In this document: positions 1 to 64,000 of the stretch, one piece after another
Numbering within the stretch: the first letter of the stretch is position 1
Layout: every line of letters starts with the position of its first letter
Origin: Podospora anserina
Lineage: Eukaryota
Reading direction: 5' to 3'
Length of the DNA: 64,000 bases
Assembly (NCBI GenBank): GCA_017654855.1
Contig: CM030332.1
Location: 5,890,001 to 5,954,000, forward strand
Made by a program: the position numbers and the translations under genes
Notes under the pieces: generated by a model
Databases searched by the model: none
Seen by the model: the letters and a program-made list of their open reading frames with translations, nothing else
Told to the model about the DNA's origin: nothing

Positions 1-208
1 TTTCGACACCGTTATAGGCAGCTTACCGAGATTTCTTACCTATCTATCTAAAGTGGGAAAAGGCTGGATCGTGGTTCGTCTACAATTTTTTTTAGTTTCT
101 CTTACGGAATCTAGATAGAAAATAGTATCCACCCTAAGTCGCTAACGGCCCCGGCCCTATCCAAAGGATAAGCTCCCTTCTATAGAAATCCGGAAGCCGC
201 GCTCGGAG

Positions 209-2671
209 TTATTCCACCCACAGTATATCTATAAGCTGAGAGATTTTAAGGCGCTCCGGCGTATATTGAAGGCAAATTTTAAGAAGCAAATTAAATATTT
301 CCGGCTAGATTTTAGCGAAGATGTAGCTTAAAATTAAGTTATATTTACTCTTCTCTCGAATATTTCGAATTAAGAGATGTTCGTAATAAATCTTGGAAAG
401 TAAATAACGAGTTAATCCTCTACGGTCGTTCTATTTTCACACCCCCCTCCCTCTCCCCTCCCTCCGCCTTCTATACAATATTAATAGAACATTTACTAAG
501 CCCGCGATCTGGGGAAACTTCCGAGCTGGCTAGTGATTTTAACTCCTTACTCTCACCCCCTGCTTACCTATCGACCGAGTGAAAATGCCTTTGCCCCCCA
601 CGCTCCGGTGCTCCTGGGCACCCCTCCCCGCTTTAGCGTTGGAGTACGATCTGAGACTGCGATTCGATTCTAATTTAACTATGAAAAGTTCCCTATTTTC
701 TTAAGTCTTATTAATATCGGGTAAGCCAGCTGCTTTTGATTGAGCAGGGGGCGGTGCTGCTGGGTGATCCGTCCATCCGCCTGCCCAGTCCACACAACGA
801 CACCAAGGATATAAGCCTAGGATGCGCACCATGCTGTCTCTCTGAAAAGTGCACTTTTAATTTCTGTAAGCCACCTCGGTTACCTTATTTTTTGCCTTAG
901 TTATTGCCTTTTGCACCTATTACCGTATTTATTGCCCCTCTCTCCTAGCTACAAAGATGCAGTCCCTTGTCACTAATGCCCAGCTTCATGGGGCCATCGC
1001 CGCATTTATCGTAACCTGGACCTACTATGGTTTATACATCGGAACTGCTTATCGGTACGACCTGTAGTTGTAGAGAACAAGAAAGCATATCTGGCTCGCT
1101 ACACTCAGCGTCTTCCTAGGCGCAGGGCTTGTGCTCGCTGTTATTTTTGCCTTTACTAAACATAGCCCCCTTTGCCATGAACTTGAACGCGGTTTGCTCT
1201 TGGGCTGGCAAATTATAATCTTTCTACCCAACCTCATTGTCCAGGTACTCCTCCGCCTTTCGATTTGTTAAACCTCCGTTAACCTTTATTTAGCTGATGA
1301 TAGGGTCGAGAGTTACCAGCCTAGTTTTTAAAGCTCGTTCCGTCGAAGATAAACTAAACGGTAACATTATCCTTGGCCTGATCGTGACGGCTAAAGCTGT
1401 CCTGTTGGGTCTCGGGAGCTGGAAGATTCTTGAGGGAATGACAATTGAGTTCGCCTGGCTCGCGGCTCTTCCCTTTTATCTCTGCCACTTCCTCTCCGCC
1501 ACTATAACGTTGCGGGGTATAGCACGGGCTGCGATGACTCCAAGGTATTATTTATGGATAGGAGTGCAGGCGGCCGCGATTTTGCTTATTGTTGTTATTC
1601 CATTTGTGGTTCCGGTAGAGTATCAACATTTATCTTACTGCTTTACCTGCATAATTGTGGCTGGTGAACTTGGTGGCTGGAAAGTATACCAGGAACTCAA
1701 GTCCAAGGGGCAGATGACGGGGGGAACGCTACATTCACGTAATCCACTAAAAACTCCCGCAGATTCAAGTCAAATCGGCTCCACCCTCGCACCTATAAGC
1801 GACAGCAACAACTACGTCCCTCATGAAGGCTTAACTAGTGTGTGACTGGAGAGCGATGGTGAGATCTTGAAAGAGGTCAGGAAGTATACTGGGAAGGGTA
1901 GGTTTTGCTTTTTATCTCCCAAACAATGCCATTCTGTACTGATTTGTTATTGCTAGGAGAGCTGTGTATCGATACGGACGAACGTGACTACGTTGCTGCG
2001 GTTATCGATTTCGATGGGCCGGATGGTATTATAGAAAGAACCTCCCACCTACATATTTCCTCCCTGACGTGTACAGAATACATTGAGCCATTGTTATTAA
2101 CAAAACCATTGACACTAGAACACCGTGAGCACTCCAGCCCGCTCTCCCATCGAGCAACCGAAACTGGCTAGGCACCTGCGGCCATGCATCGCGAGTTGGC
2201 AAACGTTGTCTGTATCGTGGAATGATCTCCCCATGTACGGATCAACCTGAGAATCACGGGCGAGCACTTTAGGTGCTGATTAAGCCGGTCGGCTCCCCCA
2301 TCCGGCAACCGGAAGCCATTGCGGGCCGATCAAGCCTACACGCCCGGGGCGCACCAATATTGTAGCCGTGTGCCTGTGTGCCGTGTGTCGTGTGCTGTGT
2401 GTTGTGTCTTGGGGGGTGCATCCACCTGTGATTGGCCTCCGACTGATTGGTCCGGAGCTCCCTGCAGTCCGTGAGCCAGGCCGAGGTGAGCACTCCAGCC
2501 AGCCCCCATCCACCTTTAGGGTCGTCCATTTGAGATAAACAGGGGGGTTTTTACAGTGGAGCTCCTGAACAGGGATTTCTTAGTTGAGCTTTCCAACAAG
2601 GGCTTTTACAAAAGGCTTATAATAAGGATTTTAAAGTGGAGTTCTTTGCATCCGATTGGCTATCACTTATA
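209..2671 (+). repeat. Copy A of ~2.46-kb inverted segmental duplication (partner 27488-29950)
   Basis: Continuous reverse-complement alignment from TTATTCCACCCACAG (209) to TATCACTTATA (2671). The ORF track gives identical translations at 2269-2529(-) and 27630-27890(+). Differences are mostly C>T/G>A. Confidence 0.97.
849..1845 (+). pseudogene. Putative multi-pass membrane protein gene, inactivated by RIP-type stops (copy A)
   Basis: Hydrophobic ORF 1297-1845 plus an upstream hydrophobic frame that is open in copy B (28948-29310) but has TAG TTG TAG here where copy B has CAG TTG TGG. Exon structure is uncertain. Confidence 0.5.
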
Positions 2672-2896
2672 CCATAAAACGCCGGGAATGTCTCGGCTGG
2701 AGAATTGTCACCGTTGCCTGTTGGCCCAGTTTGCTAAGACTCATCTTTTGATACCCTGTGGGTGCGTCGAGCCTGGAGCTTTTTCACCAACACTCGAACG
2801 CGGGGAAATGAAGGGCACGCGCAACCATCAATGCGTGTTCGGCCCACGCCTACAATGGTGGTAATGGGGCAATACTGAGGATGCGTGCACCTGTGT

Positions 2897-4408
2897 TTAC
2901 CCATGAGGTTCCCATCGTGGAAGAACCGGAGCTTTCCCAGCCCCCTCAAGCCAATGACACACCATATTTGCCCACCGCGTGCCGATATTTGCAAAGAAGA
3001 ATCGCTGATCACACTCTGCCTGGCTAAGCTCGGCCCAAATCTCCTGGGCACCGCGCAAATCGATTCTCCAGGTAGAGTCGTTCAATGCAATCTTGATGTC
3101 AGCAACCGAGAGCAGGCAAATAAGGACAGGGAATCCTGGCCCCTGATCAGTAAGTGAGCTCCCTAAGTAAGCCTAATATGCAAGCCTCCAGTCGTTTAAG
3201 GCCTGAAGTAGCGCGAAATACGGCTTACCACGTCGCTGTATGTGACTGATGACCGCCAACCCGAGACAAACTCGTGCAAAGTTGCGCTTGGCCGATAGTC
3301 GAGTGGGGGTGACTTTCTCGTAATCGGCAGAGAGGTCAATGAGCAAATTCTTTGCAAGTTTAATGTCGTCATTGGAACCGTCGAGTCCTCGACCAAGGTG
3401 AAACTCGGCCCGACTTAGGTGCAGGGGCCGTCTACGTGGGCTCGTCGTGATAACCATTCCTGCCAGCAAAGCAATCCCCTTATCCCACAAAGCGAGCTCT
3501 CCGTATGCTGCGATAAGGTGGAGTTTGGAAAGGAACTGAGGTCGAGGTGCAGGATACTGGGAGCTCAGTGGCTCGAGGCACAAGCGCGATTTCTCAAAAG
3601 CACCCTTGTAGCGGCATAGCTTCCCCCTCATCAGGTCAAAGCGGAAGCTCATGATGCTTTCAAGGAGAGAGGGCTGTGCTATATAGGCGGGTGTCCATTG
3701 GTCTAGATACTGCCACGATCGAGAAATATGGCCCTGTTCGGCGGCACTTTGTGCTTGGACAAGCAAGAACTCCCCGAGCAGCGCGTTACCCTTTGTTCTT
3801 GACTCCGCGTTGAAGGTGATGGCTGGTGGTTTGCCGTTCAACAAACGGAGAGCTGCTTGGCGGAGTTGGACAGCTAGGCGGAGGGGTGAGGAAGAAACCC
3901 GCTGTAGCAAAAATTGGGCCACATCGAGGGTTCGCTCCTTCGTGTGGGGAGATCCAAAAGCGGAGGCGGCTATGCACACGTCGACGCCTCTTTTGATTTC
4001 ATCCAAGCTGAGGGTGTCTGAGATCTCGTACAGGGCCGGAAACACCAACGGGAAGAAGGCCTGCCCTTTCTCAATAAACCTATACTGTTAGCACGACAGG
4101 TGGCGGGTAGCCGGCGGGTAGCTCAGTACTTACTTGTCATCAAGTTCCTGGTGGGGAAAGCTGTGCAAGATAAGCCTTGCAGTTTCTAACTGCCAGCATA
4201 TAAAATGTTCCGGGACGCGGCGGAGCTCATTCTGGACAAATGTCCGACATGATGCTTCAAGTGTCAGATCTCGGTCGGCCCACCAAGGGGGACTTTCCGT
4301 GACCAAACTGTCAGTCAGGTGGACGGCGGGGATAGCACACACCACTTGAACGGCCCGGTCTAACCGTACAAAGTTGTTAAACTTCATGATATTTCTACCC
4401 CATTTCAA
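2897..4408 (-). pseudogene. Helical-repeat (TPR-like) protein pseudogene, paralogue of 14874-16603
   Basis: Shares QWTP...QPS.LE..MS.R.DLM.GKL..., LEPLS.QYP and N.GTRW..MV..WLE with the 376-aa ORF. Intron GTAAG(~4133)...CTAAC..TAG(~4080) is at a homologous position. In-frame TAG at 3173-3175 reads through to GFPVLICLL...GAQEIWAEL. The 5' end is missing. Confidence 0.8.
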
Positions 4409-5631
4409 AGCACAGCTAGCTTCATTATTTCGCCTCCGCCCCTTTAACTCAATTTACAATCCACGCCATCCTCACAAAATGAGCTCTACCGTGGGAAGTC
4501 TAATTCATAAATTCTACGATACGCCTTCCTTGACCTCGAACCCGCGACCTAGTGTAAGCCGTAAAGCTTAGGCCGACGCCTATCACACGCTGCATCCGCG
4601 ACATGTAACCTTTCGACAACTTTCTAGGCCCTGGCCTCAGCTATGGCAATAATCACGATCAGCAACTGCCCTCGGAGGCTGACGACATTGGTCTATAGTA
4701 CCCCGCTCATTCTCTGAATCTCCTTCAATAAGAAATTCTAAGCGAAGGCGACGTGACCCGTGACTTCGACCAGAATTTTGAACCGTTCCGTCTAGCGTTT
4801 TCCCATGGGCCGTTTCTTTGGTCCAGATCGCTCTGTGGGCCGACTGGACCGACAAACACATCAGTGACAGTTGACTATCAGCTCACGTGGCCAGTGATCT
4901 TGAGGCCACTGATTGAAATTGAACACCAATAATTGCTTCAAGCCCGTCAGTCAGTCGAATCCACACATCCTCCCAGAGAGTCTAAGCATCGGGAGTTTTG
5001 TGAGCTAAGGCCCGGCTTAGACCATTATATTCTTGCTTGGCCACCACTTCCGCTTTTGTTCCCCGATATCCACTTGATGATGTCCTCCCACCGTGACCAA
5101 CATGAGGGCTTGGGCTTGCACTCTCCTGCTCTCGGATTAGTTAAAGATATATGACGGGGCGGTGTTTTAAAACCTGCCGCAAGCCTCATCCTTGTATATG
5201 AAATTAGTGACATTGCGTTTACGTATTTTGTGAATGATAAGACTATCACTACACCATACTGAGGCAATCCAGCAGAAGTGACCGCAAGAGTATTCACACT
5301 TAATATGTTAGTGTAATCGTTGCTGTTGATGAAAGAACGGCTGACCTGAATATAATCACCCATAATGTCACTGGTGACAAGGTGACCTGGGCGAGTGCGG
5401 TTGAAGGCGGTTGTTCGATAGATCTACCTCACGTCCAAGAGAATATACAAACTGCAGAGCCTGCTGGAAGTAAGGATCACTGCTGGGGATGAAGAAAATC
5501 TGGTCCTTAAGCAAGGATGAGACTTGCAGTAGGACATACCGATATTTAACACAATAAGGACATGGAAAAGCGAGACAGGGGAGAAGAAGGCAGAGAAGGT
5601 GAGGACGACAAGACAGAAGTAATAAAATTCA

Positions 5632-5833
5632 TTGTTGGAAAGCTCAACTAAGGAATCAGGAGCTCCACTGTAAAAACCCCCTGTTTATCTCAAACGGGCA
5701 TGACGGCGAGGTGCCCTCAGCCAATCGTTAGATTAGATAAGGACTAGCCGATCAGGAAGTGATCAGGATGATCGGGCCATGATATTCTATACACGTCAGA
5801 GAGGAAATATGCAGGTGGGAGATACTTTCTATA
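5632..5833 (-). repeat. Diverged, internally deleted inverted copy of part of the 209-2671 block
   Basis: 5632-5694 matches the reverse complement of ~2530-2599 (TGTTGGAAAGCTCAACTAAG...CTCCACTGTAAAAACCCCCTGTTTATCTCAAA). ~5785-5833 matches the reverse complement of ~2030-2080. Confidence 0.8.
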
Positions 5834-5983
5834 CACGTGCTGGCTGTAACCCGCCGCGGCGACACGGCGACATGGATACCTGCAGGGAAAAGACTATTTT
5901 AGAGCGCTGCGGTCATTAGCCATGTACAACGACGTGGGAGGCCGTATTTCGCACTACTTCAGGCATTGAACGATTGGAGACTG

Positions 5984-6210
5984 AAGAGGTAGGGAATCCG
6001 GACCTTCTCGAGGAACTCCAGAATATATATAACCTGCTTACGAAAAAAGGGGCTGTTCATGGGGATCCAAGGCTCCACAACTTTCTACGTGTTGATCAGA
6101 GGATCGTTGCTATCGACTTTGAGTTTTCCTAGCTTCTTCCCAGTGATATAACGAATGAGGATGAATTGGAGACCTTAAAGAGCGAGATTGAGAAACGGGA
6201 AAGGCAGGCA
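5984..6210 (+). pseudogene. Protein-kinase-like C-lobe fragment
   Basis: Manual translation ...KKGAVHGDPRLHNFLRVDQRIVAIDFEFS*... shows an HGD-x4-N catalytic loop and a DFE motif. It has an in-frame stop and no N-lobe. Confidence 0.6.
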
Positions 6211-6370
6211 CTGTCGTACAAAGATACCGTCATCGGGGTAGACCTATCAGAGCCTTAGCCCTGATCTCGGCGGACCAATCGAGCAGCATCTAGCGGTGCC
6301 AGTACTGTAAAATAGACATTAGGCTTGGCATTACCTGGTGGAATGGCGGCCATAATCTCGATATTATAGA

Positions 6371-6426
6371 GGGACCTGAAAGTTGTGTGGGGACCTGAAA
6401 GTTGTGGGGGGACCTAAAAGTTATTG
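6371..6426. repeat. 19-bp tandem repeat x3 (GGGACCTGAAAGTTGTGTG)
   Basis: Directly visible. Confidence 0.85.
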
Positions 6427-7149
6427 TTGGGGAGGAGGAAGAGAGGGGCATAGCAGCCTGGGGTGGTTTTGTCTCTGCCGTCCACATGGATCGCGTTTAG
6501 CAGCCCAGTCGCTCAGTAACCCAGCTATTGAATTATCAGGACGGTCAGGGCAGTAAATTCCGGGGTATCATGTGACTGGCACAGCAGGGGTATCAGGGTT
6601 ATCAGGGTCTAGGCATCGCCCGACCGACTTTAAAAGCGACATCGAACATCTGCAGCTTAATCAACACATTACCCGCCCTACAGCTTCTCATACTCCAATT
6701 ATAAGCACTTCAACCTGTGATACTGTGGATACGTGGCTGTTAGTCTTTCCAACACCAGCTGTGGTGCGAGCACGTGCAAACCGCTTAGCTGCAAGACCAA
6801 AAACTCCACCTGTTAAGTCGTGGCAATCGACTCAAAAAGGCGCCCCACAGCGGCCCGCCGCGTCGCGCCCAGAGATCTACTACGACAGGGGTCATATCCA
6901 GTCCATCCAACGTCCTTGACAATGTCACATACGGAGCTCATCTCGTCTGTTTCTAATCTCACACAAAATACCGAGCCAGAAAATGGTCAGCACACTGGAG
7001 GCGTTAGGGGCTGGTAGCCTTGGACGTCCCCTCTCAGTGCATACCCAATACAAAGCCTCTTCTGTGCGAACGAGTTGTTCTGTGATAAGCCATTGCACCG
7101 ATGCTAAGACGGGAAGTCTACCTTAGCCTTCCTTGGACAGGTTCTTGGT

Positions 7150-8685
7150 GCCCACGTCCTGCTGCCTGAATGGAAGGGCTCTGCATTGAACCGGGAAAAG
7201 TGTCACCGCCGTGGTAAGCGAGAATTTTCCCTACCTTGCTAGTCGTCGCATTTAATCTCACCTACCCCGCCCGTCGGATCTCGTCCACCCTGTTTGTGAC
7301 TCAAAATCTCGCCCATCAGAGGATGTACTTGCATAAACCCGAGAAAATGTGTGGTTGGGAATATTAATACCCTCCGCTATGCTTGCCGCCAATGGAGTTG
7401 AACCTCACCGCTTGCACCTATTTGGACGTAAGTCCAAGCGGCCATTCCTTAAACTTAGCGACAAGGCGTCCTATCCGTTTCACTTATTTACACGCCCGCC
7501 TGGGACTTATACATTACCGCCGTAATAAGCGAGAAGGTTCCCTACCTTACTAGTTGTCGCATTTAATCTCGCCACCTTCGAATCCTGCCTACCCCCGCTT
7601 ATAACTTCGCATCTCGCTATCCTGCCAGGGCGACCTCGAATCCCTCTTACCTCGCACGTAACCTCAAATCCCGCCCACCCCGCTCGTGACTTCGAAATCC
7701 TGCCCACTCCACCAGTGACCTCGATTTCGCTCACTTGACCGCCTTGGGAACTTGACCGCCTTGGGAACTTGACCGCCTTGGGACTCTGTCGCATTATGTC
7801 TGTCAATTTGCTGGAGGATATTGAGCGCGACTTAGATAAAATTAAAGAACTCTGGGATATCGATGTCCCAGATAGCACTCTCGACAGGATTTCGCAGAAA
7901 CTCTCGTCACTGAAAGCCCAAGTTAGCGTCCAGAAATCGTTGCAAGCCACTACGAACTTACTGCGACAGCAACAGGTTGGAAAGGCCCTCCCTAACTAAC
8001 GGGCAACGGGGGTGAAGCACTTAATTCGTTTCGTCTTTAGAAAGGAGAGTCGCGGAGGAGGCAGGTATAAGCAATTGCGAGATTGGGACTGCAATGCGCT
8101 GAAGTTTTTAGGCTTGTTTTATTCGATTGAAGAAATCGTGAAGCTGGAGGATGCAGAGTTTGAGCTTCTTCGAACACGTGGTCCGGAATTTTTCCGTCGC
8201 CGTAAGCTTTCCCACCTTCTCTATCGCCCCGATATCGACAAAGCCGTTGATGCCATAGTCAACAATCCCGATGACGACGAGTCATACGATAAATTCATGC
8301 AAGGTACTGAATAAGGCAACTTGAAATAGGCCAGACGCTAACTGGGCCAGATCATACAACCACTCGGCTACAGATGCGCAAGCGGAAATTCGATGCTGTT
8401 GAAGGTGATGGCGCAGCAGACAACCAGGCTGCAACGTGCGATAAGGCGGGGCCAAGTCAGGGTACGTTACCTCTCTCCGCTATACGATAGAGAGCTAACA
8501 GGAAAAGCGTCGACAGAGAAAAAGGCGGCAACGAAACTGTATGAGGGAAATGTCTTTATTGTCAGCAAAGATGACACTCAATATATAGTGTCCAACGGTG
8601 ATCATGTTGGGGAAATATGGTTGACAAATCCAGGAGGGGATTACAAAGCCTACGATGAGAAGAAAAGGTCGTTCCTCACGCTTTG
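7150..8685 (+). repeat. Copy A of ~1.5-kb inverted segmental duplication (partner 39049-40680)
   Basis: Reverse-complement identity from GCCCACGTCCTGCTGCC to GTTCCTCACGCTTTG. Near-identical ORF translations (MSVNLLEDIERDLDKIKELW...). Confidence 0.97.
7796..8685 (+). pseudogene. Inactivated, 3'-truncated copy of the hypothetical gene at 38988-39938
   Basis: CAA>TAA at 7997-7999 (LPN* versus LPNQRATG in the other copy). Homology breaks at RSFLTL, before the native stop. Confidence 0.85.
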
Positions 8686-8695
8686 CCTGCACGCG

Positions 8696-8843
8696 TGCAA
8701 GGCACAAAATACGAAGAAAATAAAAGTCGATGTCCCCTCTAAAATAGAATGTCAGAAGCAAACCGCTTATATACATGATCCCTGACCTCCCCGAATCCCC
8801 ACTTCCATACTCATACCCTCAGGCCTGTGGCCGCACCCCAAAC
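8696..8843 (+). repeat. ~148-bp inverted repeat (partner 24289-24435)
   Basis: TGCAAGGCACAAAATACGAAG...GCCGCACCCCAAAC is the near-exact reverse complement of 24289-24435. Confidence 0.93.
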
Positions 8844-9426
8844 CAGTACCGCCTCTCTAAATAATAAGTCCGAGCGTCGAAGCTCTACGGTTATTAAAGC
8901 TGAGGATCCCCACAGACCAAAAGACCTGACACCAACCTCTCGCTAGCAATTAGCCTCTTCATTTGCCGTCAGGAATAACTCAGACCAAACCTTTCACGAC
9001 ACGCATCCTCAGGTAGAAAGCATCGAAACTGCGTTCTTCACCAGTAGAAGACAACCATCTTCGGGGGACATGGTGCAGCCCGATGCCATCTGTCACACAT
9101 CTGTGCTGTCTTGGTCTTGCCTATCTAGTAGAAATGAGATTTGTGGCCGCACCACAACCCAACTCTTGCTAATTTTAGTGAAGGAGGTCCCCAGCGACAA
9201 AGCATCTTTCAAGATAACAGTCTTTGGTGCTGTATTACCATTCGGCCAAAAATATGAAAAGAGACAAATGACACAGAGAATTAGAGATTCCTGAGCGGTT
9301 AAAAGATCGCACCTCTTTTGTCTTGCCGCTACATATTCTTCCTGACAAGCAGTGTGTCTTTGGGATGGTCCATCTTTTAATCTGCGAGGTGGTCAGTCGA
9401 GTTTTTGCAGGAGGTAAACACCCAAC

Positions 9427-9990
9427 TTACATCTTGTCTCTCTCTATCCTTGCCTCCCAAGACACTTGTGAATAGTGTACATTCCATTCGAAAATATACG
9501 AGAATGCCACTGAGAAAAAACCCATAACAATGGCGGTAAAAAGGACATTTATATCGGGCCCAAAAAAGAGTGTGCATAGGCCGGTCAGTGTGGGAAACAC
9601 ATTAAAAAGAACGGCGGAAAAAAAGCTGTCGAGTGCCTCCGACTTCGTTAATGCCTTGATGTGATCTGGTTCCAAGGCCGAGTGCCAATCCTTGAGATGG
9701 GCTTGTATCTGTGTGTCTATGCAAGCTGTCGTTTGAAGGCAAACCCGCTTTCCGGAGAGTGTCAAAGCAAGATGAAGTGCAATGTATGCTTCGGGTTTGT
9801 CGGGTGGTAGCAACGTTGGAGGAAAGGCAGGCAGACTGGAGGAAAGGAGTGCAAAAATAAGGCAAGTGATAAGCGTAACAGAGTTGTGTTGAGCAATTTT
9901 GAATAGCAAACTGGCTCCTCGCCTAGCTGTGTGGCGGGGACGACGGGCAAGGAGCGGTTGCTGGGCCTCCAAGTCTCGCAACATGGCCAT
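9427..9990 (-). CDS. Hypothetical membrane protein
   Basis: 187-aa ATG ORF with a DLEAQQPLL N-terminus and several hydrophobic stretches; no family recognised. Confidence 0.4.
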   Translation of the reverse strand: MAMLRDLEAQQPLLARRPRHTARRGASLLFKIAQHNSVTLITCLIFALLSSSLPAFPPTLLPPDKPEAYIALHLALTLSGKRVCLQTTACIDTQIQAHLKDWHSALEPDHIKALTKSEALDSFFSAVLFNVFPTLTGLCTLFFGPDINVLFTAIVMGFFSVAFSYIFEWNVHYSQVSWEARIERDKM

Positions 9991-12594
9991 GGTTGTTCAA
10001 TGGCCCGGAAAAGCATTTTGCAAAACGAACAGAACGGATTGTTCCCTCTATTATACAACAGCTCAGACGCGCTCTCGCTGAGATATCACGGGCTGCCACC
10101 GAGTGCATTGCCGACAGTCAGTCATCGACGACTGCAGCTGCAAAAACCCGCAGGATGCACTCCGGACTTAGCGTGTCCAGGGTACACTGTACAGTACCCA
10201 CTCGTCTGCAAGGGAAGTTTCGCGGCAGAGTAATCCTTGCCAGCAAGATCGCCGTGGCGCGGGATGTTCGAGGAGGTTTAAATCTGAATATCCCCTCAGG
10301 GAATCGAACTTCTCCATTGCCAACTAACCTACCATCATGGACTGGATTAAGGACACTCACTTACTCGCATCCTTCTTTTTCTGTTCTCTTCTCTCTTTTG
10401 TCTTGTGCGATATCTTCCTTTTTCCCTTACTGCAAGGGTCGGACCAGGACATCGAAGTGGGCAGGCTTTATATCCTTCGTGATGCTCTGCCTGGCGACCA
10501 TATCCCTTGTTATTGCTGCGGCAGTGAAGCCCGACGTTGCGTCACGTTACTTCGGCGTGTGTTGGAAGATTATTATATTCATCTCTATCGCTGTTGGAGA
10601 GGTAGGTGCAACTATCCGAAGCTCCCTCGATATGTACATGCTAACAACGGGCATGAAGAATGTCGTGATAGCTCACCCTCTTGTCAGAAGTCGACTCGAG
10701 AAGACCGACCCCACCGGCAATCACCCTATCGAACAATGATTGCATCGACCCTGTCAGAAATTACCGGTTCTGGAGCGCTGCTGCTGCTTCGTTCGTTGCA
10801 TTTATTTTGACAGTAGTCTTTCTAGGACTCGATTATGCCAGTGATAAGTTGTTAAATCTCGAGTATCAAAAGCAGACGTACTGAAATGTTTGTATTCCGG
10901 GACGCTGATTGGTCCAGATAAAAATTGGCCCAGTCGACGGTTAAAGGGATGTCAACTTGAGATGGGGTTGGTGCGCTTCTTCCATGCGATCTGGACTTGA
11001 AGCAAGCCGCTGGACCCACTCTTGCACCGCACTAACTATTTATAGTTAAGTACTCCGTGAACCCCCACCCTGTACCAACGAACAATGACTGTGGCGTCGG
11101 TAACCTTTCCCGTTTTTTATCTACCAACAAAACGGTGGGAGAATCAAAATCAAGTTTCCCATCAATGGTGGAACTGGAAGCTTTCCCAGGCTTGGGCCAC
11201 CCATAACCGGCGTGTTGCTGAATTGAGCGTTAGTAGGCAAGCCAGACACTTATCAAGAAGGCATTAGAAACATACATATAGTGTGACGGTGGTCTCGGGG
11301 CAGATTGGTAGGTGTCCGGCTCATGCTGTAGTTGATAGCTCTGAGTCTCCAGAAAAGATGACCACAATGGCGGAGAATAAAACGGAGGTTCGGCTACCAA
11401 TACTGCCTTGGATGGCGCCAGCATTGCCGACGAGCTCGCTGTTAGGCCGGCCACGGGTGAATAAACAAAGGGCAAAAGACTGCTTCCAGATTCCATTGCT
11501 ATTATTATAAATAAGTATACACTGTTCGTCAAAGATGGTGGGCCCATGGTTGGCATACCTGACTCCGGGTCGTGAGATACAGTCAAAGCACTGGAAAGGT
11601 GTTAATAATAGTTTCTTTGTGTGGGGCTTAGGCAAGTGCCCTTCCTTTCCTTTGTTGTCATTCCGCTTTTTCGTGCCTATCGTTTTGAGAGCTGCCATGG
11701 ACACGGTTGCGTGGCACCTTGTCCAACCGCTGTCGAGAAAGCCCTCGACTCGCCCGTGCAGGCTTCATACCGAATGGATGCAGTTTATATCGAACTGTCG
11801 GGGTGTCGAGAGTATATTCTTCGGGGAAGGCCGTTTCCCTGTCTGGCTTGCTTTGTTGAGCCAGGGACGCTGTGAGCGATGGGCTGATATCGATAACGAT
11901 AAAGGATAAGGGGAACGGTCTAACCTTGAAAGGAAAGTCATGTGACGAATCGGGGCGCAGACCGCTTGCAGATGCAGCTTCCGAGTCAAGGTCAGAATGT
12001 GTGTGACGAGAAGTGAGGCCAAAAAGCAGGCGAAAGCTAATGAATATATCAAACCTAATAGGTGAAAAAGGAAAGCTACAAAAGTGTGTGAATCCAACAG
12101 AAAACCAGCCCGAAGAGCAACAACCTGGTCTGGCAAAAGGTGGGCCTGGGAGCACCGCTGTCATTAACTTCCCAGTCAGAATGAACATTCAGTACAAAGA
12201 TCGCCCAGTATATGAGTCCAGGAAGGTTGCGTCAATTTCCCAGTCTCAGAAAACATTACTCTCAAAGAGGAACCACAATTGTGCTCCGACTTGGACTTTA
12301 TCTTTAAGAAAGACCTATGGATGTCCTTATGATTAAGAGTAACAATGGCGACCGGAGATTGTTTAATATCTGGCTAAGGTTCTGCAGTTTCCAAGCGCCG
12401 TTTGTGGAGCGCTGAAACACGACACTGGATTGTAGCGTGTGCCTATACGACTCCGAAAACAGCTCCCAGCGGCCAGGGTAGACGCGATCGACCACTTACA
12501 GTACTGTACCTCCCGTCAGTTTCAATCTCTTGTTAAAATCGGTCCTCTGGTTTACATATAGTTAACGTCCAGCCGTGCACAACCTTGGTTACCT

Positions 12595-13125
12595 ATGTTC
12601 GACTGCAAACAAATAACTCCCATGTGTCAAGCCATTTCTGAGCAAGCTAATCACGCAACAATCAATTTCACTACCTCACGGATCACCGAGCTGTTTCAGG
12701 ATACTTGTATACAGTTACTTAAAGACACGGTGTCTCAGTTAGTTCCACCCCTACAAGTCTTCATTAAGGCTGTCCTTCGTCAATCACAAGTTAAGGTCTC
12801 GACCGTCCTCTGTGCGCTGGCGTTCGTAAAGCGCTTACGATCCAAACTAACAATATCTCAAATCTATCCATGCTCTCTACATCGGATATTCTTAGCATGT
12901 TTAATCCTCGCGGACAAATGTGTCAACGACAGTTGCTATTCAAACTACGCGTGGTCAGAATTTAGTTGCACACATTGGGATGATCACTGCTTTTCTCTTA
13001 GCATGAAAGATATCGCAATCGCTGAAAGACAACTGTTAGAGATTTTAAGATGGAGGGTTTTAATTGTAGAGAGTGAGATTGAGTCAGAGCTTAGTTGTTT
13101 GTTATATTACAAAGCACAGTGTTAA
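12595..13125 (+). CDS. Pho85 cyclin (Pcl1/Pcl2-like), cyclin box only
   Basis: Cyclin-box motifs LQVFIKAVLRQSQVKVSTVLCALAFVKRLRSKL, HRIFLACLILADKCVNDSCYSNYAW and DIAIAERQLLEILRWRV. Confidence 0.85.
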   Translation: MFDCKQITPMCQAISEQANHATINFTTSRITELFQDTCIQLLKDTVSQLVPPLQVFIKAVLRQSQVKVSTVLCALAFVKRLRSKLTISQIYPCSLHRIFLACLILADKCVNDSCYSNYAWSEFSCTHWDDHCFSLSMKDIAIAERQLLEILRWRVLIVESEIESELSCLLYYKAQC

Positions 13126-13302
13126 TGACAGATGTCAGATAGTTGTATAAACCAGGTGCACCGGCGACGGATTCATTTTAGGTACTATCAGTGGTATGTA
13201 TATAACAAACGGAATCGAGAAAAGAACTCTCAAACGGTATACGATCATTGCTCTTAATTATCTCTTCGATAAGTAAATATACGTTATCTATAGCCCGTTC
13301 CA

Positions 13303-13545
13303 TTAAGCCTTTATATCTCTTTGACTAGTGGGCCGCTTTCTAGTACCTACCTTGCACTTTTTCTTGGCCCAATGCTCGTTTCTTGCCGTCGACTGTGTGA
13401 ATTCCCTACCGCATTCAGGGCAGGTCACCTTCGTTGTTTGTCCCGACTTTTCACGCTGGTGCCGCATGAGGTTGCTAAAGGTAGAAAACGAGCGGCCGTT
13501 GCATCCATGCTCCCAACACTGCGGTGTCCGCGGACTGAGCACTAA
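13303..13545 (-). CDS. Fungal C2H2 zinc-finger module ([23 protein letters not shown] type), probably a gene fragment
   Basis: [51 protein letters not shown]. The upstream frame runs through a 9-bp microsatellite and has no clear ATG. Confidence 0.7.
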
Positions 13546-13546
13546 G

Positions 13547-13770
13547 ACAAGGGCAACAAGGGCAACAAGGGCAACAAGGGCAACAAGGGCAACAAGGTCA
13601 ATAAAGGCAACAAAAGCAACAAAGGCAACAAAGGCAACAAAGGCAACAAATGCAACAAATGCAACAAATACAACAAATGCAACAAATGCAACAAATGCAA
13701 CAAAGGAAGGCAAGGAAGGCAAGGAAGCCAAGGAAGGCAAGGATGGCAAGGATGGCAAGAATATGGCAAG
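13547..13770. repeat. 9-bp tandem repeat array with graded unit (GGCAACAAG > GGCAACAAA > TGCAACAAA > GGAAGGCAA > GGATGGCAA)
   Basis: Directly visible, roughly two dozen units. Confidence 0.95.
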
Positions 13771-14502
13771 GCGGCAAGGATACCTAGCAAGGATGGATGC
13801 AGCAGGGGTAGAATGTGGGGAGTGTGGGCGTGAACTTATCTCTGGAAATATTTCTGATTCCCAACAGAGGAGCGACAGGCCCGAGGACAGAAGGAGATCG
13901 CCAAATCCGCGAGACACAACAAATTCAGGCACTGAAATCCAAAACCCAATAGATCTAATATTAACCCTGAACTTGTCGACACGAGGCGTAGACCGCTTAA
14001 CATGACAGATATCGGCGATGTCTTGTTTCCAACGACTTCCAACACTCCTCTTCTATTTGTCCCCTCCATTCATTCCAATAATCATCGAATGTTGTTAAAC
14101 TATTAAAATCCTCCTGGTACACCATCCAGCGTGGCAGAACTACGGCTGATGGCCCATGTTCGCGAGAAAGCCACCTTTCCGCTATAGTCTCGGGCATATG
14201 TTGCGGCAGGGTCGCTGGGTTGTCACGGTACAACTCCACAACGGTGGCGTCTTGGAAGAGAATCACAACATCCTCATCTGGCAGCCGGCTCCTCTTTTTT
14301 AAATTGTTCATTGTTAATTAAAAATCAAAAATCAACCGGTAATAATTATTATACATTAGCAGCATCTAGTCAAAATTCTTTAAAAATGTCGGTCTCGGGC
14401 ATGTCATTGTGGCTGAACAAGAACACAAAGTCGGACTTGGGATCGCGCAACAGAAAGTCCACGACGGCGCGAAGATGCTTTGTGAAATGCTCGACCAGGG
14501 TG

Positions 14503-14640
14503 CGTTGCTTTCTTGACCTTGTTTGTGGCTTTCTCGTTTGTTGCTTTCTTGACCTCGTTGGTTGCTTTCTTGACCTCGTTGGTTGCTTTCTTGACCTCGT
14601 TGGTTGCGTTCTTGACCTCGTTTGTCGCGTTCTCGTTTGT
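14503..14640. repeat. 21-bp tandem repeat (TTGCTTTCTTGACCTCGTTGG), encoding TRSRKQP on the minus strand
   Basis: About 6 degenerate units inside ORF 14370-14723(-). Confidence 0.9.
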
Positions 14641-14873
14641 GTCGTCATGATTTCAGCCCGGTTAGCTTGAGATTGGTAATAGACAAGGGAGTAGGTAACA
14701 ACTTTTGCGGCGAAGTGTTGCAAAGTTAAGGTTTGTATAAGAATTGGATAGCATTGGCGGCTAGGCGTTGCTTCCCGATCCGTCTCGGTCTATAGCCTTG
14801 TCGTTCGGTGAGTCTCCGCAGGTCCTTATGGCTGAGCCATCCTGTTCCTGCAAGAGACCTCGACTTGTCTCTG

Positions 14874-16603
14874 CTATACCTCGCACTGTGCACCCAACTG
14901 TGACACGATACGTGGACAGCCCGAGGCTTCCAGCCACTCGGATACCATGTCAACCCAACGAGTTCCAAGGTTTGTGAAACAGAACCTCTGCTCAAGGCCT
15001 TGACTCGTCAACTCGGCCCAGATCTGTCTAGCTCGCTCGAGGGAAGGACCTGACTGAACGGCGACGGAGGATAATTGCACCTGGGCCATAGCTAAGTGAC
15101 ATATCAGATCGGGGAAGCCCTCGGCAACAACCAAGCACTCCCGAGATGCTCGGTACGCAAGCTCCCAGCCGCTTAGGGTACCCAAAGCACCGAACAAACC
15201 TTGGCCCCTTCGCTGCAGGTGGCCTATAACGGCAAGGCCGAAGCATGCGCGAAAGAAGTTCCTTCTCATTGTTTTCCCAGACGGCACCCCCCCCAGCCCC
15301 TCGTATTCACTAACAATTTCCGTAAAAAGACCCTTCGAGGGCGGTAGATCCTCCTCGAACCCGCAGAGGACTCGGGAAAGGAGCAGCTCCGCCTGTGCCA
15401 GCCGGTAAAGGCGGCGCTGCCGCCCACTTGCAACCTCGATACTATCCGCCACGGTTTGTGCTTTCTCCCAAAGACCAAGCTCGGTATATACGGCGATGAG
15501 GTGTAGGCGAGCCAAAAACTGTACCCGAGTAGGAGGGTATTGGGTCGAGAGAGGTTCGAGGTATTGACGAGCCGCCCCAAAATTCCCTTGAAAACGATGC
15601 AGTTTGCCTTTCATTAAGTCTAAGCGCGAAGACATAACAGTCTCAAGACTCGAAGGCTGGGCTGCATGAAATGGTGTCCACTGACCGACTAGTTTCCAGG
15701 CCTCAGATACGTGGCCGAGTTCAATACACTGCTGGGCGCGGAAAAGTACCGCCTCTGCTCGCTGACTATTTCCCTTTCGGTCCAGCCCAAGGGACGGCCA
15801 AACGGATACCATTTGCCCATTAGCTAGCGCTAAGGTAGCTTTGCGGAGAGCGATACTGAAATCAAGGGGCGACGGCCCTATTCGGCCCGCCAGGGTTTCC
15901 GCCACTGCCAGTACATGCTCCTTAAAGTCATGGTCCCCGAAATGCGACATAGAGATGCACACTTCAATCGTGCTGGGGAGCTCCCCCGGTAGCAGCTTAT
16001 CCACGGGAAACTTTTGTAAGAGAGGGACTACGGAAGGGAGGAGCGCGTTTCCTTTCTCGACAAATCTAGAGGATCAATACCGAGTTTGTTGCAATGATGG
16101 AGAATGGGGTCTTACCTGACGTCGAGATCAGAGATGGGAAACCCATGAAAAACAAGTCTCGCCGAATCCAACTGCCCACTCAAACAGTCAACGCTGTTTT
16201 GGATAAATGTCCGTGAGGATTCTGGCAGTTCGAAATTACGGTGTGCCCACCATGGGTCCCCATGGGGCACTGATGATCCAATCGTCACACGCACAGCATG
16301 GGTGTCGATCGCATCCATCACTGCCTTGACCAGTCGGCCTTCGTCGGAGAAAATATCGGGAAGCTGGAATGGCCGTTCCCGTGATTCGTTTCCGTTTTCG
16401 TTCCATTTTCGAAAGGGGAAAAGGGCTCGACGGAAAAGGTCACCGGGCACAGGTCCAGGCTCCAGATATGCGAGTAGTCGCAGAAACCGCTGGCAATCAT
16501 CAGAGAATGCAGGGCATCCTCTCGTATGTCGCCCTAGCGATGATATGGTTTGGTATAGCTTACCGCAGTAGCAGCGCCGCTCGTGATCGGTGGAAGCTTG
16601 CAT
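14874..16603 (-). CDS. Two-exon helical-repeat (TPR-like) protein with N-terminal Cys/His finger-like motif
   Basis: ORFs 16112-16762 and 14874-16004 are joined by intron GTAAG(16115)...TAG(~16066). CYCGKLYQTISSLGRHTRGC lies near the ATG at 16603. A paralogue is at 2897-4408. Confidence 0.75.
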
Positions 16604-17887
16604 CGTGGTCCTCGGAATTTCGTGGACTGTTGGTCTTGCGAGTTGGTGCGGGGTTTGTCTTTGACGATATGCATCTAACAGTGTTGGACAGTTAAGTGGG
16701 TACAACGGAAATACCCGGTCTGGTCCTCCAGCTTCTGCGTGTACTCCGAGTAGCGAGTTCACGATTGATTAGCAGCTAGCGGTTAGTAACTGGAATTTGT
16801 TGTGGAATTTGTCGATGGCTAAAGCTTGACTTGGTTTTCTTGGATTGCTGACACAGTCCCCCTGACCCAGAGAAGCCCAATGGGTGACCTCGCTTCCATA
16901 GTGCCCTCGGTCTTTCTCATCGCTGCCTGTGTTCCTGGTCAGCAAGAATCAACTGGAAGCGCTCAGTCGATGCCAGATGTAGCACTCTTCGTTCTGGCTA
17001 AGCATGGGTTCACGGTTGATGCTGGCGCCCAGTACCCTGGCAAGCATGCGTCAGTGATGGCGGCGACGATAGCGGCGACCATAGGGCCAGGTATACTAAC
17101 CTCTTGTGAATCGCCCCAATGTAACCGCCCATCAACGCAAAAATCCCGCTCTCGCGTAGAAAAGCCCATTGAGGCCGCGACCAGGCAGACGTTGGAAATA
17201 TCGAAGTATACTGTGTAGAACTAGATCGCTCGATTTTACCTGCCCATTTCAGCAGCCGAGCAGGATCATGCCTTTCCATGAAGCGTAACACGGCTCGTTT
17301 GCCCGCGCTGCTAGTGCATTGGTCTCCCCAATTTGGGCCCTTGGAAGTTGGTCGGCCAAGCGCTAATGCGGCTGATGCAAGAGTGGAGCAGGGTGCGAGC
17401 CTGAAATCCACTCTCGCAGCAGGCCAGGTACCCTGGATGGAGGGATCGAGAGAGATTGAAACTTAGAAGCGCTTGGTCATGACAGCTGGTGGTCTTCGTT
17501 TGACGTCAGCATGGTCCAGGCAGTAAGTTGGCCGGGCAAGCGGCCGCAGTGGACTGAGGACAATTCGATATTTCGCTAATACACGAGAGTCAAAACACCA
17601 GAGCCTCAAGGTGGATATATAGCCAAACAACAGGTTGTTGGTCGCACGGACTACAGAGACGGATGGGAGGAGTCTCAACATGGCAACTCGAGCGCGGCAA
17701 ACTCGTGGGAAACCAGTGATGAGACGCACTGGGTCGAGCTTAGCAAACAACACTCCCATCAGCGAGTCGTCTCCGGGATACATTGGGAATTCAATGCGAA
17801 GCCAGGGTTCTATCCGATATTTTCTCGATCTCATACGCATTACAATACAATACGCTCCTTGAAACCTGGCGCTACTTCCCCTCCCTC

Positions 17888-18203
17888 ATCTTGTGTCCCA
17901 GCCACAGCACACGCCCCTTGCGCTCTTCTGCCATGGAAGCTACTTCAAAATACTTTTCGTCATCGTCGATCTTCTCGTTCGAGAAACAATCGCTGGGAGA
18001 CACTCTGTCCGCCCAAACAAGTCCCCGCATGGCATAATCCTCCGGCAATGATCTCTGGGACTCGGATTTGGGCAGAGCGCTTCCTTCAACACGATTATAG
18101 TTCTTGATGCAGCTGTTCAGTCCTCGTCTGTTGCAGCCCGTAATAGAATTACAGACAAGTGTTACACGAAGTATCTTTTAATTTCACGCGCTGTGGTCTA
18201 CAT
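17888..18203 (-). pseudogene. Internally deleted relic of the Est1-like locus (59847-60067 fused to 62033-62132)
   Basis: Direct-orientation similarity to both segments, with the junction at the shared TCTTG. Confidence 0.9.
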
Positions 18204-18689
18204 GGGGAAAGTCGGTACTCCCGAAATCGCGCAAAACGCTGCATTTTCAGCTCCCTTAAAGGCTTCTGTTTTTAATATTGAGCTCCAGTTTCTTAAGGGA
18301 GCTTATACTCTTGACTATAGCGTGCATAGAAATGAAGCAACCAAATTCTCTGCAGAAGATAAATAGATAAGATTGCGGACTATCTTACACCCTTATCTCG
18401 GGCTTCGCTGCTACGGGCATTGACCTGGAGAACCTCACTCTCAAAGAACCACAATTATGCTCGGACCTAGGACTTTATCTCCCCCTAAGCCTAACCTCCA
18501 CCCCTTTCTGCCTCAAAACCAACTATTCACCGTCTCCCACTCCCTCTCCTTATATTATCCCAAAAAGCAGCGCGGAGATTGTTGATTTTGTGATTTCTGA
18601 CGGGACCCTTGTTTCCCTTTGATCCGCCAAAAGCCAAAATCTGCGGGTTCGGATCTAGGCTCTCAGTGCGGATTCTGCCATTCTTCGCT

Positions 18690-19080
18690 CCTGTCTGCAA
18701 GGTTGCCTTTGACGCCCACGCTGCTCGCAATGAATACAGAAGGAATCCCCTGATCACCGCCATCGCCGAGAGGGTCTCAGAGAAAGCACTGGAAATGATT
18801 CACAACCAGAGCCTCTGGGCCAGGGAGAATCTGGTGGGAGTTGCGGACTTCCTCCAAGGAGTGTGTACAAAGAGGCTGCGCTGGCAATGGGGCCTTCCCT
18901 GCGCCCATGAACTGGCAAGGAGGATGACTTTCGAGTATGACGAAGCAGAGGGTCGGAGGGTTTTGAGGGTGACCCAACCGTTACAACTCAGTGATATCGA
19001 TCCACAGTGGCACTTGCAGGAGGGAGCGCGTAAGCTATATTCGGGATCCTATGATCGAATCCTCGAAGAAAGGAAGAATA
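18690..19080 (+). mobile_element. Mutator-like (MULE) transposase C-terminal relic
   Basis: SWIM-like C-x8-GLPCAH followed by L.LSDIDPQWHL, typical of fungal MULE transposase tails. No DDE core or TIRs seen. Confidence 0.6.
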
Positions 19081-21619
19081 CCAAACCTATAGAAATCGCA
19101 CCTCCCCGGTCACAAGCCGGACCCTCTGTTCCCCGAAGACCTCAGGGGTCTCAGGGGCAAATGCCGGAAGCCTCATAACTGCGCCTATTACCGGCAACCG
19201 GTGCCGTACCTCCTCAAGGCGTCCGCATACCACCACCTATCGTGCCGCCTCGGAGCGTTAACGCCGATCTAATAGGCGTACGGCCAGTGCTACCAGAGCT
19301 GTATGACCCCTATCTGGATGCCCATGTACACCCCCCCAGGGATCCTATCCAACAGACCCTGCCCCAGTACACAGGCACGCAACAGAGGGATATCAGTGCC
19401 TCTTCAGTGCGCCATAGCCAATATGACCATCAGGCCTCACAGCGCATCCCATCACCGTTTGAGGAGGGTAGACTGCCCAGGGGTTATGGGGGGGCTGCTG
19501 CCTTTGCAGGGCCTTCGAACCGCTCCCCCCTGATTTCTAATTCACCCAGGGGTTAATTGCCCAGGCGCGTGGGCCAGACGAAGGTTAGGATTCCAGGCGT
19601 GTGGGCAGATAGATTTGATACAAGAGACTGTTTTGACCAACCCACCAGCAATTTCATCATGAGTGCAAAAGACGGCTTCAATTTTCATCAAGTTTGACGA
19701 ATTCCCCGCAAACTGTGGGGAATATGACAGCCAACGCTGGTTGCATGGGTCTTACTTTTTGCCTGTGGTTTGTGGGAAATCTGGTGCATGTGGGATTTAC
19801 TGACATATCTGCTTCATGTGGCTAGCGTCGTTTTCAACAGGAGACTACGTCGTTTTCTCTAGCCCGGCTCATGCCTGGCGCCCCGAATCCATGTGTCAAA
19901 TCGTATATTGTGGGGCACCAGACAAAGGGCCCAGGTCTTGCTAGACCCACACCGGTTTGCTCTGGCCGTCATAGTCTCCAGCACTAGTCTATTCGCTGTC
20001 GACCATGACATCGCCATTATTAGTTTTATTCAAGTGTTGCATTATTTACTAGTCGAAAGAAGCTTTGGGAAGAGGAAAAGCTGAATAGCTTGGAAGCTTA
20101 AAATAGCTTAAGCTATCGAGGAAAGCCTTCAAGAAGATCTTATTTATGGCTGGCGTACCATGGTTTATCACGTGCAAGAGGAAACAGAAACGGCGATGTA
20201 CAACTCAGCTATTACAATAATAAGCCTGCTCTTAAGCCAAACGAAATTATTACTCAGGCTTTAATTTCGTTTGCAATGGCATTATTCAGGCAATCGAACA
20301 AGGGCTAGTATTAATAGTGTTGGATAACGGAATACGCAAAGGCCCATTTACTGCGGGAGATTGGGATAAAGCCCTGTCTTACTCCAATATTTTCTATAAC
20401 GATGTTATGTTCGTTACTTCCTTGGTTGGGAACTTGGTTAAGACTCTTTCATCCATTCGAACAAGGCAGTCCCCGTATTTTGTCACGCAGAGAGGGAACT
20501 TCTATGGCCTCTAGTCTAGTCGATTCTTTCACCGTGTGCAGCTGGAGTATTTTCCAGCTCCCGATTTCCTGAGGCCAAAGACTGGACCAGAGCAGCTTCT
20601 CGAATCCGTAGATGCTAGGCAGCCAAGGTAATCGGGCATTGCAGGCTTGGCAGTTGGGCTGGTTTGGTAGTCATTAGAATAGCTGAATAGGCCTCCTCTG
20701 TACAGATAGCTTTTTTTGCTGGTATATTACACCAGCAATGCTGAGCTGATCATAATTTAGCCATAAATTGCTTCATTGTATCGAGGACGAGTGGAGTTTC
20801 TGACTCATTCTTCCAGAAGTACCTGTAGATCATCTGATGTAACTCTCTGCGCTAAAGAACCCGTGGTCTGTGCGCAGAAGAAAATCCAAGCCCAGAAGGC
20901 CGGAAGCCGATTTCGAACGCGACTGTACCTCAGTCCTTGTCACACTGCCATTAAAAGTGGGTAACGGTGGCAAAGTTGAAACGAGAGCAATATCTGGCTT
21001 CCTGATGTAGCACCGGATTCGACCTGGATGGCTGGCTCTGCGCAATACAATAGCTTGGATCTACGTATCACCTTTAGGATCGGCGTTATCCTCAGTATTT
21101 TTCAAAATGAGTAACGGGAACCGAGCTGTGACCAGATTACCTAAGCAGATAAGAGTGAAAAGGGCTAGGGGTTATCGAGTAGTACAAGAGAAGTCGCTTA
21201 GAACGCCAAAACGATGCCAAACAAAACCTGCACCCGACCCAGCGCTCGAGCCTACAGATGTCATTCACGATTGGGTATCGTCTATGTCTATATAAGACAA
21301 ATTCTTCAATAAAAGCCAGCCGCAGACGCTAGAGGAGATGCAAAGTCAAGCCGTGAGAGATAAACGTGGAAAGGTTGAGCTTGTGATAGTTCCACAGTAT
21401 ACAATACAAGCGTTAATCATTAAGCGCATGGTAACTACATCGAGACGAGTCTATTATTGTGCACTTCTTAACTCCACCGAACCATAAGTCTAGAAGTTAC
21501 CTTCAACCACTTATCCCTTTCGGAGGTTCTGGATAAGGGTTCGTCACACTTATATACCTTAACCTACCTATATATCTACCTACTTCAACAGTATCTTCAC
21601 ACTGCTAAGCGTGTTCATA

Positions 21620-22099
21620 CTATAAAGCTAGTTCTATAACTGCAATAGCAACCCAAAGAATAGCGCAAACTAGACTGCCAATAGAGTCAGGAAGCGCCAT
21701 CCCTTTTTCTACATATATAGCTTCAGAATCAGCTAGCACAAATGCTATTTCCCCTATAAATATCATAGAAGCAGCGAACACGACAAAAAATAGTAGCCCC
21801 AGCACGCTTAGCGCTAGCGTAAAGACTCCCATAAGCGGAAGGACGAACTTCAAAGCAAATGTAAAGAAAGATACTAAAGTTAAAGATAACCCGAACAGAA
21901 GGACGACTTCTAAGGAAGGCATTCTAACGCAGGACGACTGCCCGCTCAGTTCGACGCAGACATATTTTGTTCCGACAGAACAACCGGTGGGCAGTACTTC
22001 GCCGATTCTTTTGGTAGCATCGTCGATCACACTCGAGACAGCAGCCGTCGCTCGGCTAGCGGCGCCGTTCACTATGGTTGGAATTGCGCTTTTAAGCAC
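21620..22099 (-). CDS. Hypothetical membrane protein (last exon)
   Basis: LPTGCSVGTKYVCV motif followed by 3-4 hydrophobic helices; 5' exon(s) uncertain. Confidence 0.45.
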   Translation of the reverse strand: MLKSAIPTIVNGAASRATAAVSSVIDDATKRIGEVLPTGCSVGTKYVCVELSGQSSCVRMPSLEVVLLFGLSLTLVSFFTFALKFVLPLMGVFTLALSVLGLLFFVVFAASMIFIGEIAFVLADSEAIYVEKGMALPDSIGSLVCAILWVAIAVIELAL

Positions 22100-22846
22100 C
22101 GTAACCGGCCCCGCGGCGCCAGCCGCACTCTTGATTGCGGCGGCTTGGGATGTGATCCCTTGGAAAGGCGCTGGGAGGTCGCGTCGGAGAAGACCCAGGT
22201 TTAACTGCTTGCCATCAGCGCCTCATAACATACAGTCGGGACCTGCCTCCTTACCGAAACCCGAACTACCCCTTCCTTCTCGCTGCCTTTATTGGCCAAG
22301 ATGTGAACGGAAAAGTAGAGGAGCAGCGCGACCGTAGCTAGGCGCAAGAGCACAAAGAAGAGCGTGGTCTTTGATAACATAATGACGCGTGGGTGGGGCA
22401 GAAAGAAAGATAGAGCCGAGCCACCTTATAATCCGGTCTCTCGAAGCCGATTCTGGCGCCTTCGCTCTTAATTCTTGATAACGTCGAAGTTATTATTTCG
22501 AAGAAAGGTCGGAAACCTTGCTAAAATTCCTGCAACGGATGTGGAAATCGGGGCACACATTCGCGACACGTTACCAATACGAAAATATTGCTATCCTTAT
22601 TAAGAAATGTGAGCTAGGCTTGACGGTTCCAAATAAAGAATAAACAATAATCTATTAACTAGTCAATATATAAAAACATAATATTTCCCAAGCTAGCTAT
22701 TACTTGTTATCCCATCACTCAGCCCACGTTGCCCTCTCCAGAAAGGATTCATTTCTGGCTCCAGATTCTGTCTCGGCACATATATGGGGGGATCAGGCCA
22801 TATATACGAAATTCGCGTAGCAACCAACTATTCTACAACATAAACT

Positions 22847-23323
22847 ATGTTAGCATCGCACCGTCTTTCCTCTCTAGGTTTCGCTAACAATCTTAGGTTT
22901 ACCGATTCTCAAAGCGACAAAAGCCATAACGGGGAAGCAAATGCCCATGAGATGCCATCGAGTTCCTCTCAAATTCAGGAGGAATTACGAAAAGCCCGCC
23001 TCGAGATTACAAGACTGTCTATCCTTTTATCAAGTTACCAGGAGAGACTAGATGAGCAGTCAGTTGACAAGGAAATGCTGGAGATAAACCTTGACCAGCA
23101 CAAAGAGGACCTTGTCACCAAGCTCAGGGAGCTCGATAACAAACAATACGTTATCGCGGCGCAAGGCTTTCTTTTGAACTGCGCTAGGGAGGAGGTTCAG
23201 GGTTTGTTTGCTGCGAACTCTGAAAAGGATCAAACAATATCAGATCTTCGCGTCCAAATACAGCGCGAGAGTACGACGAACGAAGGCTCTACTGGCGGTA
23301 AGAAAAGGAAGATTGCTCCCTAG
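22847..23323 (+). CDS. Hypothetical coiled-coil protein with C-terminal NLS-like KKRK
   Basis: Heptad-rich E/L/Q sequence ending GGKKRKIAP. Confidence 0.5.
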   Translation: MLASHRLSSLGFANNLRFTDSQSDKSHNGEANAHEMPSSSSQIQEELRKARLEITRLSILLSSYQERLDEQSVDKEMLEINLDQHKEDLVTKLRELDNKQYVIAAQGFLLNCAREEVQGLFAANSEKDQTISDLRVQIQRESTTNEGSTGGKKRKIAP

Positions 23324-24288
23324 CGGCGTCTGTAACCGGGCTTAGTTATATACTGAGATATCCCAAATGGAAATCCCGCGTCAATTCACGACGCAAGTTT
23401 ATAGTACTCGCTCTAGCTTAAGACAATTTGCGGCAAGCGGTTTACTACTTCTGAAGCATATATCCAAGAGCGACTAGTGGACTTTGACTGATCACCTGAT
23501 AGGTTTTTGAGGTGTAAATCTACATGAAAAGGAAAAAAAAAACAAAGATACTGTCTAGTAGTAGATATCTAGGGTATAAAATTTGCTATCCCGGTAAGCG
23601 ATCTCTGTAGTAGTTGTTTCCATATTCCGATTAATGGCGACGCGGCGATAAACGTAACGAGACTGACTTCGACGGGTCCTCGTGACAAGCTGGAAATGTC
23701 AGTTTACCCTACCTAGGCATATCATCACCATCTGCCTGAGCCCCTGAGCCGAGAGGCCTACAGGCATGATCTGGCATGCCCACCAATCCCGACTATCACT
23801 TGCAGGACCGGACGACTGAATACCATGTCGAGGTTCCCGATCCGGTGTGTCACTCTGGTCGGGCAAACGAGTGTGGATCGGGTAGCGTGTCGAGCAACTT
23901 CCAACGACCAAGCAGGTTGGCAACCCCCTTTGGGTTCCGCACTCCTGTGACAATGGGCTCGCGGCTTCTCTCTGGGCCTGTAATTGCCCGGCCCCCTACT
24001 TATGACCACTCAGGGTCGCCAACAACACACTTTTCGCCTGATCACACGCCTTGTTTCATGGGGTGGGAGTGGACTCCTGGAGCTCCTCAGAGACGAAGGG
24101 AGGAGGTCGTTAGGTCACCAGATCCGAGAAGTGAGTGTGCTCCTCTCTCTTCAGAGGGGAATGGATGGTTCTGGGGAAAAGGCAGGATTACATTGTTCAC
24201 CGAACGATGTTTACTCTGGCTTGTAAGGGAATTTTTTTTGTACGCATTTGTTCACTGGTCTGTGGTGATCAAATGCGAAGGGAGGTTT

Positions 24289-24435
24289 GTTTGGGGTGCG
24301 GCCACAGGCCTGAGGGTATGAGTAAGGAAGTGGGGATTCGGGGAGGTCAGGGATCATGTATATAGCGGTTTGCTTCTGACATTCTATTTTAGAGGGGACA
24401 TCGACTTTTATTTTCTTCGTATTTTGTGCCTTGCA
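24289..24435 (-). repeat. Partner of 8696-8843 inverted repeat
   Basis: Reverse-complement match. Confidence 0.93.
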
Positions 24436-25108
24436 GGCAATTTTGATTTTCTCAGTTTCCTCACTAATTTCCTCACTGATCTCATCCCGATTGTTTCTTC
24501 TCTAGGTTTGACCGCCACCTGCAATGCACCCTCCGAATTGCCACCCAAACCCACACCCATATTGCTGCCTTGGCCAAAGCCACCTGTGTGGTCGCTGTAA
24601 AGAGGTAACCCTTGCCTCCTCCTCTCCCACAACCATATTCTCCATTGCCAGCCTGATCGCCCCCCCAACACACGACCCAAGTCCATGCAACCAGTGAATT
24701 TTTAAAAACACCTGAGTCTTTGAACCGTGGTAGATACGTCTTTAGGCGAGTAGTCCTGATCTCCAGCATAAGTGGTTGGGCAATGGGTCGCTACGTAAGC
24801 TGTGCATTATTCTATTTACTTAGCAGCGAAACGGCTGGCAAACGCAAGCCATTTTTGGCGTTGCACTGTACTTTTGTGTTTTTCTAAGTAGAGCTGGTCC
24901 GTGCCCAAACATTCCAGAGAGTGCACCGGTTTTGCTCTTAGCTGTAAAAGAACGCCACAATATCCTATGGATTTATACGGAGGTCCGTGGTTCGCTTAAA
25001 ACCATAAGCATAGGCCTGGAGCGGTGTGACCCAAATTTCACGTTCTCTCTATCGCGTTGTTCTGTTGGTTATTTCCCGTCCACCCGATCACCTGAACACT
25101 AAACCAGA

Positions 25109-25540
25109 ATGCATGCAAAGTTCTTCGTACTGGGCGCTTTGCCTATACTCGGCTTTGCACAAGCGTATTCTGCCATGCTTAGAGGCCGTACTGAGGGCGG
25201 TTATATTGAGCCCATAACGACGTGTGACGATATCGGTAGACAATTATGTGGAGACGGATGCGTTCCCATGGATTATACCTGCTGCCCCAGCGAAGAAGGG
25301 GCCTGTGCTCCAGGTTGGGAGTGCCAGTTGGGTGATAATAGCGAGTACGGGTGCTGTCCCGAGGGTGCGGAATGTGTGGGTGACGGCGGCGTTAGTACCA
25401 CGACCTTTTACAATACTCTCCCCACCACCCTCGCTCGGGCTCAGGTTAAAGAAGAGAATGGAATTTGGTGCGGTTCATCTTCATCACCGACATATGGGGA
25501 AACAGAGAGCGCTTCCGCCACAATTTCGATTGTTCTTTAA
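25109..25540 (+). CDS. Small secreted Cys-rich protein (cell-wall/effector-like)
   Basis: Signal-peptide-like MHAKFFVLGALPILGFAQA; CGDGCVPMDYTCCP..GAC..GWEC.LGDN..YGCCP..AEC.GDGG domain; Ser/Thr tail. Confidence 0.7.
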   Translation: MHAKFFVLGALPILGFAQAYSAMLRGRTEGGYIEPITTCDDIGRQLCGDGCVPMDYTCCPSEEGACAPGWECQLGDNSEYGCCPEGAECVGDGGVSTTTFYNTLPTTLARAQVKEENGIWCGSSSSPTYGETESASATISIVL

Positions 25541-25959
25541 AGTAGGGTTCGGGTGTGCTAGCTTGACTTTAGTTGCAATGGACCCTGGCACAAGAACGAG
25601 AATAACGATTGGTTACCACCTAGTGGGATAGCCACCTTAAGATCAGATTAATATAGTATAAAATAGAATTGTTTAAGGAGCAGTATTAGGCTACCGTAAG
25701 CCGAGTACAGAGGGAACTAACAAAAATCCGACAAAGGTATTCTCCAAACAGCATCTGTACAATAAACTTCTCCTCACTATCGAATACCGATAAACACTCC
25801 TCGTCAATCTCAACCTACCACCTTATATAAACGACCAGACAGTTTTCGCCATCCCTCTTATGACAGTTCCTACAAGCCCTAAACGTTCCTCCAACGCACC
25901 CTCTCGGACCCGTCACTGCTCACTCCCTCCTGCCCGACTGCCGTCGCCGCTGTGGCAAC

Positions 25960-27026
25960 TCAGGACCCGGTTGAATACCTCCATACGTCTCTGGCGCGGA
26001 TCTCCTGGCTCCATGCCGCCGTCAGCTCGTCCAACCTACGCCGGAAGTCGTCCCTCTGCGCCCTCACAGATCTGCAGGGGATCTGTTTGGAATGGAGCTC
26101 GGGGAGCGGTACCAGCACGTTACCGTGGAAGAGGCTCCTCGTTGTACGGAGCGTCATGATGCTCCCGAGCAGCTTGCAGCATGTGGTGATGGCGTCATTG
26201 TACTTGTCCACGTCCTTGGGCTTGCCGGCCTTTGTTGCAGAGTCGATAGTCTGTGCGGCCCTGCAGAACGCGTCCACCCCGCCGCCGGGCGGTATGATGA
26301 GCGACAGTACCGAGCTCAGGCTCCGCTGCAGCGACACGGAGATCGGCGTCGCGCTTAACGCCGCGAGCTTGAAGCTATGGCCGGGAGCGGCCTGGCTCCG
26401 GATCTGCTGCAGTGTTTTGTACACGACGGTCGCCTTGTCCTTGACGGTGTGAAACTCGTCCAGGATGACAAACCTCGGCGCCACTGCCCACCGAGCAATG
26501 TACCGCTTAGCCGCCCTTCTCTGCTGCTGCTGCAAGTCGTAGGCCTGGGCAAAGCCTGAGCGGTAGTCCTCCCCTTTTGCCAAGAGCGAGAGGGGCTGCT
26601 GCTGACGACCAGGAGCCGGTGCTTGCAGAAGAGCTGTTGCACCTGGCCCGCCGTGTATCCCATCTGGGACCCCGAGCCCTGCACAAATGCAGGCACTGCC
26701 TGCAGGTCCCCCTTCTTTGGTGCCATGTAGATTGGTTGGTCCCCGATAAAGCCCGTCAGGATGTCATCTCGGATGTCGTGTGCGAGGGTAGAGTTAGCGC
26801 TCACGTCAATCGTGTCCACAAATGGGATGCAAGTGTCCGATCCCGGCCGCTGGACCTGCTTCTCTAGGTAGTTGGTAGCCTCCCCGGCGAACTGGCTGGT
26901 GATGCCGGCCGGGGTGAGGATGAGCGACGGGCCGGGTCCCAGCTCGAGGGCAATTTTGGAACTGAGTGAGCCGGCTACGCAGCAGCACTCAATGCTCCAC
27001 GGGTTGCCCGATGGGCAAGGTCCCAA
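25960..27026 (-). pseudogene. SF2 (SNF2-like) helicase N-terminal fragment, frameshifted
   Basis: Motif Ia-like GPSLILTP, motif II VILDEFH and motif III LSATP across two frames (shift at ~26585). No Walker A or HelicC seen. GC-rich. Confidence 0.65.
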
Positions 27027-27487
27027 CCTCGCACAACGGTGAAAAGAAACATGAAACCCACCCCCCCTGCCCTACTATAGGGGTGTGCTTTCGTATTGTT
27101 ATGTTAGCGCTGTCACTTGAAAGGGGGTCTCAGGTTGCGGAATTACTTAGGGGTCGTCCATCTCTCATTTCTATTTTTGCGGACGGTTATGGTGGTATTA
27201 CCATTGTCTCTAAAGACTGCAATGTATCAATATTTCCTTCAAAGCTATTCTCCTATTTCTCATTTATGTACTTAATCCCAACCTGTACACCTAGCAAATC
27301 ATCCGGAAGTTCATTGATTCATACAACCAGTTTCCCTCTTCTATCTTCAATATCCCCTCGCCGTAGACAACGATTGCTCCAGAAGACATCGGTATGTAGA
27401 TAGCTACTATCTTTTCACTCCTTTCATCGCTGGATTCGAGAATGCCGATCGATCATCAAGTGGATCGTTTGAGCGTAAGTAGGTTGA

Positions 27488-29950
27488 TATAAGTGATAGC
27501 CAATCGGATGCAAAGAACTCCACTTTAAAATCCTTATTATAAGCCTTTTGTAAAAGCCCTTGTTGGAAAGCTCAACTAAGAAATCCCTGTTCAGGAGCTC
27601 CACTGTAAAAACCCCCCTGTTTATCTCAAATGGACGACCCTAAAGGTGGATGGGGGCTGGCTGGAGTGCTCACCTCGGCCTGGCTCACGGACTGCAGGGA
27701 GCTCCGGACCAATCAGTCGGAGGCCAATCACAGGTGGATGCACCCCCCAAGACACAACACACAGCACACGACACACGGCACACAGGCACACGGCTACAAT
27801 ATTGGTGCGCCCCGGGCGTGTAGGCTTGATCGGCCCGCAATGGCTTCCGGTTGCCGGATGGGGGAGCCGACCGGCTTAATCAGCACCTAAAGTGCTCGCC
27901 CGTGATTCTCAGGTTGATCCGTACATGGGGAGATCATTCCACGATACAGACAACGTTTGCCAATTCGCGATGTATAGCCGCAGGTGCCTAGCCAGTTTCG
28001 GTTGCTCGATGGGAGAGCGGGCTGGAGTGCTCACGGTGTTCTAGTGTCAATGGTTTTGTTGATAACAATGGCTCAATGTATTCTGTATACGTCAGGGAGG
28101 AAATATACAGGTGGGAGGTTCTTTCTATAATACCATCCGGCCCATCGAAATCAACAACCGCAGCAACGTAGTCACGTTCGTCCGTATCGATACACAGCTC
28201 TCCTAGCAATAACAAATCAGTACAGAATGGTATTGTTTGGGAAATAAAAAGCAAAACCTACCCTTCCCAGTATACTTCCTAACCTCTTTCAAGATCTCAC
28301 CATCGCTCTCCAGTCACACACTGGTTAAGCCTTTATGAGGGACGTAGTTGTTGCTGTCGCTTATAGGTGCGAGGGTGGAGCCGATTTGACTTAAATCTGC
28401 GGGAGTTTTTAGTGGATTACGTGAATGTAGCGTTCCCCCCGTCATCTGCCCCTTGGACTTGAGTTCCTAGTATACTTTCCAGCCACCAAGTTCACTAGCC
28501 ACAATTATGCAGGTGAAGCAGTGAGATAAATGTTGATACTCTACCGGAACCACAAATGGAATGACGACGGTAAGTAAAATCGCGGCCGCCTGCACTCCTA
28601 TCTATGAATAATACTTTGGAGTTATCGCAGCCCGTGCTATGCCCCGCAACGTTATAGTGGCGGAAAGGAAGTGGCAGAGATAGAAGGGAAGAGCCGCGAG
28701 CCAGGCGAACTCAATTGTCATTCCCTCAAGAATCTTCCAGCTCCCGAGACCCAACAGGACAGCTTCAGCCGTCACGATCAGGCCAAGGATAATGTTGCCG
28801 TTTAGTTTATCTTCGACGGAACGAGCTTTAAAAACTAGGCTGGTAACTCTCGACCCTATTATCAGCTAAATAAAGGTTAACGGAGGTTTAACAAATCGAA
28901 AGGCGGAGGAGTACCTGGACAATGAGGTTGGGTAGAAAGATTGCAATTTACCAGCCCAAGAGCAAACCGCGTTCAAGTTCATAGCAAAGGGGGCCATGTT
29001 TGGCAAAGGCAAAAATAACAGCGAGCACAAGCCCTGCGCCTAGGAAGACGCTGAGTGTAGCGAGCCAGATATGCTTTCTTGTTCTCCACAACTGCAGGTC
29101 GTACCGATAAGCAGTTCCGATGTATAAACCATGGCAGGTCCAGGTTACGATAAATGCGGCGATGGCCCCATGAAGCTGGGCATCAGTGACAAGGGACTGC
29201 ATCTTTGCAGCTAGGAGAGAGGGGCAATAAATACGGCAATAGGTGCAAAAGGCAATAACTAAGGCAAAAAATAAGGTAACCGAGGTGGCTTGCAGAAATT
29301 GAAAGTGCACTTTTCAGGGAGACAGCATGGTGCGCATCCTAGGCTTATATCCTTGGTGTCGTTGTGTGGACTGGGCAGGCGGATGGACGGATCACCCAGC
29401 AGCACCGCCCCCTGCTCAATCAAAAGCAGCTGGCTCACCCGATATTAATAAGACTTAAGAAAACAGGGAACTTTTCATGGTTGAATTAGAATCGAATCGC
29501 AGTCTCAGATCGTACTCCAACGCTAAAGCGGGGAGGGGTGCCCAGGAGCACCGGAGCGTGGGGGGCAAGGGCATTTTCACTCGGTCGATAGGTAAGCAGG
29601 GGGTGAGAGCAAGGAGTTAAAATCACTAGCCAGCTCGGAAGCTTCCCCAGATCGCGGGCTTAGTAAATGTTCTGTTGATGTTGCATAGAAGGCGGAGGGA
29701 GGGGAGAGGGAGGGGGGTGTGAAAATAGAACGACCGCAGAGGATCAACTCGTCATTTGCCTTCCAAGATTTGTCACGAACATCTCTTGATTCGAAATATT
29801 CGAGAGAAGAGCAGATATGACTTGATTTTAAGCTACATCTTCGCCAGGATCTAGCCGGAAATATTCAATCTGCTTCTCAAAATTTGCCTTCAACATACGC
29901 CGGAGCGCCTCAAGATCTCTCAGCTTATAGGTATGCTGTGGGTGGAACAA
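27488..29950 (-). repeat. Copy B of ~2.46-kb inverted segmental duplication
   Basis: See 209-2671. Confidence 0.97.
28314..29310 (-). pseudogene. Putative membrane protein gene, copy B, with its own RIP-type stops
   Basis: TGG TAA at 28948 (TGG CAA in copy A) and TAC TAG at ~28468 (TAC CAG in copy A). Confidence 0.5.
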
Positions 29951-30198
29951 TGCCCGAATATTAGTAAACAGGAGGATGGCTTTCGAGCCACAACCAACAA
30001 CAACAACCACCACAACGAGAGGGAGTGAAATATCTGGGGCTGGAGAAGTTCTTATTGGTATTGCTGGATGTTTCCGTTGTTCTCGCCTAATCGCAACCTG
30101 CCTTGAAACGAAATAGGAAGGTGGGGTAGTTCTGAAGCCCGCCTGTTCCCTCTGAGCGAGTCTGAGCGACGAAAGTCTGGAGGGAGAGAAGAGAAGCC

Positions 30199-31613
30199 TT
30201 ATTCCCCATCATCTTTCTCTCCTTCTACGCTACCCGGTCTATATGGCTTCCTTCCGTAGACAGTAATTAAAGGGAAATATGCGTGAACATCCGGCGAGTT
30301 AAATTCTTCACGGACAAGAGCGCATGTGACAATGACTGCTTCGGGGCCCCAACCCAGGCCGTGCGTAAAGAGAGCCATAGAAATCGTCTCAAGCTCCTTA
30401 CCAAGGGCGAGTGAACTGATTTTCCCGATTTCCTTCAGTGTCTCGTCATTCGGCCAGGAGTTGATGGGCAACCTTTTAACAACCACATGGATATCCACAA
30501 AGCCCGCTTTGCTAAGCATCTCCTGATACTCAGAAGCGTCTCCAATAAGAGGGCGGCCCATCCCCCTGGCCGCGCTAGCAAGATGGTTCGCCCAGTTGCA
30601 GAGTGAAGAATCGGAAACAAGTGTTCCATCATCGGACTTTGGGGTGTAGAGTATGTCGGTAGCCTCGAAATAACCGCCTGGTGTAAGCTGCCTACCATAC
30701 AAGTTCCATTAGCATTTATATTAACCTTGGAATTCTAAAGTAACATACTCATACGCGCTGCTTACGACATGTCTCGGGTTCTTAAAGCACCCAGACAATA
30801 GCCGAGCATGTATAAAGTCGAAACGAACTCTCCATGTCCAATCCTTTTCAATGTCATCAAGTTGGAACTCACAGTTCGTAGGCACGAAAGTTGGCTGAAA
30901 GCGGTGCATATCAACACCAATGACGGTTGCCTCCTCGTACATGTCAGCAAACTCCATCGCCCATGTACCATCACCGGTACCAAGGTCGAGAACATTGCGA
31001 TACTCCTCCTTGGGACAGAGCGCTATTCGATTATCATGTGCTAACCAGCACAGCATATGTAGAGCCTTCATACGTTCCTTCTCCTGATCGTCATGAGGCC
31101 ACGGATATCTATCTGGGTCGTAGTACGTGCGGGAATTTTCCTTGACGGTGGTGTCGATGCCGTCTAGAGTCACTAAATCGTCCTCGATCTGTTCTCTGCT
31201 GTTAGTAGTGCAGTCGATTAGGGGAAGAGAATACTTACAGACGAGCCAATAGCGGAGTCTGACTCGTATGCACTGCCGTTAAACTCATCGTCGCCGTTCC
31301 TCAACTGCTCGTAAGTCTGGTGATTGTCAACGGGCGTTGCTAGCATGGCCGAATTCGGCACACCCGCTGGAAAGTCTTCGGACTGGTCGCTACCACCACG
31401 CGGCGCGCTCGCAGGCGCTGCTCCTGATTTGGCCGCCACTGGCTCCGGAAAAGAAGGTTTAACAAGTTGCTGGCCGCCGGCGGGCGACGTGCTTGTTGGC
31501 GTGCCAGCAGTAGGCTCAACAGGAGGCTGATGTATCTGACGTCGCTTGGGCGGATTCTCTTCATTTTTTGGAACTGATAGATGACGCTTATGTTTCTGGT
31601 TTGGAAATGCCAT
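30199..31613 (-). CDS. LaeA-like class I SAM-dependent methyltransferase, 3 exons
   Basis: Motifs YPWPHDDQEKER, VLDLGTGDGTWAMEFADMY..ATVIGVD, FQLDDIEKDWTW..FDFIHAR, LTPGGYFE, SDDGT. Introns GTAAGT(31238)..~31197 and GTATGT(30748)..TAG(~30692). Confidence 0.92.
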
Positions 31614-32020
31614 TATGTTTGACGGTGTTATGGTCGGAATTATTTTAGAGGGAAGACGCTGTTGGCTTGACGGAGGAAAGGAGCAAGGAAGAGGTAGAAT
31701 GATAATCTAACAAATTCTTTGGTCATTCCCTTTCTACAATTTTAGCTAAGAGAAGTAATAAGTAACCAACGTTCCTTCGATAAATTTTGTGCCGTAGTAG
31801 CGATGCTTAGGCGTGGTGTTGAAGCAGCATTTAAAATGACCCAGTAGAGACGTCCACCATAATAGCTTACACGATTTTAGTTTAATCGGTTATGCGGGAC
31901 AAAAGCTGCACGCAGATTGCAGAACCCAATACGGCCAAGCTTGAATCGGAGGGTATCCTGGTCTGATTAGTGGTGAATTTGGAGTTTGGATGGTGTTTTG
32001 TGGAGATGGCGGAGAAACTG

Positions 32021-32130
32021 TCACCACGCCAGTAACCCCGATTTTCACCCACCCTGTCAGAGGCCTCGATTATTACTCACCGCGTTAGCGACCCGATTTT
32101 CTCCCACCTCGCCAGTGGTCTCGACTTTCC
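32021..32130. repeat. Degenerate ~28-bp tandem array (CGATTTTCACCCACCTCGCCAGTGGCCT-like)
   Basis: About 4 units; the same unit occurs at 62133-62260. Confidence 0.7.
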
Positions 32131-32226
32131 CCTGGTAGGATATTGAAACGATCGACGGGGGGCCGGCGGCAGTGGGTGTTAAATCGCTAATTATACCCAA
32201 TGCGGGGTCTGCCGCGTACGCGGTCG

Positions 32227-32598
32227 TGTGACGAACCCCTATCCAGAACCTCTGAAAGGGATACTGGTCGAAGGCACTTCTGAATAATCGTGGCTCGGTG
32301 CAGCTAAACAGTGCACAACAAGATGTCTCAATGTAAACACTAGATACCGTGAATACAAGCTTGAATTGCATACTGCGGAACTGTCTATCTACACCAGCCA
32401 GTTCCTCCGTATATATAGACCTAATTATCACCATTATCACCAGTGATAATGTCGATTATCACCCATTATCACCGAGGGCTGGTGATAATCGTGATTATCA
32501 CCCAGCGCCAGTGATAATCCAACCTTCCCCACTTTTCCGTTCCTTAGTGATTGGACGGGCCGCGCCCCGCGCGCCCCACTTATGTCAGGTTCGTGACA
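32227..32598 (-). repeat. 3' LTR
   Basis: Appears identical to 37276-37647; TG..CA termini with short terminal inverted repeats. Confidence 0.97.
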
Positions 32599-32603
32599 TG
32601 ATG

Positions 32604-32613
32604 CCCCTCCTCC
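32604..32613 (-). other. Polypurine tract (GGAGGAGGGG)
   Basis: Purine run 5 nt upstream of the 3' LTR on the minus strand. Confidence 0.8.
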
Positions 32614-32720
32614 AGGCCAACGTCCCGTTGGCTTGGTTATCGACTGTATACGCTCTTCTCGTCTCCCTTTTTCCCTTCGTAGGTCTTCCACCTTTATCCT
32701 TCAATGGCCCGGCTAACGCC

Positions 32721-33410
32721 ATGTCTATAGTAAAGCCTCCCTCGTCGTCTGCACAGTACCGTGCTAAACTGGCTCAGAATATTGCTGAGAACGGCTTCCT
32801 CGTTATGCCTTGCTCGTGGTGTGACTCGCAGGGGTTGACCTGCCGTATGATGGATAAGGTGAAGCGTTGTGAAGCTTGCGTACGTCGTGGTCGTTCGTGT
32901 GATGGCTCCGGCGTCCCCATCTCATCGTGTGAGTCTCTCGTCACCTCTTCTTCTTCTTTGCTGATCTTCTTTTAGTGGATAAGATCATGCGAGAGCAACG
33001 TCGTCTGCAAGAGGAAGAAAAAACGTGCCGAGACTCTTCTAGTCGAGTACCAATAGAAGGCTTCTGAGGCTTTGGCTCGTCTATCACGGGTCCGTCGCCA
33101 ACGCGAATTTCTTGTGGATAAGGGAGCCGTTATGGTCGCCCGTGGCCTCTCCTCTCTTGACGAGCTGGAGGCTGCCGAACGTACCGAGCAGGAGAGAGCT
33201 GCGCAGGCCGCGCAGGCTATCCCGTCGTCTAGCGACGCCTCTCCTCCTGATTCTGCTCCTCCGGGTCCTTCTGACTTCTCCTTCCTGGATCCTTCCTCAG
33301 GTTTCGACTGGCCACCTGCCCTTTCCCTGGATCCGGGCACGGCCGGTCCTTCCTTCCTGACCGCGCAGGATACTGCTAGTGGCGCGCCTTCCACTTCCCA
33401 AGGTGGTTGA
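32721..33410 (+). pseudogene. Antisense accessory ORF of the retrotransposon: Zn-cluster-like Cys motif + coiled coil, one intron; frameshift and stop in this copy
   Basis: MPCSWCDSQGLTC...RCEACVRRGRSCD; intron GTGAGT(32929)..TAG(32975). An extra A in the A-run at ~33020 and CAA TAG at ~33054 interrupt EEEKRAETLLVEYQ*KASEALARLSRVRRQ. Confidence 0.75.
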
Positions 33411-33452
33411 GACGCGTGGCAGTCTTTGTATTTGGGTCCCTTCACACCTTCC

Positions 33453-33578
33453 AACCTCGTAGTGTAGTGCGTAGCACGTCGGCTTCTTCTGTCGAAGGCG
33501 CGGGTTCGATTCCCGCCGGGGTTCTTCCGTGTCCAAGTTCATGGACACAGTCCTTGAACTTGGGCATGGTTTTTTTTT
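33453..33578 (+). ncRNA. Predicted Pol III unit A: tRNA-like cloverleaf (33453-33524) + 20-bp hairpin (33527-33569) + T9 terminator
   Basis: Stems AACCTCG/CGGGGTT, GTGT/GCAC, TCGGC/GTCGA and GCGGG/CCCGC; T-loop TTCGATT (B-box GGTTCGATTCC); hairpin CCGTGTCCAAGTTCA-T-GGAC/ACA/GTCC-T-TGAACTTGGGCATGG. Expression is not shown. Confidence 0.75.
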
Positions 33579-33640
33579 GTTTTGGCCGCCCCGTCGTGGT
33601 GTGCCCTCGACCTTCCCTACGGTGGTGGAAGCGTGTGGTG

Positions 33641-35592
33641 TTAGTTGGGCCTGGATTCCCTCGTACCTGCCAACCTTGTGGTGTAGCGTGCAGCACGTCG
33701 ACTACCACGTCGGAGGCGTAGGTTCGATTCCTGCTGAGGTTCTCCTGGCTCTGTCTCATAGCCGTCTGGCTGTGGGCCAGGGCCAGATCTTTTTACTTGC
33801 TTGGGTTTTGGCCGGTCCGGGTATCGTTGATGGAATTCCTTTTGCTTGTCTGGGCAGTTGAGGTGTGCCTGTGGTTCCCACGAGTTATCTGTAGCCGGAT
33901 ATCCTAACCAACTGACCAAATACTCCAATTGGCCTCTGTTGAACCGTGAATCCAGTATCTCTTCCACTTCGTACTCTTCTTCTTCGTCTTCCGCTGCTTC
34001 CTGCATATTGGCCTTGCTTGCCGGTGGTGCGGGCTCCAGAAGTGAGATGTGGAAAGTGTGTGACCGTAGACGCATCGTACTGGGTAGCTCCAGTTCGAAT
34101 GCCGTCTCCGATATCTTTCTTTTGACCTTGAACGGGCCCACTCTCCTGTGGTCCAGCTTCTTACTAGGTCTTTTGGTGCGTAAATTGCGTGTGGAAAGGA
34201 ATACCATGTCCCCCCCCTTAAGGCGAGGTCCCTCGAGCCTTTTGGTGTTATAGTATTTCCGCATCCTTTCCCTCACAAACTCCAGTTCTTGCTTGAGCTT
34301 GCCGTGGAGCATGTGCATCTTGTCTGCCTTGACCCCAGCCCTGGGCACCTCAACGTCTGGTCCCAGCCGTAGGTCTGCCTCATATCCAAAATTTGCGAAG
34401 AACGGTGTGGCTTTGGTCGTCTCTGTTGGCGATGTGTTGTATGCCAACTGTGCCGTAGGCAGCAGTTCAACCCAATCGTCCTGCTCGAAATTGATGTAAT
34501 TCCGTAGGTATTGTTCCACGATCTGGTTGAGCCGTTCCGTCTGACCGTCTGTCTGAGGGTGGTAGGCCGATGACGCCTTACTCACTACCCCTAGCCTCGT
34601 CATCAACGCTCTCCAAAACTTCGATACGAATTTGGTGTCGCGGTCCGTGATAAACTCTCTTGGCCATGTGTGTGTTGCTGTGACATGCCGTAGTACCACA
34701 TCCGCCAATTGCTCTGCCGACCAGGTCTCCTTATAAGGCAAGAAGTATGCCCACTTCGTGAGCCTGTCGACTACCGTCAATATACTGTCGTACTTGACGC
34801 CGGTTGCCGTGTCCTTAGACTCTGGTAGTTTGGTGATGAAGTCCATCGTGACTGAACTCCATGGCCGTTCTGCTACTGGTAGTGGCTCCAGAAATCCATA
34901 AGGCTTGTGCCTCGCAACCCTCGTTCTCTCGCACGTGTGGCATGACTGGATGGCTTCCTTGACGTCGTCCTTGATCCTTGGCCAGTCAAAGTGCTGCTTG
35001 ATCTTTTCCATGGTCTTTGCGATACCCATGTGTCCTCCGAGCTTTGACCTGTGAATCTCCGTCACCAGTGTCTTCCTGTCACCTGGCTTCACGTACGCTC
35101 GATTCTTATACCACAGTCTTCCCTGACTGTCTTTCCGGATGCCTTGTGGCTCCAGCTCTTCCTGCCAGTATTGCTCTGTGATATCGCTGCCCAACTTCCC
35201 TTGGTACTTGCTGGAAGTGGCCCTCTCGCGATACACTGCGCAACACTCCATCCACAGCTGCAGTAGATGTTTGAGAGTGCCATCTGGCGCCTCCTCAAGT
35301 AGTGGTGGTGACTCCCTGGGTGCATCCTTGTGGTGGTCGGCTCGCCGGCTAAGTGCGTCTGCCCTGGCGTTCTCCGAACCCTTCTTGTAGTTGATCTGGA
35401 AATTAAATTCCGAGAGAAACTCTGACCATCGTGTCTGCCGCGCGTTGAGGACCTTCGTGGTGGTAAAGTACCGCAGGTTCTTGTGGTCCGTATAGACCTG
35501 CACTTCGTACTTGGTGCCACTGAGGTATGGCCTCCACTCCTCGAACGCTTCGATGATGGCGAGTAGCTCCTTATCGTGGATTGGGTAGTTCT
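33641..35592 (-). CDS. pol: Truncated pol: RNase H C-terminal part, integrase (HHCC + DDE), chromodomain
   Basis: QNYPIHDKELLAIIEAFEEWRPYL, H...GGHMG...CHTC, VTMDFIT, ITDRDTKF, YHPQTDGQTER, EEYEVEEILDSR...YLVSWLGYP..NSWEP. Confidence 0.93.
33672..33794 (+). ncRNA. Predicted Pol III unit B: tRNA-like cloverleaf (33672-33742) + 19-bp hairpin (33745-33786) + T5 terminator
   Basis: Stems AACCTTG/TGAGGTT, GTGT/GCAC, TCGAC/GTCGG and GTAGG/CCTGC; T-loop TTCGATT; hairpin CTGGCTCTG-T-CTCATAGCC/GTCT/GGCTGTGGG-C-CAGGGCCAG; TTTTT at 33790-33794. Confidence 0.72.
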
Positions 35593-37218
35593 GACTGGCT
35601 GTGGTCTGCCCTCCTTGCCCACCTTGCGTACCGGCCAGTGGCAGTATAGCGACTTGCTCTGGTGGTGCTCCACACATCCGTGTGTAATACACTGGAACCA
35701 AGGTACTCTCCGGTGTTCCGGATGCCTGGGATGAAGTTGTGCCGTATCTCCCTCACAGGGTGTGTACCATATGAGCGTGGGTGTGTCTCCTGGCAACTTC
35801 GCGATCCCAATACTGGCGACCTTCTTGCCCTTCCAGTACTCTTCCCAGCTCTTGTACAAGAGCTTCACAGGCTGTGATATATCCTGTGAGACAGTGATTC
35901 TGTGCTTGCCGTACTGCCTCTCTGGTATCGTCCACCTGGTAGGTCCTTCCCATAGTGTGGGGTTGTCGTCCTTGGCGACCTCCGTAGTGATTTCTGCAGT
36001 GACTCGTGCCACTTGATCCTGCAGTGCCTGTATCTGAAGATCTCCTTCCTCAAGCTCCGCCTTTAGTTTTTCCACTGCTCCCTGCAGCTCCTGGAACCCT
36101 GTCTCTTGTCCGGCGTGCCAGTTGGAGTCTTCCTCGAAGCTTACCGCTTCGCCTTGCTGGTACCCGATGGCTGCGACCTCCACAACCCTCGGTCCCCTCG
36201 ATGTGGTGGTTGCTGCAATCTCCTTTTTCCATCCGAGTCTCTTGGGTGCCCTGCAGTCTTTCTTAAAGTGTCCTGCCTTGCCGCAGTTGAAACACTTGAG
36301 GTTGTCTCTGCCCTGGCCCCGGCCTTGTGGTCTCTGTTGCTGTATGGCGTCGACCTCCATCGGTCCTGCGTGTGTAGTGCCGGAGTAGCTAGTGCTGGGG
36401 TATCTTCTCTTTTGCTTATCGTTGGGACGGTTATTACCGAAGTGTCCCTTGTTGTTGTTGCCGTAGTGACCCCTACTGCCTCTCTTCTCCGTGCGCCGCT
36501 GGAACTGCCGATCGTCGATCCGAATGGCCATAGCGATATACTTGTCGATAGTGTCAGGCCTCGACTCCTTGTACAACTCATCCTTCACCTCTTCCTTGAG
36601 GCCGTTGTAGAAGAGCTGCATCAACCCCTCATCGTTGATAGTGCTACGCAGGCTGTCGATCTTGAATAGAGCCGCGTAATCAGCCGCTGAGCGCGTCTGA
36701 CGTAGGTTTGCGAGCCTCTCCTGCGCGCGCCTTGCCTCATCGTACTCCCCAAACACCTCCTTGAGCTTAGTCTCAAAGATACGATAGCTCTCGAAGCATT
36801 CCACGGTAATCTTCTCTTGGTCCTCCGGCTCCTGCTCGTAGTAGTTGTCGAGGATAGGCTCGAACCACGCGAGAGCCCTGTCCTTGAGTCTGGTAGCCGC
36901 GAAGATTACCTTTGACTCTTCGTTAGTGAACTGGTCTGGGTAGTAACGAAAATAGGTTTTGAGCTGGATTAAGAACCCTCCAAGCTCTGCCTTTCCTCCT
37001 CCATAGCGCTCCGGTGCCGGGAACTTGACGGTTGACTTGGGTGTGGTCGTGATGGCGATGATCTGCTCCCGGGTCTGCTGAGCCTCTTCCTCAAGCTCCC
37101 TAAGGCGCTTGACGACCTGTTCTGCAGTAGTGAGTGCAGGTCTGGTGCTGGTGGAAGGTCCCTCGCCGCCTGGGCTAGGCGGGACGCCTCCCATCTGAAT
37201 ATTCTCAGGTCCGGCCAT
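35089..37218 (-). CDS. gag: gag (capsid + CCHC zinc knuckle); C-terminus runs out of frame into RNase H DNA after the deletion
   Basis: PERYGG...FLIQLKTYF, QTRSAADYA, FYNGLKEEVKDEL, GPMEVD, CFNCGKAGHFKKDC. Confidence 0.92.
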   Translation of the reverse strand: MAGPENIQMGGVPPSPGGEGPSTSTRPALTTAEQVVKRLRELEEEAQQTREQIIAITTTPKSTVKFPAPERYGGGKAELGGFLIQLKTYFRYYPDQFTNEESKVIFAATRLKDRALAWFEPILDNYYEQEPEDQEKITVECFESYRIFETKLKEVFGEYDEARRAQERLANLRQTRSAADYAALFKIDSLRSTINDEGLMQLFYNGLKEEVKDELYKESRPDTIDKYIAMAIRIDDRQFQRRTEKRGSRGHYGNNNKGHFGNNRPNDKQKRRYPSTSYSGTTHAGPMEVDAIQQQRPQGRGQGRDNLKCFNCGKAGHFKKDCRAPKRLGWKKEIAATTTSRGPRVVEVAAIGYQQGEAVSFEEDSNWHAGQETGFQELQGAVEKLKAELEEGDLQIQALQDQVARVTAEITTEVAKDDNPTLWEGPTRWTIPERQYGKHRITVSQDISQPVKLLYKSWEEYWKGKKVASIGIAKLPGDTPTLIWYTPCEGDTAQLHPRHPEHRRVPWFQCITHGCVEHHQSKSLYCHWPVRKVGKEGRPQPVRTTQSTIRSYSPSSKRSRSGGHTSVAPSTKCRSIRTTRTCGTLPPRRSSTRGRHDGQSFSRNLISRSTTRRVRRTPGQTHLAGEPTTTRMHPGSHHHYLRRRQMALSNIYCSCGWSVAQCIARGPLPASTKGSWAAISQSNTGRKSWSHKASGKTVREDCGIRIERT

Positions 37219-37264
37219 GGTGGTGAAAAGACGCCTTCAACTTATCCGTGACAAAGTTGAAGTG

Positions 37265-37273
37265 AGTATGCAA
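37265..37273 (-). other. Self-priming-type primer binding site (TTGCATACT), complementary to AGTATGCAA in the LTR
   Basis: Lies 2 nt inside the 5' LTR boundary. Its exact 9-nt complement is at 37415-37423, about 35 nt downstream of the LTR TATATATA. Confidence 0.75.
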
Positions 37274-37275
37274 CG

Positions 37276-37647
37276 TGTGACGAACCCCTATCCAGAACCT
37301 CTGAAAGGGATACTGGTCGAAGGCACTTCTGAATAATCGTGGCTCGGTGCAGCTAAACAGTGCACAACAAGATGTCTCAATGTAAACACTAGATACCGTG
37401 AATACAAGCTTGAATTGCATACTGCGGAACTGTCTATCTACACCAGCCAGTTCCTCCGTATATATAGACCTAATTATCACCATTATCACCAGTGATAATG
37501 TCGATTATCACCCATTATCACCGAGGGCTGGTGATAATCGTGATTATCACCCAGCGCCAGTGATAATCCAACCTTCCCCACTTTTCCGTTCCTTAGTGAT
37601 TGGACGGGCCGCGCCCCGCGCGCCCCACTTATGTCAGGTTCGTGACA
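37276..37647 (-). repeat. 5' LTR
   Basis: Appears identical to 32227-32598. Confidence 0.97.
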
Positions 37648-38159
37648 GGTCGGGCTTCGGTGTGGTTATACGAGCGGGCCAAATCGCTTATTTTCTTCGC
37701 CGGAAACTAATTCTTTCAAGGCCAACATCGGGCCAGGATGCCTAGCGATCCGAGGGCTTCTGCCTAACGTCGCCGGCTTTTTATTCCGTGTCACATCCAG
37801 CGGGCGAGCTACCTCATGTGCCACAACTCCACTCTCGACTGCACAGCTGTACCACTGTAGGCGTGGCTGTCACATGCTGCGGCATATTCGAACGTGCGCG
37901 AAATACTGATCCGATGACCTTAGCTTAAAGCATCTTGGTGGGACGGTTTGACCAATTAGATAGATGTTTGTCGTTCTTTTCCACACCGCTGACGTGTATA
38001 ACTGCCGAATCGCGGCCATCATTGACCAGTTCTATCTTTCCCAAACCATCCCTTTTCGTGCTCGTCGTAGTCCTGATACACGACTGCTTTGCGGCATAAA
38101 CTATCAGGCGCTGATATGTAAGCTGCAGACCATCACCGCCTGCAAAGTCAGTACGATCT

Positions 38160-38959
38160 ATGGCTTATAGTGCGGGAGTTCCTGGCCTTAACAAGGCCTT
38201 GAGGGAGGAAGACCTGGAGAAGAGCCGCAACATGTACAGTATTACAATCTTCATGAAGTTCTGACAACCGCAACTAACCTCCCTAGTTATAACCGACTTC
38301 CGGACGATTCGCAACAACCGGAGATCCTCAAGTCACACATACACGACCTTGCCACGCTCTTCGTCCGGAACCGCGCCGACAGAATATTCGGCATACACCT
38401 GGCTCATGCGCACTTCGCTGTCCCCGACAAAACAGTTCTGCTTGGGGTCAATCACGAGACGCCTCACTGCCGCTGGGCCAACGCCACTACGTTCCAGGCG
38501 ATAGATCTTAACAACGTGCATGGGCACATATTCGTTCTCACCGAACACGGCTTTCATCCATACGAGTATCAGGCAGGACCCGTGCCAGATCTCTCTCAAG
38601 TCGGTGACTGCTTCCTCGCCGAGCTCGCCGGTTTTCTGAACGCACATAACTTAACAACACATATCGGACTGCAAGTCATCGATCCATATCCCGGCCACAT
38701 GCTTGAGCTCGTACTCCCGCAGGGAACTATCATGCTGGATGCTTCGAGCGTGGACGGGTGTGTCCCAACAAGGCAGACGGGCTGGAAGTTTGAAATTGAG
38801 AATGGGGAGCCGCGCGTATGTAAGTCAAATGAGACGCATGCTCGACATGCCAACGGGCATGATGTTTTTAACGCAGGCGCACTTCATCCAAAGTTTGAAG
38901 CTTTTGATGATGTCAAACACGCGCTTGAACAGCAGAGTATTCTCCGTTTGGGTGTGTAG
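38160..38959 (+). CDS. Hypothetical protein, 2 exons
   Basis: ATG 38160 and intron GTACAG(38234)..CTAAC..TAG(38286) give an open frame MAYSAG...YNRLPDD...FGIHLAHAHF...HPYEY...TGWKF. Confidence 0.65.
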
Positions 38960-38987
38960 TGTAGTCCAGTCATTTAAGTGATTAGTT

Positions 38988-39938
38988 TTAAGTATGGACC
39001 ATTGGCTTGCTCCGTCTGGCTAATTCTTCGCCCATTTCTGTCGAAAGCCAAAGCGTGAGGAACGACCTTTTCTTCTCATCGTAGGCTTTGTAATCCCCTC
39101 CTGGATTTGTCAACCATATTTCCCCAACATCATCAACGTTGGACACTGCATATTGAGTGTCATCTTTGCTAACAATAAAGACATTTCCCTCATACAATTT
39201 CGTTACCGCCTTTTTCTCTGTCGACGCTTTTCCTGTTAGCTCTCTATCGTATAGCGGAGAGAGGTAACGTACCCTGACTTGGCCCCGCCTTATCGCACGT
39301 TACAGCCTGGTTGTCTGCTGCGCCATCACCTTCAACAGCATCGAATTTCCGCTTGCGCATCTGTAGCCGAGTGGTTGTATGATCTGGCCCAGTTAGCGTC
39401 TGGCCTATTTCAAGTTGCCTTATTCAGTACCTTGCATGAATTTATAGTATGACTCGTCGTCATCGGGATTGTTGACTATGGCATTAACGGCTTTGTCGAT
39501 ATCGGGGCGATAGAGAAGGTGGGAAAGCTTACGGCGACGGAAAAATTCCGGACCACGTGTTCGAAGAAGCTTAAACTCTGCATCCTCCAGCTTCACGATT
39601 TCTTCAATCGAATAAGACAAGCCTAAAAACTTCAGCGCATTGCAGTCCCAATCTCGCAATTGCTTATGCCTGCCTCCTCCGCGACTCTCCTTTCTAAAGA
39701 CGAAACGAATTAAGTGCTTCACCCCCGTTGCCCGTTGGTTAGGGAGGGCCTTTCCAACCTGTTGCTGTCGCAGTAAGTTCGTAGTGGCTTGCAACGATTT
39801 CTGGACGCTAACTTGGGCTTTCAGTGACGAGAGTTTCTGCGAAATCCTGTCGAGAGTGCTATCTGGGACATCGATATCCCAGAGTTCTTTAATTTTGTCT
39901 AAGTCGCGCTCAATATCCTCCAGCAAATTGACAGACAT
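38988..39938 (-). CDS. Hypothetical protein, 3 exons, intact copy
   Basis: MSVNLLEDIER...; two introns with GT donors, CTAAC branch points and CAG acceptors; duplicated as a pseudogene at 7796. Confidence 0.7.
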
Positions 39939-40680
39939 AATGCGACAGAGTCCCAAGGCGGTCAAGTTCCCAAGGCGGTCAAGTGAGCGAAATCGAGGTC
40001 ACTGGTGGAGTGGGCAGGATTTCGAAGTCACGAGCGGGGTGGGCGGGATTTGAGGTTACGTGCGAGGTAAGAGGGATTCGAGGTCGCCCTGGCAGGATAG
40101 CGAGATGCGAAGTTATAAGCGGGGGTAGGTGAGATTTAAGGTTTTGAGCGAGGTAAGAGAGATTCGAAGCCACAAATGTATAAACGAGATTCGAGGTCGC
40201 CCTGGCAGGATAGCGAGATGCGAAGTTATAAGCGGGGGTAGGCAGGATTCGAAGGTGGCGAGATTAAATGCGACAACTAGTAAGGTAGGGAACCTTCTCG
40301 CTTATTACGGCGGTAATGTATAAGTCCCAGGCGGGCGTGTAAATAAGTGAAACGGATAGGACGCCTTGTCGCTAAGTTTAAGGAATGGCCGCTTGGACTT
40401 ACGTCCAAATAGGTGCAAGCGGTGAGGTTCAACTCCATTGGCGGCAAGCATAGCGGAGGGTATTAATATTCCCAACCACACATTTTCTCGGGTTTATGCA
40501 AGTATATCCTCTGATGGGCGAGATTTTGAGTCACAAACAGGGTGGACGAGATCCGACGGGCGGGGTAGGTGAGATTAAATGCGACGACTAGCAAGGTAGG
40601 GAAAATTCTCGCTTACCACGGCGGTGACACTTTTCCCGGTTCAATGCAGAGCCCTTCCATTCAGGCAGCAGGACGTGGGC
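39049..40680 (-). repeat. Copy B of ~1.5-kb inverted duplication (with an extra ~115-bp internal segment)
   Basis: See 7150-8685. GATTCGAGGTCGCCCTGGCAGGATAGCGAG... occurs twice here. Confidence 0.97.
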
Positions 40681-40787
40681 AGCTTTTTTTAATTGGCTGA
40701 CATGGGCTGTATGCGAGGCAGCCGGCTGCGAGAAGAGGGCTGCAGATTTGATGGCTGTTGAACTAGCCGCTGCCACCCTTGCACATA

Positions 40788-42641
40788 ACGTGCATGATAA
40801 GCGAGCGACGCAGATAAGCGAGCGACGCACTCTCCACCACAACACGTCTCTTAAATATCTTCTACTACAATTCACCACCAACAACCATGGACGGCCCTTC
40901 AAAAGAAGCTAGACTTCTTCTTGCCCTCGAAGCTATTCAAAATAAGGAGGATCTTAGTATCCGTATTGCAGCTAAGTTATATAACGTCCCAGAAGTAACC
41001 CTCCGCTATAGGCGTAATGGCCGACCAATGCGACGCGATATTCCAGCCAACTCACGTAATTTAACGGATCTGGAGGAGAAGACGATAGTTCAGTACGTCC
41101 TTGAGCTATCTGCACGCGCATTCCCACCTAGATTAAGTGGCGTGGAAGATATGGCCAACCAACTGCTACGCGTACGCGACGCGCCTCCTGTTGGCAAACG
41201 CTGGGCCCATAACTTCGTTAAACGCCAGCCACAGCTCCGTACGCGTTTTACGCGCAGATACGACTACCAGAGAGCTAAATGCGAGGATCCAAAGGTCATT
41301 ACTGAGTGGTTTATACTCGTACGGAACACCAAGGCCAAGTACGGTATTGTAGATGACGATATCTACAACTTCGACGAGACTGGGTTTGATGGGCATTATC
41401 TTCGCAGGTATGGTAGTTACAACCTCGGACGGCCTTAGCAAGGCAAAACTGGCCCAGCCTGGTAACCGCGAGTGGGCAACGGTAATACAGGGAGTCAATG
41501 CCCTCGGCTGGGCTATCCCGCCCTTCATTATCTTGGCCGCACAGTACCACCTTGCCAACTGGTATACCGAGTGCAATTTACCGTCTACTTGGCGCATCGC
41601 AACTACCGATAATGGCTGGACTACCAATCCGGTAGGCCTAGATTGGATCAAGCACTTCGACTATCATACAGCGTTCCGTACGAAGGGTAAATACCGGTTA
41701 TTAATCCTCGATGGCCACGAAAGCCACCACTCAACTGAATTCGAGCGCCACTGCCAGCAGAACAATATTATCACGCTCTGCATGCCTCCACACTCCTCCC
41801 ACCTCCTCCAGCCACTCGATATTGGCTGCTTTGGGCCGCTAAAACAGGCGTACGGCCGCCAGATCGAGGGCTTAATGCGCATACATATCAACCACGTAAG
41901 CAAGCTCGAGTTTCTCTGTACCTTCCGCGAGGCTTTCTTCGCCTCTATAACGGAGAAGAATATACAGGGTAGCTTTGCGGGTGCTGGCCTTGTTCCATAC
42001 GATCCAGAGAGGGTGCTTTCTAAGCTAGATATAAAGCTTCGTACGCCAACACCCCCATCCTCAAGGCCGGGCACGGCACTACCTTGGGTATTCCAGACAC
42101 CACAAAACCCCGAGAAGCCAACTCACAGTCAACGCTTATTAAGACTCGCATTACCAACCATCAAAATAGCTCCCCGACCTCGATGTTGGTTGCTATAGAC
42201 CAGCTTACTAAGGGTACGATGGCTGTGATGCACCAGGTGGCCCTCCTTCAGTCAGAGAACGCTTCGCTCCGCAAGGCCAATGAGGCACTAAGTAAGCGCC
42301 GGAGAGCTAAAAACACGTGTACGGCTCGGAGGATCACTTACTGTGCAAGATGCACATGATCTACTGGACCAGAAGGCCGTGGGTGGGGAGGCAGTGGAAG
42401 AAATACAGCCGGATGGCGGTAGTGCAGGGGCTCGTACGAAGGTTCAGTGCTGTGGTGTGTGCGGCAAGCCTGGCCATAATGCCCGCACTTGCCAGGAGGC
42501 TGCAGAAGGGTCTGATTCAGCTGTTTCTGACGTAATTGTAGTTGGTTCTTAATGTTGTGGTCTAGCAATTGAGGATAGTTATAGTAAGGTGGTGGAGAGT
42601 GCGTCGCTCGCTTATCTGCGTCGCTCGCTTATCATGCACGT
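40788..42641 (+). mobile_element. Fot1/pogo (Tc1-mariner) DNA transposon, 1854 bp
   Basis: 53-bp perfect TIRs ACGTGCATGATAAGCGAGCGACGCAGATAAGCGAGCGACGCACTCTCCACCAC with an internal direct repeat; TA TSD on both sides. Confidence 0.97.
40887..42552 (+). pseudogene. pogo DDE_1 transposase with about 3 frameshifts
   Basis: HTH-psq, CENP-B HTH, YNFDETGF, LILDGHESH, PPHSSHLLQPLD and CGVCGKPGHNARTC, split over 4 ORFs. Confidence 0.93.
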
Positions 42642-43039
42642 TATGCATCAGGATGTACTTGTGTGAACGGCAAGGCTGCCGAAACAATACTCCTGCCTGT
42701 GGGATTTATGCATTGGCGTGGGCCGCATGTCGATCCAACTTGAGTATCTAGGTTACCGCCGATTATTTATCTCCCTCTCTTCATTCGAGCAGTCGTAAAT
42801 ACGGATCGAGCAATCTATACACGGGATAGTGCAAGAAAACCCTCCTTACCCCCCTCAACACTCCATCCCTGCCTCCTCCACTCTCCATCAAATCACCCCC
42901 TGACCCTCACCATACCACAGTCCCCTTCCCTCCCTCCCCATCACCATGACACCACCCTCCATAACCATCACACTCCTTCTTCCCCAACCCCTTCACCACT
43001 CTGCTTGATACGAGTAACCGGCTGGCGGGACCATCTGGT

Positions 43040-43445
43040 GAGCCAATCATCAATCCTTTCCACACCCTGCCGGTCTCCTTCCACAGTCTCCCGCTTATCC
43101 TCGTCAACCCAGCCCGGGGTATAACTCCACCGCCAAAATCAATGAGCCAGGCATCGCCCTCCATATCAATCAAGACGTTCAAGGCGCCAAATCCTTTAAA
43201 GTGCCTCGATTCTCGATGCACGTGAGAACTAAACGGGTCCCAGAATGGTCCTTTTCGCTGTTATCGAGAGCATAGTGTTGGAGGACATCATCGTCATTGT
43301 CGATAATTAGACCGTAAAGGCGACCGATACGTACGTCGGCGAGAAGGGGCGGGCTTGCCTCGGTATCCGCTAGGATCTTCCTATATGCCTGCAGCTCGTG
43401 GTATCCATGCACTCGACCTGAGACCCAAGGTTTGAAGAAGTACAC
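43040..43445 (-). pseudogene. Protein-kinase-like fragment with catalytic loop deleted
   Basis: YFFKP..HELQAYRKI...RLYGLI...ENRGTL joined directly to NVLID..DAWLIDFGGG. Confidence 0.6.
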
Positions 43446-44309
43446 AGTGTGCTTGAAGGAACTTGTTGGTTACATAATCACCTGGACGTAAGAATCCCTG
43501 TCGCGAGAGGGCTACTTTGAAATGTGGTTGAATGTGGCTGCTGCCCTCTGTGCGAGTCGCGGGTGCATCAGCAGGCTACTATGCGTTAGAGCAAAGAGAT
43601 AGCAAATAGGGTGAATGATCTTACACGCCGCCTTCTTCCATTTTAACTTCCCTTCTCGGGTATGCTTTTATGATATCTTCCGGGGCATTAAGAGTGCCGT
43701 TCGGCAACAGCTCTCCACTTAAGTTAAGTTTGTGAGAGCCATCACAGCAGAACCAATGGGACTTGGAGCCCAGCATATAGAGGACTAGCCCATTATCCGC
43801 CTCTACCCTTGCGTCCCATTTATAATAACCCTTTGTCGTGCCCCAGGGAAACCGGAAGCGAGTCACGATAGGGTAGCGGTCGAGGATCTCCTTAAGACGC
43901 TAACATAGTAAATAACAATCCACAAGACAGCGTCGTATTTCCTACTTACTGGGTCTTTCCAAAGCTCTAGTTTGAAATGCTCGAGCTTAGTATCATCACT
44001 CCTAGCACGGTCTTCGCGGAAAAGCCAATTAACAAGCCCCCCGATTGTCGCGTTCTTTTGATAGAAGAACCCATGGTCCTCCCAGAACTGCTAGACGTTT
44101 CCCGCAGATACCGATAAAGAAACCTGATTTAGTTCGAAGAAACCTGCTTAGAGCTTAATAGAGCCATAAGTCTGGTCCTACGCTCAAGAAAGGTAAAGAA
44201 AATACGTGGCCTGATGGTGCTTATCAGTTTCCTGCGTGGGACAACTTTGCGTCATTCCGAGAAGGTTCTACCCCTCCTCCGGTTGGCGGCAAGGGAGGGG
44301 GCCGTATCG

Positions 44310-44440
44310 TGCATTTGGTGCATTTGGTGCATTTGGTGCATCTGGATGCATTTGGTGCCTCTGGATGCATTTGGTGCCTCTGGATGCATTTGGTGCATCT
44401 GGATGCATTTGGTGCCTCTGGATGCATTTGGTGCCTCTGG
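44310..44440. repeat. Tandem repeat: TGCATTTGG x3 then 19-bp TGCATTTGGTGCCTCTGGA units
   Basis: Directly visible. Confidence 0.92.
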
Positions 44441-44860
44441 GTAGCCTTATCCGAGCCTTGCGCGATACATTGTATAGGCTTCGTTTGACCAAACTGCACG
44501 ATGCATATCTTATTTCTTGCCGGTACGCCGTTAACAGTGTCCCAGCTCTGGTTCCAGTCCGTGTATCAGCTCGCCGTAGGGAGAATCGAGTGCCGTGCTC
44601 GGACGGTTCAAGGAAGACCTTACGTGATAGAAACATACGAGTGGGTGGTGCATTCAATGGCCCTTGTCAACAGGTCTAGAAGAGGGGAGCTTATTTTACT
44701 TGCTGAGGCGGCCCGGTCAAGAGGCCAAATCATGCATATCGGGGAGATAGCTCATGGCTCAGTGAGGTACGTGAAATGCACGGCTATAGGACCTGCCGCA
44801 ACTTCTCAGACAGGGGAAAGCTTACCATCGGCCAAGGCGATCCAGTCAAGATGTTGAATC

Positions 44861-45362
44861 ATGCACGTTAGTTCGCAGAGATTGCTCCGGCAGAGGCATA
44901 ACGATCTGTATCGGCTCGCGATCACAGCAGACGTCTAGATTAGCCAGTTTTGGTCGTTGGATTCTAACCTGGCTGAGTGCTCACGGCGGTCTAGTGGTCA
45001 ATGGCTTCGTTCTGTTGTACCGGAAGCGTGAAAGCCCGGCTGCCATGTTTGATATGCTACTTCTACCTCGAAATATTCTCTGCACCCTAAGTAATTCTCT
45101 CCTCTGCGATGTCTTTCGATGGGCCATTTATCGAATCGTATAGAGCATTAGCATCGCGTTCGTATCATAACGCAAGCGAGGCATTGCCTGTATCTGTGAG
45201 GGACTTACATTCCTCGGAGAGGCAACTAAATATCTGGTTGTATTTATGCTCTTCGCCTTCGGCCTGTGCTATGCGTTTCTCAGAAGTTTGCTACCCCGCC
45301 TGCTACTCTACCTCTTTGGACAAAACGCAAGCACCCAGACATCTTACCGAGATTTGAACCCC
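44861..45362 (+). repeat. ~500-bp diverged direct duplication (partner 56213-56744)
   Basis: ATGCACGT..GTTCGCAGAG through GAGATTTGAACCCC in both; shared ORF-track peptide MSFDGPFIESYRALASRSYHNA. Confidence 0.92.
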
Positions 45363-46605
45363 GTCAGAAGACCTTATAACGGTATCACTCTAAACCTCCC
45401 CTTAAGGTAGACTGAGTTCGAGCTAATAATTACTGTCCCTCCTGCGATACCAGCCACCTTAATCCAGACTGTCTCGGCGTACCAGTCATTCCTCTCTACG
45501 CCGTTCATTCCTCTTCAGTCTCCATCTGCTTTATATAAAGTCGCACTTCACTTCCACACTGTACGACATGCCGGTTAGCGAGCCTCATGTTCAGGCACTT
45601 TCTCCAGACGCCAAAGAAGCGGCCTGCTTCGGCCGCAACCACCAACAACTAGGAGAGGTGGATGGTCCGAAACCATGGCTCGAGAGGTTAAAAAACGAAC
45701 AAGAGTCTCGAGGCGACGTGGTTCACCCTTAGGTTTACCGTAATATCCTTTTTAAAGTTGACTGCCTATAAGATAAGGGGCCGGCCCTCTGTTATAGTCA
45801 TTTTTAACCTAAAGAACTTTGTCGATCCATAGGGGTTCGTTAAAGATAAAGTCCCAGATCCGAGCATAATTGTGGTTCTTCTTTGCCAGTAAGGTTCTCC
45901 AGGTTAATGCTCGTAGTAGCGAAGCCCGAAATAAGGGTGTAAGATAGTCCGCAATCTTATCTGTCAGCTCACTGGGTAGCTGAATTAAGCGTACCGGACT
46001 TATTTACATACAGAATAGACTGGAGATTGTGACTGCTAGAAATAGAGTAATCCCGAGTATCTTTAAGGTAAGGCTCTGCAGTCTCTAAGAGCCATTTGTG
46101 GAGTCTTGAAAAAACGAGGCTGGAGTATAGCGTATACCTATTATGCGGCTCCAAAAACAGCTCCCAGAAGCGGCTAGGGTGGACACGATCGACGGTTTTG
46201 CCACTCAACCACTCTTGGTACAGTATTGCCTGGCAACATATTAGCTACAAGGAGAAACTATCCACTGCGGGTCTATATTACGCTCCGGGACAGCGAAATG
46301 GAGTTTTGCTACGGTTGTGAGGAGTTCTAATGCGGCTCTGGCCCAAGAACAAGCGTTTATACTAACTACCGAACTGTAGAAGCCTTTTTTGGCGGTTGAG
46401 CAAACGCCATTTGGCCGGGCAGGCGGGAATGTGAACTGATCATGGTAAATGGAGCGGGGCTATGTTCTTCGGCTCCCCGGATGCGCCGTAGTTTCTATTA
46501 TAAGCAAGCCGATTATCACATACGTTCTAGAGTTAATCCGCCGTACCTGCCTCGTTAACCCCACAAAGATATCTTTTCTACAGCTTTCACTCGGTTCCCT
46601 ACACC

Positions 46606-47984
46606 ATGGCTCTAGTTCGCGAATCGCGCGAGCATGATCGCCTGAGTTCCGCGTACTGCCCTGATATAGGGGCGGTCTCGATTGAGGTTACGCGTGAGGT
46701 AACGTTGACGGTAATTTCCTTCCTTATTCTTCGCCTGCCCTATACGGGGGCTAAGTATATATTTAGCTCGACGTTCCCAGCTTCAGGGTTACCGAGGGAT
46801 CCTGCGACCTGGCGGAGTTCAGCTCGTCATTGCCAGAAGTTGTGTCAGCCCATGCTACATTCAAGGCTGCTATGCAGCCCGATACTGATTCCGGCGATCC
46901 CTTCTACGAAGCGTGTATTGCCGAGGTTAGGGCTATTAGCCTGTGTTTCCCTAACATTATATCGGATTTCCTCCGCATCGCCTTTACGGCATGGCTAGCG
47001 TTTGCTTGCATCATGGATGATATCCTCGAAGTAATGCCCTTACAAGATAGGGAATCATCGCTTCTCGAGTGTATTCAGATTATAAAGAATAGTAGGAATC
47101 GGTCACCCAGCTCCTTTAATATAGATACTTAATGCTAACATAACATGTCAATAGCTTTGTCTTACATGCCGCCGCATCTAGTTCCAATAACCGCTCAATG
47201 CCGTGACGAGCGTATCCAAAACATAACACGCCTTCTGTATAACCACTGCGTACATTATCTGCGCCAGGCGAGCGCTCATGCCTTTTTCGAAGCTGTGTGC
47301 GCCGTACTTGAGGCTCATGTCGACGAGGTTCGCTTCCTTCAGGGCAGAATCCCCAACAATTTCTCCACTTACATGTCCATTCGAAGCCGGACTATTGCGC
47401 TGAATCCCTTCTTTGAAGTCATTAAGACTGAGTTTCTAGCCGAAACAGAGTGGCGGTCCAATAATGCCTGGGAGAAACTACAACTCGAAGTCTCACGCGT
47501 AGCTGGGCTGCAGAACGATCTCATAGGGCTGGCTCGAGACCTCAAAGACGGAGAGCAACTAAACGCTATTACCGTTCTGATGCGTTCGTATGGACGAATC
47601 GACAAAGCCGAGCTAAACTCAGCATTATTGTCTTGGTGTATTGCCGAGGTCAGCGCCGAACACAACCAGGGTATTACCCGATGTCTTTATCACGCATCAC
47701 AACTTCATCTAGCGGCCAAGGAGCTAGGGTTGCAAGGCGCGGCTATGGATAGAACAGAGGTTGTCGTGCGACATATTCTCCTACTGTGTGAGACACATCT
47801 GAAATGGTGTGCTTCCTCGAAGCGATATGGCGTGAAATCCTGTATTTCTCAGAGACACAGCATCCATCCAGATTCTCCTTTTCCAGCCACCGTTTACGAT
47901 TTGTATACTCGAGTTGCGACGGAGGGCAACATCGGCACCACGAGCGATAGCAGGACCGAGCCGCAGCTCGAAGGTTCTGTATAA
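46606..47984 (+). CDS. Class I terpene synthase (sesquiterpene-cyclase-like), about 3 exons
   Basis: Asp-rich CIMDDILE, pyrophosphate-sensor Arg in YMSIRSRTI, NSE-like QNDLIGLARD and WCASSKRY. Introns at ~46690-46766 and ~47092-47154 (boundaries approximate). Confidence 0.85.
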
Positions 47985-49089
47985 CGTTGCAAGGTTAGTT
48001 TTCACATCTATTCTTATACCGCATTAGTGCTCATAGAAGCGTCTCAGCCTCTAGCTCCTCCAGTGGTGGGAAAGTCATATCGGATCGGCCGTTCATCAGA
48101 CCCGCCATCGCTAGGTCTACGGCCGCATCGGTGGGCCTGTGGCGTGGTTTGCGAATTCAAGGAGTACTGGACCTGTCTGGGCGACTTTCTTACGTACTTG
48201 AATGGTAATGTAGTCCCAGTTAGTCACCTCCCGCTGTGGTTTTGGTGGGCCTGTCAGTTCTGTCAGGGTTAGATAGCTTACCTAGACTATAACAAACCCA
48301 CATTATCTACTGTAGTTTGTGCATAAGGTACCACTGGTACCTGTAGTGGCGTGAGGAGTTTAGGTCCTTCCGGCGCCGGCGGCATGCCACTTTCACCCAC
48401 TTCACACGAAAAAGGTAACGACAGCATTTGTGTACTAATCATGTACGGGGGCGGCAGCAGAGAGGTAGCATATGACTCCACAAAAGGGGACCGCATCGAA
48501 GCGCGCCGCAAGGCCGGTTTCCCGTGGCCAGGACTCAGGAAGCAGTTCATCCGTTAGTGGTCACGCTGTGAGCGCCGTACCTTGCTTACATCAGCGCTGG
48601 CGCTGGTGTTTGTTTGTTTGTCTGTCGCGGGGAGAAAAGGAAAAGAAGGCGGATCCCGAAGCACCCGCCGACCGACCGACAGACCGGACAAGAGAGAAAA
48701 GAAGCGGTGATGTGTTGTTACTTTTCGGTCGTTGTCTTGGGGACACTCAGAGCAGGTTGGCGGGCGGAAGGAGTCCAATTGTCACACGGCAAAAGACCAA
48801 CCACCACCGACCACGACCAACAGCACCGCCATTACCACCGCAAGGAGGGGTAACTGCAAGTTGTTAACCTCTCGTCAAAGAGTGAGGCAGGCAATCAGAG
48901 GCATGGCGGGTATCAAGGAATCTCACTGGCCCAGTAGGATATTGGAGGACTTGGCAGAAGCCTGAGGCCAACAAGGGCACGGGCCATGCGAGGGAGGATA
49001 AAATACGCGTTCAGGATCACCAAGACTTTATTTCCTTAGTATACGGCATGAGGAAGGTCAGAGGAGGCTGTGTCTTCCCCATCTCTATA

Positions 49090-49639
49090 AATCGCCAGCG
49101 TGCCAGCTCTACGATCTACGCTAACGGCTAATCGACGAAGAGCTAGAAAACTCCGGAGACTCCATGGGCAAGCTAAAGGTGAAGTACCTGGTAAGGGTGA
49201 ATGGCACCGCAGTTATTTTGACCGCGTTATCCGCCGCATGGTACCTGAGCGTGATCGCCTTGCTCATATTCTGCCGCTCACCGTTCCGCTACGGAGTCAA
49301 GAAGTATCTCCGCGCTACAAGACCTTATTGCTCTTCGAACAAACGACTCCCGCGTTGCGTACCAGGAGGTATTACAGCCCATGGGTGGCCAATGTCCAGT
49401 TCCTTCTTGCACTCGACATATTGCAAGGTAAGAACAACCTGTCTCAGATTGTGACCGCTAATAACTGTATTAGCTTCCCTGCTATAGATAAATAGAAGTA
49501 TGTGTTCTAATGCTTTAAAAGTTATTATAAAGCTAAATCTGGTTCTATAGAGTTTTATTTTTAATATAGTAAGTAGGTAGCCGGTAAAAAGGATTGGGAG
49601 GACTATTATTAAGATTATATTAGTAATAGTATTATACCT
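49090..49639 (+). pseudogene. Probable C-terminal relic of a DUF3435 (Starship captain-type) tyrosine recombinase gene, RIP-degraded
   Basis: HRSYFDR...MVPERDRLA..L....LRSQE(G)ISALQDLIAL...DSRVAYQ..L.P..G.CP.PSC, then an intron, then a de-RIPed FCF.C..W....DWEDHC..H. Assignment is from memory of the family; no catalytic domain is present. Confidence 0.55.
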
Positions 49640-50083
49640 TGTCACAGTTAACCCAACGACAGGTCGCGCCACATGTGGGGCGCAGGACGTCCCTAGCCAA
49701 TCATTAGAGAAGGCAGGAGACGGCCAATCAGGGCTGGACGAAAGTGCTATGGCGCCAAGACACACGAGCACTCTGCAGGATGCAAGATGCTACGGGTGAT
49801 CAGAGGCATAGCACGACGAGCACTTTGCAGGATGCAATGTGCTATGGGTGATCGGGGCCGTAGCAGGACGAGCACCTCATGGTCCCGAGGACTATATATA
49901 CGGAGGAACTGGCTGGTGTAGATAGACAGTTCCGCAGTATGCAATTCAAGCTTGTATTCACGGTATCTAGTGTTTACATTGAGACATCTTGTTGTGCACT
50001 GTTTAGCTGCACCGAGCCACGATTATTCAGAAGTGCCTTCGACCAGTATCCCTTTCAGAGGTTCTGGATAGGGGTTCGTCACA
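49640..50083 (+). mobile_element. Solo LTR (444 bp) related to the 32227-37647 element, different U3, no TSD
   Basis: TGTCAC...GGTTCGTCACA. 49892-50083 is identical to the TATA-R-U5 part of the other LTRs. Flanks TACCT/TAATG do not match. Confidence 0.92.
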
Positions 50084-50099
50084 TAATGACTATTAATAA

Positions 50100-50360
50100 T
50101 AATGTTTATGAAGTGGAGAAGTTAATTGTAAAAGGAAAGATCGGGAAGAGGGTATAGTATAAAGTGAAGTGGGTAGGATACCCGGAGAGTAATAATAGTT
50201 AGGTAAAAAACGAGAATGTTGGTTTAAGAACTGTTATGTAATTTAGATCCGAACCCGTCTAAAAACTGTTTAAGTTTAAGAAGCTGATTATATAACGAAA
50301 GGCTGAGGGGTATATCGAGTATAAGGTTAAATAGTAAGGGTAACCGACTATTAAATTTAG
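50100..50360 (+). pseudogene. RIP-degraded tandem chromodomain coding relic
   Basis: VYEVEKLIVKGKIGKRV*YKVKWVGYPESNNS*V and a second FKKLII*RKAEGYIEYKVK**G; very TpA-rich. Confidence 0.65.
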
Positions 50361-50919
50361 GTAAAAAAGGGCGACCTTAGCCGTAAGCTTATCGACGCTT
50401 TCGATGTTAAGCTAGCCGAGGCCTAAAACTAAGCTTCAGGATAGACGTTTTATTTAGTATAAAAGAAATTAAATTATAAATAATAATCCTTCGAGGATTA
50501 TATATAAGTAATATAAAGCGTAAGCGACGTTCGTGGATTCAGGGCTAGGTAACGTATCGGCGTATACTAGATCGTGTGGTCGCCCCTTTATACCGGCTCC
50601 CAGACCTTCTCGCAGACGTTACCAATCTTCGTAGTTACCTCGCCATCCTACGATCGTAAGACCTAGTTGAGAGACGATTTAGTTTATTTAGCGGGGACGC
50701 CGAAGCCGTAACGACTTCGGAGCTATAACTTCAGCTTACGCTCTTCTATCCTTACTCTCCTATCCTAGCGCCATACTCCCAGAACTCATTCGGTCACTCC
50801 TCAAAACCCCTAATCTACAGATAGGTATGTTGGCTAGATTCGATCACCAATTAACCATCTTGTGGCTATGCAGCCCATACCTCGTAGCTTAAACGCCACT
50901 TTCGGCTACTAACCGATGT

Positions 50920-51347
50920 AGGAACTTCTCAGGTGGCGAGCGGCAGCGTATCCTACTCTCTCGCCTATTTCTCAACAAAACTGCCAAGGTCAAGCTTATT
51001 GACGAAGGGACTAGTGCCTTGGACGCTGAGACCGAGGCGGGTATCAAGCAGAGTATCGAGGAAGGGCTTGCCGATGAGACGGTGATACTCGTTGCGTGAG
51101 TCTCCTTCCCCCAACTAACTTCGATGTGCTTCAACTAATTATCCCTATCTGGTGTCTCAGGCATCGGTTATCCTCCATCAGGCACGCCGATCTGATCTTC
51201 GTGTTCGGCACAAACGGTAAGATCATGGAATACGGCACTCACGATGAGCTTGTGGCAAAGGATGGCGAGTATGCCAAGTTGTGGAAGATGCACATTGGTG
51301 AGAAGATCGGGGGGGACACTGGTAATCTCATTGACGTGTCAGCCTAA
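50920..51347 (+). pseudogene. ABC transporter (ABCB-type) NBD C-terminal fragment
   Basis: FSGGERQR signature, IDEGTSALD Walker B/D-loop, VA|HRLSSI H-loop across intron 51096-51160, EYGTHDEL. No Walker A or TMD seen. Confidence 0.8.
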
Positions 51348-52261
51348 GTCAGGGGCACCCGGGGGTGGAGATCACTGTCAGAGTCAGACATTGCATCTGC
51401 TTCTCGCTTGCGCCTGGTTTGAACTCGATGACGTGCGCTGCGCCGCACAGGGTGGGCTGGCTCTGGCTGCTCCACATCCTCCTTGGCTACCACTTCTTCC
51501 TCCACCACCCTCCCTTCAATGCGGGCCTCTTCCAGTTTACAGAGCCTCACAAACTTGGAATTCGAGTTTTCTCTATTTAACTTGCGCCTTTTTCTTGCCT
51601 CCTGGGCCTTCTGGGCGTTCTGTTGGTGCTTTGCCGCATCAGCTTTGTGGATCGATGCCTCAGATCTCAATGTACTGGTGAGAGTCCTTGCCGCAAGCCG
51701 TTTTCCGGCCGGCGTATGGTTCTTGAGTGGGAATCCCCCACGGTATGGAAAGTAGGTGTTTTTGAAGAGAGATCCAACAATCCTGTCCCACGCCAGCCGC
51801 CGGCAATATTTTCTTTCAGCCGGACAGCTAGGCCGATAAGTTCCTTCCGACGGACTTCGGTTCGCCGATACGAGCATCGCATGCCGAGCGAGTGGCTGAC
51901 GTCTCTGAAAATAAGTTAGCAATCTCTACGTCAACAGAGTATTCTGAATCCGGGTGAGTAGGGCTGCCGAGGACGCTAAGCTACTTACGTAACTTAACCG
52001 TTCTCGGGGAAACAGAAATTCCGGGAGAGACCTGCAACAGGTGGGCTGCAACCTCTTTCTGCCGCCCGCTTTTCTTCTGCTACATGTTACTTCGACCTGG
52101 CGACGCAGCCTCCACCTTCTTATTCCAACATTCGCCTTGACCCCGTCTTTGCATTTCCCGCCTTGGCGAAGAGTTTATCGTTTTACTAGCTCACTGTTTC
52201 GCCCGTTTACTGCCTGTCTAATCTCGTTTTACTTCCCAACGCTCTCTCTGCCTCACTATCG

Positions 52262-53891
52262 ATGCCAGCCTCCGACGTTGTCACGGATCTGACCGTATGC
52301 ATCTTTTCTCAGACAGTTACTCCCACCACATGCGAACCGGACCCGCGATTATGGCACCGTATAGAGAAAGAGCTCCACCTATATACAGCTCAGCAGAGTG
52401 CATGGCTGTATGTAGCGCTAGCGAATGAGGAAGAGCTTACAGCTGAGGACCTGCTGGTTATGAATATCAGAGTCGGCGATGCGCCTCCCAACCCTAGCTC
52501 AGGTCGTTCATGGGAAAGTCGACCTGGCGGAATCTGGGTGCTAAGAAGCAAGTTCTCTGGCATGATCGACCAGGCTGTGACAGAGGTGGACGTTCTCTTT
52601 GGTATGGATGCCGTTGACCCACGACCACAATGGGCTCTCATGCGATCATCGCTCCAACTGAACGCTCAGCCGAAGGTACCGGTTGCAAGACTGAGCGTAC
52701 TCCACGGCAGGGCCAAGCCGATACCAGATGCTCGGGCGGCTTTAAGAGTCAGGGAGGATGGCAAATTCAAGATTGTGCAGATCTCTGACACGCACATGGT
52801 CACCGGTGTCGGGGTATGCAAAGATGCTATTGATGCCCATGAGAACAACCTGCCAGAGAGCGAGGCTGACCCACTTACGGTGGACTTCATTGGAAAGATA
52901 TTGGATGTCGAGAAACCAGACCTTGTGATTCTTACTGGAGATCAGTTGCACCACGACATCCCCGACAGCCAATCTGCCCTCTTCAAGGTGGTTGCTCCTA
53001 TCATCGAGCGTTCAATCCCATTCGCAGCCATCTTTGGCAATCATGACAGTGAAGGCATCCACGCATTATCACGTGAGTAACTTCTTTTAATAAGCTGGGT
53101 CTTGGGAATGATAGCTGTTTATTCTTGCTGACTATATTACAGGTACGGCACAGATGTCGATACTTCAGAACCTGCCTTTTAGCCTCTGTGAGTCAGGCCC
53201 AGAGCATGTTGACGGCATAGGCAACTTCTACCTTCAGGTCCTGGCTCCCGCGCCGTCACAACTCCCGTTAGCGACTTTATATTTCCTGGATTCGCACGGT
53301 CAAATACCGAGCAATATACACAATCCCGACTATGACCCTATCAAGCAGAGCCAAATTAACTGGTTCACTGACACTTCCCAAGCGCAACGAAGCGCGCGTA
53401 AGAAGGGCGATAACGACAACCGCTTTCATCTGTCTCTAGCTTTCCTACACATCCCTCTTCCCGAGTTCGGCGACCCCCGTCTTAGTATACGCAACGGCCA
53501 CCGGAGGGAACCGTCTGAAACTCCCAGCTTCAACTCCCATTTCTACGACGCTTTGGTCAAAGGAGGCATATCAGCATTAGGCTGCGGGCACGATCACGTG
53601 AATGACTTTTGCGCTCTGCTGCCACAACAAACGCAGCAGGATGGCGACGAAACCCCTCGGCCTGGCCTTTGGCTATGCTATGGAGGTAGCAGTGGGTTCG
53701 GGGGATATTGTTCATATGGCGGAATGCGATTTCACCGACGAACGCGTGTTTGGGAACTCGATACGAGTACCGGGAGCTTGAAGACTTGGAAGCGGGTCGA
53801 ATATGCCATGGATAGGGTTGATGAGCTGATACTTGTGGAAAGTGGAGCGGTGGTTGATCCTCTGGGGAAGATGATGATAGAAGCTATGTAA
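52262..53891 (+). CDS. DCR2: Calcineurin-like metallophosphoesterase, Dcr2-like
   Basis: KFKIVQISDTH, PDLVILTGDQ, FGNHD, FLHIPLPEF, CGHDHVND and GFGGY; intron GTGAGT(53074)..CAG(~53142). Confidence 0.88.
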
Positions 53892-54073
53892 CGTAATAAT
53901 GCGGCACACCCATCCTTCAGTATAGCTCCCAGTTACTTAAATAAAACGTAAATACAGGGTTACAACCACCTATGAGGATCAGTTATTATTGAATTAATCC
54001 TTCCGGGTGGGTGTATATATTTTATGCTTCTTTCGATATCGTCTCAACAAAGCAAGCCTTGTACCCCATCAAG

Positions 54074-55180
54074 CTACTCGTTAATTTCATCCTTCCCCAT
54101 TAACTCTTCTATTTTTTCCCGTAGTTTATTAGCTTCCTCCTTCCGGCCCCAAACTCGAAGCCAACCCTCCAGAACACTCATGAATTCAGGGACCCAAGAA
54201 TGTTGTATTCCCCACTCGTCCACAATCATCCGTATCGCCTCTCGCATGGTCTGCTCTGCTGCCAGAGTCTTCCCTTGGTTAAACTGACTGCGAGAAACGA
54301 TTTTCAGAGATTCTATCCTCTCGACAATTCTCCCAGTATATATCTTATATCCCTGAAGTAGCGGAAGGACTTTCAGCGCCATCTCCTTCGCTTTATTATG
54401 ACGTCCCTGTCTATTTAAATTATGCGCCAGGTTGAGCATCACCCGCGGGGTCGGGAGTCTAGGAATGCCTCCGAACTGAGCAAGGAGATCCCGAAGAAGC
54501 CGTTCTTCTTCAAGATGATTTGTAACCACGCGCTTTATGTAATCGAGACGAACAGACACAGCGAGTCGACTAAACGTTCCGAGTTCGCTATCAAAAATAT
54601 CAGTAGTGCATTTCCAAATTTGCGCCATAGCCTGGTCGAGAGAATCCGAGTCTAGTTCACCGAGAAGCCGACATATTTGACCCCAAGGATGCCCCTTCCT
54701 GATAACTTTTGCGGACATACTTTTAATGTAGTCACAGAGAGAAGAAGTTACTTCAGGGAGCCCGGTTTGTATGAGGTGGATGAACACTTCGAGAAAGCAG
54801 GCTAGGGTTCGAGGATGCTCGGCTCGAAGGATTTGTTCGATAAGAGCAGAGGCTTTGGAAAGTGCGCGGCGAAACTCGACGTACAACCCCTTTTTTATAA
54901 GCATAGTAGCAGTAACGCAGTACGAGTCGAAATCGTTACATAGAGCATTATCCAGCTTAGCGCCATTTGGAGTGAGGAGGTTCCCATGGTTGTCGAAGTT
55001 CATATTTCGACAGGAGTTCTCAAAATACACCTTAATATTATGGAACAGATACTCAGAAATCAACAGAGCCTGAGGTGGAGACAGTGAATGCGGATCGGAG
55101 AAGAATCCTCGGACGTTGACTAAGGAAGTACGGGTGCTCGGCCTGAAACTGCTGGGAGTCCTCGGTCGCTGCAAGAGCAT
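54074..55180 (-). CDS. Helical-repeat (TPR-like) protein, possibly 5'-truncated
   Basis: 368-aa ORF with C-terminal TPR-like VMLNLAHNLNRQGRHNKAKEM...LEGWLRVWGRKEEA. Confidence 0.6.
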   Translation of the reverse strand: MLLQRPRTPSSFRPSTRTSLVNVRGFFSDPHSLSPPQALLISEYLFHNIKVYFENSCRNMNFDNHGNLLTPNGAKLDNALCNDFDSYCVTATMLIKKGLYVEFRRALSKASALIEQILRAEHPRTLACFLEVFIHLIQTGLPEVTSSLCDYIKSMSAKVIRKGHPWGQICRLLGELDSDSLDQAMAQIWKCTTDIFDSELGTFSRLAVSVRLDYIKRVVTNHLEEERLLRDLLAQFGGIPRLPTPRVMLNLAHNLNRQGRHNKAKEMALKVLPLLQGYKIYTGRIVERIESLKIVSRSQFNQGKTLAAEQTMREAIRMIVDEWGIQHSWVPEFMSVLEGWLRVWGRKEEANKLREKIEELMGKDEINE

Positions 55181-55559
55181 GTGTGTCTCGTCGACGAAGG
55201 AGTATTCCGCTAATACAGTCCGGCCTCGTTAATTTAGCTTCCTTTGAAGGCCTATGAAGAGGAGAACTGACCTAGATTTGTTGAAGCTTGTGCAAGAGTT
55301 TGTTCGCCGACTTGACTATCACTTCCTATTGCATTACAAAAATCTGCAGGACAAATTGGCTGTGTTATAAACGCTTCTGTGCCGGTACCTAATTTAGAGG
55401 TCATTACTATGAGTTTATTATCAGTATTAACGTTACTTACCTGTATGTGTAAGGCTCTGGACCGTGGAAGATAAGGCAAGGTCGGTAGGTTGTGCTGAAC
55501 TGGAAACGCCGGCGGAAGCTAATTTGACGGGATTTAGTAGCCAGCTCTTTTATGAACAA

Positions 55560-55946
55560 TTAAAAGTCGACTTCACCTTTGAACTGCTGGCTATATCGTT
55601 TCATAAAGCGCTGGCACCATTTGTAACCGACGGTCGGTGCAGGGCAATCGCCAATGTGGTCGCGTTCGAGGATTTGATTTGCGATTCGTTTGATGTTATG
55701 GTGGTCACGTTGAGAGATCCGATTCAGTATCTCCCTCTCTTGCAGTTCGGTGAGCTTTTTACCAGCTGGCTTGCGAGTGCTACGCGAAGGTTTGCCGAGA
55801 TAGCGCCATCGAAGGCGATCGTAGGGGATGCCGAATTGGCGCGCTAATTTAGAAAGATTCGGTTCAGGATGCTTGCTAACTGAACTAAGGGCTTCGGCGA
55901 TTTTAGATTCTACCTGAATATATTGCGAGGCTGATCTAGAAGGCAT
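55560..55946 (-). mobile_element. pogo-type transposase N-terminal DNA-binding relic (HTH-psq + CENP-B HTH)
   Basis: NLSKLARQFGIPYDRLRWRYLG, KKLTELQE and IANQIL...TVGYKWCQRFMKRY; no DDE domain. Confidence 0.7.
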
Positions 55947-56101
55947 TTTGAGGTATTCCCATTGAGGCGTTTTCGTTGACATACTGAGATGTCTTTTAGA
56001 ATGAGGTGTCCTTTGCAACGAGATGTCATTCACATTCAGCTATATCAGCCGTCGTGGAGAGTCGAGCCTTGGCACGCTAGCCATATCCGGTAGTGGCACC
56101 T

Positions 56102-56190
56102 TTTGCATTGAGGTGTCTTGCATTGAGGTGTCTTGCATTGAAGTGTCTTGCATTGAGATGTCTTGTATTGAGGTGTCCTGCGTTGGGATG
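56102..56190. repeat. 15-bp tandem repeat TTGCATTGAGGTGTC x~6
   Basis: Directly visible. Confidence 0.92.
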
Positions 56191-56212
56191 TCCAGCCCCG
56201 CTTCGGAACAAG

Positions 56213-56744
56213 ATGCACGTTGGTTCGCAGAGATCGCTCCACGACAGAGGCACAACGATCTGTATCGGCTCGCGATCCATGCCAGCAGACGTCTAGCCAG
56301 TTTTGGTCGCTGGATTCTGACCTGGCTGAGTGCTCTAGTGGTCAATGGCTTCGTTCTGTTGTACCGGCAGCGTGAAAGCCCGGCTGCCATGTTGGATATG
56401 CTCTAACGCCCCTCCCCTACTTCTACCCCTAGCATCCTCGAAATATTCTCTGCACCCTAAGTTATCCTCGTAATTCTCTCCTCTGTGATGTCTTTCGATG
56501 GGCCATTTATCGAATCTTATAGAGCATTAGCATCGCGTTCGTATCACAACGCAAAGCGAGGCATTGCCTGTATCTGTGAGGGGCTTACATTCCACGGAGA
56601 GGCAACTAAATATCTGTTTGTATTTATGCTCTTCGCCTTCGGCCTGTGCTATGCGTTTCTCATAAGTTTGCTGCCCCGCCTCTTACTCTACCTCTTCGAT
56701 TGGTAAACGCAAGGACCCAGACACCTTGTCGAGATTTGAACCCC
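56213..56744 (+). repeat. Partner of 44861-45362
   Basis: Direct alignment. Confidence 0.92.
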
Positions 56745-57016
56745 ATGAACTAAGATCTGGGTACCGGTCCGGCGAGCATAAGAATGTCCCTTTCCCTGTC
56801 AACAACTCCAGAATCACCATCACATCCCGTACTGTCTTTGTCTCCATTCCAGCAATTGCACCTTCCATAGATTCTGACCATGTCGAATAGAGACCAGGAC
56901 GACAATTGGTCGAAGCGCCAACCTCCTCCGAACTCACCGGTAAGTTGCCCCTGTGCCAACTGACTGAGGCTGGACTAACAAGAGGAGCAGTCCGGACCTC
57001 ACTCGCTCGAACTAGC

Positions 57017-58435
57017 ATGTCTCAGCTTACGGATTTTATAATTCCGAGGCTAGATTTCCTCTGGTCTGTGAAGTTCTGGGCTATTTTCCACACAATTATC
57101 TGGTATATTCACATGTTAACTAGCACCGATTTTTCTGAAATTCGCAGAGGCTAACGATGCTGGTTTTCAGGCTTCATCGCTACGTCCGCCTCATTGTTCA
57201 TTGCATCAGCCATTGGACGTACAAATCTATAACTCCAAATTGGGAAAAACCAAGATACACGTCAAACGACGTCACGGTGATCATCCCCACCATTCACAAT
57301 CGCCCTCAAGAGCTTCGGCAGTCTCTAGAGAGCATTCTCGCCTGCAGACCGGCCAAACTGATTCTTGTTACCACCTGGAACAAGCATGAGGCGTTGGAGA
57401 AGGCTGCTTCAGCCCTCTGCAGCATACATCCAACCGTGATCGAGGTTTTGCACGTCGACAAGGCCAACAAGCGGCTCCAAGTGTGCAGGGCGATCGAGGG
57501 AGATCATGTCCAGACACCCATCACGGTTATGGCTGACGACGACGTAGAATGGCCTTCGACCCTTATGCCCTGGCTTTTGGCGCCATTCGAGGACAACAGG
57601 ATGGGCGGAGTTGGGACATGCCAGAGGGTGAAGCGTGTGGATGGCGATTTGACAACGCGCATCTTTAATTGGCTCGGAGCGGCCTATATCGAGAGGAGGA
57701 ACTTTGAAATCTCAGCGACCCACAATATCGACGGCGGAACCTCTTGCATGTCGGGACGCACCGGCGCCTATCGAACCGAGATTCTCAAGAGTTACGATTT
57801 TTTTGGGGGGTTCAAAAACGAAAAATGGGGCAAGTACATCCTAAATGCGGACGACGACAACTATGTGACACGATGGCTCGTGGCGCAGAGATGGAAGACG
57901 TGGATCCAGTACGAAAATGAGTGCGAAATTGAGACCACGCTTGAAAACGGGTTCAAGTTTTTATATCAATGTTCCCGCTGGGCGAGAAGCAATTGGAGGA
58001 GCAACTGGACCAGCCTTGTGCATGAAAAACATGTGCTTACGTATGACAATCCCTCTTCCCTCACCACCCACAAAATGCTGACTACATCCACACGACAGTC
58101 AGCAAATCTGGTGCACATATGCGCTTCACTTTGCCACTTTCACCTCGCTTGCCTTTGTTGTCGATCCCCTTCTGCTTTTCTCGTGCTGGTGGGCGACGGA
58201 GAACTGGGAACTTAAGAACCGCTATATCCTCCTCACTGCAGAAATAATATTCATGTTTTGTTTCACGAAAGTGGTAAAACTGGTTGGGCTGTTTCGCAGA
58301 AAACCGAGTAGTATCATGTTCTTACCGGTGTCCATTCTGTTCGGCTGGTTCCACGGGTTTATTAAGCTATACGCTCTGTTTACGCTCAAGCAGACATCGT
58401 GGGGTAGCCGTGAGGATGGCGACGAGCACAACTAG
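57017..58435 (+). CDS. cps1: GT2 polysaccharide synthase, Cps1-like, 3 exons (C-tail possibly clipped by CAG>TAG)
   Basis: DVTVIIPT, ADDDVEWP, SCMSGRTGAYRTEIL, DDDNYVTRW, QCSRWARSNWR and TSWGSR; introns 57102-57170 and 58041-~58098. Confidence 0.88.
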
Positions 58436-58621
58436 TTCCGTCTCCAAGGGAAGCCCATTCGCAGCCAAGCGATGGCCACGCCGGTGGTGCCAGACCTTCG
58501 CGACTCTGTACAGCCTGCGCAGTACCAACAAGCCCGCGAAGCGTAGGCGGCTAACAACGGGCAGAGCTGTGGGAGGTAAATTTTAACAAGACCTTAACCA
58601 GGTCGAGAAGGAGACTCAGAT

Positions 58622-58941
58622 TAGATTGAACATTTCTGGCTAGATCCTGGCGAAGATGTAGCTTAACATCAAGGGGGACTTTTTGGAGCCCCTCGTCATA
58701 AAGATCTGCTCTTCTTTCGTCGAATATTTCCGAATTAAGAGATGTTCGTGACAAATCTTGGAAGGCAGATGACGAGGGCCCCGACGCCTTCTATGCAACA
58801 TCAACAAAACATTTACCAAGCCCGCAATCTGGGGAAGCTTCCAAGCTGGCTAGTGATTTTAACTCCTTGCTCTCACCCTCTGCTTACTAGAGTATCAACA
58901 TTTATCTCACTGCTTCACCTGCATAATTGTGGCTGGTGAAC
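58622..58941 (+). repeat. Third, multiply deleted copy of the 209-2671 block
   Basis: Pieces match ~290-330, ~345-410 and ~465-567, then jump to ~1617-1670. Confidence 0.85.
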
Positions 58942-59698
58942 GCGGCTCATTTTAATATGTAGAATTAAATGTAGATAAGCAAAGTGGTTGTTAGTGAAAG
59001 AGCACTGCAATGTAAAGAGGATGAAGGGGCTGAGGAAGACCATCGACTATATTTCTGGGATCATACAAGTGTTTAGCAAACTGGTGCGCAGGAGCTATTG
59101 TTGGGGGTTGCGGACACCCTTTAATGAGGATGCCAACGAGTCCCGAAACCTGCTCATGATCTCCGCATCTTTATGTCCGCATTTACAATATAGTGGTTCC
59201 CAAAGATTGTTGTACCCCGTGTCACAGATACCAAACTCGCATTAACGCGGTGGCTAAGTTTTATCAGTATTATACCCAACTAAGTTTTCATCAAGGTAAC
59301 TATTGCACTTACGGGGCTCTCAGGCTCCTCGCTCAAACGAGTCTGATGCGGCCGACTCGGAGACCAGCCACCCCTTTGCCGTCGCCACTCAAACGGTGCT
59401 ACTCTGGAAATTCCCCTGCGGAGGCGGCAGCGGAAAATGGGGCCTTGATGCATCTGATGTGCAAGGAGATGGAGGCTTACGAGTCTCAGAGCCGGAAGAA
59501 GGTGAAAGAAGATGCTAACGATAAATTTGTAAGGATACAGGATATCATCGAGGCCCTCCATCACCATGACACCACCCTCCATAACCATCACACAATTTCG
59601 CCGCCTTGTCCGGCATGGTGGCGTCCTCCTTGCCTCTGGATCGACCCAATGCCCAAAATGGACTGGCAAAACTTGCGTCAGCAGTGGATCAACCGCGC

Positions 59699-61429
59699 TC
59701 AAGCGGTAGTGGCAGCAGCATCAGGGAGCCGTCCCATCTCGGCGCTCTTAATCAGCGTTCCCTCTGCCTCTGTATCAGATTCTGGGGCAACGCTGAACTC
59801 ATGAGTCGATGGGTTGTACCGCAGCCATTCGTTTGTTGAAGTCGCAATCTTGTGTCCCAGCCACAGTACACGGCCCTTGCGCTCTTCTGCCATGGAAGCT
59901 ACTTCAAAATACTTTTCGTCATCGTCGATCTTCACGTTCGAGAAACAATCGCTGGGAAACACTCTGTCCGCCCAAGCAAGTCCCCGCATGGCATAATCCT
60001 CCGGCAATGGTCTCTGGGACTCGGATTTGGGCAGAGTGCTTCCTTCAACACGATCATAGTTCTTGAAAAAACCAAGCAATGTGTTCATCATCGACGCAGT
60101 CCGCTTCCAAGGAAATTCCGGCGCCACATAGCGAATGGCTTCCGGATAGAACGTAAGATGATATATAAAAACGAGAGTAACGTGAAGAAACGGAAGAACG
60201 TTAGGGTCGGTATTCCGGCGTGACACAATATCGTGTGTTCGAGAAAAGAGCTTGAGGGCGTTGGCCAGATCTTCTGGGACTGGAGAATCAAGGTCGCTAT
60301 CCTGCATTGGCTGGTCTTGAGACTCTTTATCAGTAGCACGGCTTTGCTTTATGGCTTTCGAGATTGGGTTGGCTTCATTGCCATAGCCGAGTACCGCACA
60401 GCAGTTTGCGATTCCCATGTGATATCCGGCCTCGAGCCATTTGCGACTGGAACGAGTGATTTGGTTATCCAGAGACTGGAGGAAGTCGTCCATGGTTGGG
60501 TGCAGCTTGTGCTTTTGTGTCCCGCTGAACATGATGGCATGAACCTTGACGAATGCGAACTCGGCAACCGAGAGTCTGGATTGCTGCTGATTGGGCGTTG
60601 GAGCCAGGATTGGGTCGAACAGAGTCATAATACTCTCGCGAGCAGAGTCGAAAGGGATCGCAACACAAAGAGACTTGGTGTAGTAGTAGAGCTGCTGAAG
60701 CGCGTTGGGGCGGGTCAGAATGGCCAAATGGTGATAGAGCCGCCCAGTAGTCGGGGCCTTGTCGGAAGCTTTGGAATACCAATGACGGCTCACAGCAGTC
60801 CAGTTCTCTCTGTCCCGAATGTCGTCATCTTCGATGGCCATCCTGTAGCGCCCAAGATCACCAAGACATTCAATCCAGGTATCCTCGAACGCTGGAACAG
60901 TCTCATAAAGAAGAGCCATGATTGAATATGCGAGGTAAATAAACATGAGCATATGCTCCAGGCTTGCTGGGAGTCGGTGTCTGAGGAGCTCGAGAAACGA
61001 ATGGATACCGTGCCGCCACATGCGCGCAGGCATGGCGTATTTGGAAGTCAATCTTCTCAGGGCCGGGCTCGCGGAAGGGTGTTGAGAGGCGAGGAAGAAA
61101 TCATGATGTTCGTGGAGCAGGGTTCTGTGGAGAGCTATCAAGGCCTGCCACTGCTCGTTGTTGAGCTTGTTGCTTGGATCATCTTGCGAGTTTTGGGCGT
61201 TGTCAACCTCGATGCATTTGCTCTCCACCATAACCAAACCGGCGTAGATGCCTTTCACCTCGGCAACAAGCTGATCTTGGGAAATGGGCCGAGTCTCAGG
61301 CTGCTTGATGAGTTCAGTTGGGTTATCCTGTTCTATGTGGATGGAGCTTCGAGATGTGGTAGGGGGTTGCCGACGATAGGGCTTGGAGGTTGGTGTAGAT
61401 GGAACCCGGGAGGCACTGGTGAAATCCAT
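59699..61429 (-). CDS. Est1/SMG6-type DNA/RNA-binding (14-3-3-like) domain protein, intronless, no PIN domain
   Basis: QPETRPISQDQLVAEVKGIYAGLVMVESKC, HEHHDFFLASQHPSAS, WIECLGDLGRYRMAIE, GRLYHHLAIL and RPLPEDYAMRGL. Confidence 0.88.
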   Translation of the reverse strand: MDFTSASRVPSTPTSKPYRRQPPTTSRSSIHIEQDNPTELIKQPETRPISQDQLVAEVKGIYAGLVMVESKCIEVDNAQNSQDDPSNKLNNEQWQALIALHRTLLHEHHDFFLASQHPSASPALRRLTSKYAMPARMWRHGIHSFLELLRHRLPASLEHMLMFIYLAYSIMALLYETVPAFEDTWIECLGDLGRYRMAIEDDDIRDRENWTAVSRHWYSKASDKAPTTGRLYHHLAILTRPNALQQLYYYTKSLCVAIPFDSARESIMTLFDPILAPTPNQQQSRLSVAEFAFVKVHAIMFSGTQKHKLHPTMDDFLQSLDNQITRSSRKWLEAGYHMGIANCCAVLGYGNEANPISKAIKQSRATDKESQDQPMQDSDLDSPVPEDLANALKLFSRTHDIVSRRNTDPNVLPFLHVTLVFIYHLTFYPEAIRYVAPEFPWKRTASMMNTLLGFFKNYDRVEGSTLPKSESQRPLPEDYAMRGLAWADRVFPSDCFSNVKIDDDEKYFEVASMAEERKGRVLWLGHKIATSTNEWLRYNPSTHEFSVAPESDTEAEGTLIKSAEMGRLPDAAATTA

Positions 61430-62132
61430 TATTATTTTGCAAAGACGAGATTTGGAATGCAAGTCAAAATGGAATTTGGTAGCATAAGTTGGAAAAGTGT
61501 TCGTCCCGTCCCTTAAACACCTACAAAGTCGTTTGCAAGGGCAGCAGAATATGCGAACTGGTGCGCACAGTTGGATCGCCTTGTCGACGCCTTACGGTCG
61601 CCTGGTCTCCCTCGCAGATTGCTAGATACCGGGGAACCCTTGTCCCATACTTTCTCTGCCACCTAGAACTGGTTTCCGGCAGCAAAAGCAGCCGTCAATC
61701 CCCCCGCCTTCCCCCTAACGAACCAAGTATAAGCTTTGTATATGCGGGTCGCTTCTAGGCTGTTATTACTAGAAAGGCAGCATTCGATAAGCAAATGAAC
61801 TGTGTTCCGCAGATGAGGAACGAAAAAACTCGTCGCGTAAAACGGGAAAAGTGCCTGATAGGCTCCCGGGCAGGCCCCATAAGTACGCTATCAGGATCCC
61901 AACAGGGGGTCAGTTTAATCCACCCTACCTCCAAGAGAATATTTGCCCTCTCGTTCACTGGTGGGTCTGTTTGGCTCCGAGAGCCATTTCTGGAGCGCAG
62001 TCAAGACCAGAGTTTGTGGGGGATGGATCTTGGATGCAGCTGTTCGGTCCTCGTCTGTTGCAGCCCGCAATAAGAATCAGCACTGTGTATAGACAAGTGT
62101 CACACGAAGTATTCACGCCCTGTGGTCTACAT

Positions 62133-62260
62133 CTACGCCAGCGGCCTCGATTTTCACTTACCTCGCTACTGACTTCGATTTTCACCCACCTCGCCAGTGG
62201 CCTCGATTTTTGCTTACTTCGCCAACGACTCTCCACTTTACCCACCTCACTAGCGAACCA
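62133..62260. repeat. Degenerate ~28-bp tandem array, same family as 32021-32130
   Basis: CGATTTTCACCCACCTCGCCAGTGGCCT and variants, 4-5 units. Confidence 0.72.
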
Positions 62261-64000
62261 CAGTCACAGCCTCTTTTCGTCGCCCTATGAAGAACGGCAG
62301 ATTTGCTGCCACCAGTGTAGTCAAGCATGTTCTAGCTCGGTAAGGGCGGACGCCAACAGAGGGTCGAGATTGGGGCTGGTCAACGAAGGAGTAAGAAGCG
62401 GGAATATTTATTATCGCTGCACCTCGCTCCGAAAGCGTCTCCACTATGTTACACTTGCCCGTGTTAGCGTCAGACGACGCAGTATTGCATTGCTCCACTC
62501 ACCGCTCACCTACCCTCAATATCCGGGATGGGCACAAGGCTTTTGACGGTGGAGATCCTGAACAGGGATCTTTGGTGGTGGAATTCCCGGAGGCTTTCTG
62601 AGTGGCAGGCAGAACGTCTCAGTAAAGCGCAAAAAAGATAATCATCTTCTCCATCTCCAACCTGGCCCTACTTCCCGCAGCCCTCTTCGTCCGATGTATT
62701 CTATGACTCGCCTTGTGAGAAACTCGCCTGCTTCCGGTTTTACTTGGAATTCTGGATCCACGGGCAGAGGCAGATACGTTGTCGTTGATGGCGCCGCTAC
62801 TTTAGTGCTACCTGTCAGAAGGCTCCCATTCTGGGGGGCTGCCAAGCCAACACCTCCAGCTGAGCGATGCACAGGTACCTCTAAAATCTACTACAGTAGA
62901 TGGGCTATATGATACCCCTGTCATGTAGTCAGGTACCTGAGTTCCGACCAAACCTTGCACTTTTTATGCACGAGAATAGAGGACGTATTTAATTGTTCTT
63001 TTCCTCCATGATCACGAACTGGCAGGGACACCTCTCGTAGTGGTCAAGCAGGCCTTTAGAAGCGCCATGCTTCTTCAGAGTCTGATAAAACAAAAGAAGT
63101 TCCGCGGCTTGGGGACAGTTTTCCTCCTTACTTCCAATCTCAGAATCGAGACCTAGATCATCGGCGTGCACAGCATATTGAAGCTCAGCCGTGGTTTTCC
63201 CCATAGCGATCTCGTCGGACACACACGATCCTGACCCTCCGAAGAAGAAGCGGACTCTCTTGATGGCCTTACAGTGGAAGACCAAGAAGCCGAGCCGTCA
63301 GGTAGCCTCGAGCCCGGAGGAAGGCGTTTAGGAGACCGTTCAGGAACAAGCCGCTAGCCAAATTACTATGGCAGCCAGTTCAGTCACCGTTAAGGTTAAT
63401 CCTACAAGGATTCGGTCAGGGAGGGTTACTAGGCCTACTGCCAGAGCTAGAGGCGAGGGTTGAATTCGGTGGAGCAAGTAAAGAGCTCAGTCCCTGAGAA
63501 AGCGATTCCTGGCTGGGTTTAGAAATGAGCTTAGATTTGAGCCCGGGGTAAACACACGCAAAATTGCGCTTAGCTACCGGCCGAACAGCTTAGGCACAGA
63601 AAAAAAGGAAGAAATGTAAGGGGGAAAAGGGCGGAATGGTGGGATAAAATAGTAGGGGTAGCCGGGATGATGGCTCATGATCTTAAAAAGATGGAACCTC
63701 TTCTCCGCCTTGGAGAGAGTATCGATGAACATTGATCACAATGACATTATTGAGTTGGCTCCAGAATATCACTATAATGTTCCCCCGCTCCCATCTTCTG
63801 ATTGTCCTATTTCCATCCACCTTCCTATTCCTTCTTGTCGAACAGGCCAACCGTCCTGGCCAGTCGATCCCGCTCTGCTCTATGACTCAAACGGCAAGCT
63901 GAGGAGAAAACAGGTCAAGCCATCTTCCCGACCCGACAACTACATTAAACACTGACCAGCTCTGACGGCCAAGGTTCGACTGAAATCCCAGAGCAGGTGA

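What the first reader, a model, noticed from the sequence alone, without database searches (positions are those of the whole stretch)
33453..33794. Retrotransposon carries two tandem tRNA-like + hairpin + oligo-T cassettes (TMER-like Pol III small-RNA genes)
Seen: two ~125-nt units on the strand opposite gag-pol, 219 bp apart. Each folds into a full cloverleaf (7-bp acceptor, 4-bp D, 5-bp anticodon, AGGC variable loop, 5-bp T stem) with an A-box-like sequence and a perfect B-box GGTTCGATTCC. Within 2-3 nt follows a 19-20-bp hairpin with a single mismatch, then a T5 or T9 run. The cloverleaves differ by pairing-preserving changes (T stem GCGGG/CCCGC vs GTAGG/CCTGC; acceptor CTCG/CGGG vs CTTG/TGAG). 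The two hairpins are unrelated in sequence but alike in length and position. The anticodon loops are non-canonical (TTCTTCT with pyrimidine 37; 6-nt TACCAC) and the D-loops lack GG, so these are not decoding tRNAs. Established: this layout matches the murine gammaherpesvirus 68 tRNA-miRNA RNAs, where RNase Z releases the hairpin, and Neurospora milR-4 is processed from a tRNA precursor. Inference: the element encodes its own Pol III small RNAs (milRNA-like guides, RNAi decoys or copy-number control), or uses the B-boxes as TFIIIC chromatin barriers. I am not aware of this being described in fungal LTR elements.
Basis: partly seen in the sequence, partly recalled or inferred. Interest (0 to 1): 0.93.

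Follow-up and report, generated by a model that had tools for sequence, protein, structure and literature searches.

The report
Retrotransposon-borne antisense tRNA-like hairpin cassettes
A young fungal LTR retrotransposon carries, on the strand opposite its genes, two diverged copies of a tRNA-shaped sequence followed by a long hairpin and a run of T, which look like small self-contained RNA genes that may make small RNAs against the element itself, although no expression data could be obtained.

Summary
Two tRNA-like sequences (33453-33524 and 33672-33742, + strand; Rfam 54.3 and 38.2 bits) are each followed within 2 nt by an 18-19-bp hairpin and a T9 or T5 run.

They lie inside a TSD-flanked chromovirus (32227-37647, minus strand) with identical 372-bp LTRs. 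This copy has lost protease and RT.

All wobble pairs in the hairpins are G-U on the + strand only. Every stem difference between the two cloverleaves keeps pairing. The four listed hairpin-1 variants in other strains and species keep or improve pairing.

Logan contigs show the block in three organism labels, with 0-3 units suggested. Among 80 metagenomic chromovirus loci, only one (L002) has the same layout. The nearest relatives (L006, L001) lack it.

Best reading: element-borne Pol III-type tRNA-like/pre-small-RNA units, similar to TMERs and milR-4. Transcription and processing are untested.

Published relatives are TRIMs with tRNA- or 5S-like LTRs and retroviral Pol III miRNAs, so this is a new variant rather than a new kind.

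The parts
32227..37647 (-). LTR retrotransposon (chromovirus), a deletion derivative lacking protease, RT and the first part of RNase H. It is flanked by the 5-bp target duplication GGTCG (32222-32226 and 37648-37652).
   Evidence: The terminal repeats are 100% identical, begin TG and end CA, and carry the TSD. Pfam finds gag, zf-CCHC, a partial RNase H, integrase, SH3_Tf2-1 and Chromo, but no RVT or protease. Full-length relatives align only from about residue 542-581 onward.
32227..32598 (-). 3' LTR (372 bp). The polypurine tract lies just inside it, at about 32599-32616 (sense strand GGAGGAGGGGCA).
37276..37647 (-). 5' LTR (372 bp). It contains TATATATA and, 43 nt further on, AGTATGCAA, which is complementary to the primer-binding region at 37265-37273.
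33641..35752 (-). pol remnant ORF: RNase H (partial), integrase, SH3 and chromodomain. The chromodomain ends at about 33824. The last ~60 codons read through the antisense of hairpin 2 and tRNA-like 2.
35089..37236 (-). gag ORF (Retrotrans_gag, CCHC knuckle) with an uncharacterised extension.
32721..33410 (+). Antisense gene (brtn-like position). Exon 1 is 32721-32928, the intron is 32929-32975 (GTGAGT..CTGAT..TAG) and exon 2 runs to the stop at 33408-33410. It encodes CX2CX6CX8CX2CX6C followed by a coiled coil. This copy carries one frameshift at the A6 run (33018-33023) and one in-frame TAG (33054-33056).
   Evidence: The gene is intact, with a conserved intron, in L006. The protein family has 149 representatives and six invariant Cys.
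33379..33452 (+). Upstream part of unit 1: the last ~30 nt of the antisense gene plus a 42-nt spacer. It is repeated at 33596-33671 as the upstream part of unit 2.
33453..33524 (+). tRNA-like 1: full cloverleaf, B box GGTTCGATTCC, anticodon loop UUCUUCU with C37.
33527..33569 (+). Hairpin 1: 19 bp with one U x U mismatch and 2 G-U pairs. Free energy is -29.9 kcal/mol on the + strand and -21.0 on the - strand.
33570..33578 (+). T9 run (candidate Pol III terminator of unit 1), followed by a duplicated piece of the pol C-terminal codons (33579-33600).
33672..33742 (+). tRNA-like 2: cloverleaf with a 6-nt anticodon loop and the same B box.
33745..33786 (+). Hairpin 2: 18 bp with one mismatch and 3 G-U pairs. 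Free energy is -31.0 kcal/mol on the + strand and -18.9 on the - strand.
33790..33794 (+). T5 run (candidate Pol III terminator of unit 2).

Best explanation
**What it is.** The two units are tandem, long-diverged copies of a tRNA-derived, self-contained small-RNA gene. It has become part of this chromovirus lineage. It sits in the short gap between the convergent 3' ends of pol and of the element's antisense Zn-cluster-like gene.

**Proposed working (inferred)**
1. TFIIIC binds the intact B box and the partial A box inside the tRNA-like part.
2. Pol III transcribes the + strand from just upstream of the cloverleaf through the hairpin and stops at the T run.
3. RNase P trims the 5' end. RNase Z cuts after the discriminator base and frees a ~45-nt hairpin with a U tail.
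4. Dicer and/or an Argonaute-associated nuclease turns the hairpin into ~20-nt RNAs, as shown for N. crassa milR-4 and the MHV68 TMERs.

The transcript is antisense to the element. Any such RNA is therefore perfectly complementary to the element's own genomic/pol RNA whatever its sequence. That would explain why hairpin shape is kept but hairpin sequence is not. The likely outcome is self-directed silencing: copy-number control, or a trigger the host uses.

**Shown:** anatomy, position inside the element, strand-specific conservation of pairing, and recurrence in relatives.

**Inferred:** Pol III transcription, RNase Z/Dicer processing, and the target.
For: - **Real tRNA-like folds.** Rfam scores are 54.3 and 38.2 bits. 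In the 3-sequence alignment A3, 98.4% of pair cells are paired and 7 pairs change on both sides. Only 3 of 500 shuffles reach this, and slid controls give 35-48% paired.
- **Pairing kept between the units.** Units 1 and 2 differ at 8 stem positions (my count from A3). All 8 keep pairing: one G-C to A-U double change and six through G-U. Loop positions and anticodon-loop length vary freely.
- **Same hairpin placement, unrelated sequence.** A hairpin starts 2-3 nt after the discriminator in all three units (window x2, L002), although the hairpin sequences are unrelated.
- **Strand asymmetry.** The three hairpins have 2, 3 and 4 G-U wobbles on the strand antisense to pol. None would be G-U on the sense strand. 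Free energies are -29.9/-31.0/-23.1 against -21.0/-18.9/-13.6 kcal/mol.
- **Hairpin-1 variants elsewhere.** The 4 stem variants listed in other strains and species (33546 C>T, 33553 C>T, 33554 T>G, 33567 T>C) all keep or create pairs on the + strand. 33554 T>G closes the only mismatch (table 3). Only 40 of 325 variants were shown.
- **T runs.** They directly follow both hairpins. The element has only 5 T>=5 runs on this strand. No TTTT occurs inside either window unit.
- **Age and spread.** The LTRs are identical while the units are ~28% diverged, so both units passed through many rounds of retrotransposition. The two-unit block is also present in organism B: record 10 spans both units (table 8).
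- **Same order in L002.** The order is antisense-gene stop, 37 nt, tRNA-like, hairpin, T runs, pol end. Its pol is 52-59% identical.
- **Pathway precedent in the same fungal order.** This is taken from passages of PMC3547838.
Against: - **No expression evidence.** No RNA run was listed and only DNA contigs could be laid.
- **Mostly absent from relatives.** 79 of 80 metagenomic chromovirus loci lack the cassette, including the closest, L006 and L001, where the antisense gene abuts pol directly. A joint in organism C (33421->33791) is compatible with a cassette-less family member. The cassette is therefore not needed for transposition.
- **Weak promoter and terminator features.** The A box lacks G18/G19. 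T5 is a weak terminator in yeasts (recalled). L002 has only T4 runs and one TTTT inside its hairpin arm.
- **Unit 2 fold.** It does not form the cloverleaf in its single-sequence MFE.
- **Bias in the wobble argument.** RIP-like C>T changes on the + strand in G-C pairs give G-U automatically, so part of the signal could be mutational bias. Only 3 independent sequences were available for covariation.
- **No outside target.** No trans target was found in the window or in the 80 loci.
Confidence: 0.4

Rival explanations
1. Passive passenger. A tRNA pseudogene or tRNA-derived SINE-like unit was inserted once into a master copy, duplicated by slippage or unequal recombination, and has since been carried along without any function.
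For: - Distribution is patchy: 1 of 80 metagenomic loci has it, and it is absent from the closest relatives L006 and L001.
- Unit number appears to vary, with joints skipping 226/229 nt or going back 196 nt (table 5).
- The anticodon loops are degenerate.
- Kojima proposes SINE insertion as the origin of tRNA-like LTRs (PMC10886601, section 4.2).
Against: - The units are ~28% diverged, yet both keep a complete cloverleaf (8 of 8 stem differences are pair-preserving), a perfect B box, a near-perfect 18-19-bp hairpin and a T run.
- The hairpin sequences are unrelated but the shape is kept. Wobbles lie on one strand only.
- There is no A-rich or simple-repeat SINE tail. The only direct repeats at the unit borders are the tandem duplication itself.
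- Summed contig depth over the tRNA-like bins is not higher than over the neighbouring chromodomain bins (table 2). The tool warns that this is a weak measure.
Confidence: 0.25
2. Chromatin or polymerase barrier. The two B boxes recruit TFIIIC (with or without Pol III). They act as a boundary or roadblock between the convergent pol and antisense-gene transcription units, or against heterochromatin that the chromodomain targets. RNA output would be incidental.
For: - The B box is identical in both window units (GGTTCGATTCC), and the T arm is the best conserved part.
- The cassettes sit exactly between two convergent genes.
- The element carries a chromodomain.
- tRNA genes and TFIIIC sites as barriers are established in yeasts (recalled, not checked here).
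Against: - It does not explain the conserved hairpin plus T run, or the strand-specific G-U pattern.
- Full-length sense RNA must pass through the site to reach the 3' LTR.
Confidence: 0.15
3. 3'-end processing module of the antisense mRNA. RNase P cleavage at the 5' end of the tRNA-like part would form the 3' end of the Pol II transcript of the antisense gene (mascRNA/MALAT1-like). This would stop the transcript running into pol and forming long dsRNA.
For: - The tRNA-like part starts 42 nt (window) and 37 nt (L002) after the antisense gene's stop codon, on the same strand.
- There is a weak Rfam match to mascRNA-menRNA, 22 bits.
Against: - The mascRNA match is far below the 42.5-bit cut-off.
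- No U-rich/A-rich triple-helix element lies upstream in the window.
- The second unit has no ORF in front of it.
- Relatives manage without the cassette.
- The antisense gene of this copy is itself broken.
Confidence: 0.1
4. Ordinary host tRNA genes that served as the integration target, or functional decoding tRNAs.
For: Some LTR elements integrate next to tRNA genes (recalled). ARAGORN labels unit 1 tRNA-Lys(CTT).
Against: - Both units lie ~850-1150 bp inside the element, between identical LTRs with a clean 5-bp TSD.
- Unit 1 has a pyrimidine at position 37. Unit 2 has a 6-nt anticodon loop. Neither D-loop has G18G19.
- Copies in organism B show a further 1-nt loss in the unit-1 anticodon loop (table 4).
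Confidence: 0.02

Closest known systems
MHV68 TMERs and Neurospora crassa milR-4 (tRNA-linked pre-miRNA/milRNA made by Pol III and RNase Z)
   Same: A tRNA or tRNA-like moiety is directly followed by a pre-small-RNA hairpin and a T run. In the known cases RNase Z cleavage at the tRNA 3' end creates the hairpin's 5' end (PMC3547838 passages). milR-4 is from a fungus of the same order as the nearest named pol relatives.
   Different: - milR-4 lies between two genuine tRNA-Ala genes in host DNA, not in a transposon.
- TMERs belong to a herpesvirus.
- Here the unit is carried antisense inside an LTR retrotransposon.
- Transcription and processing are untested here.
TRIMp3 elements: Cassandra (5S), Helenus (tRNA-like) and Ajax (5S), i.e. 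LTR retrotransposons with Pol III gene-derived sequences
   Same: These are LTR retroelements that carry tRNA- or 5S-derived sequences with conserved A/B boxes and are not expected to encode a working tRNA. Fungal members exist (PMC10886601 abstract and sections 3-4).
   Different: - There, the small-RNA-like sequence is inside the LTRs of 0.3-1.3-kb non-coding TRIMs and is thought to drive the element's own transcription.
- Here it is in the internal region of a 5.4-kb gag/integrase-coding chromovirus, on the opposite strand, with its own hairpin and terminator.
- Fungal Helenus was reported from Pucciniales and a few Agaricomycetes and linked to Copia partners, not from Sordariomycete chromoviruses.
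Pol III-transcribed miRNAs of retroviruses (bovine leukemia virus, simian/bovine foamy viruses)
   Same: A reverse-transcribing element carries compact Pol III hairpin units, so small RNAs can be made without cutting the genomic RNA (search listing and abstract starts only: PMC3993851, PMC7693620).
   Different: - Those units are sense-oriented and lack a tRNA-like leader (recalled).
- They act on host targets in animals.
- Here the units are antisense, led by a tRNA-like part, and in a fungal retrotransposon.
brtn, the antisense gene of Boty-like Gypsy elements of Botrytis cinerea
   Same: It is an extra gene on the antisense strand of a fungal Gypsy element (known only from the reference title and a methods passage in PMC8365987).
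   Different: Homology to the antisense gene found here was not tested, because no brtn sequence was available. No tRNA-like cassette is mentioned in the passages seen.

Membership tests
Decoding tRNA gene | Cloverleaf with 7/4/5/5-bp stems | tested here: met
Decoding tRNA gene | 7-nt anticodon loop with a purine at position 37, and G18G19 in the D-loop | tested here: not met
   Unit 1 has C37. Unit 2 has a 6-nt loop. Neither D-loop has GG.
tRNA-linked pre-miRNA unit (TMER / milR-4 type) | tRNA-like moiety with internal Pol III promoter boxes | tested here: met
   The B box GGTTCGATTCC is exact in both units. The A box is only partial. The consensus motifs are recalled, and are partly supported by PMC10886601 section 3.5.
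tRNA-linked pre-miRNA unit (TMER / milR-4 type) | A stable hairpin of pre-miRNA size directly 3' of the tRNA-like part, then an oligo-T terminator | tested here: met
   L002 also shows this.
tRNA-linked pre-miRNA unit (TMER / milR-4 type) | Pol III transcription, RNase Z cleavage, and small RNAs loaded in Argonaute | not testable with these tools
   No RNA run was available. Only DNA contigs were laid.
TRIMp3 (Cassandra/Helenus/Ajax) | The small-RNA-gene-derived sequence lies in the LTRs | tested here: not met
   The only tRNA matches in the window lie in the internal region. None falls in 32227-32598 or 37276-37647.
TRIMp3 (Cassandra/Helenus/Ajax) | Short non-coding TRIM (about 0.3-1.3 kb) | tested here: not met
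   The element is 5421 bp and has gag, integrase and a chromodomain.
tRNA-derived SINE | tRNA-related head with A/B boxes | tested here: met
tRNA-derived SINE | LINE-related or A-rich/simple-repeat tail, own target duplications, and dispersed free-standing copies | tested here: inconclusive
   No A-rich tail is present; each unit ends in a T run. The repeats at the borders are the tandem duplication of flanking gene ends. Free-standing copies could not be surveyed because no genome is held. Loose ends at 33743 in X1 and X10 show copies that diverge right after the tRNA-like part (table 7).
Chromovirus (Ty3/Gypsy with chromodomain) | LTRs with TG..CA ends and a TSD, plus gag, RNase H, integrase and a C-terminal chromodomain | tested here: met
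   The closest named pol relatives are from Thermothelomyces thermophilus and Chaetomium globosum.
Chromovirus (Ty3/Gypsy with chromodomain) | Protease and reverse transcriptase (autonomy) | tested here: not met
   Pfam finds no RVT or protease match. Relatives align only from about residue 542-581 onward.
mascRNA-type 3'-end processing element | Match to the mascRNA/menRNA model and an upstream triple-helix (U-rich/A-rich) element | tested here: not met
   The match is 22 bits against a 42.5-bit cut-off. No such element lies in the 42 nt upstream.

The most novel reading that the evidence does not exclude
A fungal chromovirus lineage encodes its own Pol III genes. Each tRNA-like leader would be cut off by RNase Z to release a short-hairpin RNA, which is diced into guides perfectly complementary to the element's own RNA. 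This would be a built-in, sequence-independent copy-number governor (or a silencing decoy). It would be the first tRNA-shRNA cassette known in any retrotransposon, and a transposon-borne counterpart of herpesviral TMERs and retroviral Pol III miRNAs.
Probability: 0.3. Interest if true: 0.85.

Novelty: new variant of a known kind. Interest (0 to 1): 0.68.

Why it matters
- **A transposon carrying small-RNA genes as cargo.** If the units are transcribed, this would be a retrotransposon carrying complete Pol III small-RNA genes. It would link three separate themes: tRNA-primed miRNA-like biogenesis in Sordariales (milR-4), Pol III miRNAs of retroviruses, and Pol III-promoter-bearing TRIMs.
- **A route to new milRNA loci.** It offers a concrete way for new tRNA-linked milRNA loci to be seeded around a fungal genome.
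- **A testable case of self-regulation.** A mobile element may be regulating itself, or baiting the host RNAi machinery.
- **An annotation problem.** Each copy adds two false tRNA predictions.
- **The antisense gene.** The conserved antisense Zn-cluster-like gene next to the cassettes is a second under-described feature of this chromovirus clade.

Tried and rejected
- **Whole genome.** None is held for this window. Copy census, host tRNA comparison and a search for free-standing units were impossible.
- **Sequencing runs.** No RNA holder was listed among 17 runs in 6 studies, so expression could not be examined. Parts of the stretch without cover in organisms B and C (32599-33190) are not interpreted.
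- **Viral-contig scan with pol.** 85 pattern matches, none confirmed.
- **Earlier-findings look-ups.** Searches by place, sequence and words all returned nothing.
- **Antisense translation of the cassette (33445-33759, -) as a protein query.** No hit.
- **C-termini of 17 close pol homologues.** 0 of 17 show a peptide that would betray an antisense tRNA-like sequence. This is uninformative where the ORF stops earlier.
- **Family-specific covariance model R1 over the window plus 80 loci.** Only its 3 training sequences scored. Two weak hits (window 50372-50443 at 13.8 bits; L046 at 10.8 bits) are regarded as chance.
- **Trans targets of the four hairpin arms.** None of >=15 nt in the window. One 15-nt match in L013 (E 1.1) is regarded as chance.
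- **Zn_clus assignment of the antisense protein.** Pfam gives only E 0.046, below the cut-off. The Zn2Cys6 reading rests on Cys spacing alone.
- **Primer idea.** I considered that the tRNA-like RNA could prime reverse transcription. I rejected this because the PBS has no TGG and instead matches the LTR itself.
- **Integration-target idea.** Rejected, because the units lie inside the TSD-flanked element.
- **One literature search failed on a too-short term.**
- **Literature searches for a prior description.** Searches found no paper describing tRNA-like-plus-hairpin units inside fungal LTR elements. The library lacks most subscription journals. The supplements of PMC10886601 (Table S1, the list of tRNA-like LTR families) could not be read and may bear on this.
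Full report
**1. What is there**

The window holds exactly two tRNA-like sequences, both on the + strand, at 33453-33524 and 33672-33742. ARAGORN finds them. Rfam's tRNA model scores them at 54.3 and 38.2 bits against a cut-off of 29, and these are the only two gathering-level Rfam hits in 64 kb.

The covariance alignments show the full cloverleaf with the T-loop/B box GGTTCGATTCC.
- Unit 1 has the anticodon loop UUCUUCU, with a pyrimidine at position 37.
- Unit 2 has a 6-nt anticodon loop.
- Neither D-loop has GG.

They therefore cannot be decoding tRNAs.

Two nucleotides after each discriminator base a hairpin begins.
- Hairpin 1 (33527-33569): 19 bp, one U x U mismatch, -30.6 kcal/mol, z -7.9.
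- Hairpin 2 (33745-33786): 9+9 bp, one mismatch, -32.5 kcal/mol, z -6.5.

T9 (33570-33578) and T5 (33790-33794) follow. The element's + strand has only five T>=5 runs, and the whole window has one T>=9 run on that strand.

Hairpin 2 has 18 pairs. The A box is partial. Unit 2 does not form the cloverleaf in its own MFE fold.

**2. Context**

*The element.* A 374-nt exact repeat (32225-32598 and 37274-37647) gives 372-bp TG...CA LTRs flanked by the 5-bp duplication GGTCG. A polypurine tract abuts the LTR at 32599, so the element (32227-37647, 5421 bp) reads on the minus strand.

Pfam finds gag and a CCHC knuckle in one ORF. A second ORF holds the C-terminal two-thirds of RNase H, integrase, the Tf2-type SH3 domain and a chromodomain. 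There is no protease or RT. Full-length relatives align only from about residue 542-581. This is a deletion derivative that nevertheless transposed recently, since its LTRs are identical.

The closest named pol relatives are from Thermothelomyces thermophilus and Chaetomium globosum (65-67% identity). That points to Sordariales.

*The antisense gene.* The cassettes lie in the 3' internal region, antisense to pol. The last ~60 codons of the pol ORF simply read through the antisense of hairpin 2 and tRNA-like 2.

- ATG at 32721.
- A 47-nt intron with GTGAGT...CTGAT...TAG at 32929-32975.
- Stop at 33408-33410.

In this copy the gene has one frameshift (A6 run at 33018) and one in-frame TAG (33054).

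It is intact, with the intron conserved, in metagenome locus L006 (exon 1 is 81% identical). Weaker antisense matches lie downstream of pol in L004, L013, L063, L007, L021 and L031.

The exon-1 peptide finds 149 cluster representatives, mostly 160-240 aa. All of those looked up are unnamed or 'uncharacterized'. They share six invariant Cys spaced CX2CX6CX8CX2CX6C, followed by a coiled coil. Pfam Zn_clus reaches only E 0.046.

An antisense gene, brtn, is on record for Boty-like Gypsy elements of Botrytis (reference title and methods passage in PMC8365987). I could not test homology to it.

*Position of the units.* tRNA-like 1 starts 42 nt after the antisense gene's stop.

The two units are ~220-bp tandem copies.
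- The 75 nt upstream of unit 2 repeats the end of the antisense gene plus the spacer.
- The ~20 nt after the T9 run repeats the pol C-terminal codons (GTTTTGGCCG...).
- Identity is 71.8% over 149 nt, but the hairpins do not align.

The ancestral state was therefore one unit filling the gap between two convergent genes.

**3. Is the structure maintained, and on which strand?**

*Cloverleaf.* I aligned the three available tRNA-like sequences: the two window units and L002. 98.4% of pair cells are standard pairs and 7 of 21 pairs change on both sides. Only 3 of 500 shuffles reach this, and slid controls give 35-48% pairing.

Between units 1 and 2 I count 8 differing stem positions from the same alignment. 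All 8 keep pairing. The anticodon loop changes in both sequence and length.

*Hairpins.* The three hairpins carry 2, 3 and 4 G-U wobbles on the strand antisense to pol. None would be G-U on the sense strand. Stabilities are -29.9/-31.0/-23.1 kcal/mol on the antisense strand and -21.0/-18.9/-13.6 on the sense strand.

*Variants elsewhere.* Of the hairpin-1 stem variants listed from other strains and species, 4 of 4 keep or create pairs on the + strand. These are 33546 C>T, 33553 C>T, 33567 T>C and 33554 T>G. The last closes the single mismatch and is seen in X3, X10 and X11 (table 3). Only 40 of 325 differences were printed.

*Caveat.* Differences among copies are transition-rich, with C>T and G>A dominating (table 1). 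This looks like RIP, and C>T on the + strand in a G-C pair yields G-U automatically.

**4. Relatives**

*Logan contigs.* Contigs of four runs were laid at >=80% likeness. The region 33200-34200 (end of the antisense gene, the cassettes and the chromodomain) is present in organism labels A (X1, X3), B (X10) and C (X11), in 55, 51, 192 and 43 pieces respectively. One 504-nt contig of organism B spans both units (record 10).

Joints suggest several variants.
- One-unit forms: skips of 226 nt (X11) or 229 nt (X1 and X3).
- A possible extra unit: 'goes back 196' in X11.
- A possibly cassette-less form: 33421->33791 in X11, with the sequence between 'not known'.

*Metagenome loci.* A metagenome scan with a pol alignment returned 80 chromovirus loci (588 of 592 candidate stretches confirmed, best 80 kept).
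- ARAGORN finds a tRNA-like sequence in 1 of 80.
- Rfam at E<=1 on the 8 closest loci finds the same one.
- The family model R1 finds no other.

That locus is L002. It has a 45.2-bit tRNA-like sequence antisense to pol, 37 nt after its antisense gene's stop. A 16-bp hairpin follows 3 nt later, then T4CCCT4GT4, then the pol end.

*Where the cassette is absent.* L006 (69% pol identity) and L001 (58%) have the antisense gene abutting or overlapping pol with no room for a cassette.

*Tree.* In an integrase-chromodomain tree of 21 sequences, the window, L006, L002, L001 and L003 form a clade with support 1.0. The inner nodes are unresolved, with support 0.26-0.30 (identities).

The distribution needs either one gain plus one or two losses, or two gains at the same spot.

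**5. Mechanism**

The most economical reading is that each unit is a Pol III gene. It would have an internal promoter in the tRNA-like part and a terminator at the T run. RNase Z would cut after the discriminator and release a U-tailed ~45-nt hairpin, which enters the milRNA/siRNA pathway.

This route has been demonstrated for N. crassa milR-4 (Pol III ChIP, ML-60218, RNase Z knock-down; passages of PMC3547838). The authors liken it to the MHV68 tRNA-miRNA genes.

Because the units are antisense to the element, any product is perfectly complementary to the element's own RNA. This fits selection for shape without selection for sequence. No other target was found in the window or the loci.

I put 0.4 on this full chain. 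I put roughly 0.65 on the weaker claim that a structured + strand RNA is made and matters to the element.

Rivals:
- A passive SINE-like passenger (0.25).
- A TFIIIC/B-box barrier between convergent genes or against heterochromatin (0.15).
- An RNase P-defined 3' end for the antisense mRNA (0.1). Its mascRNA match is only 22 bits against a 42.5-bit cut-off, and there is no triple-helix element.
- True tRNA genes or an integration target (rejected).

**6. Comparison and novelty**

LTR elements carrying Pol III-gene-derived sequences are known: Cassandra (5S), Helenus (tRNA-like; fungi, animals and Selaginella) and Ajax. In these the sequence lies in the LTRs of short non-coding TRIMs and is thought to promote the element's own transcription (PMC10886601 abstract and sections 3-4).

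Retroviruses with Pol III miRNAs are also known (listing only).

What I did not find in four literature searches is a coding LTR retrotransposon with an internal, antisense, tRNA-like + hairpin + terminator unit. I therefore rate it a new variant of known kinds.

Supplementary tables of PMC10886601 could not be read and might list related cases.

Noticed in passing
window 32721-33410 (+); L006 1010-1629 (-); L001 ~5770-6320 (-); L002 ~6120-6590 (-): A conserved antisense gene of this chromovirus clade. It encodes a small protein (~180-220 aa in relatives) with an invariant CX2CX6CX8CX2CX6C motif (Zn2Cys6-like spacing), a coiled coil, and one short conserved intron. It is broken in the window copy by a frameshift and a stop. 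It may correspond to the published antisense gene brtn of Boty elements; I did not test this.
   Followed up: partly
window 32227-37647: The element lacks protease, RT and the first part of RNase H, yet has 100% identical LTRs and an intact 5-bp TSD. A recent insertion must therefore have been mobilised in trans by an autonomous relative.
   Followed up: yes
window 37265-37273 and the 5' LTR (about 37415-37423): The primer-binding region has no TGG. Instead, 9 nt (TTGCATACT on the sense strand) are complementary to AGTATGCAA in the LTR, 43 nt after a TATATATA box. This suggests Tf1-like self-priming rather than a tRNA primer.
   Followed up: partly
window 32424-32518 and 37473-37567 (both LTRs); also the L006 LTR ~1850-1930: A dense array of inverted repeats built from TGATAA/TTATCA (GATA-like) motifs in the U3 part of the LTR. 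Rfam gives a sub-threshold mir-36 match here (20.8 bits against a cut-off of 48), which I regard as an artefact of the palindromes.
   Followed up: no
window 32961-33184: Contigs of X1 and X3 join 32960 to 33185, skipping 224 nt whose ends are CT..AC on the + strand, that is GT..AG on the element's sense strand. This could be a copy made from a spliced genomic RNA, or a plain deletion. It removes most of exon 2 of the antisense gene.
   Followed up: no
table 1, all four runs: Differences among family copies are dominated by C>T and G>A (for example 50 and 46 of 165 places in X1). Several loose ends run into AT-rich sequence. This is consistent with RIP acting on the family.
   Followed up: no
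window 40068-40136 and 40181-40249: Two 69-nt direct repeats, 113 bp apart and 91% identical, lie outside the element. They are unexplained.
   Followed up: no
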